A DNA stretch of 64,000 nt, taken from an uncultured Kiritimatiellota bacterium (GTDB taxonomy: Bacteria > Verrucomicrobiota > Kiritimatiellia > RFP12 > UBA1067). The stretch is taken from positions 18,451-82,450 of the forward strand of contig CAKTUI010000004.1 of the NCBI GenBank assembly GCA_934621385.1, given 5' to 3'. The first letter of the stretch is position 1. Every line of letters starts with the position of its first letter. The translations under genes and the position numbers were made by a program. The notes beneath the pieces are model-generated. The model made no database searches, had not been told where the DNA came from, and worked only from the letters and a program-made list of their open reading frames with translations. This document shows positions 1 through 64,000 of the stretch, one piece after another.

Positions 1-1496
1 GCACCCGTCACGACATCCTGAAGGCTACGGGCAAGACGCGCGCCCTCCTTGCTCCGATGCTTGCGGAGGTCGGGGACTTTCACGCATCCGAGCGTCTTCA
101 GGACCCGTGCCGAAATGCCGCCCCGATTCAGAAAAAGTTCATCGGAAAGCGGCTTGACGGGACGCTTCCAGAGTTCCGCGCCGACCAGCATCGGGTCCAC
201 CATGGCCGGATGATTCGGCAGGACCAGAATCGGCTCCTTCACCTCAAGCGGGGCCATCGTGTCAACGCGGACATCATAACGCCGCGAGAAGATCCACTTG
301 CCAACGCGGCAGAGCACCGAGCGGTAGTGAAAGGCGAAGACAATCGGAACGACCAGCCAAACGATTGCCAACAGGAGCAGGAAGAGACGAGGACCGCCCA
401 GCGCACTGACGGCCATGTAGCAGAGCGAGGCGAACATCATGAAGAGAAAGGAGACCTGGTTAAAGTAGGCGAGCATCGTGTTGAGGCGCGGCCCCTTGAC
501 CACCTTCTGTATTTCCGCGTCAAACGGCAGCTTGAAGAACCCGAGGTCAAAGGCGAGAAGCGACAGCAGAACGCTGAAGGCGACGGGTCCCAGCGGCAAG
601 CAGAAGAGTGCCAGAAGCAGGAGCGCGGCAATGAATCCGAACACGGGCGTTGCCGCAAGCAGGAAGCGGCGACGATCGACAAAGCCCGCCGTTACCTGCC
701 CAAGCACGATGCCGACCGCCGCCGCGCAGAGCATCGCCCCCGTCCGCATCGCGTCCAAACCAAGGACCTGCTTCCCGTAAATGAGCAGTCCCATCTGAAG
801 AATGGCCGCCGACCACCAGAAGACGGAGAGCGTGACAATCACGGCGGACAGTCCCGGATAGTTGTGCGCCATCCGCGCCGCACGGCGAAAGTAGCGAATC
901 GGATTGATTGCGTGGAGGGCGCGGCTACGTTCTTCCGTGGCACGGATAGTGTAGCTGAAAAGCAGTCCGAGCACGGCAAAACCGAAGAGACACGCCACCT
1001 GCGCGAAGCGTGGTAGATAATCCACCGCAAATGACGCGGCGATTGTGCCTGCGAGAACGGCCGCGAATGAGACGCCCTCCATTCCACCCATCCCCGTCGA
1101 AATGCGCTCCGCACCCCCGACATCTCGCACAAGCGCATACTTGGCAGGCGAATACAGCGCACTCTGAAGGCCCATCAGCAGGACGGCGGCGACGACAAGC
1201 ACCGTCGACTCAAGCGCAAGCCCCAACACGGCAACGGACACAATCGGCAATTCGGCCCACTTTGCAATCCGCAGAATCCCGACCTTCGGCAGCAGAACGG
1301 TCAGCCGATCCGCAAGAGGCGAACAAATCACATAGGGAAGGACAAGTGCGGCGGCGACCGTTCCCATGAAGACGGACTGCAGTCGCTCGTCCGCAATCCA
1401 GCCAATGACGGTGAAACTCGCGAGCGTCTTCAGGAAGTTGTCATTGACAATCCCGAAGAAGTTCGTGGCAAACAGAGGCGCAAACGACCTTTTCAT
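1..1496 (-). CDS. MFS lysophospholipid-transporter-like domain fused to a PlsC-type acyltransferase (LplT/Aas-like); C-terminus runs off the window
   Basis: Absent from the ORF track because no stop lies in the window. My translation of the minus strand from the ATG at 1496-1494 gives MKRSFAPLFATNFFGIVNDNFLKTLASFTVIGWIADERL (MFS N-terminus). The same frame at ~190-250 reads LEVKEPILVLPNHPAMVDPMLVG (HX4D acyltransferase motif). The listed minus ORFs in 437-1162 are all in the other two frames, consistent with one long open frame. Confidence 0.75.
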   Translation of the reverse strand, partial: MKRSFAPLFATNFFGIVNDNFLKTLASFTVIGWIADERLQSVFMGTVAAALVLPYVICSPLADRLTVLLPKVGILRIAKWAELPIVSVAVLGLALESTVLVVAAVLLMGLQSALYSPAKYALVRDVGGAERISTGMGGMEGVSFAAVLAGTIAASFAVDYLPRFAQVACLFGFAVLGLLFSYTIRATEERSRALHAINPIRYFRRAARMAHNYPGLSAVIVTLSVFWWSAAILQMGLLIYGKQVLGLDAMRTGAMLCAAAVGIVLGQVTAGFVDRRRFLLAATPVFGFIAALLLLALFCLPLGPVAFSVLLSLLAFDLGFFKLPFDAEIQKVVKGPRLNTMLAYFNQVSFLFMMFASLCYMAVSALGGPRLFLLLLAIVWLVVPIVFAFHYRSVLCRVGKWIFSRRYDVRVDTMAPLEVKEPILVLPNHPAMVDPMLVGAELWKRPVKPLSDELFLNRGGISARVLKTLGCVKVPDLRKHRSKEGARLARSLQDVVTG

Positions 1497-1584
1497 CGCG
1501 TAGAGTTCCTTTCATAACGTAATCACGCGATTACTTTATCATTTTCGGCGACGCCCTGTCAAGGGGGCTTGCCGTGGCGTTCAC

Positions 1585-2238
1585 TCAGAAAGCCGTCGCC
1601 TGCGACAGGGCCTGCGCGAGATGCGTGAGGCAGAAGGCGAGATTGTCGCGGTATTGCCCCGTCATCGACTTCTTGCCATGCACGTCGCTTACGCACTTCA
1701 GACTTCGGAAGGGAATGCCGGCCGTCTCACAGACATGCGCAATCGCCGCGCCCTCCATATCGCGAAGCCCAATCCCCAGCCGCCGCAGGAGCGGCAGATC
1801 CGTCTCGTCATCCGAGAAACGGTCTCCCGTTCCCAAAACTTCCAACGGATACACGTCCTCCGCCCTCGTTGCCAATGGAATGTAGGGACTCGTCCGCTCG
1901 TTCAGCGTGCCGACCTCCGTCCCATTGAGAGCCGAAAGGTCGAAGTCGTACTCGACGGCCGCCCGCACGGTAAAAAGTTCCCCGACTTCCATTGTCGGAC
2001 GCAGACCGCCGACAACACCAAAGTTGAGAATCTCGTCCGCCGACAACGCCGAGAGGGCGAGTTGCGCCGCCGCCGCCGCATTGCTCTTGCCGACACCCGA
2101 AATGACAACGGCAACCGATTCGCCCAACCACTGCCCTTCAATGACACGCCGTCCGAAGACACGCCGTTCGCGTTGCTCCTTCAAATGTCCAAGAAGACAG
2201 TCCGCCTCACACAGCATCGCAACGACAAAGACTCTCAC
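1585..2238 (-). CDS. MTA/SAH nucleosidase family protein (MtnN/Pfs-like; futalosine hydrolase MqnB is an alternative)
   Basis: ORF 1585..2436 trimmed to the GTG at 2238, which overlaps the upstream stop as GTGA. VRVFVVAMLCEADCL..., VISGVGKSNAAAAA and RDMEGAAIAHVCETAGIPFRSLKCVSDV match the MTAN pattern (SGIGK..., EMEATAIAHVC...ISD). Confidence 0.7.
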   Translation of the reverse strand: MRVFVVAMLCEADCLLGHLKEQRERRVFGRRVIEGQWLGESVAVVISGVGKSNAAAAAQLALSALSADEILNFGVVGGLRPTMEVGELFTVRAAVEYDFDLSALNGTEVGTLNERTSPYIPLATRAEDVYPLEVLGTGDRFSDDETDLPLLRRLGIGLRDMEGAAIAHVCETAGIPFRSLKCVSDVHGKKSMTGQYRDNLAFCLTHLAQALSQATAF

Positions 2239-3485
2239 TGCGCCAGCTCCCGTACGGCGGACAGGAACTCCGCCCGCGCCCTCTCGACATCGACACCAGG
2301 GAACCGTCCGTCCTCGTAAAGGACCTTTCCGTTCACCATTGTCAGCACGACATCGGAGGCCTGCATCGCGTGAACGATGAGGTTCGCCACATCGTGGCAC
2401 GGCATCAGATGGGGGCGTTGCAGGTCGACAACGCACAGGTCAGCACATTTGCCGACGGCGAGTTCGCCGATGTCCGTCCGCCCCAAGGCCCGTGCACCGT
2501 TGACGGTCGCCATGTCAACGACATCCCACGCCGACAGGACGGTCGGGTCGTGTGCGAGTCCCTTGTGCAGCAACGAGGCGAGGTGCATTTCCTCAAACAG
2601 GTTGAGATTGTCGTTAGACGCGCAGCCATCCGTACCCAGCGCGACATTCACGCCAAGTTCCCGTGCGGACTTGATCCGCGCAAAGCCGCTGCCCAGTTTC
2701 ATGTTGCTGGACGGATTGTGCACCAGCGACACGCGATGCTCGTGCATGATGCGGAAGTCGTCGTCCGTGCAGTAGACGCAATGCGCCGCATAGCCCCCGA
2801 AGTCGAAAAGTCCCGTCTCGGCGAGGTAGGCGATGGGGGTCTTTCCATGACGGGCCAGGCACTCGCGATGCTCCCGCTCCGTCTCCGACACGTGCACATG
2901 AACGGGACGCTTCAGCGTCTGGTTCGCCTCGGCCAGGGCGCGGCAGAAACGCTCGTTCGTCAGGTATTCGCTGTGGATGCAGATGTCGCGGCGAACGAGA
3001 TCGTCGGCGCATCCCCTGCGGACGAAATCAATGCATTCGCCCAATCGACCGGGCGGGACATCCTCCGTCTCCGAAAAGGCGAGGCCCACGCGGCAAAGGT
3101 GCGCCCGGAAGCCAAGTGCCGAAAGTGCCGCGCATCCCGCTTCGGGAAAGTCGTACATATCGGCCACGCACGTCGTACCGCCCGCCAGCATCTCCAGTAC
3201 GCCCCATCTCATCCCCGCCGCAATGTGCGCGGGTGTCATTCGGGCCTCGATGGGGAAAATCGCCTGCTCAAGCCATGCCTGAAGGGGCAACCCCGAACCG
3301 ACACCACGAACCAATGTCATGGGCGTGTGCCCGTGGCAGTTGATGAGTCCGGGGAGAATGAGTTTCGTCGGGTTCGAGACCTCATGCAACGAAATGGACG
3401 AGATGCGTCCATCGTCAACCACGAGATCGCCCGCCCCAACGCGATGTCCCGGCAGGACAAGAAGACAATCCTTAAAGATTCGCAT
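2235..3485 (-). CDS. Amidohydrolase, MTA/SAH deaminase (MtaD)-like; aminodeoxyfutalosine deaminase is an alternative
   Basis: 416 aa. N-terminal PGLINCHGHTPM (HxH metal site), HVHVSETE and LGTDGCASNDNL motifs typical of the MtaD/guanine-deaminase branch of amidohydrolases. Confidence 0.75.
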   Translation of the reverse strand: MRIFKDCLLVLPGHRVGAGDLVVDDGRISSISLHEVSNPTKLILPGLINCHGHTPMTLVRGVGSGLPLQAWLEQAIFPIEARMTPAHIAAGMRWGVLEMLAGGTTCVADMYDFPEAGCAALSALGFRAHLCRVGLAFSETEDVPPGRLGECIDFVRRGCADDLVRRDICIHSEYLTNERFCRALAEANQTLKRPVHVHVSETEREHRECLARHGKTPIAYLAETGLFDFGGYAAHCVYCTDDDFRIMHEHRVSLVHNPSSNMKLGSGFARIKSARELGVNVALGTDGCASNDNLNLFEEMHLASLLHKGLAHDPTVLSAWDVVDMATVNGARALGRTDIGELAVGKCADLCVVDLQRPHLMPCHDVANLIVHAMQASDVVLTMVNGKVLYEDGRFPGVDVERARAEFLSAVRELAQ

Positions 3486-3502
3486 GATGGCCTTGCCTCC
3501 GC

Positions 3503-5155
3503 TTAGTGCAACTGGACGTCAATCGCCCGCTCCCGCCGCCACTGCTCCGAAACGGTCGCATCGTCCGCGCCTGAGGCCAGCGGGAACCTGAAGAACCCCT
3601 CGTAGGCGACGGCACCGGCGAGTCCACGGAGTGAAAACGCCACCTCCCGCGCATTCGCTGGCAGGCGACCGACGATTTCAACCGAATTGTCGCGGTAGAG
3701 ATTCTTGAGAAGCATGGGATAGGCCTCCGCCGGACAAGTCGATGCGAAAACAATGCGCAAATCCGAGAACACGGGGTCGCGGAAGCGTGCGGACAACGCA
3801 TCGAGCCCCTCGCCCGAACGGTTCCTGAACCAACCGTCGAACACAAAGCTCTCGCCACGGTTGCCGCGTGTCAGCACGTCAATGAGTTCACGGTTCGCCG
3901 ATGACTTGACGCCATACATATAGACCGAGACGAGTCCGTCATTCAAGGTGGAGAACTTGGAGATAATCTGAGCCGTCTCGCGCACACCGACATTCGCATC
4001 GCCATCCGTCACGACGAGGGCGATGAGCGGCCGCGTCGGATCGCGAGGAAGCGTCAGCACCGACGAAATCGTGGCGAAGACATCCGTCCGGCCGTGCGCG
4101 GCAAGTTTGCCGAGCCAGGCATCGCCCGCATCGAAACTCGCCGCGTCACACGCCTGCCACGACTTGAACGCATACGAGAAGCGGTCGCGGAAGGCTACGA
4201 GATTAAAGCGGTCGCCCGTATTCGTGCAACTGCGCAGGATTCGCCGCGCCGCCTTGCGGCAGCTGTTGAGCCGCTCGTTGCCAATCGACCCCGAGGCATC
4301 AATGAGAATGACCACATCCTTCGGGACAACCGGCAGGCGGGGCTTCGGTTTCACGGTCACGCGAAAGTAGGTGAAGCCCCCGTCCGTCTGACGATCGAGT
4401 CGCGTCTCAACGAACTTGGAGAGGTCGACCGCCGAGGCGGAGGCGACCAGTTCGCGCACGGCCGACTTCTCCTGTTCGACGACTTTTTCGTCAACTGCCG
4501 CCATCACCTCCTCGACAGGCTTGAAGTCCGCCACCTTCTTCGTCTCGTCCACGAGAGGCGCCAAAGCCGTCCCCTTCTCGACCTCGGTCGCCGCCGCCGG
4601 CAGTTCCACCCGTGGCGTCGCGGCAAAAATCGGAGCCTCAAAAACAGGCGAAACCATCTCGGCGTGAATCGGCAGGTCGGAGGGCTCGGTTGCGATGACG
4701 GGGACGCGGGCCTCTTCGGGCATCCGAAATGCCTCCGTTGCCGGTGGAATCTCGGGCGAAGCCGTCTCTATGGGAAGACGCGGAGCCTCATCCTCAGGAC
4801 GCATCCGCGTCAGAAGTTCAGGCAGGGCCGCGTCGGCCGGAAGCGTCATCGCCCCCTCGTCCGAAGGTTTCGGTGCCGCCGTCTGTGGAGCTGGTAATGC
4901 GGCCCGCGTCTCCTGCGCATCGGGAGACTCCTTTTCGGCCTCGACGTCTTCCAGCACGTCAATCTTGACCGGATCCGGTCTCTCCGCCGCTTCCGAAACC
5001 ACCATCGGGCCGCGCCGTACCAGTTGCGAAACGCCATTCGTCATGTGCGTCATGACTTTCGGCTTGGCCCAAATCATCAGTCCGATGTGGACAACGGCCG
5101 ACAACACCAGTGCCGCGACAATCAAGTCGCGTCCCAAACCACCTCTTCGCGTCAT
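3503..5155 (-). CDS. Membrane-anchored von Willebrand factor A (vWA) domain protein
   Basis: N-terminal TM segment LIVAALVLSAVVHIGLMIW, a Pro/Ala/Glu-rich linker, then VVILIDASGSIGN (DxSxS MIDAS) and VVTDGDAN. ATGA overlap with the upstream TPR gene. Confidence 0.7.
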   Translation of the reverse strand: MTRRGGLGRDLIVAALVLSAVVHIGLMIWAKPKVMTHMTNGVSQLVRRGPMVVSEAAERPDPVKIDVLEDVEAEKESPDAQETRAALPAPQTAAPKPSDEGAMTLPADAALPELLTRMRPEDEAPRLPIETASPEIPPATEAFRMPEEARVPVIATEPSDLPIHAEMVSPVFEAPIFAATPRVELPAAATEVEKGTALAPLVDETKKVADFKPVEEVMAAVDEKVVEQEKSAVRELVASASAVDLSKFVETRLDRQTDGGFTYFRVTVKPKPRLPVVPKDVVILIDASGSIGNERLNSCRKAARRILRSCTNTGDRFNLVAFRDRFSYAFKSWQACDAASFDAGDAWLGKLAAHGRTDVFATISSVLTLPRDPTRPLIALVVTDGDANVGVRETAQIISKFSTLNDGLVSVYMYGVKSSANRELIDVLTRGNRGESFVFDGWFRNRSGEGLDALSARFRDPVFSDLRIVFASTCPAEAYPMLLKNLYRDNSVEIVGRLPANAREVAFSLRGLAGAVAYEGFFRFPLASGADDATVSEQWRRERAIDVQLH

Positions 5156-7107
5156 TTGACCTCCTTCGAATCCTCAGCAGGAAGGGACTTGAGAATCTCG
5201 CCGGCAGTCGTTGCGGACGGTGTCCTCTCGAAAAGTTCCGTCACCACCGTCGCATACGACCGCGCATGCTTGTAATCGTGCCTGCCCACGCAGACTTCCG
5301 CCAGATGCAAGTAGGCCTCGGCGCGTGCCGCCGCGTCCTTGGCATTCAGTTCGACGGCTCGCTTCAGCGTCGTCTCGGCATTCGTCCAGTCCTCACTGCG
5401 GGTCTGGAGCGCCCCGAGGCGCAGGGCCACCTTCGGTACGTCCTCCGTCACGCATGTTTCGGCGAGGCACTTCTGGTAGGCCTCCGCCGCACGGGCAAAC
5501 GCCCCATCGGCCTCCTCCGAGAAGCCCAGCAGGGCATAGCCGCACTGCCGCCATTCGGCCCGCTCGTTCCGCACGAGTGCACGGGCGCAGATTTTCGCCT
5601 CCTCGCCGGACAGGAGTTTGCCAACGGCGAGAATCTTCGCGGCGGACATCCGCTCCGTCGCCCCCTCGCGCACGAGTTTCGCATAGGCCGTCCGCGCCGC
5701 CTCGATATGGTCCTCATTGAAATCGTGGTCGGCAATCATGAGCCGCGCCTCACGGGACTCGTCCAGGCCAAGACCCTCCTCCGCAAGGGCCTTCTTCAGA
5801 AACTCGACGCCTTCCGCCTCATGCCCCATCCGCACGGCCGCGACGCCACGCCAGTATGTCGCCTCTGTCCGATTCCGCCCCTCAAGTTTTCCGAGCAGGG
5901 CGGACTGGAGGGAGAGATCCGCCGCAGCCCAACGCTCCTCGCGCAGATCCATCAACGCCTTGCGGAACGTGGCCTCAGCCGCCTCGGGCGTATCTGGGTA
6001 GGCCTTCGAAATGTCGGCGTACTCGCTCATGGCCTCATCCTTGCGCCCGGCCTTCTCGTAGGCCCAGGCGAGGACCAGCCTGTCCGCCGCCGCCTTCGAG
6101 ACGGCCACGACGCGTCTCATGCACTCGACCATCTTCGTTGCATCATCCGCCGCGCGCGCCTCCTGAAAGCCAATCCGTGCCAACCACGACTCCGCCATGA
6201 CGCGGTAGTCGCCCTGTGGGAAATTGAGCAGGTACGACTCAAACAGGGCCTTTGCGGACTCCGCCCCCTGGCTCGCGGATGTGGCGATGGCCTTCAAATA
6301 GGCGATGCCGTCTTTGACTTTCGCCGGGGACTCCGGACGAATCGCCGCGCACATCGCGAGGGCATCCGCATACCGTCCCGTCAGGTAACTGCTCCAGGCA
6401 CTTGTGCAGGTCGCCTCCGTCGCATACTTTCCGTTCGGATAGCGGCGCAAGTAGCGGCGCATCAGCGAATCGGCCTCACCGTAGCGTGCGCGGCGGTAGC
6501 TGACTTCGGCGGCGAGATAGAGGGCCTCCTCGGCAAAGGCCCCGTCGCTGAAAGCCACGTCGAGATAAAGTCCAACCGCCTTGCGAACCGCCACCTCATC
6601 GGGCGATGTCTGCAGAATCTGGGCGAGGCGAATCTTGGCGTAGGGGGCATTGCGCCCCTTGGGATCGAGCGCAAGATAGCGCATCAGCGCATTCGTGCTC
6701 CCCGTGTTCAGTCCGATGTGATAAAGCGCCGAGGCGCGAATCCCGCTTGCCACACGATCCGAGTCAAGGAGCAGCAACTCCGCATTCTGCTCCTCGACGG
6801 AACCCGCCAACGCACGATTAAGACGGGCGCGATCGGCGAGGTCGGAAGCCGGGTATTTCGCAAGCAGTTCCCCGTATTCCCGCCGCGCCTCCTTCGACTT
6901 GCCGAGCGCACGGTCGCATTCGGCCAGACGGTAGAGCAGGCCATCCCCCGAGAGGGACTTTTCGCCGACCAGCGCGGCATACTCGGTCCGTGCCTCCGAC
7001 CACATTCCACGGTTGAAAAGGCGGTCGGCCATCGCCAGCCGGTCGACGGGGGCGACGGCAATCGCGGCAACGACCGCCGGTAACATGAATAGGCAAAACA
7101 ACTTCAT
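5152..7107 (-). CDS. Secreted tetratricopeptide-repeat (TPR) protein
   Basis: ORF 5152..7221 trimmed to the ATG at 7107, giving signal peptide MKLFCLFMLPAVVAAIAVAP. The body is repeated A/L/Y-rich ~34-aa TPR-like units. First gene behind the promoter at 7116. Confidence 0.65.
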   Translation of the reverse strand: MKLFCLFMLPAVVAAIAVAPVDRLAMADRLFNRGMWSEARTEYAALVGEKSLSGDGLLYRLAECDRALGKSKEARREYGELLAKYPASDLADRARLNRALAGSVEEQNAELLLLDSDRVASGIRASALYHIGLNTGSTNALMRYLALDPKGRNAPYAKIRLAQILQTSPDEVAVRKAVGLYLDVAFSDGAFAEEALYLAAEVSYRRARYGEADSLMRRYLRRYPNGKYATEATCTSAWSSYLTGRYADALAMCAAIRPESPAKVKDGIAYLKAIATSASQGAESAKALFESYLLNFPQGDYRVMAESWLARIGFQEARAADDATKMVECMRRVVAVSKAAADRLVLAWAYEKAGRKDEAMSEYADISKAYPDTPEAAEATFRKALMDLREERWAAADLSLQSALLGKLEGRNRTEATYWRGVAAVRMGHEAEGVEFLKKALAEEGLGLDESREARLMIADHDFNEDHIEAARTAYAKLVREGATERMSAAKILAVGKLLSGEEAKICARALVRNERAEWRQCGYALLGFSEEADGAFARAAEAYQKCLAETCVTEDVPKVALRLGALQTRSEDWTNAETTLKRAVELNAKDAAARAEAYLHLAEVCVGRHDYKHARSYATVVTELFERTPSATTAGEILKSLPAEDSKEVK

Positions 7108-7115
7108 AGGTGGAA

Positions 7116-7124
7116 ATTGTAGCA
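7116..7124 (-). promoter_or_regulatory. Extended -10 promoter (TGCTACAAT on the minus strand) for the TPR/vWA operon; leaderless-type spacing
   Basis: Reverse complement of 7116-7124 is TGCTACAAT. A TTTACG -35-like hexamer lies 17 nt upstream. Only 8 nt separate the -10 from the ATG at 7107. Confidence 0.45.
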
Positions 7125-7157
7125 ATTTCCGTGTGCCGCGTAAAGGGGGCAACCGCT

Positions 7158-7452
7158 TGCTCGGGGGCTTGCGCGAAGCTGCCGCTCGGTCTCGGCTTCC
7201 ACGGCTGCGCTCACCTCTCACGCGTCGACAACAGAGTCTTCTTAGCCTATCCTACCTCGGCGACTATCACTGGTTGCGGACGAGACAACTCTTACGGTGG
7301 CGCCCCGTGGAAGACCTCACTCGCGACACTTCGCGCACACCCCCTCGCCCGAGAGGGGGGACAGGCCGACTACAGGCCGGAACACAGCAAATGGTCTTGT
7401 CGGCCTGCCGTCCGGCAGGCTCCCGGCCTTCCTCAAGTGCCGCGCCTGCGCC
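7158..7452. repeat. Intergenic ~290-bp repeat family, copy 1
   Basis: Aligns by eye with 15225-15460 and 17941-18229. Shared blocks: TGCTCGGGGGCTTGCGCG, CCTCGGCGACTATCACTGGTTGCGGACG, CTYCTACGGYGGCG, CTCGCCCGAGAGG, CTGCCGTCCGGCAG, GCCGCGCCYGCGCC. Confidence 0.7.
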
Positions 7453-7518
7453 ATCTGAACGCCGACGCTGTGTGGCTTTCCTCCGCTCTTCTGCCCCCCC
7501 TTCCAAGCGCGGCAGATT

Positions 7519-7550
7519 GCGGGGTTCGGGGACGCAGTCCCCGTCCCTTC
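7519..7550. repeat. Short hairpin repeat GCGGRGGTTCGGGGnCnCAGTCCCCnTCCYTTC, copy 1
   Basis: GCGGGGTTCGGGGACGCAGTCCCCGTCCCTTC, stem GGGGAC/GTCCCC (7528-7542). Near-identical copies at 18828-18858 and 36267-36297. Confidence 0.5.
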
Positions 7551-7656
7551 GACTGAACTATTCGAAGGCTTCCATCCCCCCTACCCCCGAACCGTCGGCT
7601 GTCATCCGAGCGCGCAGCAGACTCGGCTTCCTCGGTTACTCCCCTCGCAACGGAAT

Positions 7657-7782
7657 TCCGATGCCCGTCGGACGATTTTCTGATGCCCGTCGGAAAAATT
7701 TCTGATGGGCATCGGAAAGTGCTCTGATGGTCATCGGACAGCCCTGTGATGGGCATCGGGACAGAATCCGACCGAGGTAACG
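7657..7782. repeat. Array a: 5.5 tandem units of the 16-bp palindrome TCYGATG-NN-CRTCGGA at exactly 22-bp spacing
   Basis: Units at 7657-7672, 7679-7694, 7701-7716, 7723-7738 and 7745-7760, plus a half-site at 7767-7773. Dyad centres are 22 bp apart and the 6-bp spacers are unrelated. Confidence 0.85.
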
Positions 7783-8025
7783 CTTTTGCGTCCCGCCGCG
7801 ACTTCAGGAACGACACCCCTGTCGGTCTCCGAAACATCAACAGAACAACCGAATCCGAAAAGAATCCCATGATTGCGACTTCCCCTTCCCACCTGCGCTT
7901 TTACCTTATTATAGAGGAGTACTCGTTTCATTCCTCAATCCCCATGCTTCCCGCACCTTCCCACGGTTGAGCATCTTCGCCCCTCAGACGCCCCCGAGAA
8001 CGAAGCCAAAGACACTGTTTGCCCA

Positions 8026-8055
8026 TTGACAGCAAACGACCAGTTTTGATAGACT
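8026..8055 (+). promoter_or_regulatory. Sigma-70-type promoter of the leu operon
   Basis: TTGACA (8026-8031), 18-nt spacer, TAGACT (8050-8055) preceded by TGA (extended -10-like). Lies 26 nt upstream of the leader ORF. Confidence 0.55.
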
Positions 8056-8080
8056 ATGCGCCGTTGTTGAAGGACTGAAC

Positions 8081-8176
8081 ATGAACGACGCGAACATCAC
8101 AACGCTCTTCCTTCTTGGAAGCCTTGGTCTCGAGCTTACTCAGCGCGGGGCGCGCTCGGTTTTGTGAGGTTTTCGA
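8081..8176 (+). promoter_or_regulatory. Candidate leucine leader peptide plus terminator-like hairpin (attenuator) upstream of leuA
   Basis: uORF 8081-8167 = MNDANITTLFLLGSLGLELTQRGARSVL, with 6 Leu in an 11-codon stretch. Hairpin AGCGCG-GGG-CGCGCT (8142-8156) is followed by GGTTTTGTGAGGTTTTC. Confidence 0.4.
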
Positions 8177-8248
8177 CAACCATGACAAACCACGGCAAGC
8201 GACCCCGCTCGAAAGAGAGGGGTTGTTTTGTATAAGAAAAGAGATACA

Positions 8249-9766
8249 ATGGACACGATTAAAATATTCGATACAACGCTGCGAGACGGCGAACAGGCCC
8301 CCGGCTACTCAATGAACCTCGAAGAGAAGGTGCGCATGGCCCTTCAGCTTGAGGCCCTCGGCGTGGATGTCATGGAAGCCGGCTTCGCCATCGCCTCCAA
8401 GGGTGACTTCGATTCCGTCAAGGCGATCGCCGATGCCGTGAAGACCTCGTCCGTCTGCTCCCTCGCTCGCGCCCTCGAAAAGGACATCGACGCGGCGACG
8501 GATGCCATCGCAACGGCCGTCCATCCGCGCATCCACACCTTTATCGCGACCAGCGATCTGCACCTCCAGTACAAGCTGAAAATCAGCCGCGAGGACTGCC
8601 TGAGCCAGATTCGGAAGGCCGTCTCCTACGCCCGCAATCGCTGCGCCGAAGTCGAGTTCTCGGCCGAGGATGCCTCGCGCACCGATCCCGAGTTCCTCTG
8701 CCAGGCGGTCGAGACCGCCATTGCCGCCGGCGCAAGCGTCGTGAACATCCCCGACACCGTCGGCTACGCAACCCCCGAGGAGTTCGGCCGGCTGATTCGG
8801 ACGATTCACGACAACGTCAAGGGAATGGACAAGGCCGTCATCTCCGTCCACTGCCACAATGACCTCGGTCTCGCCGTCGCCAACACGTTTGCCGGCATCG
8901 AGAATGGTGCGCGGCAGGCCGAATGCACGATTACGGGCATCGGCGAGCGCGCGGGAAATGCCGCGCTCGAAGAGATTGCCATGGGCCTGCGCACCCGTGC
9001 GGACTTCTACAAGGGCTTGAGCTGCGGCATCCATACGGAGGAAATCGCCCGCACGGCGAAACTGCTCTCGACCATCACCACGGTCAAGATTGCCCCCAAC
9101 AAGCCCATCGTTGGCGCGAACGCCTTCGCCCACGAGAGCGGCATTCACCAGCACGGTGTCCTCTCGAAGGCCGAGACCTACGAAATCATGACGCCAGAAT
9201 CGGTCGGCATGCAGAAGACGGAGCTCGTGCTCGGCAAGCACTCAGGCCAGCATGCGCTCGAAACGCGCCTCCACGACCTCGGCTACGACCTCACGCCCGA
9301 GCGCATCAAGGAAGTCTTCGAGGCCTTCAAGAACCTCGCTGACCGCAAGAAACGCATCACCGACCGCGACCTCGTCGCACTGGCCGAGTCGCACGTCGCC
9401 TACAAGCCCAGCAGCACCAACGGCTGGAAGCTCGACTCGTTCGTCGTGAACAGCGGCAACCACATGAGCGCCACGGCCCAGGTCACCCTGACGAAGGGCG
9501 ACCAGAAGGTGCTGGAAGCCGCCATCGGCACCGGTCCCATCTACGCCTCGTTCAAGGCGATTGAGAAGATTATCCACCACAAGTTCGTGCTGGAGGACTA
9601 CCGAATTGACGCGGTGACCGAACACCGCGACGCCCTGGGCGAAGTGCTTGTCAGGATTTCGGACGAGAACGGCTCCTACCGTGGGCGCGGCGTTTCGACG
9701 GACGTAATCGAGGGCTCGATCCTCGCCTTGCTGGTGGCGGTGAACCGCATGATGGAGGGTAAGTAA
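8249..9766 (+). CDS. leuA: 2-isopropylmalate synthase
   Basis: ORF 8228..9766 trimmed to the ATG at 8249 ([19 protein letters not shown]). [12 protein letters not shown] motif and a C-terminal LeuA dimerisation/regulatory region are present. Confidence 0.9.
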
Positions 9767-9767
9767 G

Positions 9768-11030
9768 ATGAGCATGACGATGACGCAGAAGATTCTCGCG
9801 GCACACGCGGGAAAGAAGGAAGTCCACGCCGGCGAACTGGTGATGGCGAAACTCGACCTCGTGCTCGGGAACGACATCACGACGCCCGTGGCCGTCGGGG
9901 AGTTCCCGAAGTTCGGTCGCGAGAAGGTCTTCGACAAGACGAAGATTGCCCTTGTCCCCGACCACTTCACGCCCAACAAGGACATCAAGGCCGCCGCGCA
10001 GTGCGCCTGCATGAGGGCTTTCGCCAAGTCCCAGGAAATCAAGAACTACTTTGAGGTCGGCCACGACTGCGGCGTTGAGCACGCCCTTCTGCCTGAAAAG
10101 GGCCTCGTCACGGCGGGCGACCTCATCATCGGGGCCGACAGCCACACCTGCACCTACGGTGCGCTCGGGGCCTTCTCGACGGGCGTCGGTTCGACGGACA
10201 TGGCCGCCGGCATGGCCGCCGGCGAGACCTGGTTCCGCATTCCCTCGGCCATCAAGGTCGTGCTCACCGGCAAGCCTCGGCGGTATGTTGGCGGAAAGGA
10301 TCTCGTCCTCCACCTCATCGGCATGATTGGCGTTGACGGTGCGCGCTACCAGTCCCTCGAATTCACGGGGCCGGGCGTTGCCGAACTCACCATGGACGAC
10401 CGCTTCACTGTGGCCAACATGGCCATTGAGGCCGGTGCAAAGAACGGCATCTTCCCCGTGGACGCGGCAACCCGCGCCTATCTCTCCGAGCACGGCGCGA
10501 AGGAGCCGACGGTTTACGAGGCCGATGCCGACGCGGAATACGTTCGGACGATTGAAATCGACCTCGGCGCACTTAAGCCGACCGTCGCTTTTCCGCACCT
10601 TCCGTCCAACGTGCGCACGATTGACGAGGTCGGCGACATTGCCATTGACCAGGTTGTCATCGGGTCGTGCACGAACGGGCGCATCAGCGATCTCCGCATC
10701 GCCGCCGATGTCCTGAAGCGCCATACGGTCGCCCCCGGCGTTCGCTGCATCGTCATCCCCGCGACCCAGAAGATCTATCTCCAGGCTGTGGAGGAAGGTC
10801 TTGTGACCCAGTTCGTTCAGGCCGGTTGCGTCGTCTCGACCCCGACCTGCGGACCGTGCCTCGGCGGCTACATGGGCGTTCTGGCGAAGGGCGAACGGTG
10901 CGTCTCGACGACGAACCGAAACTTCGTCGGCCGCATGGGACACATCGAATCTGAAATCTACCTCGCCTCGCCGGCCGTTGCCGCCGCGAGCGCCATCACG
11001 GGTAAAATCTCTGCACCGGAAGGAATCTAA
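9768..11030 (+). CDS. leuC: 3-isopropylmalate dehydratase large subunit (420-aa short type)
   Basis: [12 protein letters not shown]..., [23 protein letters not shown] and TCGPCLG aconitase-family Fe-S motifs. Starts 1 nt after the leuA stop. Confidence 0.9.
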
Positions 11031-11033
11031 CGA

Positions 11034-11534
11034 ATGAACGCACAAGGTAAAGCATTCAAGTACGGCGATAACGTCGACACCGACGTCATCATCCCCGCAC
11101 GGTATCTCAACACGCCCGACCCGAAGGAACTCGCGGCGCACTGCATGGAGGATATTGACGCAGGCTTCGTAAAGGCCGTCAAGCCCGGGGACGTGATTGT
11201 CGCCGGTCGCAACTTCGGCTGCGGCAGTTCGCGTGAACACGCGCCCATCTCAATCAAGGCGAGCGGCGTGGCCTGCGTCATCGCCGCCAGTTTTGCACGC
11301 ATCTTCTACCGTAACGCGCTGAATGTCGCGCTCCCCATCCTCGAATGCCCCGAGGCCGCCGCCGCCATTGCCGCTTGCGACACCGTTTCGGTGGACTTCG
11401 AGACGGGCCGCATCACCGACGAGACCAGCGGTCAGACCTTTACGGCCGAGCCCTTCCCGCCATTCATGCGCGACCTGATCGCCGCTGGTGGACTCGCCGC
11501 CTACCTGAGCAAGAAAGGAGCGATGAACGCATGA
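11034..11534 (+). CDS. leuD: 3-isopropylmalate dehydratase small subunit
   Basis: 166 aa. [14 protein letters not shown] and [13 protein letters not shown] motifs. Confidence 0.9.
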
Positions 11535-12610
11535 AGAAGACGATTGCCGTTATCCCCGGGGATGGCATTGGTCCCGAGATTGTCGCCGAAGCCATGAAGG
11601 CACTCGCCGCCGTCGGCAAGCGCTTCGGGCACACCTTTGACATGACCGTCTACCCCGTCGGCGGAGCCGCCTACGACTTGTGCGGGGATTGCCTGCCCGA
11701 CACGACGCTCGCCGCCTGCCGTGCGGCGGATGCGATTCTGCTCGGTGCCGTCGGCGGGCCGAAATGGGACGCTCTGCCCGCCGAGAAGCGGCCCGAACGC
11801 CGCGCCCTTCTTACGCTCCGCGCCGAACTCGGCCTCTACGGCAACCTGCGCCCCGCCAAGGTCTGGCAGGCCCTCAAGGGCGCGAGCCCGCTGAAGGACG
11901 AGATCGTCAACGGAGGAATCGACGTCCTCGTCGTCCGCGAACTCACGGGCGGCATCTACTTCGGATCGCATGAGCGTGCGGCGGACGGCAAGTCCGCCCG
12001 GGACATCATGCCCTACTCCGTCGCCGAAATCGAGCGCATTGCCCGCATCGCCTTTGAGGCCGCCCGCAAGCGCAATCGCCGCGTGACGAGCGTGGACAAG
12101 GCGAATGTCCTCGCAACCTCCCGCCTCTGGCGCGAGACGGTCACCGCCCTGCAGGCGAAGGACTATGCCGATGTCGCCCTTGACCACATGTATGTCGACA
12201 ACGCCGCCATGCAGCTCGTGCGCAACCCGTCCCACTTTGACGTGCTGCTCACCGAGAATATGTTCGGCGATATTCTCTCCGACGAGGCCTCGCAGATTAC
12301 CGGCTCCATCGGTATGTTGCCGTCCGCGTCGCTCGGCGAGGGTGGACACGGACTGTACGAGCCAATCCACGGTTCGGCCCCCGATATTGCCGGCAAGGGC
12401 ATCGCGAATCCGCTTGCGACCATCCTTTCCGTCTCGCTGATGCTCCGCCATTCCTTTGGACTGGTCGCGGAGTCGGATGCCGTCGAGAAGGCCGTTGAGG
12501 CCGTCATTGGGCGCGGCGTTCGCACGGTGGACATCGCCGGAAGCGACTCCGCCGCCGTCTCGACCTCCGAAATGGGCACGGCCGTGGCCGATGAAATCCT
12601 CGTCTCTTAG
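11531..12610 (+). CDS. leuB: 3-isopropylmalate dehydrogenase
   Basis: ORF 11345..12610 trimmed to the ATG at 11531 (ATGA overlap with leuD). [29 protein letters not shown] and [12 protein letters not shown] motifs. Confidence 0.9.
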
Positions 12611-12633
12611 TCGACGAAGTGGAAGAAAAGAGA

Positions 12634-12677
12634 AATTGCGCGTGGTTGGCTATTCCAACCACGCGCAATTCTTTTGG
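12634..12677. terminator. Bidirectional rho-independent terminator between convergent leuB and the PyrK-like gene
   Basis: AATTGCGCGTGGTTGG (12634-12649) / CAACCACGCGCAATT (12656-12670), 6-nt loop. CTTTTGG follows downstream and an AAAAGAGAA run lies upstream (a U-tract on the other strand). Confidence 0.7.
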
Positions 12678-12701
12678 ACTTCAGTCCCTTCGCGCTGCCG
12701 A

Positions 12702-13487
12702 TTAGTCCCAGACGAGATCCTCGGCCCTGAACACTGGTCCTTCGATACAGCAGCGCGAATTGCCGCGCACGGTCTTCTGAATGCACGCGTAGCAGGCCCC
12801 AACACCGCACACCATGTGGCGATCCATCGAAATCCATCCCCGCGACCTTGTCCCTGTCGAACGCAGGGCGACGGCCTTCAACATGCCGTCCGGCCCGCAG
12901 GCGAAGAGTTCAAAGGGCTTGCGCATCTCGCGCAGACGGATGAGTTCATCGTCAAGCGGATCGGTCACGAGTCCCTTGACACCCGCGCTGCCGTCGTTCG
13001 TCGCCGCATGGACGGCCACGCCCAGCGCGGCAAACTTGTCCAGTGCGAGCAAGTCGTCCTTCGTTCGTCCACCGACGAAGAGCGCAATGTCATCACGCGA
13101 AACGCCATTCGCAAGCAGTCGCCTCGCAAGGAAGTAGAGCGGGGCAACGCCAAAGCCGCCGCCCACCAAAAGTGCCGCGCCCGCACATTTGACGGGAAAA
13201 CCGTGTCCAAGCGGCCCGAGGACCGAGATCGTGTCCCCGACCTGTACGCCGTTCAGCGCAGCCGTGCCGCGCCCGACTGTCTTGTAGAGAACGAACACCT
13301 TGCCGTCCTCCGCATTGAAGACGGAGAACGGACGACGCAATGCACTCGCCTCCAGGGCCGGGACGCGCACATGGACGAACTGCCCGGGCTGCACTTCCGC
13401 CGCCATCTTCGGTGCTTCAAAGACAAGATAACGATAGCCGCTCCCAATTTCCTCGTGAACGACGACCTTGCACTTCTCATCCAGCAT
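12702..13487 (-). CDS. PyrK-like FAD/NAD-binding, 2Fe-2S electron-transfer subunit (dihydroorotate dehydrogenase B type)
   Basis: 261 aa. RRPFSV (RxxS FAD motif), GGGFGVAPL and C-terminal MVCGVGACYACI cluster motif. No pyrD is adjacent, so the partner enzyme is uncertain. Confidence 0.65.
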   Translation of the reverse strand: MLDEKCKVVVHEEIGSGYRYLVFEAPKMAAEVQPGQFVHVRVPALEASALRRPFSVFNAEDGKVFVLYKTVGRGTAALNGVQVGDTISVLGPLGHGFPVKCAGAALLVGGGFGVAPLYFLARRLLANGVSRDDIALFVGGRTKDDLLALDKFAALGVAVHAATNDGSAGVKGLVTDPLDDELIRLREMRKPFELFACGPDGMLKAVALRSTGTRSRGWISMDRHMVCGVGACYACIQKTVRGNSRCCIEGPVFRAEDLVWD

Positions 13488-13521
13488 GATACACTTCCTT
13501 TCCTATCCCTTTTCCCTTTGA

Positions 13522-14145
13522 CTATTCGACGGACTTCACTCTCACCAAAACCGACTTCAGGCTCTGCCACATGGATGTCTTGATGGCCTTCACCTTCGGG
13601 GTCACGGGACCGAATCGAAGGATGAATTCAGGCGAATAGGTCACCAGGACATTCCGGATGCTCCCCTTCTCAATCCACTGACCGGGTGCACCGCCTACGC
13701 TCGGGAACCACTTCTTGAGCGCATTGCCGCCCAAGACAACGAGCACCTTCGCACGGGGAATCGCCCCGTCACAAATGATGGGAGCCGTCTCGGGCATCTT
13801 GCCAAGTGCCGCGATAATCTTTGACATCATCTCCGTTCCGCCGGGCGAAAGCGGCCTGTCGTGCAGGAAGACGAAGTCGTACCGTCCAGACAATGCCGCA
13901 GGCGCGGCGGACTTGGGTGGAGCGGAGGGTGTACGCACCTCCCTCGGCACGGACGCATCACGACGCGGCGGAACGGGTGCGTGAGCAGATCCCGAAGTGG
14001 AAGCCGTGGCCGTCGGCGCGGCGAACCGTGGCTTTTCGAGAGGCGAAAGCAACTCTCGCGCACATTCAACGGAACGAACACCGAGCTCACGCTCCAGCGC
14101 AAGCTCGGCTTCGAGTCCATCAAGAATGTAGTCGAGGGCGGTCAC
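13522..14145 (-). CDS. Uracil-DNA-glycosylase-superfamily (family-4-like) protein with degenerate catalytic motifs
   Basis: 207 aa. The C-terminal ~130 aa follow the UDG fold pattern (YDFVFLHDRP...KVLVVLGGNALKKWFP...VLVTYSPEFILR). However the GE(A/G)PG and HPS positions read DRPLSPGG and YSPE. Confidence 0.45.
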   Translation of the reverse strand: MTALDYILDGLEAELALERELGVRSVECARELLSPLEKPRFAAPTATASTSGSAHAPVPPRRDASVPREVRTPSAPPKSAAPAALSGRYDFVFLHDRPLSPGGTEMMSKIIAALGKMPETAPIICDGAIPRAKVLVVLGGNALKKWFPSVGGAPGQWIEKGSIRNVLVTYSPEFILRFGPVTPKVKAIKTSMWQSLKSVLVRVKSVE

Positions 14146-15179
14146 GCCTGCTTTGGCTTATTGTACCCGTACGGGTTCTTCTTCTGCCAACGCCAGGTGT
14201 CTTCGCACATTTCCTCAATGCCGCGCTCGGCCTTCCAGCCAAGCTCCTTGAGTGCCAGTGCCGGATCGGCCCAGCACTCGGCGATGTCGCCGGGACGACG
14301 GGGGCAAATCTTATAGGGAACAGGACGACCCGAGGCCTTCTCGAAGGCCTTCACAATCTGAAGGACCGAATAGCCGTGCCCCGTGCCAAGGTTGTAGATC
14401 TTGAGTCCGAGCGTCGGCTCCTTCTCAAGTTTCTCAATCGCCTTGAGATGCCCAATGGCGAGGTCGACGACATGGATGTAGTCGCGAACGCCCGTGCCAT
14501 CCGGGGTCGGATAGTCGTTGCCGAACACGTTGAGTTCGGGACGGCGACCAATGGCGACCTGCGCGACGTAAGGCAACAAGTTGTTCGGGATGCCAGCCGG
14601 GTCTTCGCCAATCAGGCCGGACTTGTGCGCCCCAATCGGATTGAAGTAGCGGAGGAGAATGACATTCCACGACGGATCGGCCTTCTGGACGTCACGGAAA
14701 ACCTGCTCCATCATCAGCTTCGTCCAACCATAGGGGTTCGTGCACCCCGGCGTCGGGAAGTCCTCGCGAATCGGCACGGACGGCGGCTGACCGTAGACCG
14801 TCGCCGACGACGAGAAGACTATGTTCTTGCAGTTGTGCTCACCAAGGCACTTGAGCAACGTAAACGTTCCGCCGAGATTGTTGTTGTAGTACTTCAGGGG
14901 AATCTTCGTCGATTCGCCAACGGCCTTGAGCGCGGCGAAATGAATCGTCGCCTGGAAAGGAGCCTCCTTATCAAGAATCTCGTTCAGTTTCTTCTCGTTG
15001 CGGATGTCGACCTTGTAGAATGTCGGCGACTTGCCAGTGATGCGTTTGACGCGAGCCAGCGACTTCTTCGAACTGTTGCACAGGTTGTCGACGACAACCA
15101 CCTCATGCCCCGCATTCAGGAGCTCCACGACTGTATGGCTACCGATGAAGCCGGCACCGCCCGTCACAAGAATCTTCAT
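14142..15179 (-). CDS. galE: UDP-glucose 4-epimerase
   Basis: ORF 14142..15218 trimmed to the ATG at 15179 (MKILVTGGAGFIGSH Rossmann motif). NPYGWTK (YxxxK). 345 aa. Confidence 0.85.
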   Translation of the reverse strand: MKILVTGGAGFIGSHTVVELLNAGHEVVVVDNLCNSSKKSLARVKRITGKSPTFYKVDIRNEKKLNEILDKEAPFQATIHFAALKAVGESTKIPLKYYNNNLGGTFTLLKCLGEHNCKNIVFSSSATVYGQPPSVPIREDFPTPGCTNPYGWTKLMMEQVFRDVQKADPSWNVILLRYFNPIGAHKSGLIGEDPAGIPNNLLPYVAQVAIGRRPELNVFGNDYPTPDGTGVRDYIHVVDLAIGHLKAIEKLEKEPTLGLKIYNLGTGHGYSVLQIVKAFEKASGRPVPYKICPRRPGDIAECWADPALALKELGWKAERGIEEMCEDTWRWQKKNPYGYNKPKQA

Positions 15180-15206
15180 TGCAGAAATGTCCTTTCGTTG
15201 GAGGAT

Positions 15207-15215
15207 ATTATACCA
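15207..15215 (-). promoter_or_regulatory. Extended -10 promoter (TGGTATAAT on the minus strand) for galE
   Basis: Reverse complement of 15207-15215 is TGGTATAAT, 27 nt upstream of the galE ATG. Confidence 0.5.
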
Positions 15216-15224
15216 CAAACCGCC

Positions 15225-15460
15225 TGCTCGTGGGTTTGCGCAAAGCTGCCGCTCGGTCTCGGCTGCCCTGCCTCGGCGGTTATCACTGGTTGCGAACGGA
15301 GACCACTCCTACGGCTGCGAGCCGCACCGCACCTCTCGTGCGACCGCCGCGCGCGCCCCCTCACCCGAGAGGAAGGGCAAGCCGCACACAGGCACCACAC
15401 GGCAGAAGGTTCTGCCGGCCTGCCGTCCGGCAGGCCCCGCCCATTCAGCCTGCCGCGCTC
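15225..15460. repeat. Intergenic ~290-bp repeat family, copy 2 (internal ~45-bp deletion relative to copies 1 and 3)
   Basis: TGCTCGTGGGTTTGCGCAAAGCTGCCGCTCGGTCTCGGC...CCTCGGCGGTTATCACTGGTTGCGAACGG...CTCACCCGAGAGG...CTGCCGTCCGGCAGG...CTGCCGCGCTC. Same orientation as the other copies. Confidence 0.7.
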
Positions 15461-15491
15461 CGACTATCCCACGCGGGGCCGTTTGGATTGA

Positions 15492-17594
15492 TCACGGAAG
15501 AGTCGACAGACTCGGACTATTGATATTGGCCGGGGAAACGGTGATGGTTTCGATACCATCACTCCTTTTGCCGCTCACGCGACGGCCATCCGACAAGGCC
15601 ACATTCTCAAATGAAACATCTTTCCATGCTTTCGGGCATCCTCGAAAGTAATACGCCTCGCCATCAATTTCGTGAACAAGCAACTCCATGACAGCTGTCG
15701 CCGCACCGCATTGCCCATCCATCTGCATCACACGCCGCCCATCACCAAAGGTCGTGAAACCATCGAACACCGCATTGTGATGCGAACCATGCCCCTCATC
15801 GCAGAAATACGCATCCCATGCTCGGAGCATCTCCACAGCGGCAATCGCATTCCCCGCATCCGTCTGCAAGATGGATGCCCACGGCACGCACCATCCCGTC
15901 CAGAGTCCAGTCCCCTGCCGCGTCCAGTTTCGATAGGTTGACAGGAGGATGTCACCGTTCGCACCCTGTCCACGCGGAATCACGTCAAAGGGATAGATCC
16001 CGGCCATGTGCGAATGGTGTCGATGGCTTTCGGTCAGGTTCACACCCTCGAAGATGCCGATGGACAACTTCGTCGACCCATCCGACAAGGAGTAACGCGG
16101 CAACCGCTTCTCAACATCTATCCAGCGTGGATCTGGCTGGACTCCCAGACTTTTCGCCGCTTCAATGAGATCTCGGGAAAGACGGTGGCAAACCGCCAAC
16201 TGAAAACTTGGATTACGCCCGACGGCGCGGTGGAAGTCACTGCCCATCCATTCGGGACTCGGTCCAAACGGGAGGGCAAGCGTACCATCCGACGATTCCT
16301 CCATCATCGCAAGGTAAACATTCATCGCCCCCGTCATGAAGTCGTAGGCCGACTCACGCAAAAAATCCACATTCCCCGAATAGCGGACATAACGAAACAT
16401 ATTCACCGCCATCCAGGCCGTCGAAGCATGGTCAATCGTCCCCGTCCAAAAGCCGCCGATGCAAACGCCGCGATCATCGACCGAGTGCGGCAGGACATAG
16501 CCGTTCTCGAGGCCGACAAACTTCCGCGCATTTTCCCGAAGTCGCGGCCGCCAGGAGAGAATCATGCGAAAAAGTGGCATGAGGTTCTCGAAGTGCCCGC
16601 TTCGATAGGCCGGCGAGTAGCACTCCTGAACATTGATGTTAAAATGGTAGTCTCCATTCCAGGGCACGAGTCGGTCATTCTCCGTCCAGGGTCCCTGAAG
16701 GCCCGCCGGCACACCATCCGGGTCGGTCATCGCACCAAACCGGTAGATGCCGTAGTCAAAGATTCGTTGCAGGACAGGGTCAGGCACGGACACCCGCGCC
16801 CCCGTCGCCCAAAAGTGCGCCCAATTTGTACGCGACTCCTCCATGATGCGCACAAAGGGAACGGCCTTCATCTGCGGCGCATCACCACGGCGCGTCGCAA
16901 CCAAGAGTTCCCGACCATTCCGAATAAAGTCAAGCGAGACGGACGGATCGGCCGGGAGCGACCAATCAAAGCCATTCGGTCGCATCGTCGGCCGTGTGAA
17001 CCCGATGGGCTCAAGCACTCGCCGAACGGATGACTGCGACATTGCCGGAAAAGTCGAAACCGAATAGGCGAGCCCATCTGGAAAGCGAATCGCAAAGGTT
17101 CGCGAATCCTTCGACATGGCGAATTCAAGGAGTCGACCGTCGGCGAGGGCAATCGTCCCCACGCCTGTTCGTGTATTGAGTTCGCCATGGTGAAGCCTTG
17201 CCCCAGGCATCTTGACGACAACGCGCCCCAACGGCAGTAGGTAGGGATTTCGCGGTTCGCCCGCAATCGGATTTCGAGTAAAAAGACCGAGCAATCGCTC
17301 CTTCTCACCTGACCGCCAAAGGCTGACGATGTTCGTATAACTCTGTTCTTCCGTCCACGGATAGCCACCTCGATGATCCCAAAGATCCGACCGACCGACG
17401 GTCAGTCGCAGTTCATCGTCACCACCCCAGACAAGAACCCCCGTCACGCCGTCGGCAAATGCCATCCCCTCATGGCAATTTCCAAGGCGTGGGAAGTCCC
17501 AATAGACGCGCCCCTCCGCCTCGCCTGTCGCCGCGCCAACGGCACTTGCAATCGACAGCCCAAGAACGAGCACCAGCTTTCTGCAGTCAACCAT
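15492..17594 (-). CDS. Secreted glycoside hydrolase, GH95-like six-hairpin family
   Basis: ORF 15492..17996 trimmed to the internal ATG at 17594, which opens a signal peptide (MVDCRKLVLVLGLSIASAVGAATG). LGNCHEGMAFADG...SDLWDHRGG and GDYHFNINVQECYSPAYRSGHFENLMPLF resemble GH95 N-terminal and catalytic-domain signatures. Confidence 0.6.
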   Translation of the reverse strand: MVDCRKLVLVLGLSIASAVGAATGEAEGRVYWDFPRLGNCHEGMAFADGVTGVLVWGGDDELRLTVGRSDLWDHRGGYPWTEEQSYTNIVSLWRSGEKERLLGLFTRNPIAGEPRNPYLLPLGRVVVKMPGARLHHGELNTRTGVGTIALADGRLLEFAMSKDSRTFAIRFPDGLAYSVSTFPAMSQSSVRRVLEPIGFTRPTMRPNGFDWSLPADPSVSLDFIRNGRELLVATRRGDAPQMKAVPFVRIMEESRTNWAHFWATGARVSVPDPVLQRIFDYGIYRFGAMTDPDGVPAGLQGPWTENDRLVPWNGDYHFNINVQECYSPAYRSGHFENLMPLFRMILSWRPRLRENARKFVGLENGYVLPHSVDDRGVCIGGFWTGTIDHASTAWMAVNMFRYVRYSGNVDFLRESAYDFMTGAMNVYLAMMEESSDGTLALPFGPSPEWMGSDFHRAVGRNPSFQLAVCHRLSRDLIEAAKSLGVQPDPRWIDVEKRLPRYSLSDGSTKLSIGIFEGVNLTESHRHHSHMAGIYPFDVIPRGQGANGDILLSTYRNWTRQGTGLWTGWCVPWASILQTDAGNAIAAVEMLRAWDAYFCDEGHGSHHNAVFDGFTTFGDGRRVMQMDGQCGAATAVMELLVHEIDGEAYYFRGCPKAWKDVSFENVALSDGRRVSGKRSDGIETITVSPANINSPSLSTLP

Positions 17595-17861
17595 CAAGCC
17601 ACCACTCCGTGCAAGCCATTCAGAAGCGCGGCAGTTTGGTCCGCGAATCGATTCGCCCGCCTCGGCCGCCTTGCGGATAGCCCCCGGTACGGCCGTATGG
17701 TACAAGAAGTCGACAACGCCCTCGACATCCGAACGGCATGCGTGGTCGTAGCCCTCGGCAATGTCGACCTTCGAGACGACCTCCAGCTCATTTCCCTGCG
17801 CAGCGAGGTCGCACAACTTGCGGCCCATGCGTCCGGCCGCACCCAAAATCGCAATCTTCAT
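17595..17861 (-). pseudogene. 5' remnant of dapB (4-hydroxy-tetrahydrodipicolinate reductase), open in frame into the GH95-like gene
   Basis: From the ATG at 17861: MKIAILGAAGRMGRKLCDLAAQGNELEVVSKVDIAEGYDHACRSDVEGVVDFLYHTAVPGAIRKAAEAG. This is the DapB N-terminal NAD(P)-binding segment. The following GTTG and catalytic/tetramerisation parts are missing; the frame continues with unrelated residues into the hydrolase signal peptide. Confidence 0.5.
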
Positions 17862-17901
17862 GTTCGTTTCTTTCCTTTGTCGCCCTTGGCGGATGGAGAG
17901 G

Positions 17902-17910
17902 AGTGTACCA
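17902..17910 (-). promoter_or_regulatory. Extended -10-like promoter (TGGTACACT on the minus strand) upstream of the dapB remnant / GH95-like gene
   Basis: Reverse complement of 17902-17910 is TGGTACACT, 40 nt upstream of the ATG at 17861. Confidence 0.4.
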
Positions 17911-17940
17911 CATTCCGCCGTCGGCGGCAATAGGACCGCG

Positions 17941-18229
17941 TGCTCGGGGGCTTGCGCGGCGGCTCGCCCGACCCGGATGCGGCGGCAATCTCGCAACGCC
18001 TTTCACGCGTCGACAAGCAGCTTCACTGAGTCTGCCCTGCCTCGGCGATTATCACAGGTTGCGGACGGTGACCTCTCCTACGGCGGCGAGTCGCACCGCA
18101 CCTCTCGTGCGACCACCGCGCTCACCCCACTCGCCCGAGAGGAGGAACAGGCCGGCTACAGGTGGAACGCGGTAGATGGTTTTACCAGTCTGCCGTCCGG
18201 CAGACCACACAAACTGCCGCGCCCGCGCC
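17941..18229. repeat. Intergenic ~290-bp repeat family, copy 3
   Basis: TGCTCGGGGGCTTGCGCGGCGG...TTCACGCGTCGACAAGCAG...CCTCGGCGATTATCACAGGTTGCGGACGG...CTCCTACGGCGGCGAG...CTCGCCCGAGAGG...CTGCCGTCCGGCAG...CTGCCGCGCCCGCGCC. Confidence 0.7.
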
Positions 18230-18411
18230 TACACAACGCCTGCGCGGCGCGGCGGTTTGCGCTTTGCTTTGCCGCAAGGAGCGCAAAGACCCCAAAGATG
18301 CCGAAGACCCCATCCCCATTTTCCCTGCGACCTTTGCGTCCCCTGCGGCTAAAACCACCCTCCCCCTTTCCGTGCGCTCCGCGTGTTCCGTGGTTCGTCC
18401 AACCCGCCCCC

Positions 18412-18440
18412 TTGCAACCGGCGCGGCGAAATGGTACAAT
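18412..18440 (+). promoter_or_regulatory. Strong sigma-70-type promoter of orphan unit A
   Basis: TTGCAA (18412-18417), 17-nt spacer, TGG-TACAAT (-10 at 18435-18440). Same architecture as the unit B promoter at 55028-55056. Confidence 0.55.
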
Positions 18441-18827
18441 CGCGCCATCTTGTCCGACGGAGGACTCCCTCTTCAACGAACGGAGGACCCCGCCCAGCGC
18501 AACAAGAGAAAGGCCGGCGCAATGGATAATTATGCGGCACCGGCGGAAGTGGATGGGCGCGCTGCCGGCGGGACGATTAGACGGTCGGACGGGATGACAT
18601 CACGCGAAGCGCCGGCAGGGCCGGCGGGAAGGATTGACCATGTCGACGAAGGAAAGTCGTTTGAAGGAAAGTTGTTTTGCATGGGCGGACGTTCGGGGGG
18701 ACTCCGGAGCCCCAGCTGGGGCGCATGCGTTCCGCCGCGAGGGGACGCGGGGAGACGCACGCACAAAAGCGCCGCGCTTGCGCCTTCAAAACGCCTACGC
18801 GGTGGGGCTTCGCTCCGCCGTTCTCAA

Positions 18828-18858
18828 GCGGAGGTTCGGGGGCTCAGTCCCCCTTCGC
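18828..18858. repeat. Short hairpin repeat GCGGRGGTTCGGGG...GTCCCC, copy 2 (inside unit A)
   Basis: GCGGAGGTTCGGGGGCTCAGTCCCCCTTCGC. Compare 7519-7550 and 36267-36297. Confidence 0.5.
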
Positions 18859-19006
18859 CCCCAGCCTTGCCCGCAAGCCCCTTGCATGCGCCGCGATTGC
18901 GCGGGACGGGCCGTGCGCGGCAAGTAAATCCGCCCCACGGCGGGCCGCCTGAGGGGCACTTGCGCATCCGCAGCGCGGCGGACGCGCACTGCCGTCACCG
19001 CAGAAC

Positions 19007-19041
19007 GGGCGGGGGAGCTGTCCCCCGCCCGCCTTCTTTTG
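19007..19041 (+). terminator. Rho-independent terminator of unit A
   Basis: GGGCGGGGGA-GCTG-TCCCCCGCCC (perfect 10-bp stem) followed by GCCTTCTTTTG. Confidence 0.6.
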
Positions 19042-19313
19042 CCCAGATCACGGCGGAATCTCCGCGAGAAACCGACTGAGTCACTGCGGGAGACTGAGCG
19101 AGGCATTGCGGGAGTCGAACTTTAAAACATCGGACTTGAACTCCGAAACAACGGGAGAGGGGCTTCGACCCTCGCGATTTTGCCGCGAAAACCACCGTCT
19201 TCGTTCAGACGATTACACGAAAAACCAGCCATGGGCCACACAAAAATCACGGAAGGACATCAGAAAATGCGTCCGACGCAGTGCCCAAAACGCCGACGGA
19301 GAGAACGCTTTTT

Positions 19314-19322
19314 TGGTATACT
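19314..19322 (+). promoter_or_regulatory. Extended -10 promoter (TGGTATACT) for the thiC leader
   Basis: TTTTTTGGTATACT at 19309-19322, about 10 nt upstream of the riboswitch aptamer. Confidence 0.45.
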
Positions 19323-19332
19323 ATTTGCCGTC

Positions 19333-19418
19333 GCTTCGGGTGCCTAAGCGCATGGTGCGCCTCGGCTGAGAAAAACCGATAGAACCTGAACGGGGTAATG
19401 CCCGCGTAGGAAAGGACA
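19333..19418 (+). promoter_or_regulatory. TPP (THI-box) riboswitch
   Basis: CTTCGGGTGCC...GGCTGAGAAAAACCGATAGAACCTGAACGGGGTAATGCCCGCGTAGGAAAGG matches the conserved THI-element cores (GGGUGC, CUGAGA, ACCUGA, UAAUNCC, GCGUAGGRA). It sits directly upstream of thiC and its 3' arm overlaps the AAAGGA ribosome-binding region. Confidence 0.8.
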
Positions 19419-19424
19419 GGACGC

Positions 19425-20729
19425 ATGACACAACTGGAAGCGGCCCGCAAGGGCCTGGTGACCGAGGCGATGAAAATCGTCGCGGCGGACGAGGGAATTG
19501 ATGCGGAGACCGTGCGAGTCGCCGTCGTACGCGGCGAGGCCGTCATCCCGCTGAACATCCACCACACAAACGCACAGCCCATTGGGGTCGGCCGACTCTT
19601 CCGCACGAAGATCAACGCGAATCTCGGCCGGAGCGTGACACATTCAGGCAAGGGAGACGAACTGGAGAAACTCGCCATCGCACTTAAGGCGGGAGCCGAC
19701 TTCATCATGGATCTTTCGGTTGGCTCGGATGACCTCAAGTCCATTCGACAGGGCTTGCTTGACGCGAGCGACCGTCCGCTCGGCACCGTCCCCGTCTACG
19801 AGACGATCTCCCGGCTCGAAGGCGACATCCCGCACATGGATCCATCCTTTCTGCTGGACGTCATCCGCGCACAGGCCGAACAGGGCGTTGACTTCATGAC
19901 GCTTCACGCCGGTCTTCTGCGGGCGGCCATCCCTCTCGCGATGAAGCGCAAGATGGGCATCGTCAGCCGAGGCGGCTCGATTATGGCCGAATGGATGATG
20001 GCCAACAACCGCGAGAATCCCCTGTACGAAAAGTGGGACGAGGTCCTCGACATTCTCGTCCAGCACGATGTCACCGTCTCTCTCGGCGACGGCCTGCGTT
20101 CCGGCTGTCTGGCGGATGCCTCGGATGCCGCGCAATTCGCTGAACTGGATGTGCTGGGCGAGCTGGTTGAGCGTTGCCGTGCGCGTGGCGTTCAGGTGAT
20201 GGTGGAAGGACCGGGCCACATCCCCTTCAACGAAATTCAGATGAATATGGAGCGCGAGCAGAAAGTCTGCAAGGATGCTCCCTTCTACGTGCTTGGTCCC
20301 GTCGTTACGGATGTCGCGCCCGGCTACGACCACATCGTCTCGGCGATTGGCGCAACGGCGGCGGCGACCTACGGGGCTTCGCTTCTCTGCTATGTCACGC
20401 CCGCCGAACACCTTGGACTTCCCGATGCCGACGAGGTGCATCGCGGCTGTATCGCCTCCCGCATCGCCGCGCATGCGGGTGATGTCGCCCGTGGACTGAA
20501 GGGTGCGCGGACACAAGACGACGCGATGGCCGATGCGCGGCGAAACTTCTGCTGGGACGAACAGTTTGCGGCATCGCTCGACCCCGAGCATGCGCGGACA
20601 CGCTGGCTGAAGACGCGGGCGCTCACCGATGCCGACCATGGCGACGACCACTGCTCAATGTGCGGCAAGCAGTTCTGCGCCGTGCGCACGTCACGCCGCA
20701 TACGCGACCTCGCGGCGAAAAGCCTCTGA
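19425..20729 (+). CDS. thiC: Phosphomethylpyrimidine synthase (short, ~430-aa form)
   Basis: IPLNIHHTNAQPIGVG, TKINANLG, MVEGPGHIP and C-terminal CSMCGKQFCA Fe-S motif. Confidence 0.9.
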   Translation: MTQLEAARKGLVTEAMKIVAADEGIDAETVRVAVVRGEAVIPLNIHHTNAQPIGVGRLFRTKINANLGRSVTHSGKGDELEKLAIALKAGADFIMDLSVGSDDLKSIRQGLLDASDRPLGTVPVYETISRLEGDIPHMDPSFLLDVIRAQAEQGVDFMTLHAGLLRAAIPLAMKRKMGIVSRGGSIMAEWMMANNRENPLYEKWDEVLDILVQHDVTVSLGDGLRSGCLADASDAAQFAELDVLGELVERCRARGVQVMVEGPGHIPFNEIQMNMEREQKVCKDAPFYVLGPVVTDVAPGYDHIVSAIGATAAATYGASLLCYVTPAEHLGLPDADEVHRGCIASRIAAHAGDVARGLKGARTQDDAMADARRNFCWDEQFAASLDPEHARTRWLKTRALTDADHGDDHCSMCGKQFCAVRTSRRIRDLAAKSL

Positions 20730-20746
20730 TGCCGCGTGGTGGGTGA

Positions 20747-21667
20747 CTACCAGGCGCAACCGATGAGGTTCAGTGCATTGTCGTGCCCGATGAGGCGGCA
20801 CTCCCCTTCCGTCAGTCCGACGCGTGTGCGCAGAATCTCCATGCATCTGGCAATCGGAGTCGTGGCTCCCACGAGGCACTTGCGGGCCGGGTTCCACAGG
20901 AGCCCGTTGGGTTCCAACCGCGCATGGGCGCCGCAGACCTCGTATTCGCCCGGCGGCAAGCCAGCCGGATACTGTGCATCCGACACGGCGATCAGCCGCG
21001 TGGCAGGGACGGCTCGGCAGTAAAGCTTCAGCATCGTATCGGGAAGATGGTGTCCGTCCGGAATGAACATGACGGACGCACGGTTCTCGACCAGGGCCGT
21101 GTAGACGATGTTGTCGTGTCGATTCACCTCGTTCGGGATGCCATTGCCGAGATGTGTAAACGCCCGGGCACCCGCCGCAAGGCACGGCTCGATGTCCGCC
21201 GGGCTTGTCGCCAGCTGATGTCCAAGCGAGACGGTCACGCCCCGTTCAGTCAGTGCCTTCACGAATGCGGGCATTCCGGGAACTTCCGCCGCGACATTGA
21301 CGAGTCGGATCAGTCCCTCCGCAACATCCTGAAAGCGGTCGAAAAGCCCCATGTCCGGCGCATGGACCCATTCGATGGGATGCGTCCCGACGGCCCCGGG
21401 ACGATTCGAGATGAACGGTCCCTCAAGAAAGAAGCCGAGGATGTTCCGCGCACAGACCTCGTATTTTTGCCGCGCCGCGACAACGATTCGAATCGTTTCG
21501 ATCAGCATCTCGGGGTCGCCCGTGACAAGCGTCGGCAGATAGCCGACCGTGCCGTCCGCCGCCAGGCGTTCCGTCACGCGCTTGACGGCCTCGACCGTCA
21601 ACCCCCGCGCATTGAAGTCAACGCCTGCGTAGCCATTGACCTGAAGGTCGATCCACCCGGCGTTCAT
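20747..21667 (-). CDS. nagA: N-acetylglucosamine-6-phosphate deacetylase-like amidohydrolase (minimal form, ~306 aa)
   Basis: ORF trimmed to the ATG at 21667 (ATGA overlap with the upstream gene). WIDLQVNGYAGVDFN, FLEGPFIS, VSLGHQ and FTHLGNG follow the NagA pattern. Both termini are shorter than in classical ~380-aa NagA. Confidence 0.65.
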   Translation of the reverse strand: MNAGWIDLQVNGYAGVDFNARGLTVEAVKRVTERLAADGTVGYLPTLVTGDPEMLIETIRIVVAARQKYEVCARNILGFFLEGPFISNRPGAVGTHPIEWVHAPDMGLFDRFQDVAEGLIRLVNVAAEVPGMPAFVKALTERGVTVSLGHQLATSPADIEPCLAAGARAFTHLGNGIPNEVNRHDNIVYTALVENRASVMFIPDGHHLPDTMLKLYCRAVPATRLIAVSDAQYPAGLPPGEYEVCGAHARLEPNGLLWNPARKCLVGATTPIARCMEILRTRVGLTEGECRLIGHDNALNLIGCAW

Positions 21668-22956
21668 TCGTGCGCCTTCTTCCACGCCTCGACAATCGTG
21701 TAGTACTTGACGAGCATATTGTCAATGTACAGCGGGTCCTCGCGTCCGGCCTTCATCCAATCGAGATAGGTGTGAACGACCTGGGAGAAATGCGCCTCGT
21801 GTCCGATGTCGTACGCCTTCGGGTAGGAGATGCGCCAAACGCCCGGTTCCTCCGTCTCCTGTGCCGCGACACCGGGCCACGATTTCTCAATGCGGACGAG
21901 TGCCGCGTCAAGCGCACGGCGAGTTGCCGCCGCGTCGCCCCGCGAGCGGACGTAGAGGACTGGCCTGTAGCCCTCCTTCGGTCCCTGACGGATGAAGACC
22001 TCCGCCTTTGTGCCGCGCATCATCGAATCGTGCGTGTCGCCCGTGCCCTCCGGGGCCATGAAGTTCCAGATGACGGAGACTTTGCACGAAACGCCCTTCA
22101 GTTTCCAGACGAACTCCCCATTGGCCTCGCAATCAAAATCCGCCGCGCACGATCCGCCCGTGGACATCTTGTACTGTGCGGGCGTCAGGTGCGTCGGCCA
22201 AGTGCGGGACGAGACGATCTCGACATCATTCGTCGTCAGGCGGACATCCGGAAACGCCTCCCACTGGACGAGGTCAACGAGATGCGTCGTCACGTCCACG
22301 ATGCCCTCGCCCAGGATTCGCGTGTCGTAGTACCAGGTCGGACGCTGCAATGGCGAACCATTGACGAGCTTGCAGAAGTGGTGAACCGAAATCTTCGTAA
22401 TGGCGGGATTATCGGGCGTGCCCTTCTCCTGCTCGCCATAGAGGGTGCGATCCTGCGTCAAGGCGCGCTGGAGAATCGTGGTAATCTCATTACGCTCAGT
22501 CATGATGTCGGCGAAGAAGAGACCCTTTTCCTGGGCGAGCCGCGCCGCTCGGACAGTCTTCTCATAGACGGACGGCGTGATGGCCATCGGCTTGTCGGCC
22601 AGGACATTCACGCCCGCCTCAACCGCCGCGAGCGCATAGTCGCCCTTGCGATTGTTCTTGCCGGCCAGGATGACGACGGGCGAATCTCCCAGCGAACCCG
22701 ACTTGGCTTCAGCGACGAAGCACTCCAGGTAATCCGCACCGCGATAGACGACCTCCCGCCAGGCCGTCGGATTCTCGGCGCGGGCATTGAAGTTCGAGAC
22801 GAGTTGCAGGTGGGCATCGAGTTCCGGACCGTTTGGCGCAAAGACCTTCACTTCGGGGGAGACCGCCGGATAGGGTCGGTTCTGGACGAGGGACGCATGG
22901 AAGTGTCCGGGGTCGAGGGTGACGAGGCTAACCGCCAGGAGCAATGAGGTTGTCAT
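21664..22956 (-). CDS. Gfo/Idh/MocA-related oxidoreductase (LDPGHFHA-type with a distinct C-terminal domain)
   Basis: The track start at 22977 is TTG. The ATG at 22956 follows the symporter stop by 1 nt and has AAGGA 9 nt upstream. LVTLDPGHFHASLVQ and VNVLADKPMA motifs. Confidence 0.55.
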   Translation of the reverse strand: MTTSLLLAVSLVTLDPGHFHASLVQNRPYPAVSPEVKVFAPNGPELDAHLQLVSNFNARAENPTAWREVVYRGADYLECFVAEAKSGSLGDSPVVILAGKNNRKGDYALAAVEAGVNVLADKPMAITPSVYEKTVRAARLAQEKGLFFADIMTERNEITTILQRALTQDRTLYGEQEKGTPDNPAITKISVHHFCKLVNGSPLQRPTWYYDTRILGEGIVDVTTHLVDLVQWEAFPDVRLTTNDVEIVSSRTWPTHLTPAQYKMSTGGSCAADFDCEANGEFVWKLKGVSCKVSVIWNFMAPEGTGDTHDSMMRGTKAEVFIRQGPKEGYRPVLYVRSRGDAAATRRALDAALVRIEKSWPGVAAQETEEPGVWRISYPKAYDIGHEAHFSQVVHTYLDWMKAGREDPLYIDNMLVKYYTIVEAWKKAHE

Positions 22957-22957
22957 A

Positions 22958-24472
22958 TCAGTATTCCTTCTTTTCAATTCGATTCATGAAATCAGCTACG
23001 GCCGCACGGTCGGCCGATGTGTCGCGGAACAGGCACGTGCCGAGGACGAGGCCCGCCACAGTGGCCAGTGCCGTCGTGGGGAAAATCCAGACCATTTCGC
23101 GCAGGAAAGCCAAGTTGGGCGTAGACCCAAGTGCAAAGAGCAGAAGGCCGACGACGATGCCGACGACCAGTCCGCAAAGCCCGGATCGACGCGAGAGTTC
23201 ACGCACGAAGACACCACCAAGCATGGGAATCGCGATGGGCGGCAGGAAGACGCCAAAGACCTTGTTGGAGAGGTTGAAGAGGTCGTCCGCCCCTTGGGCG
23301 TATTGCATCACGAAGGCAAGTGCCACGACGAGTCCGCCAACGATGACTGTCGCGGCACGGGCGGCAACCATCTTTGCGGTCGCCGAAGGCCGACGGACGA
23401 ACTTCAGGTAAAGCTCGTTCACCATGACGGCCGCCGCCGCGTTGAAATTGCCCGCCAATGAACTCATGGTCGCCGAAAACATCGCCGCGATAACAAGACC
23501 AATCAGTCCGACCGGCAGAACTTCGCGGCAAAGGAGCGCATAGACACCATTCAGTTCCGTCTCGGGCAGGCCCGGCAGGAAGACACGGGCCGCCATGGCC
23601 GGAAAGAAGAAAACCGGCGGCCCGACAAAGAGGAGCACCGCGACAAGATAGGCCATCTTCCGCGCATCCCGTTCGCTTTTCGTCGCGTAGTACCGCTGGA
23701 TGAGCGACCAGTTCGTCGACAGGGTCGAGCCGACGCAACAGAAGAAGACAAGCAGATAAATCCACGTGTACTTGCCCGCCGTGAAGTCGAAGAATCCGAC
23801 GGGAACACCATCAAGGAAGACCTTGAAGCCGTGGAGAAGCCCCGCGCCCCCATCCATGGACGCAAGCCGTCCGAGGCAAAGAAACGGCAGGAGGAGCACG
23901 ACCGCAAGAATGACCAAGAACTGAATGAAGTCACATGCCAGCGTGGCCTTCAGTCCGCCGAGAAAGGTATAAAGGATGATAATCACTCCCGAGATGCACA
24001 CCGACCAGAAAAGCGGAAAGCCCATCCCAACGCCGACCACCGTGCCAATGGCGAGCAACTTGAGCGCATTGTCGAGGAGCTGCATGGGCAGGCCGAGAAT
24101 GGCCAGCGTCCGACACATGGTGGGCGTATACCGCTCGGCGATGTAGTCGATGGGGCTTCCCTTCGCCGCCCGTCGCCACCGCACGGCCAGGAACCAGGCA
24201 CCAAGCAGAACGGCCGGAACCGAGAGCCAGCTCACCGTTACGGGAACCCAGCCGAACTTGTAGGCAAGGGCCGAATACATGACAAAGGCAAGAGCCGAAA
24301 AGCTGTTCATGTAGAACGAGACACCCGCGAGCCACCAGGGCGTCGTCTTGTCGTTCCCAAAGAACTGGTCGGACGATGCCGACCGTCGGCTGTAGTAGAA
24401 ACCAACGCCAATCATCACCGCAAAAAACGCGGCGATGATGGCGTAGTCCGCGAAGGCAAGCGCGTTCTCCAC
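22958..24472 (-). CDS. Sodium:solute symporter (SSS family)
   Basis: 504 aa, about 13 hydrophobic segments. N-terminal ADYAIIAAFFAVMIGVGFYYSRR...FFGNDKTTPWWLAGVSFYMNSFSA is typical of the SSF family. Confidence 0.8.
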   Translation of the reverse strand: MENALAFADYAIIAAFFAVMIGVGFYYSRRSASSDQFFGNDKTTPWWLAGVSFYMNSFSALAFVMYSALAYKFGWVPVTVSWLSVPAVLLGAWFLAVRWRRAAKGSPIDYIAERYTPTMCRTLAILGLPMQLLDNALKLLAIGTVVGVGMGFPLFWSVCISGVIIILYTFLGGLKATLACDFIQFLVILAVVLLLPFLCLGRLASMDGGAGLLHGFKVFLDGVPVGFFDFTAGKYTWIYLLVFFCCVGSTLSTNWSLIQRYYATKSERDARKMAYLVAVLLFVGPPVFFFPAMAARVFLPGLPETELNGVYALLCREVLPVGLIGLVIAAMFSATMSSLAGNFNAAAAVMVNELYLKFVRRPSATAKMVAARAATVIVGGLVVALAFVMQYAQGADDLFNLSNKVFGVFLPPIAIPMLGGVFVRELSRRSGLCGLVVGIVVGLLLFALGSTPNLAFLREMVWIFPTTALATVAGLVLGTCLFRDTSADRAAVADFMNRIEKKEY

Positions 24473-24476
24473 GGGC

Positions 24477-25220
24477 TTACCTTGTCAGAAGTGCCGCGGC
24501 CGGCGGGTCAAGGTAAAGCTCGCAATCGGCGTGCGTCCGCAGGGAAGTTGCGGGGACTTCGGGGCTGATTGCGTTCTCGACGGTGTGCTTCACCGCCTCG
24601 GCCTTCCGGGCATCGGGGACGATGACGACGATGGACTTCGTCGCCAGAATTTGCGGAACCGTCATCGAGTAGGCATGGGTCGGAACCGCATCAAGACTCG
24701 GATACCACCCCTCGCCGACCTGCTGACGGCGGCAGACTTCATCCAACTTGACGACGGCATACGCCTCCTTCGTCTCAAAATCGGCCGGCGGATCGTTGAA
24801 GGCGATGTGACCGTTCTCGCCGATGCCAATGCAGGCGAGGTCAATCGGCTTTTCACGGACGGCCGCCGCCAACCGTGCGCACTCCGCCGCCGTGTCGGGC
24901 GCATCACCGCCAACGAATGTGAAGTTCTTCACCAAGCAGGGCAACTTGGACAGCAGGCGTTCGACCAGAAACCGCCGGAAGCTCGCGGGATGGTCGGCAG
25001 GAATGCCGACATACTCATCCAGATGGAAGCCGCAGACCTTCGACCAGTCGATTTCCGTGTGGCTCAGCAACGCCTCGATGAACTCAAACTGACTCGCCGC
25101 GCTGGCAAAAATGACGCGGGCCTCACCCCGCGCTTCAATTGCCGCGCAAATCTTGCTCGCCGCCGCATCCGCCGCGAGCCATCCCATATCATTCTTATCC
25201 TTGCCAACAATAATCTTCAT
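24477..25220 (-). CDS. nagB: Glucosamine-6-phosphate deaminase
   Basis: Trimmed to the ATG at 25220 (MKIIVGKDKND). FASAASQFEF, FHLDEYVG and IGIGENGHIAFNDPP motifs. Confidence 0.85.
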   Translation of the reverse strand: MKIIVGKDKNDMGWLAADAAASKICAAIEARGEARVIFASAASQFEFIEALLSHTEIDWSKVCGFHLDEYVGIPADHPASFRRFLVERLLSKLPCLVKNFTFVGGDAPDTAAECARLAAAVREKPIDLACIGIGENGHIAFNDPPADFETKEAYAVVKLDEVCRRQQVGEGWYPSLDAVPTHAYSMTVPQILATKSIVVIVPDARKAEAVKHTVENAISPEVPATSLRTHADCELYLDPPAAALLTR

Positions 25221-25274
25221 ATCCAACTTTCTTTTCGACTTGTTTCCAATAGAAATCATCCGGCGGTCTTTCGA

Positions 25275-26258
25275 CTACTTCCGCGCCGCCTCCAGCACGT
25301 CCGCAAGCGTGACGGGCATTCCGCCGCGCTTTGCGGACACTTCCGCCGCCTCCATGAGGGCGGCGATTTCAAGCGTTTCCTCGGGACTGAACGGAACAAC
25401 ACCCGTCTTGAAGAACTTCAAAATCTCACGCAGAAGCGGCTCGTATCCCTGGTAGCCATCGAAGACGACGACCAGATTCGCCGGATCCTTCGGCTTCACC
25501 GGCAGGATGTATCCCGTGTAGGTCGACCAGTCGTGCCGAAAGAGGTGAAGTTGCCCCATGCGCCCGTTCGGATAGGCAATGTTGATGACATCGTCCGATT
25601 CACTGCGGAAGCAACTGACTTTCTCGGCCCCCGTCCCCATGACCGCCACATAAGGCTCAAAGCCATGAATGCCGTACCAGCTGTAGAAGTTGTGCGTACC
25701 CTGCGCCTCCTCCGGGGAAGGCGACGTGAGCGCAACCGTCCGAATCGGGCCATACGTCCCCGCCCGAACCTCCCGAATCACGCGTCCGAAACGCAGAGCC
25801 GAGGACGAGAAGTACTTCGCGTTCAACCGTTTGCCAAGCTCATAAATGCGCAGCGCGTCATGCAGGTTGTGCGCAAGGGGCTTGTCGATGAAGCAGGGCT
25901 TGCCCGACCGAAAGACCTTTTCGGCCTGCGCCAGGTGCTCACGCCCATCGTTCGTCTCAAGGCAAATGCAATCCACGCGGGCAATCAGCTCGTCAATGTC
26001 AGGGACGATTTCAACGCCCATCTCCCGCATCTGCGCAAGGTACTTCGGGTAGCGGTTCGTGGCCGAGATGATGTCCCTCGACCCCCACTGGTAGGCGTGG
26101 GTGACGCGGAAGCCCTCGGCCTCCGGGCTTCGGTCGACATTCATGAACTTGGTGAAGGCAATCACATGGCTCGTGTCGAGTCCGATGATGCCGACTTTCA
26201 GTTCCGCCGCCGCGACACCGGCCGTAAGGCAGGCAAAAAGAAGTAAAAGGCGTTTCAT
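25275..26258 (-). CDS. Secreted Gfo/Idh/MocA-family oxidoreductase
   Basis: Trimmed to the ATG at 26258 (ATGA overlap). Signal peptide MKRLLLLFACLTAGVAAA followed by LKVGIIGLDTSHV (Rossmann) and CFIDKPLA (EKP-like). Confidence 0.7.
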   Translation of the reverse strand: MKRLLLLFACLTAGVAAAELKVGIIGLDTSHVIAFTKFMNVDRSPEAEGFRVTHAYQWGSRDIISATNRYPKYLAQMREMGVEIVPDIDELIARVDCICLETNDGREHLAQAEKVFRSGKPCFIDKPLAHNLHDALRIYELGKRLNAKYFSSSALRFGRVIREVRAGTYGPIRTVALTSPSPEEAQGTHNFYSWYGIHGFEPYVAVMGTGAEKVSCFRSESDDVINIAYPNGRMGQLHLFRHDWSTYTGYILPVKPKDPANLVVVFDGYQGYEPLLREILKFFKTGVVPFSPEETLEIAALMEAAEVSAKRGGMPVTLADVLEAARK

Positions 26259-27571
26259 GATAAGGTTTCCCGCTTGTTGAAGAGTGCCTCGTAACGCGGC
26301 ATCGGCGCAAAGATGCCATCCCGTGGGACATCGCGGAACAGGACATCCCAGTTCCTGTAGTTCTGCGGCCCATTGGACTCCAGCAACCCGAGCTTGCCAA
26401 GCCCGGGGAACTGCGGCAGACGCTCCGCAACCGCACGATTCCACTCGACCAGTACCGGATTGACCGTCAGGTCGGCACAGAAGCACGGCACATTCCGCCG
26501 CGCCGCCGCCGCCGCAATCTTCAGCGTCATCGACAGCGTTTTCGCAATCGGCTTGAGCGCCATGGCACGATAGCCCATCTCCATGCGCCGCTCTGCGTCG
26601 GCGACCGTATGCGCCGACTCGTCCGCCGCCAGCCGCAGGGGAATGTCGTGGACATCCACCTCGTTCATCTCGTCAAAAGGCTCCTCGACAATCGCAGTCT
26701 GCTCGCGTGCACCGATCCGTTCGAGGTGATCGGCAAAACGCAGGAGCGTCTCCTTGTCGGCATAGCGTCCGTTCGCGTCAAAGTAGTAGAAGGCGCGGCC
26801 CGTGGCCGAATCCTCGGTGCGCACCTCGCGCAAGATGGCGTGGAGTTCGGACACGCGGGCGCAGTCCTTCGCCAACATTTCCTGCTGCGTGCCGGGCTGC
26901 CCAATCTTGATTTTGAAGAAGAACGAGCCTCCCCTTACCAACCTCCGGACCTCATCAAGCGGCGTACCGTAGGTGATGAGTGGAATCATTGCACAGCGCG
27001 GATGATGCGCCGGAATTCCCTCTCGCCACGCGGCGGGAACCGCCGCGTCAAGCGAGGTGAAGCCCTTGTCCCGTGCATAAAGCACCCAGGCCGCATTGTC
27101 AACGGCAACGAGCGCATTCAGCGTAAACGTCGGGCGCAGATTGGCCCGGCCGGAAAGTTTCCGCCCGTAGTCGAGAACCTGCGGGAAGAGCGCGTCCAAC
27201 AACTCAAACGGCGTCGCGAACGACATTCCCCGCGCCAGTTCAACGGCCCGACGGGTCAGCGACAGCATCAGTTCATTGCCCGCCGTTTCCGAACGGCTCA
27301 TGAAAATCGCCGCGTCGCTCCACAGGACGCTTTGCGTACCAAGGCCGATTCCCGTCTCGCCCGATTCCGCCGCGAACTTGACGGCGGGCTGCCAAAGTTC
27401 CGTCAGATAGCCACCCTTGAAGCCAAACGGGCGCACGAGCGGTTCCCGTGTGCAACGAAGTGCCGCGTCGGCAATCCTCAGCCGTGCCGCAGATGAATTG
27501 GCGATGGGCGCGGCGAATCCGGAACAGGATGCCGCCGCAAGGCCGCCCAAGAACATTCGCCGCGTCATCAT
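26255..27571 (-). CDS. Tat-signal-bearing enolase-superfamily enzyme (MR/MLE-like)
   Basis: MMTRRMFLGGLAAASCSGFAAP (twin-arginine signal). FFFKIKIGQ (KxK) and YYFDANGRY / VEEPFDE / RLAADES (the D, E, D metal-ligand pattern of the enolase superfamily). Confidence 0.6.
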   Translation of the reverse strand: MMTRRMFLGGLAAASCSGFAAPIANSSAARLRIADAALRCTREPLVRPFGFKGGYLTELWQPAVKFAAESGETGIGLGTQSVLWSDAAIFMSRSETAGNELMLSLTRRAVELARGMSFATPFELLDALFPQVLDYGRKLSGRANLRPTFTLNALVAVDNAAWVLYARDKGFTSLDAAVPAAWREGIPAHHPRCAMIPLITYGTPLDEVRRLVRGGSFFFKIKIGQPGTQQEMLAKDCARVSELHAILREVRTEDSATGRAFYYFDANGRYADKETLLRFADHLERIGAREQTAIVEEPFDEMNEVDVHDIPLRLAADESAHTVADAERRMEMGYRAMALKPIAKTLSMTLKIAAAAARRNVPCFCADLTVNPVLVEWNRAVAERLPQFPGLGKLGLLESNGPQNYRNWDVLFRDVPRDGIFAPMPRYEALFNKRETLS

Positions 27572-28968
27572 GCCTTCAGTTCCCAGCCCTTCTCGTAGCG
27601 CGGCATCCAGAACTTCGCCGCCGGATCGTCCGCATCCTTCAGCCGTCCCGTCGCCGCATCAAGCGGAATGGCCGCGCCAATCTGAAGCGAGACATTGCCG
27701 AGTTCCGTAATCAGGTTCGACTTGAGCGCTGAGTCAATCGGCTGGGCCGTCTTCACATTCCCGGCAAGGGCGCATTCCGTGAAGTTCTTAACGTGGCAGA
27801 TGTCGCACGAGCGAATCGGGTCGGAAAGACGGATGTCGCCCTCCTGGCTCCCGGTGTCCGCCGCATCCCAAGACTTGACGAGTTTCCGTCCCGTCCGATC
27901 GTAGATGGCGGATTCCCCAAGCGGACCGAAGAACGCAACGCCGTCATCGCAATAGACGAGGCACCCCGTCCACTTGCCCATGAATGTGAAGGCCGACGAA
28001 TGCGAGCACCCTTCCCACGTCAGGTAGCGGTTCTCCGGGAACTGCACGGTCAGGGTCTGCGTATCGTCCCAATTCCAGTCCTCCCCTTCATAGAAGAGGT
28101 GTCCGCCGCCCGTGTAAATCCGCTCGGGCCAGTCCGCACCGAGCGCCCAGCGGGCGATGTCGACGAAGTGGAGACCGTTGTTCGGCAAGTCACCCGTGCC
28201 ATAACCCCTGAAGAAACGCCAGTTGTAGTGCACGAGGTGCGAACGATAGGCCGTGCGGGGCGCACAGCACTGCCAAAGATCCCATCCGTCCGCCCCGAGC
28301 CACGCCGGAACCGGCTCCTCCTTCACGCCGCGAATTGCGGGCCGATCGGACATACACCACGCCTTTGCCCAGTGCGGACGACCAATCTGTCCCGAGCGGA
28401 TGTAGTTGATGGCCTGCTGCGTGGAATAGGAACTGCGACGCTGGGTGCCGAGCACGAAGACGGACTGCGTCTGCCGCTGGACTTCCGCCAGGATTTCAGC
28501 CTCGCCAGCCGAGATGCCAATCGGCTTCTCAAGGTAGAGGGCCTTGCCCGCCTTCATCGCCTCAACGCCAATGTAGCAGTGCGAATGGTCGGGCGTCGCG
28601 ACAAGCACCGCGTCCACGTCATCGCGGCGCACGGCCTCGCGGAAGTCCTTCACCTTCGCCGGGGCGATGCCCGTCATCTCCTTCAGGACTCTCGCGGCGA
28701 GATCCATTGCCGTCGAATCGACATCGCAGACGACCGTCACCACGCAGTTCGGCAGTTCGGCAAACCGGCTCATCACCTGAAAGCCACGCCCGCGCGCACC
28801 TTTCGGGTCAACGACAAAGCCATGCCCGTGGTCCGCCGTCCGGGCGCAACCGACAACACAAAGACGCAACTTGTTCGCAGGTGTCGCCGCACCCAAAAGC
28901 GTCCATGCGGAGGCAATCGTGAACGCACAGCCGCCGGCCTTGATGAAATCCCTTCTATTCCAGTTCAT
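27568..28968 (-). CDS. Tat-exported Gfo/Idh/MocA oxidoreductase (GH109-like architecture)
   Basis: MNWNRRDFIKAGGCAF (twin-arginine signal), LRLCVVGCA, VLVATPDHSH and ALYLEKP motifs. Confidence 0.75.
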   Translation of the reverse strand: MNWNRRDFIKAGGCAFTIASAWTLLGAATPANKLRLCVVGCARTADHGHGFVVDPKGARGRGFQVMSRFAELPNCVVTVVCDVDSTAMDLAARVLKEMTGIAPAKVKDFREAVRRDDVDAVLVATPDHSHCYIGVEAMKAGKALYLEKPIGISAGEAEILAEVQRQTQSVFVLGTQRRSSYSTQQAINYIRSGQIGRPHWAKAWCMSDRPAIRGVKEEPVPAWLGADGWDLWQCCAPRTAYRSHLVHYNWRFFRGYGTGDLPNNGLHFVDIARWALGADWPERIYTGGGHLFYEGEDWNWDDTQTLTVQFPENRYLTWEGCSHSSAFTFMGKWTGCLVYCDDGVAFFGPLGESAIYDRTGRKLVKSWDAADTGSQEGDIRLSDPIRSCDICHVKNFTECALAGNVKTAQPIDSALKSNLITELGNVSLQIGAAIPLDAATGRLKDADDPAAKFWMPRYEKGWELKA

Positions 28969-31625
28969 TTGTCCTTCTTCTCCTGTTGTTTGCGGTTCCG
29001 AATCAGTTCGTAAAGGTAGGTGGCATTCGCGGCATCCCGCGCCGTGTCACACGTGAATGCGAGGGAACCCCTGCGGATTGAAGTCGGAACGAGGCCCCGA
29101 CGCGTTCCATCCGAATCAAGCGCGTAGACCGACACTTCCTCCGGGCGATTGAGCTTCAGCCAGACCCGCGCTCGCGCACGCGGCATCAGATAGGGCGGCC
29201 GTCCGCTCTGAAGAAGGTAGCGTCCGTCCCGGTCGGCGAAGCGGTCGCCCGTGTTATAGAGCCGCGTCAAATGGGTCAGAAGAATGCGACTGGAGTCCCC
29301 AAGCGGACTTTCGTCAAGAGAACTCACCCAGATTGTCGTCTTTTCCCGTCCACAGTTGGCGGCCAGCGGTCCGGCACGAAAAACACCCGACTCAACGCTC
29401 CCGCCACACGTGCGGGGCGTTGACACCGTGAACGAATTGTTCGTGCGGCCAATCGTCACCGCACCATCCGCCAGCTTGAGGTTCGCCGACCCCAGCAACC
29501 CTTCCACGCGGTCCGCCGTCAACTTGACATCCGCCGGATAGGCAAAGTCATGAATACTTCCCTGAACGCCCACGTCCAGTGCCGAACCGAACTGAACGTA
29601 CCAGCCCGCCCACGGCCAGGCGAACTCATTCTGCCAGACGCAATCGTGAGACTTGCTATTGTCAATGCGGCTTCTTGGAATGACCAATGAGGCCCGCCGC
29701 GCCAAAGGTTTCAGATCGCCGCGAAGGAACAGGCACATGAGCGCACGATCCGCCGCGACAGCGAGCGCGTCGCTCGCCCCCTCCAACTTGGCGAGAGCAT
29801 GACTTCCCGATTCTAGGGCGCGGCGCTTGTCATGCGCCCACAGGTAACGCCAGATGCCATCCCAGTCCTGCGCGGCGGCGAGCGCACCGACCGTCAGGCC
29901 CGAACTGGCCCGATAGGCCGATGGAGCGCACCAGTTGAATTCGGAAATGACAAACGGCTTGCCCCAGAGACGCGTCGTCAGGGCCTGAACCGGAATCTCG
30001 GCAAACTCCGAAAAGACACGCCGATTCGGCGTGAACAGTGGAACGCGATCCCCATCCGTCCATTTGGCATCGTCCGGCCAGGATGGGTGGTCGTAGTAGA
30101 AATGGTCGTCCACATAGTCGCTCAGGTCAGATCGCACGGACTGCAGGCAGAACGGCATCGTCCCGCCATTGCAGGTCGACAGGGGCACGTCACTGCCGAC
30201 CTCCCGCCGAATGAAAGTGCGCATTTCCTGCATGAACGCATGCTCCTGCCGACACATATCGTGGGTCGTGCCATCGCCGCAGGACCAGGCGCAGGGGCTC
30301 TCGTTCACGACATTGACAAGTGCGATGGTCGGCTCGTCCGCATAGCGTCGCCCCAAGAGTGGGTTGACATGATTGAAGAAGCCGCCGACGAACCGCTTCA
30401 GGTTGTCCCGTGCCGCCGGATTGACGAGATACTGATATTTCAGTTCGTTGCGATTGCCGCGCCCATTGTGCACCATGCCGGGCCGGTCGATGCCAATCGC
30501 CCGGAAACTCGTGTTGCGGCCAACGTGCAAGTCGAGCGTCACGTAAATGCCGCGCCTCGAACAGGCGGCCAGCAGATTGTCGAGTCCCTCAAACTGGGCG
30601 GCGACTGGTGTCGCCCCGTCGGGCGAGCCCTTCGTCAGCCCCATGTATTCATTCTCGAAGTTGTGGAGCCGAATCGCATTGTAGCCCAGACGAACCAGGC
30701 GGTCCGTCAGCAGGTCCGCCTCCTCGGGCGTATAGTAGCAGGCATAGGAGTGCAGGTTCACACCATAGAACTTCTGCCGAATGCCCGGCAGGCGCTCGAA
30801 CTCAAAATGCCCCCCCGTCGCCCGAAGTCGTCCGTAAGTTCCACACGCCGTGCGCGGCACAATGCGCGAGAAGTCAAGGGCGGACCCCTTCTGAACATCC
30901 GCCCGATAGGTCAGTGGAACGAACGCCGCTCCGGGCTGCGCAATCCACGGCGTGTTCGGGTTCTCAATCGGACGCGCCGTCCGCAACGTGAAGCCAATCA
31001 AGAGCGTCTGCCCAACCGCCAGTTCTTCCGCCCGCACGGCGGACAGGCGAAGCGTGTAGGACTCCTGCCTCTCCTTCCGCATGACGGTGACAATGACCGG
31101 CGAATCAAAGGTCAGGTCGAGGAATTGGCTTCCATCAGAAGATTCAAGCCGCAGGCTGGAAATCGTGCCACACTCAATGAAGGCGGTCTTCGGCAAGGGC
31201 TGGCTTTTCCCATCCGCGAGAAGCCGTCCGCCGACAAGGCACCGCCCATCGGCATAGGCCTGGACGGACACCGTCTCAACACGACCGCCTTTCGTCACAA
31301 CGGCGCGATAGGCGACGCGAAGAGCCCCGTTGGTGACCAGCGTGGACATCTCACACGCGCACGAAACGCCATCCTCGACGATGGACACGAAGGCGACCTG
31401 GCCATCCGCCGGCGGCAATTCAACCCGCGCATGAGGAACGCCGCCAATCTTCCCGCACTTCAGCCACCCCGCGCCATGGATGAAGTAGCCGAAGGAGAAA
31501 TCCGGATCGGCGATGGAACCGCCTGCGCCGTGGGGATTGATTGTAAAATTCCCCGCGCAGGCGGCGAACGCCGTCCACAGTCCCATCAGAGAAAGAAGGA
31601 TGAATCTCATGCCCGTCGAGACCAT
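28965..31625 (-). CDS. Secreted clan GH-A (GH5-like) TIM-barrel glycoside hydrolase with an N-terminal beta-sandwich region
   Basis: The track start at 31631 is TTG; ATGs lie at 31625 and 31610 (MRFILLSLMGLWTAFAACAG signal peptide). FYGVNLHSY, YNAIRLHNFE, ALVNVVNESPC (NE acid/base-like) and FVISEFNW (nucleophile-like). Confidence 0.55.
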   Translation of the reverse strand: MVSTGMRFILLSLMGLWTAFAACAGNFTINPHGAGGSIADPDFSFGYFIHGAGWLKCGKIGGVPHARVELPPADGQVAFVSIVEDGVSCACEMSTLVTNGALRVAYRAVVTKGGRVETVSVQAYADGRCLVGGRLLADGKSQPLPKTAFIECGTISSLRLESSDGSQFLDLTFDSPVIVTVMRKERQESYTLRLSAVRAEELAVGQTLLIGFTLRTARPIENPNTPWIAQPGAAFVPLTYRADVQKGSALDFSRIVPRTACGTYGRLRATGGHFEFERLPGIRQKFYGVNLHSYACYYTPEEADLLTDRLVRLGYNAIRLHNFENEYMGLTKGSPDGATPVAAQFEGLDNLLAACSRRGIYVTLDLHVGRNTSFRAIGIDRPGMVHNGRGNRNELKYQYLVNPAARDNLKRFVGGFFNHVNPLLGRRYADEPTIALVNVVNESPCAWSCGDGTTHDMCRQEHAFMQEMRTFIRREVGSDVPLSTCNGGTMPFCLQSVRSDLSDYVDDHFYYDHPSWPDDAKWTDGDRVPLFTPNRRVFSEFAEIPVQALTTRLWGKPFVISEFNWCAPSAYRASSGLTVGALAAAQDWDGIWRYLWAHDKRRALESGSHALAKLEGASDALAVAADRALMCLFLRGDLKPLARRASLVIPRSRIDNSKSHDCVWQNEFAWPWAGWYVQFGSALDVGVQGSIHDFAYPADVKLTADRVEGLLGSANLKLADGAVTIGRTNNSFTVSTPRTCGGSVESGVFRAGPLAANCGREKTTIWVSSLDESPLGDSSRILLTHLTRLYNTGDRFADRDGRYLLQSGRPPYLMPRARARVWLKLNRPEEVSVYALDSDGTRRGLVPTSIRRGSLAFTCDTARDAANATYLYELIRNRKQQEKKDK

Positions 31626-31637
31626 CACCAATCCGTC

Positions 31638-34058
31638 TTAGCGCACGCGAATCAACAAGGCATGCGGCGAATAGGTGAGCTTCACCTGCGTCTTCGTCGT
31701 CACCACCTTCCAGTCGCCCAGTTCGACGGATGCCTTGTCAATCACAGGTGCACCGACAATGGCACCCGCCTCGGCAATCAGATACTCCTTCGCCGCGTGA
31801 TGGTCAGGCTTCTGATCCACCGGCATCTTGAGGGTGACGCCCTCACCGAACGAAAGCGTCCCATCGACATGGAGGGCCTTCCCGTTCGCAAGGTCCGCCG
31901 CCAAAATCGTCCACGAATCCGTCAGCGTCAAGTCGCCGTGGAGAACCGTGGGGAAGCCGACCAACTTGCCCTGGACGAAGCCGTTGCCATTCAGGTCGAA
32001 TGTCGTCCCCGCCGCGAAGGAAAGTTCGTCAAAGACCGGCAGCATTTCCGCCGCGGCCGACTCATCCTGATTGTCAATCGTCAGCAGCCGCCCCGAACCG
32101 CCGTCGTCCAGTTTCAGGAAGTGCTCCACATTCACTTCATCCGCAACGGGATTCGGATCGTAGGAAAGGCTCAGCCCGTCGAAGCGGTCCGTCCCTGGAT
32201 TCTGCCGACTATTCCACGAGGCACCGCACGAGTAAATCATAATTGAGTTCGGTCCTGGTTGCAGGACGATCGTGAAGATGTTCGTGCGGCCCGCCCCTTC
32301 CGAAGGATTGCCAAACGGCGACCAGACTCCGTTGATAACCATTGATCCGCGATAGGACTGGTGGAAGGCGAACTGCCATGTGACAGGCTCGGCGGAACGA
32401 TTCCAGACATAACCCTGATAGAGGTAGGCTGTTGCTCGCCGAATGTCATTGGCAACAACCATGTCGAAGCCCTCGAAAACCTTCGTGGCGCCCAAGCGCG
32501 AATAGACCGCATTCTCCTGATTCGTTGACAGGAGCGGCGGCAGGAACGACTGCGTCGTCGCATCCCAACGGCGGTTGAAGTCCGAGGGGCTTCCCCAAAT
32601 GTTCTGACCCGCCACGTCCCCCTTCGACATATCGACAAACTTCCACTCCCAAAGTCCCGCGTGGCCGTAGACCTTCGACCCGAGTTTCAGCGCACCACCC
32701 TGAACGGATGTCGTGCCCGTCACGTGAACGGCGTTCGAAAGCATCAGCGTGCCGGAACCCGTCTTCACAAGCCCTGCCATGGTCGGACGCGTCAGATCGG
32801 CCACCAGCACCCCGCCGCCAGTGATGGAGGAGTCCACGTCACCGGCGAAAGTCAACGCTGATAGCGCGGAGGCGTTGTCGCCCGCCAGAACCAGCCGTGC
32901 ACCATCCGTGAATGTCACGGCGTGCGCATTCGGGAAAAGCGGCGAATTGTCGCAGAGGGCAACGCCGCTGTTCTCCGGCGCAACCTTTCCGTTCGTCGTC
33001 CCCGTGATGGTCACGTCACCCGCAAAAGTGCCGCCCGCACCCGCCAGAAGGTTCACCCACCCAGGCCCCACCTGCAACGTTCCCGTACCGTTGAACGGAC
33101 CCGCGAACGTGAGCGCGGTCGCCTTATCGGAGGTGTCGGCCAGCGAATTGGCACCCGACAACTCAATCGGTCCATTCCACCGATAGGTCGTCAGATCCGA
33201 CTTGTCGGACGCGTTGACCGTGTAATAGCGCGTATTGGACAACTTGAGCGTGGCAGATGCGACCGAAAGCGGACGCGTAATCTCGAAACTGGCGTTCGAG
33301 AGTTCAAGCGCACACGGTGCCTCGGATTCGGCGAAACCAAACGGGCCGTTCGCATTGAGGAAGCGCAGCGCATTTGGATTCGGATACGCGGCATTGCCGA
33401 CAACGGCAAATGTGCCGCCATTCTTAACGGTTCCTTCCGCCTCAAACATCGTCCATTTTGCATCGTCCCGAAGGAATGTCAGCTTGTGACCGCCCAAGTC
33501 GAAGTCCCCGGAGACCTTCAGCCGCTGGTTCTCGACCCGCACCGTTGCATCCGCGAGAAAACGGAACGTCGACCAGTCGGCGAGGCCGACCGTGCCGCCA
33601 TCCTTCAGACGCATGAACTTGCAACTCGGCTCGACGGCGGCGGGTGCCCCCGCAAAGACGAAGGTCTTGCCCGAGACAAGTCCATTCCCCCAATCCCCAT
33701 AGGACGAGTCGTCGGCAATCGAGGCTCCGTCGTTGACATAGACCGTGCCGACATTGTTCGCACCGAAATCGCCGCGCTGGGCGACGATGAAGCGTCCCTC
33801 ATCGATGGTGATGTCGCCCGTGTAGGACGGGATGGGGCTCGCCGTCAAATCACCCGGACCCGTCTTGAGGATGTTGGTGATGCCGTCCGTCACCTGGGCG
33901 GCATCCAGCGTCGCCCCGGCGACGTCAACGGCAATCTTCAGCACGCCCGGCTCGGACGAACTGTCGTAAACCGCGCCACCCAGGGCGACCCCTGCGCTCA
34001 GGCACACAAGGGCCGCAATCCGAGAAGCACCACAGCGAACATCTGGCTTGCACAACAT
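31638..34058 (-). CDS. Secreted autotransporter-associated beta-strand-repeat (PATR) adhesin-like protein
   Basis: Signal-like N-terminus. PATR signatures ILKTGPGDLTASPIPSYTGDITIDEGRFIV and LVKTGSGTLMLSNAVHVTGTTSVQGGALKLG. AGGAGG lies 5 nt before the ATG. The protein ends ...SPHALLIRVR. Confidence 0.6.
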   Translation of the reverse strand: MLCKPDVRCGASRIAALVCLSAGVALGGAVYDSSSEPGVLKIAVDVAGATLDAAQVTDGITNILKTGPGDLTASPIPSYTGDITIDEGRFIVAQRGDFGANNVGTVYVNDGASIADDSSYGDWGNGLVSGKTFVFAGAPAAVEPSCKFMRLKDGGTVGLADWSTFRFLADATVRVENQRLKVSGDFDLGGHKLTFLRDDAKWTMFEAEGTVKNGGTFAVVGNAAYPNPNALRFLNANGPFGFAESEAPCALELSNASFEITRPLSVASATLKLSNTRYYTVNASDKSDLTTYRWNGPIELSGANSLADTSDKATALTFAGPFNGTGTLQVGPGWVNLLAGAGGTFAGDVTITGTTNGKVAPENSGVALCDNSPLFPNAHAVTFTDGARLVLAGDNASALSALTFAGDVDSSITGGGVLVADLTRPTMAGLVKTGSGTLMLSNAVHVTGTTSVQGGALKLGSKVYGHAGLWEWKFVDMSKGDVAGQNIWGSPSDFNRRWDATTQSFLPPLLSTNQENAVYSRLGATKVFEGFDMVVANDIRRATAYLYQGYVWNRSAEPVTWQFAFHQSYRGSMVINGVWSPFGNPSEGAGRTNIFTIVLQPGPNSIMIYSCGASWNSRQNPGTDRFDGLSLSYDPNPVADEVNVEHFLKLDDGGSGRLLTIDNQDESAAAEMLPVFDELSFAAGTTFDLNGNGFVQGKLVGFPTVLHGDLTLTDSWTILAADLANGKALHVDGTLSFGEGVTLKMPVDQKPDHHAAKEYLIAEAGAIVGAPVIDKASVELGDWKVVTTKTQVKLTYSPHALLIRVR

Positions 34059-34088
34059 TCAAACCTCCTATTGATACTTTACTCCTCT

Positions 34089-34097
34089 ATTATACCA
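34089..34097 (-). promoter_or_regulatory. Extended -10 promoter (TGGTATAAT on the minus strand) of the 9-gene glycan operon
   Basis: Reverse complement of 34089-34097 is TGGTATAAT, 30 nt upstream of the ATG at 34058. Confidence 0.5.
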
Positions 34098-34149
34098 TTC
34101 TACCCATAGGACGGGGAAAGTAAGTTTTTGCAAAATTCATCGTCCGTCA

Positions 34150-34178
34150 TTGCAAAATCGAAACGCCTGTGGTATCCT
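34150..34178 (+). promoter_or_regulatory. Promoter of the XylR/AraC-type regulator (leaderless spacing)
   Basis: TTGCAA (34150-34155), 17 nt, TGG-TATCCT (-10 at 34173-34178), ATG at 34186 only 7 nt downstream. TTGCAAAAT also occurs 22 bp upstream (34128-34136). Confidence 0.5.
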
Positions 34179-34185
34179 ACACGCC

Positions 34186-35292
34186 ATGTCGAGTTATGAT
34201 GTCCTTTTGCTGACCAGCCCTTCGGCCGCGACCTGTCTTCGCGGCATCACGCGTTTCGCCCAGGAACACGGCTGGTTCATCACGATTGAGGACCGCGAAC
34301 ATCCGCCGCGGGACTGGCGGGGTGACGGCATTCTCGCGACAATCGGGCAGGGGCGCACACCCCTGGTGGACTTCGTTCGGGAGAAGCGTCGCCGGGGCAC
34401 GCCCATCGTCGACCTGACGAACGCCGTGCCGACGCTGAAGGTTCCACGCGTCTGCGGAGACAATCTCGAAATGGGGCGACTCGCGGCGGAACACTTTCAC
34501 GAGCGGGGCTTTCGCCGCGCCGCCTGGTTTTCCTCAAAATGGGGCAACCTGCAACGCCTTCGACTGATGGGTCTCACGGAGAACGGCTTCCCCGCCGCCG
34601 AACGGCTCATCGGACTCAACCGCACCGAACTCGCCAACCGAATCGCCGAACTGCCGAAACCCATTGCCATCTTCTCCTATTCGGACAACGATGCCTCCCG
34701 CGTCCTGAACGCCTGCCGCGACGCACGGATTGCCGTGCCCGAGGAGGTCGCCATCCTTGGCGTGGACAACAACGAGCTCATCTGCCTCAACCAGCCGACA
34801 CCCCTTTCGTCCATCCGCCACGACCTGGAGCGCATTGGCTATGAAGGCGCGGCACTTCTTCAGGAACTGATGTCGGCGGAACGGCCGTGCCGACAGGTTC
34901 CTGACACGCTCCTCATTCCGCCGCGTGGCATCGCCGTCCGTCAATCGACGCGCACCGAAGCGGCCGACGACCCCCTGCTCCGCCGCGCCTTTGCCATCAT
35001 CCAGCGCGACATCGCCCGTGCAACCGGAATCGAGCAAATTGCCCATGAACTGGGCGTTCCACGCACCAAACTGAACCGCGCAACCCAAAGGGAACTCGGT
35101 CGGACGCTCACCGACGAGATTCTCCGCCAACGGCTGGCACGAGCGAAAGTCCTGCTCACGGGCACGGATCTCACGCTCCAGGCAATTGCCGCAGACTGTG
35201 GCTTCTGCCATGCCGCACACCTCGCCAATGCCTTCCACAAGGCCTTCGGGCTGACGCCCGGGCGTTTCCGCCGAACGAACGAGTGCCGCTGA
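34186..35292 (+). CDS. XylR-type regulator: periplasmic-binding-protein-like sensor domain plus AraC-family HTH
   Basis: Trimmed to the ATG at 34186 (MSSYDVLLLT). C-terminal IEQIAHELGVPRTKLNRATQRELGRTLTDEI...LQAIAADCGFCHAAHLANAFHKAFGLTPGRFRR is an AraC dual HTH. Divergent from the glycan operon. Confidence 0.8.
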   Translation: MSSYDVLLLTSPSAATCLRGITRFAQEHGWFITIEDREHPPRDWRGDGILATIGQGRTPLVDFVREKRRRGTPIVDLTNAVPTLKVPRVCGDNLEMGRLAAEHFHERGFRRAAWFSSKWGNLQRLRLMGLTENGFPAAERLIGLNRTELANRIAELPKPIAIFSYSDNDASRVLNACRDARIAVPEEVAILGVDNNELICLNQPTPLSSIRHDLERIGYEGAALLQELMSAERPCRQVPDTLLIPPRGIAVRQSTRTEAADDPLLRRAFAIIQRDIARATGIEQIAHELGVPRTKLNRATQRELGRTLTDEILRQRLARAKVLLTGTDLTLQAIAADCGFCHAAHLANAFHKAFGLTPGRFRRTNECR

Positions 35293-35310
35293 GCACCCGT
35301 TCCCGAGGGA

Positions 35311-36198
35311 CTACTTGCGCCCCCGATGACAGAGAATCGTGACGGCAGCCGCAAGCACGCAGACCATGCCAACGCCAAGCCGAAGCGTCATCTGTTCCCC
35401 AAAGACAAAAATGCCGACGCAGACGGCCGTCAACGGCTCAAGTGCCCCCAGAATCGCCGTCGGGGTCGACCCGAGCCGCTTGTCGCTCACGACCATGAAA
35501 AGAAGGGAGAGAAGTGTTGGAACAACTGCGAGGAAGATGCCAAATCCCCACTGGCGCGCACTCCCCGGGAGATGCAGTGCCGACGAGCCGCCCGCCGCGA
35601 CCGACCAGCCCAACACCCCGCAGAAGCAGAAGACCAACACCCAGAACGTCATGGCACTCACCGGCATTCGGACGCGGGCGCGATTGACCACGACAATGTA
35701 AATGGCATAGGTCAGGGCCGAAATCAGCACCAGGACAACCCCCAGCAGGTCAATCCGCAGTTCCCCGCCGCCGAGCGAAAGGAAGGCGATGCCGCCCAGT
35801 GCCAGCGCGATTGAGGCAACCGTCTTGACCGTCAGCCGCTCCCCATAAAAGGCGGTCATGATGGCGGCCGTCATCACGGGATAGACGAAGAGGATTGTAC
35901 AGACGACCCCAACGGGCATCCGCTGGAAGCTCGAATAGAAGGTCAGGGAGGACGCGGCAAACAGGAGTCCAAGCGATGCCGTCAGGAGGAACGTCCGCCG
36001 CGACAGCGCAAAGGCAACGCCCCGCGCACACATGAACAGGGCCAAAATGGGAATCGCGAAGCCAAATCGGTAAAGGAGCACCGTCTCCGTCGCAACGCCC
36101 TCATGGTAGAGGGGAAGCGCCCCGAGCGGATTCATGCCGTAACTGACGGCCGCCAGGATGCCGCACACGGCACCCCACAGATAACCTTTTCTTCTCAT
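35311..36198 (-). CDS. EamA/DMT-family transporter
   Basis: Trimmed to the ATG at 36198 (MRRKGYLWGAVCGILAAVSYGMNPL). About ten hydrophobic segments arranged as two EamA halves. Confidence 0.75.
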   Translation of the reverse strand: MRRKGYLWGAVCGILAAVSYGMNPLGALPLYHEGVATETVLLYRFGFAIPILALFMCARGVAFALSRRTFLLTASLGLLFAASSLTFYSSFQRMPVGVVCTILFVYPVMTAAIMTAFYGERLTVKTVASIALALGGIAFLSLGGGELRIDLLGVVLVLISALTYAIYIVVVNRARVRMPVSAMTFWVLVFCFCGVLGWSVAAGGSSALHLPGSARQWGFGIFLAVVPTLLSLLFMVVSDKRLGSTPTAILGALEPLTAVCVGIFVFGEQMTLRLGVGMVCVLAAAVTILCHRGRK

Positions 36199-36266
36199 CA
36201 GGCCGCATATTATACTCTTTCTCGGGCAGAACTGCCGCGCGCGCACCTTTAGAACGCCTCTCCCAC

Positions 36267-36297
36267 GCGGAGGTTCGGGGCGCAGTCCCCGTCCTTC
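36267..36297. repeat. Short hairpin repeat GCGGRGGTTCGGGG...GTCCCC, copy 3
   Basis: GCGGAGGTTCGGGGCGCAGTCCCCGTCCTTC. Compare 7519-7550 and 18828-18858. Confidence 0.5.
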
Positions 36298-36322
36298 TTT
36301 CGCCGATTTTCGCCGCGCTCCC

Positions 36323-36352
36323 TTGACAAGAAGCCGCGAACTATGGTACGCT
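36323..36352 (+). promoter_or_regulatory. Promoter of orphan unit C
   Basis: TTGACA (36323-36328), 18-nt spacer, TGG-TACGCT (-10 at 36347-36352). Confidence 0.5.
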
Positions 36353-36401
36353 ACAGGCAGTCCAATGGAGAAAGAAGTCGGACAGGAAAGAAGGTTGCTT
36401 T

Positions 36402-36662
36402 ATGGGCTTGATGGGCTTTATGACGGCAGTGATGGCGGCGATTGCGGTGATGGCAATGGCGAGGATGGCGCTCATCACCGTGTTCACGAGGGCGACGGCG
36501 GGAGCAACGCCGCGTCAAATGCCTGCCGCCACCGACGGCACTCCCCAGCAACCCACGCCCACCAATTCGCGGCACATTCAAACAAAAAGCCGCGTACACA
36601 GGAGAAGTAACAGGCAAGGGCGTTCGCTTCTCCCCTGCTCAACCGCCCGTTCTCGGGCGTAG
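36402..36662 (+). CDS. Candidate small Met-rich membrane peptide (86 aa) of unit C
   Basis: GAAAGAAGG lies 8 nt upstream of the ATG. MGLMGFMTAVMAAIAVMAMARMALITVF is one TM segment with 8 Met in 23 residues. The first ~45 codons are GC3-rich; the tail is basic and low-complexity, so the true stop and coding status are uncertain. Confidence 0.3.
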   Translation: MGLMGFMTAVMAAIAVMAMARMALITVFTRATAGATPRQMPAATDGTPQQPTPTNSRHIQTKSRVHRRSNRQGRSLLPCSTARSRA

Positions 36663-36704
36663 GCAAGACGCACCCTGCGCGGCAAAAAGTGCCGCGTCCT
36701 CGAA

Positions 36705-36741
36705 GTCGGACGGGATTCTCCCCCGTCCGACGTTTCTTTTT
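36705..36741 (+). terminator. Rho-independent terminator of unit C
   Basis: GTCGGACGGG-ATTCTCC-CCCGTCCGAC (10-bp stem) followed by GTTTCTTTTT. Confidence 0.6.
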
Positions 36742-49490: not shown

Positions 49491-50452
49491 TGTTTTTTAA
49501 AGACCTTTTCAAATGCCTCAACCTTCGGGCCGCCCACGGCACGCCCCGTCTCATAGTACCGCTCGGCCGCAACACGGTTGTGCTTCGCATTCAGCATCAG
49601 GTGCACCATGTTGTAGTAGGCGTAGTGGTCTCGCGGATTGGAATTGATCGCCTGGTCAAGGGTGGCTTCGGCGGCACGGACATTGCCCATCGAGATTTCG
49701 CACATCGCCCGCAAATTCAAAGCCGCCGCGTCATTCGGCTTTTCCTCCAGGAGTTCCCGAACCGTCAGCAGGGCGGCTTCGTAGTCGCCCTTCCGGACGT
49801 CTTCGCCCGCCTGCAGGAGCCGCGCCTTCCGGTTCTTCGGATCCGCCGCGAGCAGACGCGCAATCTCCTCATTGACGGCCCGCGTCGCCCGCGCCTTCTC
49901 CGCCGCCTTCTGCGTCACCTTGTCGCGCTGGTGGGCCTTCTCGACAAAGGCGTCGACCTGCCGCTCAAGCTTGGGGGCCGCCGGCTGGGAGTCGCCCTTC
50001 ACCGTGTTGGACGCGGTCGCGGCAGTCTTCGCCTGCACAGCGGCGGCACGCTTGGCGGCGAACTTCTTCTCAAGTTCCGTCGTATCCGTCACGGCGACGG
50101 CCTTCGCATTGCTCCGCGCCTGTTCAAGAAGAATGGAGTCGATGGCCGCGTTGACATAGGCCCGCTTGACGCGCACCGTCGCAAATTCGGGCGTCGCCGC
50201 CCGCTCGGGATTCTCGTTCTCAACCCGCTCAAGTTCGGCAAGCGCCTTGCGGTAGCACTCGACGGCCTCGTCCGTGCGCCCATCCGCCATGAGGTCGGAC
50301 GCCTCGTCAATCGCCAGGCTCGCCGGCTCCATCAGAACCGAGAGACGCGGCAACTCGGGCTCCTTCTCGTCCGATCCAAAGGGCCAATACCACGCCGCCT
50401 GCACCCCAAAAGCGAGTGCAGTTGCCAGTACAGATGCCAGAAAACTCTTCAT
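49487..50452 (-). CDS. Secreted TPR-repeat protein
   Basis: Signal peptide MKSFLASVLATALAFGVQA. TPR-like units (YRKALAELERV..., DYEAALLTVRELLEEKPNDAAALNLRAMCEISMGN..., YYNMVHLMLNAK). Confidence 0.6.
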   Translation of the reverse strand: MKSFLASVLATALAFGVQAAWYWPFGSDEKEPELPRLSVLMEPASLAIDEASDLMADGRTDEAVECYRKALAELERVENENPERAATPEFATVRVKRAYVNAAIDSILLEQARSNAKAVAVTDTTELEKKFAAKRAAAVQAKTAATASNTVKGDSQPAAPKLERQVDAFVEKAHQRDKVTQKAAEKARATRAVNEEIARLLAADPKNRKARLLQAGEDVRKGDYEAALLTVRELLEEKPNDAAALNLRAMCEISMGNVRAAEATLDQAINSNPRDHYAYYNMVHLMLNAKHNRVAAERYYETGRAVGGPKVEAFEKVFKKQ

Positions 50453-50461
50453 TGCCCGATA

Positions 50462-51289
50462 TTATAGCAAAAATGCCGCGTCTCGGGTGGCGACGAAGTC
50501 AAGAAGGTCGCCGCGTTGCGCGGCAAACGCGTAGGGAACGCCAAGGTCCGCAACCGAATGGGCATCCGACGAAAGCACGTAGCGGTTCTTCCCCCCTTGT
50601 GCCTTCAGCAGACCGTAAAAGTGCCGCGATGGATAGAAATCCGTCCGCCACCCTCGGGCAATGCCGCCGGAATTCAGTTCCACGACCTTTGTGGAGGACT
50701 CAATCGCCTCAATCGTCCGGCGAATCTCCTCCTCATACCAGGTCGCCCGTTCGTCAATGGTGGGATGCTTCTCGTTGAACTTCAGCACGAGATCGACATG
50801 ACCGAGGATGTCGAAGTCGCACGTCGCCAGCATTTCGCGAACCTGACGGTAGTAGGCGCGAACAAACGCCGCGACATCTCCACCGAAGTGCCGCGCAATG
50901 CCCTCGCGCTGGGTTTCGGGAGATTCGTCCACGGGAACAAGCCCACCATCCGGCGCAACGACCCCGTGCACCGACCCGATGACGTAGTCAACGCCGTATG
51001 GCGCGTAGACGGCACGGTCAGGGCTTGAACGCCCGGGGATGTAGTCGGCCTCAACTCCGCACAGAATCCGCATCTTTCCCCGATACTGCGTGGCAAGTTC
51101 CCGAATCTCCCGGACATAGCGCGGCAGTTTTTCGCGAGAGAGAACCCAGTCGTACGACTCGTCCGGCAGCATGGCGTGGGAGGAGAAGCCGAGCGTCCCC
51201 AGCCCGAGCCGCATCGCTTCGGCCGCCATCTCTGCCGTCGTGTTGCGTCCGTCGCACCAGGTCGAATGCGTATGGTAGTTAGCCTTCAT
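50462..51289 (-). CDS. PHP-family histidinol-phosphatase (HisK/HisJ type)
   Basis: MKANYHTHSTWCDG (HxH), GFSSHA, GVEADY, GSVHG and SSDAHS: the PHP metal-ligand series. Confidence 0.75.
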   Translation of the reverse strand: MKANYHTHSTWCDGRNTTAEMAAEAMRLGLGTLGFSSHAMLPDESYDWVLSREKLPRYVREIRELATQYRGKMRILCGVEADYIPGRSSPDRAVYAPYGVDYVIGSVHGVVAPDGGLVPVDESPETQREGIARHFGGDVAAFVRAYYRQVREMLATCDFDILGHVDLVLKFNEKHPTIDERATWYEEEIRRTIEAIESSTKVVELNSGGIARGWRTDFYPSRHFYGLLKAQGGKNRYVLSSDAHSVADLGVPYAFAAQRGDLLDFVATRDAAFLL

Positions 51290-51293
51290 CTGT

Positions 51294-52430
51294 TCATACC
51301 CTCACAAGCGGTGAACCTGAAACAAGACGGATGCTGCTTGCCGCCGCAAGCACCATCCCGTAATTGACAATCGGCACGTTCGCCCTGCGGCAGACGGCAA
51401 TTCGTTCCTGGACTTCGCGGCGCGTCAGCATGCAACCGCCGCACTGGACAACCAAGTCAAATTCGCGCCCCTCCGAATCCCGCAGAGGAAAATCGCGTCC
51501 ACTCGCAAACGAGAACGCGAGTTCCCCCTGCGCCAGCTTCCGCAAGGCCTTCGGCAACTTGACCGTACCGATGTCCGCGCACTGGCGGTGATGGGTGCAC
51601 CCTTCTGCAACAAGCACACGCGCTCCCGCGCACAGGCCGTCCAGTGCCCGCAGTCCGCGCTCGTACTCGGACAGGTTCCCCTTCTGCCGCGCAAAGAGGA
51701 TGGAGAAGGACGTCAGCCGTACCGTGGGGGCGACCGCGAGAATCGTGCGCCGCACGGCGGCGAACGCCTGCGAGTCCGTCACGACGAGGTCGGGCGGCGG
51801 CTCACCGCGAAGTGCCGCGCCCAGGGTCTCGGGCTGGCAGACGGTGCAAAACGCCCCGACATCGAGACAGGCACGAATGACCTGCTGCTGCGGCAGAATC
51901 AGCCGCCCCATCGGCGCGGACGCATCAATGGGACAGACGCAGACGACACGCGCACCCGCCGCGACAAGCCCCGCCAAGAGCGGTGGCGGCTTCTCGCCCA
52001 GCGTCAGCGCGGCAATTCGGTTCTTCAGTCCGTCAACGCTCTCGCCGCGATGGTAGACGAGCACAGCCACGTTCCGCCGCCGACACTCCGCCTCAATCGC
52101 TTCAAGATAGGGGCGGTCGTCCGCGTCGGACGAGGCCACCCAGAGGACCACGTCAGCGGTGGACAGCACCTCCCGCGTCCGCCGCACGCGCATTTCGCCC
52201 AACGTGCCGACATCGTCCAGTCCCGCCGTGTCCGTAATCAGGCAAGGGCCAAGCGGACGGATTTCCATCGCCTTTGAGACGGGGTCGGTCGTCGTGCCGG
52301 CCACCTCGCTCACGAGTGCGACGGGTTGCCCGACCAGGGCATTGACGAGCGTGGACTTCCCCGCATTCCGCAGCCCGAAGACGGCGATGTGGATTCGGTT
52401 GCCACGCGGCGTCTCCGTCAGGTCGGCCAT
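51294..52430 (-). CDS. hydF: [FeFe]-hydrogenase maturation GTPase HydF
   Basis: GLRNAGKSTLVNAL (P-loop), VAGTTTDPV, TDTAGLDD, CPIDASAPMGRLILPQ, EGCTHHRQCADIGTVKLP and VVQCGGCM follow the HydF layout along its whole length. Confidence 0.8.
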   Translation of the reverse strand: MADLTETPRGNRIHIAVFGLRNAGKSTLVNALVGQPVALVSEVAGTTTDPVSKAMEIRPLGPCLITDTAGLDDVGTLGEMRVRRTREVLSTADVVLWVASSDADDRPYLEAIEAECRRRNVAVLVYHRGESVDGLKNRIAALTLGEKPPPLLAGLVAAGARVVCVCPIDASAPMGRLILPQQQVIRACLDVGAFCTVCQPETLGAALRGEPPPDLVVTDSQAFAAVRRTILAVAPTVRLTSFSILFARQKGNLSEYERGLRALDGLCAGARVLVAEGCTHHRQCADIGTVKLPKALRKLAQGELAFSFASGRDFPLRDSEGREFDLVVQCGGCMLTRREVQERIAVCRRANVPIVNYGMVLAAASSIRLVSGSPLVRV

Positions 52431-53000
52431 TTAGACGGCGCTCCACCCGTTGTAGGCGTTCATCGCCTGATCAGGTCCGTTCCTCAGAATCGCCTCCGCC
52501 ATACGGACGGATTCCGCGACCACGAGTGAGATCGTCTTGCGCGTCGCCGGGTCGAACTTGCCGAGGACGTGCGCGATGACGTTCGAACGGTCCTTGCCAA
52601 CGCCCAGCTTCAGACGGACGAATTCCTGCGTCCCCAACCGCTCGATGATGTTCCGAATGCCGTTGTGCCCACCGCAACTGCCGTTCTTGCGAATGCGCAC
52701 ACGCCCAACCGGCAAGTCGATGTCGTCCTGAATGACCAGCAGATCGGACGGCCTGGCGTTGCTATACTTCACGACTGGCGCGATGGAATCACCCGAAAGA
52801 TTCATGTAGGTCTGCGGCTTCACGAGGATGACGGCCTGCCCCGCAAAAGTGCCGCGGGCCATCAGGCAGTTGAACGCCTTCTTCGTCTCCCAGGCAACGC
52901 CCATTTCCGCCGCGATTGCATCCACGGCCTCAAAACCAACCGAGTGCGGAGTATTCTCATACTGCGCACCCGGATTGCCAAGTCCTGCAATAACCTTCAC
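52431..53000 (-). CDS. pth: Peptidyl-tRNA hydrolase
   Basis: MKVIAGLGNPGAQYENTPHSVGF, VIQDDIDLPVGRVRIRKNGSCGGHNGIRNI. Confidence 0.9.
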   Translation of the reverse strand: MKVIAGLGNPGAQYENTPHSVGFEAVDAIAAEMGVAWETKKAFNCLMARGTFAGQAVILVKPQTYMNLSGDSIAPVVKYSNARPSDLLVIQDDIDLPVGRVRIRKNGSCGGHNGIRNIIERLGTQEFVRLKLGVGKDRSNVIAHVLGKFDPATRKTISLVVAESVRMAEAILRNGPDQAMNAYNGWSAV

Positions 53001-53001
53001 G

Positions 53002-53967
53002 TCACTCGTGATTGAAGAGATCGTTGATGGACTCGTTCATGTGCGTACGCTTGATGGCCTCGCCAATCAGCGGCGCAACGGAAAGCTGGGTCAGCTTGAA
53101 CGGCAGCTTCGAGGGGTCGAAGCCCTTGCGGAGCGGAATCGAGTCCGTCACGACAAGTTCGTCCAGCTGGGTCTCATGGGTGAGGCGGTCAACGCCCTTC
53201 TCGGTCAGCGGGAAGTGCGAGACGAAGGCGTGGACGCTCTTCGCACCGTTGTCGCGGCACATCTTGGCCGCCGCGCTCAGCGTACCGCCCGTCGCCGTCA
53301 TGTCGTCGACCATGATGACGTCGCAATCCTTCACGTCGCCGACCACGCTGAACGCGTCGACGGTCGAGTCGCCCGTGCGCTGCTTGGCGACGATGGCCAG
53401 CCCGCAACCAATCTTGCGGCTGTAGCCGTAGGCCGTCTTCGCCCCGCCGGTATCCGGCGAAACGACGACCGGCTTCGCCCAGTGCTGGTCGCGGATGTAC
53501 TTGAGAATGACCGGTTCCGCCCGCAGGTGGTCGAGCGGGATGTCGAAGAAACCCTGAATCTGGTTCGCGTGCAAGTCCATCGTCAGTACGCGATCCGCAC
53601 CGGCCGTCTGGAGGAGGTTCGCAATCAGCCGCGCCGTAATCGGCACGCGGGGCTGATCCTTGCGATCCTGCCGCGCATAGCCGTAGTAGGGCAACACGGC
53701 CGTAATGCGGGCCGCCGAACCGCGCTTGAGCGCATCCATAATGACGAACAGCTCCATATAGGCTTCGTTCGGCTGGGGCGAACCCGACTGAATCACGAAC
53801 ACGTCCTTGCCACGCACGGGGTCGAGGACCTGACAGAAGGTCTCCCCGTCCGGGAAGTGCTTGATGTCAATCTTGTTCAGCGGCTTGCCGAGATAGTTCG
53901 CCACCTTTTCGGCCAGCGGCAGGTTCGCCGTGCCCGAAAACACCATGAAGTCATTAGAGTCGCTCAT
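53002..53967 (-). CDS. prs: Ribose-phosphate pyrophosphokinase
   Basis: ORF 53002..54228 trimmed to the ATG at 53967 (MSDSNDFMVFSGTANLPLAEKVA). PYYGYARQDRK, DLHANQIQGFFD and VIMVDDMTATGGTL. The upstream part of the track ORF is only a translation of array c. Confidence 0.9.
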   Translation of the reverse strand: MSDSNDFMVFSGTANLPLAEKVANYLGKPLNKIDIKHFPDGETFCQVLDPVRGKDVFVIQSGSPQPNEAYMELFVIMDALKRGSAARITAVLPYYGYARQDRKDQPRVPITARLIANLLQTAGADRVLTMDLHANQIQGFFDIPLDHLRAEPVILKYIRDQHWAKPVVVSPDTGGAKTAYGYSRKIGCGLAIVAKQRTGDSTVDAFSVVGDVKDCDVIMVDDMTATGGTLSAAAKMCRDNGAKSVHAFVSHFPLTEKGVDRLTHETQLDELVVTDSIPLRKGFDPSKLPFKLTQLSVAPLIGEAIKRTHMNESINDLFNHE

Positions 53968-53997
53968 TGTCAGAAATACCTTTCGGTTGGTTGGGAT

Positions 53998-54006
53998 ATT
54001 ATACCA
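53998..54006 (-). promoter_or_regulatory. Extended -10 promoter (TGGTATAAT on the minus strand) for prs
   Basis: Reverse complement of 53998-54006 is TGGTATAAT, 30 nt upstream of the prs ATG. The context TTTGTGGTATAATAT is identical to the galE promoter. Confidence 0.5.
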
Positions 54007-54075
54007 CAAAATTCGATTGCACGGGGCGGGAGCTTGCGCGGCGGAAAGTGGAAGATGCCGCGAGATAGCTCGTTC

Positions 54076-54428
54076 TTCTGCACGGAGGACGAATTCGCTT
54101 CTCCGGGCAGAAGCGTTTCCCTTCTCCGTGACGAGCGAGTCCCGCCCTCCGTGCAGAAGCGTTCCGTTCTCCGTGGAGAGGCGTTCCGTCCCTTCGGGAA
54201 GAAGCGTTTCCCTCTCCGTGCAGACCATTTCTCGTCATCGCGGAGAAGCACTGTGCCTCTACACGGGGAGGCCTTGCCAACTCTGCACGGAGAACGCGTC
54301 GGTTCTACACGAAGAACGGAACGCTTCTACACGGAGAAAGTGTCAAGTCAACACGGAGAACAAAGCGATTCTACACGAAGAAAAAACCAAGTCTCCGTGT
54401 AGAAGGGAAACCGTTCTCCGTGTAGACT
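54076..54428. repeat. Array c: 16 units of the 14-bp motif TTCTCCGTGCAGAA / TTCTRCACGGAGAA at 22-24-bp spacing, with orientation blocks
   Basis: Motif centres: 54082.5(F), 54105.5, 54128.5, 54151.5, 54173.5, 54196.5, 54218.5 (all R), 54240.5, 54263.5, 54287.5, 54309.5, 54331.5, 54353.5, 54375.5 (all F), 54397.5, 54421.5 (R). Spacers are variable. Confidence 0.85.
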
Positions 54429-54443
54429 TCGCCGCGATGCGGA

Positions 54444-54480
54444 CAAAAAAAGAGCGGGCGCGGTCACGACCGCCGCGCCG
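54444..54480 (-). terminator. Rho-independent terminator of unit B
   Basis: The minus strand reads GGCGCGGCGGTCGTGACCGCGCC (GC-rich hairpin) followed by CGCTCTTTTTTTG. It lies 19 nt after the unit B stop codon. Confidence 0.6.
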
Positions 54481-54498
54481 GGCCTGCCGCCCTGCGCC

Positions 54499-54846
54499 TT
54501 AGGCGGCCGCCGACACGGCCGTGCGGCCCGTGACGCTGACGGCGCCGTCCCCCACGCCCGAGGGCGTGCGGAGCGTCATCCAAATCCCTGCGCCCGCTGG
54601 CGTCTCCCCGTGTGCGGACGGGAAGGCGAACGCGGCGAAAGCGCAAGTGGGACTTGTGAGCGGCGGCGCCTCCCCGCGCAAGGACGGGAAGTCGAACCCC
54701 CGGGTCTCCGGGGAAGTCCTCGGCTGGTGACGGTGCACGCATCGGCACGCCCCTTCCGCGGCGGCGTGGTTGGCGAGACGTGTTCCGGCGGCCGACGGAC
54801 CGAGATCCGCCGCGCACCCCATCTGATGTTCCGACTTTAAAGTCAT
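54499..54846 (-). CDS. Hypothetical 115-aa Ala/Pro/Gly-rich protein (unit B)
   Basis: GAGGAGG 7 nt upstream of the ATG at 54846. About 80% of codons end in G/C by hand count. Stop TAA is followed at once by the terminator. Has its own promoter. Contains an internal 22-aa repeat (FDFPSLRGEAPP / FAFPSAHGETPA). No recognisable domain. The antisense frame shares third positions, so the periodicity alone does not fix the strand. Confidence 0.4.
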   Translation of the reverse strand: MTLKSEHQMGCAADLGPSAAGTRLANHAAAEGACRCVHRHQPRTSPETRGFDFPSLRGEAPPLTSPTCAFAAFAFPSAHGETPAGAGIWMTLRTPSGVGDGAVSVTGRTAVSAAA

Positions 54847-55027
54847 TCCTGGTCCTCCTCTACGGATTCTCCTGTCCCCCGCACGACCCTTGGGCACGCA
54901 CCCAACGACGGGCGCACGGGGAGTGTCGGCATCAATTACGACCCTCGCAGCGACTCATAAAATCGACTGCTGACGAGGCGGTCTCACCGTGATTTCGAGT
55001 GGAAACTCACTCCTGCCAACGCCCGCA

Positions 55028-55056
55028 ATTGTACCAAATCCCCGTCCGTTTTGCAA
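55028..55056 (-). promoter_or_regulatory. Strong sigma-70-type promoter of unit B
   Basis: On the minus strand: TTGCAA (55056-55051), 17 nt, TGG-TACAAT (-10 at 55033-55028). It predicts a ~175-nt 5' leader before the ATG at 54846. Confidence 0.55.
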
Positions 55057-55104
55057 GGGGGGGGGGTGCCGCCGTGCGCGGAATTCACGGCGGCGATTCC
55101 GTGT

Positions 55105-57027
55105 TTACCGCTGCGGACCGCCCGGGATTTCGCGCAACTCGCCGGGTGCAAGCGTCAGGGTCTGACCCCGGAATATGACCGTGCGCGGCGAAATGCAGTC
55201 CGTATTCAGCAAATACGCCCGATCGCCGTAGACGCTCCAGTTGATGTAATCCCTGTCGGGGCCCGCCACGTGCTCGCCCTGCACGCCCCCGAGCACACCC
55301 GTGAGGAGCGTCTTCCAGAACGCAAGCCGGAAGCCCGCCCGATAGGACGGGAACTCCTCCATCTCGCGCCGCGCCGCCGGATAGTCCCAGGCAAGGCAGA
55401 GCCAGTACGTCCCCTTCCCGTGGCGAACCTTCACGAGATAGGGCTTCTTGCCGAGCGTCGCGACCGCCTGCGCATTCGCCCCCAAGTCCGCGTCGGCCAC
55501 GCGCAACTTGACCGAGAGATGCGCCGGGTACGCCGCCTTGAGGAAGTCGGGCGTCGCGTCATTCGTCATGAGAATGTCCTCAATCAGTTCCGGGGACTTC
55601 ACGGTCACGCCCGGCACGGCCTGCACGAGATCCGCCGCCGTGTAGTTCGCATACTCGCGGTCGAGCCGCGCCGACAGCTGCGGAACGGTCAGGACGACCG
55701 TGCCGCCCTGGGCGACGTAGTCCCGGAGCGTCGCGGCAATCTTCGGTGTCATCGTGTTCCAGCCGCCGAAGGCCACGGCCTTGTAGCGCGCCAGATGCCG
55801 CACCGTCAGCGCATCGTCCGCATTCACCACGTCGAGCTGTCCGTAGGGCGTACCGCCCAGCCAGCCGTTCGCATAGGGCTTCAGGCAGTCGGTCGGACGC
55901 GGGAAGAACGTCTCCATCACCGCCTCCCAGGTGAATTCGGGTGCGCCGACCTTCCAGTTCGCATTCGTCTTCGCGAGATGGTGCTGACCGTAGATGGCGA
56001 AGATGTCGTGCGTCATGCCGACGTAGCCGTCGTAGTTGCCGATGAGCAGCGCGGCCTCGACATGCGGCGTTCCCTTCGCACGCGGATGCGCCTTCGTCCA
56101 CTGGTAGAACTCCTTCATCGTGCGCCGGTAGGCCTTCGGCACGTCGCCGTCATACCCCTGCTTCGGAGTCTTGAATTCGGCCATCGTGCCGTCCGGCGGC
56201 GTGTAGTCCTGGGCCTGAGTGGACTGCGAACCCGACTCCAGCACCATCATTCCCGTGCCCATGAGCCACATTTCCTTCAGACCGATGAGGAGCGAGTCGT
56301 ACTTCTGCTTCACGCCATAGGGGACGCGTGGCCAGCAGGTCTGCCACTCGTGCGCAAGCCACGCGCTCCACCAGTCGCCGCCGCGCCGCCGCGAGGCCCC
56401 ACGCGCCTCGGCCGTCGCATACGCCAGGTTGCCGCATCCGACCGCATACATCTCGTTGCAGATGTAGTCGATGCCGCCATCCAGCTCGTAGCAGGCGAGC
56501 GGCGAACCCGACGTCGAGAAGACGTTCGGCTCGCGCTCATCGGCCGGACGCGCCAACTGGTTCTTCTTCGGCGCGGCGAGCATCTTGCCGACGAGCCAGT
56601 CGTGCGCCTCCTTCAAATCGCGGCACTTCGGCCAGTCCTTGAAGTAGCTCTTCTCGTCCTGGTAGAGAAAGCCCGCATATTCGCCGATGTTGTTGCCGAG
56701 GTAAAGCGGACCCCACGCCTTGCGGAGTTCCTTCGTCCGCGCCCCGCTCTGGTCGCCGTAGATGGTCATCACGTGGATGTTGTTCGCCTTCGCCCAACGG
56801 TACCAGTCCTTGCCAATCTTCTCGGGCAGCAGGTTCTCGCTCTTCGCCCACTGCACCCAGAGATTGCATTCGTCGTTCGTCATCAGTTCGCGGTACTCGG
56901 GACTCGTCCCGTAGCCCGTCACCCCGACGAGGATGTCGTTGCCGACGACGGGACACCTCGTCGCCGCGCAAAGCGCCGCGCCGAGCGCGGTGGAAAGAAT
57001 GGTCAGTATCAGTTTTGGCGGTCTCAT
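55105..57027 (-). CDS. Secreted protein of an unassigned GH-like family (putative clan GH-A barrel plus GH42-like C-terminal module)
   Basis: Signal peptide MRPPKLILTILSTALGAALCAA. GGIDYICNEMYAVG (NE), AHEWQT, KQKYDSLL, MMVLESGSQ (E), GGTPYGQLDV and FGGWNTMTP. Colinear with the C-terminal 640 aa of the neighbouring giant protein. Confidence 0.5.
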   Translation of the reverse strand: MRPPKLILTILSTALGAALCAATRCPVVGNDILVGVTGYGTSPEYRELMTNDECNLWVQWAKSENLLPEKIGKDWYRWAKANNIHVMTIYGDQSGARTKELRKAWGPLYLGNNIGEYAGFLYQDEKSYFKDWPKCRDLKEAHDWLVGKMLAAPKKNQLARPADEREPNVFSTSGSPLACYELDGGIDYICNEMYAVGCGNLAYATAEARGASRRRGGDWWSAWLAHEWQTCWPRVPYGVKQKYDSLLIGLKEMWLMGTGMMVLESGSQSTQAQDYTPPDGTMAEFKTPKQGYDGDVPKAYRRTMKEFYQWTKAHPRAKGTPHVEAALLIGNYDGYVGMTHDIFAIYGQHHLAKTNANWKVGAPEFTWEAVMETFFPRPTDCLKPYANGWLGGTPYGQLDVVNADDALTVRHLARYKAVAFGGWNTMTPKIAATLRDYVAQGGTVVLTVPQLSARLDREYANYTAADLVQAVPGVTVKSPELIEDILMTNDATPDFLKAAYPAHLSVKLRVADADLGANAQAVATLGKKPYLVKVRHGKGTYWLCLAWDYPAARREMEEFPSYRAGFRLAFWKTLLTGVLGGVQGEHVAGPDRDYINWSVYGDRAYLLNTDCISPRTVIFRGQTLTLAPGELREIPGGPQR

Positions 57028-57043
57028 CTTTCTTATCTCCTTA

Positions 57044-64000: not shown

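Follow-up and report, generated by a model that had tools for sequence, protein, structure and literature searches.

A phased tandem array of operator-like palindromes upstream of leuA in an uncultured gut Kiritimatiellia bacterium

Results

The DNA analysed here, a 64-kb stretch from an uncultured human-gut Kiritimatiellia bacterium that we refer to throughout as the window, is chromosomal in content, carrying leuABCD, thiC with a TPP riboswitch, glycogen phosphorylase (glgP), prs, pth, mfd and glycoside hydrolases. Its LeuA protein is 99% identical to LeuA of MAG GCA_050874585 ('Verrucomicrobiota bacterium'), and the nearest relatives are gut and rumen Kiritimatiellae. An unstranded tandem array of short palindromes, array a (7657–7782), sits in a non-coding, divergent gap of ~1 kb between a TPR/BamD(YfiO)-like gene on the minus strand (5152–7221, assigned by Pfam) and leuA on the plus strand (2-isopropylmalate synthase, 8249–9766), which is followed by leuC, leuD and leuB. 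The leuA promoter (8026–8055, plus strand) is of the sigma70 type, TTGACA-18-TAGACT with TG before the -10 element, and is conserved in the sister MAG L005. Array a lies 253–370 bp upstream of the leuA -35 element, with 253 bp separating its last half-site from the -35. Downstream of the promoter, a leucine-rich leader peptide (MNDANITTLFLLGSLGLELTQRGARSVL, 7 Leu in 28 residues) and terminator hairpins (8081–8167, plus strand) are predicted to form a classical attenuator that is conserved in relatives, homologues of the leader peptide being found in L006, L014 and L015. Because of this attenuator, leucine control of leuA would need no contribution from array a. The same gap carries an insertion of roughly 300 bp (7171–7469) without a counterpart in the sister strain, as well as a 45-bp hairpin motif, each of which is present in three copies in the window.

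Array a consists of five 16-bp palindromes with an exact 22-bp period, separated by AT-enriched 6-bp spacers: unit 1, TCCGATG-CC-CGTCGGA (TCCGATGCCCGTCGGA, 7657–7672), with its core in the 'CCC' orientation; unit 2, TCTGATG-CC-CGTCGGA (TCTGATGCCCGTCGGA, 7679–7694); unit 3, TCTGATG-GG-CATCGGA (TCTGATGGGCATCGGA, 7701–7716), with its core flipped relative to units 1–2 and also readable as TCTGAT-N4-ATCGGA, an FNR/CRP-like core; unit 4, TCTGATG-GT-CATCGGA (TCTGATGGTCATCGGA, 7723–7738); and unit 5, TGTGATG-GG-CATCGGG (TGTGATGGGCATCGGG, 7745–7760), which has two mismatches, degenerate outer arms and a left half reading TGTGAT. At the sixth lattice position (7767–7782) only a left half-site, TCCGACC, is recognisable. 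The spacers (cgattt, aaaatt, aagtgc, cagccc and acagaa) are unrelated, and all of these coordinates and sequences, including the half-site at 7767, agree with the original prediction. Since the central hexamer of units 1–2 is inverted relative to that of units 3–5, the array as a whole also forms a long quasi-palindrome with its centre near 7697. Within each unit, dyad symmetry extends to the innermost G...C, which would be unneeded in the loop of a hairpin and therefore argues for recognition of duplex DNA by a dimer. The dyads of all window arrays can be expressed as a 5-bp arm, a 4–6 bp core and a 5-bp arm. The spacers of array a and of a second array, array b, have a G+C content of 37% in a surrounding region of roughly 60%; judged by sequence, the spacers appear unconstrained in their letters and biased towards AT in their composition.

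A pattern scan of the 64-kb window with the 16-mer TCYGATG-NN-CRTCGGA returned four exact matches, all in array a, and at two or fewer mismatches 15 strand-matches against 3.1 expected, all in array a or b. As the original prediction had asked of a real array, no match to the array a dyad at this threshold fell in coding DNA of the window, and at up to 2–3 mismatches the dyad motifs of the window occur inside arrays only, with no dispersed single copies. The lag-22 autocorrelation of array a (0.77) is the top periodic signal in the 64 kb, and Tandem Repeats Finder likewise returned a period of 22. The two open reading frames that run into the array (7013–7705, plus strand; 7433–7870, minus strand) have no Pfam match and failed a GC3 test, and a difference of exactly 22 bp from the sister strain L005 would throw any frame out of register; these observations rule out coding DNA and uphold the earlier statement that no coding ORF covers the array.

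A 22-bp period is classical for iterons, and those of plasmids R6K, RK2, pSC101 and F combine it with 4–7 units and sequence turnover between replicons; centromere-like repeat arrays are likewise phased. Iteron or centromere geometry, which had been put forward for array a, would make the array part of a plasmid, a chromid or an integrated element. However, iterons are direct repeats lying by a rep gene at an origin, and array a has neither feature, its units being dyads whose core orientation flips. The neighbours are housekeeping genes (leuABCD, prs, mfd, thiC, glgP), no rep, par or integrase gene was found among the Pfam-annotated genes of the window, and no linked parA/parB or parM/parR operon was found by Pfam among the flanking and other scanned window genes. 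The cumulative GC skew of the window is monotonic, blastn with array a against PLSDB and INPHARED returned no plasmid or phage match, and three arrays of different sequence occur within 64 kb. We therefore regard an iteron array or partition centromere as extremely improbable. CRISPR arrays also differ, with repeats of 23–47 bp and unique spacers of similar length, compared with a 16-bp repeat and a 6-bp spacer in array a.

The window has four intergenic gaps of more than 1 kb, and three of them carry a lattice of this kind. Array b (37067–37242, unstranded), located between an EamA gene and mfd, stops ~100 bp short of the mfd promoter, and its eight positions follow an exact 22-bp lattice. 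The original prediction held that the palindrome of array a recurs there; this is borne out for units 1, 5 and 8 (37067, 37155 and 37221), which are TCCGATG-type, two-mismatch relatives of the array a dyad, but not for units 2–4, which are a different dyad, CTTACTG-NN-CAGTAAG, on the same lattice, nor for units 6–7, which are degenerate. Units 1–5 form an inverted repeat with 51-nt arms, and unit 4 carries a mirrored G:C to C:G change that retains self-complementarity. That two or more unrelated palindromes share a single 22-bp phase in array b points to a geometric constraint of the kind imposed by protein architecture. Array c (54076–54427, unstranded), between a terminator and the prs promoter, comprises ~16 units of TTCT-CCGTGY-AGAA in two opposed blocks, with a 22–23 bp period and a register that drifts within that range. 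Arrays a, b and c, together with those in relatives L006 and L015, are all located upstream of sigma70-type promoters in apparently untranscribed DNA. Coordinates show inconsistent helical phasing between the arrays and the -35/-10 elements, and no plausible small regulator ORF was found in the array-bearing gaps.

Clustered short intergenic palindromes of alternating orientation and variable copy number, accompanied by other dispersed repeats, are shared with REP/BIME elements and the dRS3/NIME elements of Neisseria. If the arrays were structural repeats of this type, hairpins or cruciforms in RNA or single-stranded DNA would be recognised by their structure, and semi-selfish, homogenised units would act as terminators, mRNA stabilisers or recombination substrates, a reading that we consider possible though rather improbable. 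It fits the change of arm sequences between arrays with self-complementarity kept, as in the mirrored change of array b unit 4, and the composition of the large intergenic regions, which are mosaics of dispersed repeats such as the 300-bp insertion and the 45-bp hairpin motif. However, REPs are 20–40 bp long, highly dispersed, mostly in transcribed 3' regions and without a two-turn lattice, whereas array a units are just 16 bp long with stems of 5–6 bp, and their palindromy continues through the would-be loop. The window arrays lie upstream of promoters and not in 3' UTRs (a and b in divergent gaps, c between terminator and promoter), their motifs are confined to the arrays and have no Rfam family, no RAYT or IS200-type gene recurs near the arrays, with 64 kb and a few further loci of this genome covered, and structural recognition leaves the fixed 22-bp period common to unrelated palindromes unexplained.

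Folding predictions bear on a further reading, in which a plus-strand transcript of array a forms one long hairpin, units 1–2 pairing with units 3–4, and serves as an sRNA, an antisense RNA or a processing substrate. The plus strand has an MFE of -75.3 kcal/mol (z = -8.0), compared with -50.4 kcal/mol (z = -2.7) for the minus strand, all imperfections of units 1–4 are G.U-compatible on the plus strand, and G to A changes in the distant relative L106 convert G.U into A-U pairs. Nevertheless, the G.U bias amounts to about three independent changes inherited by duplication, units 2 and 5 of L005 carry A.A and C.A mismatches, arrays b and c have no strand bias, and no convincing plus-strand promoter reads into array a. 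A scan of the window at Rfam 15 gathering scores returned the TPP riboswitch (19326–19429) as its sole match, and no Rfam match at gathering score covers the arrays in the window or in 20 related loci. A non-coding RNA is accordingly a distinctly unlikely reading. From the REP/BIME-like RNA hairpin that the original prediction named as its alternative, what stands is that the plus strand could form a very stable long hairpin; the remainder is weakened by the location upstream of promoters, the empty Rfam search and the G...C pair extending into the loop.

Array a is identical across four metagenome contigs of the same strain. The sister MAG L005, 9% diverged at 4-fold degenerate sites, retains the array minus one 22-bp unit from the unit 3–4 region. 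Compared with L005, 5/64 palindrome positions are changed, 10/24 spacer positions (p = 5e-4) and 82/640 positions elsewhere in the aligned gap. In this comparison the palindromes show no significantly better conservation than the remaining intergenic DNA (7.8% vs 12.8%, p = 0.32), and what stands out is the fast change of the spacers. In the more distant L106 the array is present with its unit order unchanged and its units read TGAT-N4-ATCA. Here substitutions affect 4/64 positions in palindromes 1–4, compared with 9/24 in the spacers (p = 8e-4) and 35/83 in the flanks (p = 5e-7), so that the palindromes are 7x better conserved than the flanks. This drift of spacers and flanks supports the proposal that the palindrome is conserved rather than a whole duplicated unit, and the presence of the array in both L005 and L106 bears on the proposed check for conservation in related genomes. 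The left flank of the L106 array is homologous to a different gap of the window (18247–18395), an adjacency that fits the REP/BIME-like reading.

Beyond these two genomes the sequence of the dyad turns over. Upstream of the leuA promoter, L006, whose contig begins within its array, carries a different dyad, TTYGACCCGGGTCRAA, with a ~22.5-bp period, and L015 carries about ten GCGAC-TGGG-GTCGC units at 22 bp. In most other relatives the region upstream of leuA lacks an array. L056 carries TTGATGCGCATCAA, the exact FNR consensus, and L006 carries TTGAC-N4-GTCAA. Array c is kept in nine strain contigs with few differences, namely single-base changes, a 45-bp deletion and spacer swaps; strains L066 and L069 lack the 45 bp, equal to two units, and L063 and L071 show a spacer replacement resembling gene conversion. 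Taken from these alignments, the evolutionary pattern appears to be one in which period and dyad symmetry are retained, dyad sequence turns over, and units are gained or lost whole.

Whole-unit indels between strains, the gene-conversion-like replacement in L063 and L071, the flipped cores and global inverted symmetry of the arrays, and the absence of the leuA upstream array from most relatives would all be compatible with a functionless minisatellite. Slippage would then gain and lose 22-bp units, and quasi-palindrome template switching would keep arms symmetric and flip cores; part of the metagenome matches described below are indeed plain tandem duplications. Mutation alone, however, gives no account of a 22–23 bp period across unrelated palindromes in several phyla, of differing spacers with alike palindromes inside one array, of the 7x conservation of palindromes over flanks in L106, or of the lattices found upstream of every HU-HIG gene examined. 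We consider this explanation unlikely.

In place of array c, the sister MAG has a gene for a GAF-AAA+-HTH_8 activator, followed by four TTCTSRTGCGCA units at 22 bp. Such an activator gene adjoining a four-unit lattice of related motif raises the prospect of an upstream activating sequence for a sigma54 enhancer-binding protein, a hexamer of which would place three dimers on adjacent dyads, and many lattices elsewhere have exactly three units. Pattern and weighted scans, though, found no conserved -24/-12 promoter (GG-N10-GC) near arrays a, b and c, the strongest candidates directly adjoin the arrays and are missing from L005, the downstream promoters are of the sigma70 type, and no activator gene recurs beside the arrays, making this reading very improbable.

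To place array a in a wider context, we scanned metagenome contigs for three GATGNNCRTC cores with 12–13 bp between them (22–23 bp apart), a pattern whose chance expectation we estimate at <1. The scan found at least 120 loci; among the matches listed, 71 are distinct, with G+C contents of 0.25–0.69, and about one third of these are plain tandem duplications. The remaining loci among the matches listed have extended complementary arms (AAAGATG..CATCTTT, GAGATG..CATCTC, TCCGATG..CATCGGA) and non-identical spacers, and most of these palindrome-type loci comprise exactly three units with a 23-bp period or four with a 22-bp period. Where units 4 to 8 occur they are likewise on the lattice. Array a is a member of a class that extends well beyond the window. 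Viral contigs contributed four matches only.

The metagenome lattices are intergenic, the 28 palindrome-type ones among the matches listed lying between tandem (14), divergent (7) and convergent (7) genes. These contexts fit the roughly 1:2:1 expected of random intergenic placement, as REP/BIME-like repeats would, and in L152 three copies of TCCGATGSSCATCGGA fill a convergent 3'-3' gap with A and T runs on the flanks, resembling a bidirectional terminator, which also speaks for that reading. In an AT-rich family, a conserved Bacteroidota-type TAnnTTTG promoter, 80–105 bp upstream, reads into the array, and a co-directional gene follows 140–400 bp downstream in at least 10 of 13 cases. Its half-sites vary independently (AAAGATG...CATCATT), which is a pattern of protein half-sites and not of RNA pairing. 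Bacteroidetes LexA motifs were considered as a match and ruled out because the motifs differ. No description of such lattices was found in Rfam or in the papers searched on 22-bp palindrome arrays, Kiritimatiellae repeats and HU-HIG proteins. Palindrome lattices of 22–23 bp are widespread and apparently undescribed.

The sole recurrent neighbours of the metagenome lattices among the matches listed are small HU-HIG (PF18291) genes, which always point away from the array and start 40–250 bp from it. As an independent test, homologues of one HU-HIG protein were fetched by protein sequence alone, and all five paralogues examined have a lattice of 3–5 units 60–150 bp upstream of the start codon, with four different palindromes among them: five units of CGAAACGTTTCG upstream of P0070, five of TAATGCGCATTA upstream of P0107, three of CAAAGCTTTG upstream of each of P0048 and P0037, and three of CCGT-N6-ACGG upstream of P0062. 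The query gene itself is preceded by three units of GTGATGCGCATCA. The two paralogues that share a dyad have the N-terminal segment INPVTK-VLHW in common, and this segment differs in the others. HU-HIG proteins form a lineage-expanded, fast-diverging Bacteroidetes clade of unassigned function, for which the sole proposal is a speculative role in biological conflict (PMC5499826). Lattice-type sites are mentioned neither there (PMC5499826) nor in a 2025 preprint on HU/IHF specificity.

The HU-HIG promoter lattices resemble array a in having at least three dyads, a 22–23 bp period and an array-specific palindrome, and several of them carry its GATG-NN-CATC core. They differ in lying 40–250 bp upstream of an HU-HIG start codon, often with a GGGGTG spacer motif, neither of which applies to array a. 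Furthermore, tblastn with 12 HU-HIG proteins gave no match in the window or in any fetched Kiritimatiellia locus, and we therefore treat the link as a lead for the class and not as an assignment for array a.

Discussion

Array a is best filed as a phased tandem operator-like array and as a member of a widespread class of 22–23 bp palindrome lattices. We propose, with about even confidence for and against, that its units are candidate protein-binding dyads with an FNR/CRP-box-like core, TGAT-N4-ATCR, that assemble a cooperative nucleoprotein complex on one face of the DNA. The array would offer five or six sites to a dimeric, sequence-specific DNA-binding protein, each a 14–16 bp dyad, TCYGAT-N4-ATCRGA, whose eight inner conserved positions match TGAT-N4-ATCA. 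With centres exactly 22 bp apart, or about two helical turns, and AT-enriched linkers free in sequence, dimers bound to the sites would all line up along one side of the helix, where they could touch each other and bend the DNA in phase. Such bending would wrap ~130 bp into a compact complex, forming cooperatively and in an all-or-none manner in the control region between the TPR gene and leuA. We infer binding, cooperativity and any effect on transcription from the arrangement of the sites: symmetry about the centre, exactly maintained spacing, AT-biased variable linkers and heterologous dyads in phase argue for protein architecture over RNA folding or mutation alone. The one-face, operator-type geometry of the original prediction also fits best with the symmetric centres, the whole-unit indels, the retained palindromes and the single phase shared in array b. 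Because array a is far from the leuA promoter and leuA has its own leucine attenuator, an architectural, insulating or titrating role would be likelier than that of a simple operator; the array may serve as an upstream architectural or regulatory platform (enhancer-, silencer- or insulator-like) or as a titration platform, not as a core-promoter operator.

Several observations argue against a protein lattice. Array a is remote from the nearest promoter (-250 to -370); with at least four different palindromes in 64 kb, either several paralogous binders or a single structure-specific one would be required; seven of the 28 palindrome-type lattices in other taxa lie between convergent genes, where operators are unexpected; and homogenisation by gene conversion could mimic selection.

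The sequence of the sites suggests a CRP/FNR-type regulator as one candidate binder. The FNR box is TTGAT-N4-ATCAA and the CRP box is TGTGA-N6-TCACA within a 22-bp site, a TGAT-N4-ATCA core being common to both, and the site length equals the lattice period. Units 3–5 of array a read TGAT-N4-ATCG, the L106 units TGAT-N4-ATCA and L056 TTGAT-N4-ATCAA. Known CRP/FNR boxes, however, are single or paired at positions such as -41.5 and -61.5, whereas the window arrays have 5–16 abutting sites, and array a, with 5–6 sites 253–370 bp upstream, occupies none of the class I, II or III promoter positions. A jackhmmer search over the ORFs of ~1.3 Mb of fetched DNA, with E. coli CRP and FNR as queries, found no CRP/FNR-like gene in the window or in the fetched Kiritimatiellia loci. 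The other candidate is an HU-HIG-like protein with an HU/IHF fold, as suggested by the lattices that accompany HU-HIG genes elsewhere.

Phased dyads read by cooperating dimers have well-known precedents. In phage lambda, OR1–3 and OL1–3 are tandem 17-bp pseudo-palindromes with AT-rich spacers of 6–7 bp and centres 23–24 bp apart, bound by cooperative dimers on one face, and the unit count and spacing of such tripartite operators equal those of the triple 23-bp metagenome lattices. The window arrays depart from this arrangement in having 5–16 units, no adjacent cI/cro-like gene pair and a housekeeping chromosome as their setting, and array a lies at least 250 bp upstream, whereas lambda's operators overlap the promoter. 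TyrR boxes, GlpR/DeoR operators and ARG boxes are also adjacent palindromes about two turns apart, read by a tetramer or hexamer. They have 2–4 sites and one conserved sequence per regulon, whereas the lattices described here keep their period but differ in palindrome from array to array and from species to species.

More speculatively, and in our estimate improbable as stated, two-turn palindrome lattices could be a general bacterial cis element: addressable platforms, each made of its own dyad, on which cognate proteins from fast-diversifying DNA-binding families assemble as cooperative filaments. In Bacteroidota the family would be HU-HIG, and Kiritimatiellia would have some counterpart of it; arrays a, b and c would be chromosomal examples that organise or insulate promoter regions. 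Each palindrome would evolve quickly together with its binder, in the manner of an arms race or an addressing code.

Should the arrays prove to be protein lattices, uncultured gut Kiritimatiellia would build unusually large phased nucleoprotein platforms by housekeeping promoters (leuA, mfd and prs), and according to the metagenome scan many Bacteroidota-like genomes would do likewise. Such an architecture would resemble ordinary bacterial operators less than it does enhancers, insulators or centromeres. The HU-HIG link offers a concrete, testable function for an expanded, fast-evolving protein clade, the pairing of fixed geometry with freely changing sequence provides a natural system for the co-evolution of binding sites and binders, and the arrays could supply orthogonal DNA-protein pairs. 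If they are instead neutral or selfish repeats, they would still account for breaks in assemblies and for differences between strains in these intergenic regions.

Palindrome lattices upstream of HU-HIG genes

Genes of HU-HIG (PF18291), a clade of small DNA-binding proteins, carry a palindrome lattice upstream of each, made up of three to five units with a period of 22–23 bp (loci L084, L095, L102, L105, L110, L140, L166, L168, L170, L196, L200, L204, L208, L211 and L214). The dyad is specific to the HU-HIG paralogue that it precedes, and a GGGGTG motif is often present in the spacer. All five HU-HIG genes that we had fetched independently of the DNA pattern showed such an upstream lattice. 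In the literature searched, we found no description of palindrome lattices upstream of HU-HIG genes.

Lattices in other contigs

The palindrome of array a, the 22-bp lattice upstream of leuA, was observed as TCCGATGSSCATCGGA in three units at 22 bp in L152 (1029–1082), and also in L151 and L078. This triple fills the ~100 bp that separate two convergent genes on a Bacteroidota-like contig with a G+C content of 0.45. A different arrangement is seen in an AT-rich dispersed module of ~250 bp (L082, L085, L088, L090, L093, L110, L117, L127, L159, L161, L174, L185 and L189), in which a conserved TAnnTTTG promoter is followed by ~75 variable bp, three AAAGATG-NN-CATCTTT dyads at 23 bp and a hairpin resembling a terminator, AAAAAGTCCTTGAT...ATCAAGACTTTTT. 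One 801-kb contig bears at least three copies of this module.

Among the fetched records, L056 contains long poly-G and poly-C runs at 1895–1910 and 2620–2640. Such runs, together with taxonomic labels at odds with gene content, suggest that the L056, L026 and L027 records contain artefacts of assembly or binning.

Further lattices in the window and the region upstream of prs

The eight positions of array b (37067–37242) fall exactly on a 22-bp lattice that combines palindromes of at least two unrelated kinds, the TCCGATG type and CTTACTG-NN-CAGTAAG; units 1–5 form an inverted repeat with 51-nt arms, and the mfd promoter lies ~100 bp downstream of the array end. Two AAAGGTC-N4-GACCTTT dyads, 21 bp apart, were also seen at 36779–36820, and the related AAAAAGGTCTGAC occurs at 22-bp spacing in another Kiritimatiellia species (L008 1284–1340).

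Array c (54076–54427), upstream of the prs promoter, consists of ~16 TTCT-CCGTGY-AGAA units with a period of 22–23 bp, split into two opposed blocks, and strains differ in it through the deletion of two units and the exchange of spacers. The content upstream of prs is itself strain-variable (L062–L071): a 640-aa protein in some cases, in others a GT8+GT2 pair and in others again a sigma54-type activator. At L064 666–2310, a four-unit TTCTSRTGCGCA lattice takes the place of array c, after a GAF-AAA+-HTH_8 gene. Diverged paralogous segments (55744–56720 and 57554–58512; 73–83% identity, offset by ~1810 bp) connect the 640-aa gene (55105–57027), whose product, scanned alone, had no Pfam match, with the adjacent 2031-aa gene (57044–63139).

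Dispersed elements and leader regulation

Three copies of a ~300-bp dispersed element are present in the window (7171–7469, 15218–15438 and 17935–18208), each just upstream of the start of a minus-strand gene (TPR, epimerase and GH95). The sister strain L005 lacks the 7171–7469 copy, which is an insertion whose ends carry a short GGCTT-like duplication. The element looks like a MITE or a mobile 5′ leader element. A hairpin motif of ~28–45 bp, GGTTCGGGGACGCAGTCCCCGTCC, is found, always in one orientation, in each of the window's three largest intergenic gaps (7519–7546, 18829–18856 and 36267–36294), 35–95 bp upstream of the start codons of TPR (in L005) and EamA.

Upstream of leuA, a leader peptide rich in leucine (7 of 28 residues) and terminator hairpins (8081–8240) constitute a classical leucine attenuator, which is conserved in several Kiritimatiellae (L005, L006, L014 and L015). 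Upstream of thiC lies a TPP riboswitch (RF00059; 19326–19429, 57.9 bits).

Follow-up and report, generated by a model that had tools for sequence, protein, structure and literature searches.

The phased palindrome array upstream of prs in a gut Kiritimatiellae species belongs to a lineage-specific non-coding cassette and may be a row of operators

In an uncultured Kiritimatiellae species of the human gut, sixteen short quasi-palindromes follow one another at intervals of about two helical turns in front of prs. What is such an array doing between the terminator of one transcription unit and the promoter of a housekeeping gene? An earlier note on this DNA had compared the layout to the iteron and centromere arrays of plasmids and chromosomes. 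We followed the array through the 64-kb window (the whole stretch of DNA analysed), through other contigs of the same species, and into a sister species and more distant relatives. The features of the locus are as follows.

53002 to 53967, minus strand: prs, encoding ribose-phosphate pyrophosphokinase (321 aa); pth, hydF and a PHP-domain gene come after it
53998 to 54006, minus strand: TGGTATAAT, the extended -10 of the prs promoter; the last unit starts 83 bp upstream of it
54043 to 54061, minus strand: conserved right end of the cassette, GCGGCATCTTCCACTTTCC, common to cassette copies L055 and L079
54076 to 54427, no strand assigned: array c, 16 units of the 14-bp quasi-palindrome TTCTCCGTGYAGAA with 8-10-bp spacers; units start at 54076, 54099, 54122, 54145, 54167, 54190, 54212, 54234, 54257, 54281, 54303, 54325, 54347, 54369, 54391 and 54414
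54139 to 54336, no strand assigned: inverted duplication within array c, arms 54147-54179 and 54304-54336, 91% complementary including the spacers
54443 to 54482, minus strand: 3' end of unit B in the window copy, a GC-rich hairpin and a T7 run
54443 to 55021, minus strand: unit B, non-coding, about 0.6 kb, strongly promoted; its 5' 330 nt are nearly invariant in orthologues and paralogues
55028 to 55056, minus strand: unit B promoter, TTGCAA-17-TACAAT with a TG extension, at the left end of the cassette
55057 to 55066, minus strand: poly-C tract (G10 on the plus strand), directly adjoining the -35 element

The array is genuine and regularly spaced. With up to three mismatches allowed, TTCTCCGTGYAGAA has 28 matches in the window against 8.1 +/- 3.0 in shuffled sequence (28 was reached in 0 of 100 shuffles), and half of them (14/28) fall within 54076-54427; two degenerate units, at 54190-54203 and 54234-54247, occupy the remaining phase positions and complete the sixteen copies that the earlier note had counted. 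Start-to-start distances are 23, 22, 22, 22, 22, 22, 24, 23, 22, 22, 23, 22, 23, 23 and 23 bp (mean 22.5 bp), so that of the range of 21 to 24 bp, mostly 22 or 23, given in that note, 22 to 24 stands and 21 does not occur. Tandem Repeats Finder (TRF) detects the repeat at periods of 22, 23, 44 and 45 (scores 83-155); it was used in place of our own strict palindrome-chain detector, which proved too stringent, missing known arrays and returning one unrelated match at 39385-39491. The orientation blocks had been read correctly as one forward copy, six reverse (copies 2-7), seven forward (8-14) and two reverse (15-16) on the plus strand, which in gene orientation gives blocks of 2, 7, 6 and 1 with no alternation of successive units. 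The placement between the unit B terminator and the prs promoter was also right (prs starts at 53967 and its -10 lies at 54006-53998, both on the minus strand), as was the view that the long open reading frames called here are translations of the repeat, since Prs homologues are about 321 aa long and start at 53967. The core-like 14-mers that had been seen in units A and B, by contrast with these claims, are at chance level (2 matches with up to two mismatches against 1.04 expected; 28 of 100 shuffles equal this). Intrinsic curvature from phased A/T patches was considered and rejected, the Fourier power at 22.5, 11.25 and 10.5 bp being no greater than in random windows.

Array c supplies the tandem repeats of a non-coding cassette, about 1.05 kb long, that is specific to this lineage. 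In order, the cassette comprises the poly-C tract, the strong promoter, unit B, an intrinsic terminator, an array of 13-16 units and the short conserved right end. It sits in co-directional intergenic regions, just after the 3' end of a gene, with 70-90 bp between it and the extended -10 of the next gene; the interval separating the last unit from that -10 varies among copies (71, 83 and 91 bp). Arrays of this type, c, and of the variant type e described below always lie between a unit B terminator upstream and a promoter downstream, and no promoter is predicted inside array c. In most same-species contigs a canonical terminator (11-bp stem and T7) immediately precedes the array; the window copy carries a 28-nt deletion inside it. 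The poly-C tract is 5-10 or more residues long among strains, and homology between alternative left flanks begins there. Those flanks differ between strains, with the breakpoint at the unit B promoter, outside the array: beyond unit B lie two large proteins without Pfam domains here and a glycosyltransferase cluster in other strains.

Unit B itself resembles no catalogued family. A known RNA is ruled out by the lack of an Rfam match: against Rfam 15 the interval 53900-55150, which covers array and unit B, gave nothing better than E = 0.33, to spurious eukaryotic lncRNA and miRNA models. (The sole Rfam match at gathering score in the window is a TPP riboswitch at 19326-19429.) We also rejected the idea that unit B encodes a protein that binds the array. 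Its 115-codon open reading frame has atypical codon-position GC, is frameshifted in L004 and L062, has no Pfam match, and does not co-vary with the switch from c-type to e-type cores; a protein search with it returned only 15 closely related clusters.

Within this species the cassette is fixed upstream of prs. Array c is present in 9/9 other same-species contigs, drawn from several metagenome studies, and in most strains it stays at 16 units; of the seven contigs that span it whole, two (L007/L008) are two units (45 bp) short. In a sister species at 93% DNA identity, prs has no array, and homology with that array-less locus restarts at the cassette right end (54043-54061). There, unit B and an array stand instead upstream of secA, of rpsP-rplS and of a gene encoding a 777-aa protein, as well as at additional contig ends; the genome has at least three array-bearing loci plus three unit B copies. 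No array was found upstream of prs in four more distant Kiritimatiellae lineages, and the extended -10 is the sole upstream feature kept in them. The array is thus dispensable for prs expression, and we rejected a regulatory element specific to prs.

No copy of TTCTCCGTGYAGAA with up to two mismatches lies outside array c in the window or in the flanks of the sister-species loci. A scan of a genome collection recovered real arrays only in one sister-species MAG, the remaining matches being single chance hits; two JGI metagenome scans, one for a 21-mer of unit B and one for a pattern of two array units, gave no matches, a protein search with the array translation returned only two near-identical entries, and a literature search found nothing relevant.

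Each unit divides into a core and a spacer. The core residues C3, C6, G7, G9, G12 and A13 do not vary across the 16 units; information reaches 1.0-2.4 bit at 12 core positions and 0.4-0.5 bit at the remaining two of the 14, against 0.1-0.5 bit per position in the spacers. The spacers had been described as not conserved, which holds for their near-random composition, with the qualification that GCGTTCCG/GCGTTTCC and its complement recur in several of them. Among nine same-species contigs, polymorphic sites make up 12/224 core positions (5.4%) and 16/128 spacer positions (12.5%; Fisher p = 0.023), with core positions 1, 3, 6, 9, 12 and 13 showing none, although these counts are small and third codon positions of prs (3.1% variable) vary even less than the cores. 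The lower polymorphism of the cores favours sequence-specific protein binding. The core is a weak palindrome with 4-6-bp arms: four of six mirrored position pairs are complementary, and the sister-species core reads TTCTAC-GT-GTAGAA.

The same period recurs elsewhere with other sequences. Three additional arrays at 22-23 bp, built of other palindromes, lie upstream of leuA, mfd, prs and unit B; two of them are located as follows.

7656 to 7760, no strand assigned: array a, five units of TTCYGATGSSCRTCGGA at 22-23 bp, two forward and three reverse
37067 to 37170, no strand assigned: array b, three units of ACTTACTGNGCAGTAAGT at 22 bp, with a-type units on its flanks

Array a occupies the leuA/TPR intergenic region and is conserved in seven strains, one of which (L089) is short of one 22-bp unit; array b forms a 51-nt inverted repeat upstream of mfd. 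Both are palindromic overall. In all, five arrays with cores of 12 to 18 bp keep a period of 21-24 bp. One sister-species copy of the cassette carries the e-type core TCTCCCAAAGAA, altered at the centre and about one base shorter than the c-type, at the same 22-23-bp period and almost wholly in direct orientation. Within it lies a four-unit higher-order repeat with identical cores and unrelated spacers, which is not what uniform neutral decay of a duplicated 22-mer would produce. The arrays change by loss and gain of whole units and by inverted duplication.

The reading we prefer, tentatively and at somewhat less than an even chance, is that array c is a row of operators: 14-bp quasi-palindromes for a candidate sequence-specific DNA-binding protein, carried in the lineage cassette. 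Each quasi-palindrome would be bound by such a protein, most simply a dimer of the helix-turn-helix (HTH) type. The two-helical-turn spacing would place bound proteins roughly on one face of the DNA and allow contacts between neighbours, as in the lambda and 434 operators and in iterons, so that the roughly 350 bp separating a heavily transcribed unit from the promoter that follows might be coated. The most likely consequence would be a boundary, a roadblock or an upstream platform acting on the flanking transcription units. We favour operators because the array is real and regular, because its cores are far better conserved than its spacers both within the array and between strains (the constraint to be looked for in phased multiple operators), because the quasi-palindromic geometry, the period kept across five arrays and the fixed terminator-array-promoter position all agree with them, and because the array is retained in nine other same-species contigs with no covariation that would favour an RNA structure.

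Phage operators offer a similar geometry: lambda OR1-3 and OL1-3 and the 14-bp sites of 434 are, like the units here, quasi-palindromes of 14-17 bp whose centres lie 22-24 bp from one another. Sites so arranged allow HTH dimers to share one DNA face and cooperate; the likeness to array c is geometric only. Phage operators come in threes, overlapping promoters and beside the repressor gene, whereas the cassette arrays have 13-16 sites, 70-450 bp upstream of the promoter, with no repressor gene adjacent. Several observations count against operators. No regulator gene travels with the cassette in the contexts examined, and the conserved asymmetric C5, G7 and T8 are not what a symmetric homodimer needs. 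As the e-type core is altered, no one protein can recognise every array, and several would be needed. The genes that follow arrays (prs, secA, rpsP, leuA and mfd) make up no obvious regulon; the spacing to the -10 is not fixed, nor are the polymorphism counts large; and relatives manage without an array at prs.

It is tempting to speculate further that the arrays represent a new class of cis element in gut Kiritimatiellae: strictly phased (22-23 bp), fast-evolving arrays of quasi-palindromes, each with its own putative DNA-binding protein, that would form nucleoprotein boundaries of about 100-350 bp upstream of promoters. The c and e arrays would be packaged with a strongly expressed non-coding RNA of about 0.6 kb as a 'terminator-insulator-promoter' cassette that copies and moves, rewiring the upstream regions of housekeeping genes. 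We regard this proposal as unlikely.

The main rival to operators is a self-amplifying palindromic minisatellite without host function, a mosaic repeat of the REP/BIME or NIME kind. We find this a serious account, on balance a somewhat less likely one. The array would grow by slippage, unequal exchange and fold-back duplication, and be a passive passenger whenever the cassette is copied or intergenic regions are reshuffled by recombination; the homogeneity of its cores would come from amplification or conversion (template switching at palindromes, or a nuclease or transposase that recognises the core) and not from binding that benefits the host. Much of the variation described above fits well: indels of whole units (45 bp in L007/L008 array c, 22 bp in L089 array a), higher-order repeats of 44/45 bp and of four units, an inverted duplication that takes in the spacers, and a complete turnover of the core from c-type to e-type within one cassette family. 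The arrays are lineage-restricted, and two species with 93% identity carry them at different loci. In this genome the intergenic regions are mosaics that include other repeated modules, and synteny breaks coincide exactly with these regions. Read across the spacer, the sister-species unit becomes GTAGAA-N8-TTCTAC, and REPs typically begin with GTAG.

The comparison with dispersed repeats holds in part. E. coli REP/BIME, Neisseria dRS3/NIME and Stenotrophomonas SMAG elements are likewise clustered short imperfect palindromes in extragenic DNA, lineage-specific, combined with other modules and associated with rearrangements and assembly breaks, and the spacer-centred GTAGAA-N8-TTCTAC resembles both their GTAG-headed hairpin and the 6-8-6 layout of dRS3. 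Those families, however, number hundreds of dispersed copies, in alternating orientation or with long inter-repeat units and mostly at gene 3' ends, whereas here every copy belongs to a strict 22-23-bp array, arranged in blocks and placed upstream of promoters; unlike REPs, no isolated core (up to two mismatches) lies outside the arrays in the window or in the flanks of the sister-species loci. Nor was a RAYT (Y1 transposase) or recombinase gene identified in the window and the fragments of related contigs that were read. The GTAG-headed reading fits c-type units only, in which the core palindrome is weak, and GTAG is missing from the a, b, d and e cores. Bacterial VNTRs and minisatellites such as MIRU share with array c the gain and loss of units between strains and the higher-order repeats; array c differs in its mostly stable copy number, in core conservation that far exceeds that of the spacers, and in having both orientations. 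For a minisatellite, moreover, the contrast between core and spacer demands an additional, unspecified core-specific mechanism. CRISPR arrays are different again: their direct repeats, 23-55 bp long and all in one orientation, alternate with unique spacers of comparable length and are accompanied by a leader and cas genes; here a 14-bp repeat is separated by 8-10 bp, both orientations occur and the neighbouring genes include no cas gene.

We think it quite unlikely that the array acts as a single-stranded nucleic acid, through read-through from unit B into three long imperfect hairpins, or through cruciforms in DNA; a folded array of this kind might serve as a back-up terminator, an insulator or an RNase III substrate. 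The pairing of opposed blocks that the earlier note had raised is strongly predicted, with three fold-back modules, the largest centred on the inverted duplication, and an energy of -193 kcal/mol (z = -8.9 for RNA, z = -10.9 for DNA). Spacers of opposed blocks are complementary, arrays a and b share the overall palindromic form, and the 28-nt deletion in the window terminator could permit read-through. Evolution gives this fold no backing. Compensatory change is found in 2 pairs, against 31 that depart only by broken pairs, a result equalled by 47 of 500 shuffles; two-unit deletions in one arm (L007/L008, L050) break the symmetry; and the e-type array is nearly all in direct orientation. Most strains have a strong terminator before the array, and no internal promoter is predicted. 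A conserved long RNA hairpin was rejected despite its thermodynamic strength, since covariation does not exceed that of shuffles and the indels fall asymmetrically.

We give little credence to recombinase sites, in which the junctions between blocks would be lox-like and the other units accessory arms, together mobilising or rearranging the cassette. The X-to-Y and Y-to-X junctions do consist of a 14-bp arm, an 8-bp spacer and an inverted 14-bp arm, and the position of the cassette differs between sister species, as its left flanks do between strains. Yet no recombinase gene lies in or beside any cassette copy, the alternative left flanks diverge at the unit B promoter and not in the array, array orientation is not polymorphic among the nine other same-species contigs, and the rearrangements are accounted for just as well by homologous recombination between 1-kb repeats.

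A role in replication or segregation is unlikely, and the proposal from which we started, an iteron or centromere array for replication initiation, copy control or partition, is barely credible in the absence of the genes and signals that should accompany it. Its architectural half stands: a conserved core, variable spacers, a period near two helical turns and opposed blocks are all present, with 16 tandem units at a mean of 22.5 bp as in iterons and a cluster of repeated palindromic sites as in centromeres. The functional half does not. The neighbours are prs, pth, hydF and unit B, with no adjacent rep or par genes, and neither parA/parB nor parM/parR occurs within 10 kb in any of ten contexts examined. 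No DnaA box lies within 9 kb, the nearest TTATCCACA (up to one mismatch) being at 44072 and the window total at chance. GC content is 0.64 (0.61-0.66 over the interval 53-56 kb) with no AT-rich stretch, cumulative GC skew runs monotonically through the window without a switch, and there is no similarity to plasmids or phages. By inspection, both the half-sites and the centre of the parS consensus TGTTTCACGTGAAACA differ from the core TTCTCCGTGYAGAA and the sister core TTCTACGTGTAGAA. The cassette is multi-copy on the sister-species chromosome, where one locus per replicon would be expected, and the array is absent at prs in that species and in distant relatives.

Set beside known systems, the resemblance is of layout. 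Plasmid iterons (R6K gamma-ori, RK2 oriV, pSC101, P1 incA/incC) share the tandem sites of about 22 bp, the conserved core and the variable spacer; in some systems inverted copies are added, and certain arrays titrate or 'handcuff' their protein. Iterons occur once per replicon, accompanied by a rep gene, DnaA boxes and an AT-rich unwinding element; none of this applies here, where quasi-palindromic units belong to a multi-copy chromosomal cassette between a terminator and a housekeeping promoter. Partition centromeres (F sopC, 12 x 43 bp with a 7-bp inverted repeat; R1 parC, 10 x 11 bp in two blocks; the pSM19035 omega heptads) are also long arrays of short, often palindromic sites in direct and inverted blocks, which form a nucleoprotein filament and sometimes lie at promoters. 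They are always linked to parAB, parMR or the omega operon on a plasmid; the array here has several chromosomal copies and no such link.

Should the operator reading be right, the protein-coated boundaries would be a bacterial counterpart of terminator/insulator arrays between tandem transcription units, and would show an uncultured gut lineage building and moving upstream regulatory DNA. Selfish minisatellites would still be useful as markers of rearrangement breakpoints. Under either reading, the array c locus should carry no origin or centromere annotation. The arrays also leave traces in public data: they break short-read MAG assemblies, several contigs ending within the array, and they yield false open reading frames of 90-190 aa, as well as a 408-aa 'Prs' already present in public protein sets.

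Array c, the 16-unit palindrome repeat between the terminator of unit B and the prs promoter, is strictly phased, and its cores are constrained relative to its spacers. With up to three mismatches allowed, TTCTCCGTGYAGAA matches the 64-kb window 28 times, against 8.1 ± 3.0 in dinucleotide shuffles, and 14 of these 28 matches fall in the 352-bp stretch 54076-54427. Two degenerate units (54190-54203 and 54234-54247) lie exactly in phase, so that direct reading of the window bears out the sixteen copies described in an earlier note, together with their orientation blocks on the plus strand (one forward, six reverse, seven forward, two reverse); the core-like 14-mers said to continue into unit B and unit A are at chance level. 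Unit starts are 22-24 bp apart (mean 22.5 bp); TRF reports a period of 22/23, and scores 44/45 higher. When the units are aligned in one orientation, C3, C6, G7, G9, G12 and A13 show no variation among the 16. Information content is 1.0-2.4 bit at 12 of the 14 core positions and 0.4-0.5 bit at the other two (10 and 14), against 0.1-0.5 bit at each flanking spacer position. The core, TCTnC-GT-GnAGA, is quasi-palindromic, and its asymmetric centre is conserved. The array is bordered by these features:

53967, minus strand: start of prs, then pth, hydF and a PHP-domain gene
54006-53998, minus strand: extended -10 of the prs promoter (TGGTATAAT); the last array c unit starts 83 bp away
55056-55028, minus strand: unit B promoter, TTGCAA-17-TACAAT, preceded by a poly-C tract

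The body of unit B, about 0.6 kb and GC-rich, ends in a hairpin and a run of T; most same-species contigs have a canonical terminator here (11-bp stem, T7), abutting array c. The window copy is shorter by 28 nt of terminator, a deletion (window 54452-54470) that removes the canonical hairpin there, in contig L005 and apparently in L009. Because its 115-codon ORF has atypical codon-position GC, is frameshifted in two copies and has no Pfam match, and because Rfam gave no match for unit B, we treat the unit as non-coding. The ORF belongs to only 15 near-identical clusters among 5.8 billion proteins, JGI metagenomes gave no unit B match, and the unit is confined to the species of the window and its sister species. 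An indel of 66 nt in unit B (window 54599-54697) has the 10-bp direct repeat CTTCCCGTCC on either side; the window has this segment and four strains lack it. The homopolymer abutting the -35 (55057-55066, G10 on the plus strand, poly-C on the unit B strand) differs in length between contigs of the species, with about 5 bases at the least and 10 or more at the most, and could be a slippage-prone tract; it is also the left homology boundary of the cassette formed by unit B and the array.

The long ORFs over array c are translations of the repeat, as the earlier note held; Prs homologues have about 321 aa. Public gene calls contain false array-translated proteins, such as a 408-aa 'Prs' and ORFs of 93-190 aa, and many short-read contigs stop inside or at the edge of the array (L080-L084 at their 3' ends, L009 and L010 at their 5' ends, and L015, L055, L059 and L062).

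Prs homologues are named as Kiritimatiellae, and the contigs derive from human-gut metagenomes. Ten contigs encode an identical Prs. Across prs-PHP, the four same-species contigs compared are 98.5-99.5% identical to the window; the tenth Prs-identical contig, L003 (MAG GCA_050874585.1), is 93% identical, which places its MAG in a sister species. Array c is present in nine of nine same-species contigs, two of which begin at or within it; five of the seven that span it have 16 units, and the other two lack two units (45 bp). Among nine window-species sequences (the window and eight contigs), polymorphic sites number 12 of 224 in the cores versus 16 of 128 in the spacers (Fisher p = 0.023), with zero polymorphism at the invariant core positions. 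Array c changes through gain or loss of whole units, duplication of several units together, and inverted duplication. On the left side of the unit B promoter, some strains carry two large proteins without Pfam domains and others a glycosyltransferase cluster after a short array of another palindrome, and homology begins exactly at the poly-C/-35 element. Same-species synteny breaks exactly at repeat-rich intergenic regions, upstream of leuA (L092 against window 7222-8227) and upstream of unit B (L001, L002, L005 and L008 against window 55070 onward).

Array c and unit B travel together in one cassette of about 1 kb. A scan for two adjacent units, in one genome per species, turned up real arrays in the sister-species MAG alone; every other match was single and due to chance. 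In that MAG the unit B terminator and array c lie upstream of secA (L050; gene identified by Pfam), array c recurs upstream of rpsP-rplS (L015) and at a third locus (L055), and two more unit B paralogues (L059, L062) are at contig ends starting in the array. Each copy has the same layout, from the 3' end of the upstream gene through the unit B promoter, unit B, terminator, array and a short conserved right end to the extended -10 of the next gene; the arrays in these copies have 13-14 units. Another unit B copy, on the prs contig of this MAG, keeps the same unit B and right end, with array c replaced by an array of e-type cores. The sister-species prs itself is preceded by neither unit B nor array c, having instead a four-unit array of TCTCGTGCGCATCAGA-like palindromes, and in Kiritimatiellae that are more distant (Prs 87-94% identical) the region upstream of prs is short and lacks any array; array c is accordingly not a prs-specific regulator. 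In some window-species strains a TCTCGTGCGCATCAGA-like array precedes the unit B promoter, and in the sister species such an array stands immediately before prs, which suggests that the DNA between this array and the prs promoter has gained or lost unit B and array c. Array c has phased counterparts with other cores in the window and in related contigs:

7656-7760: array a, five TTCYGATGSSCRTCGGA units (2 forward, 3 reverse), upstream of the leuA operon
37067-37170: array b, three ACTTACTGNGCAGTAAGT units with flanking a-type units, upstream of mfd
L001 8826-8905 and L003 9728-9808: d-type arrays, four TCTCGTGCGCATCAGA-like units each, 22-23-bp period
L079 4448-4679: e-type array, 11 TCTCCCAAAGAA units spaced 21-23 bp start to start, the first inverted and the other 10 direct

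The five core types (a to e) measure 12-18 bp and all keep a period of 21-24 bp, in promoter-bearing intergenic regions ahead of functionally unrelated genes. Array a is kept in seven strains, one of them without one unit. The e-type array has a four-unit (about 88 bp) higher-order repeat, with identical cores and unrelated spacers. A literature search found no comparable array described for Kiritimatiellae. The architecture is a variant of iteron- or operator-like phased arrays and of intergenic mosaic repeats; its unusual features are the constant period across unrelated cores and the packaging with a promoter-RNA-terminator unit. The structure is real, odd and lineage-restricted, and any function is putative.

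The constraint on cores relative to spacers would most simply be explained by sequence-specific binding of a putative protein. A layout of 14-18-bp quasi-palindromes centred every 22-24 bp has the geometry of the cooperative HTH operators of lambda and 434, and likewise that of plasmid iterons. If occupied, 13-16 such sites in a row would coat about 350 bp between the heavily transcribed unit B and the next promoter, and we tentatively favour a role of array c as a boundary, roadblock or upstream platform. Protein binding leaves the conserved core asymmetry unexpected for a homodimer, would need more than one putative binding protein given the switch from c to e cores, and must allow for relatives that do without the array at prs. 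Chief among the alternatives is a self-amplifying minisatellite of palindromes, similar to BIME or NIME mosaics; it fits the visibly mosaic intergenic regions of this genome, and we consider it rather unlikely. An RNA or cruciform function is improbable. The hairpin envisaged by the earlier note stands as a prediction, in that a single strand of array c gives three long fold-back modules (z = -8.9 and -10.9); these are dictated by the block structure, and a conserved RNA hairpin finds no support in covariation, with two predicted pairs showing compensatory change versus 31 departing by broken pairs only, a pattern equalled by shuffles in 47 of 500 trials, and with unit deletions that hit one arm only. 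Recombinase sites are slightly less probable again. The iteron or centromere proposed from sequence is very improbable, since we found no rep or par genes, DnaA boxes nearby, AT-rich region, GC-skew switch or plasmid or phage similarity, and the cassette is multi-copy. With its 14-bp repeats, 8-10-bp spacers and mixed orientation array c is not a CRISPR, and a simple spectral test gave no support for curvature from phased A/T patches.

Other repeated modules occur in the window and in related contigs. One of them, GGCCTGCCGGACGGCAGGCC...GCGCAAGCCCCCGAGCA, is conserved and non-coding, measures about 200-300 nt, has no Rfam match at gathering score and appears to represent a second repeated family of upstream or promoter modules. 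In the two copies with a clear junction it ends directly at an extended -10 (TGGTATAAT) and precedes a GDP-mannose-dehydratase-like gene and a POR-like gene; the remaining copies are upstream of a GH95 gene, a TPR gene and a unit B copy. Short modules, AAxTGCCGCGCxxGCxCC...AACGCC and GGTTCGGGGxxCAGTCCCC, are scattered in long intergenic regions, sometimes beside arrays.

7151-7450, 15218-15440 and 18026-18210, minus strand; L003 2700-3040; L079 3340-3610: GGCCTGCCGGACGGCAGGCC...GCGCAAGCCCCCGAGCA module
7435-7546, 18212-18257, 18767-18856 and 36230-36294; L055 1-100: short repeated modules

Unit A (18410-19040, plus strand), another non-coding unit, has a promoter (CCCCCTTGCAA-17-TACAAT) of almost the same type as the unit B promoter, a terminator-like hairpin near 19005-19040 and a body unrelated to unit B. 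A TPP riboswitch (57.9 bit; 19326-19429, plus strand) lies directly upstream of thiC (19425-20729). Two neighbouring large ORFs without a Pfam domain, on the minus strand at 55105-57027 (640 aa) and 57044-63139 (2031 aa), have several segments in common at 73-80% identity, offset by about 1.8 kb, and are therefore paralogous or internally repeated proteins.
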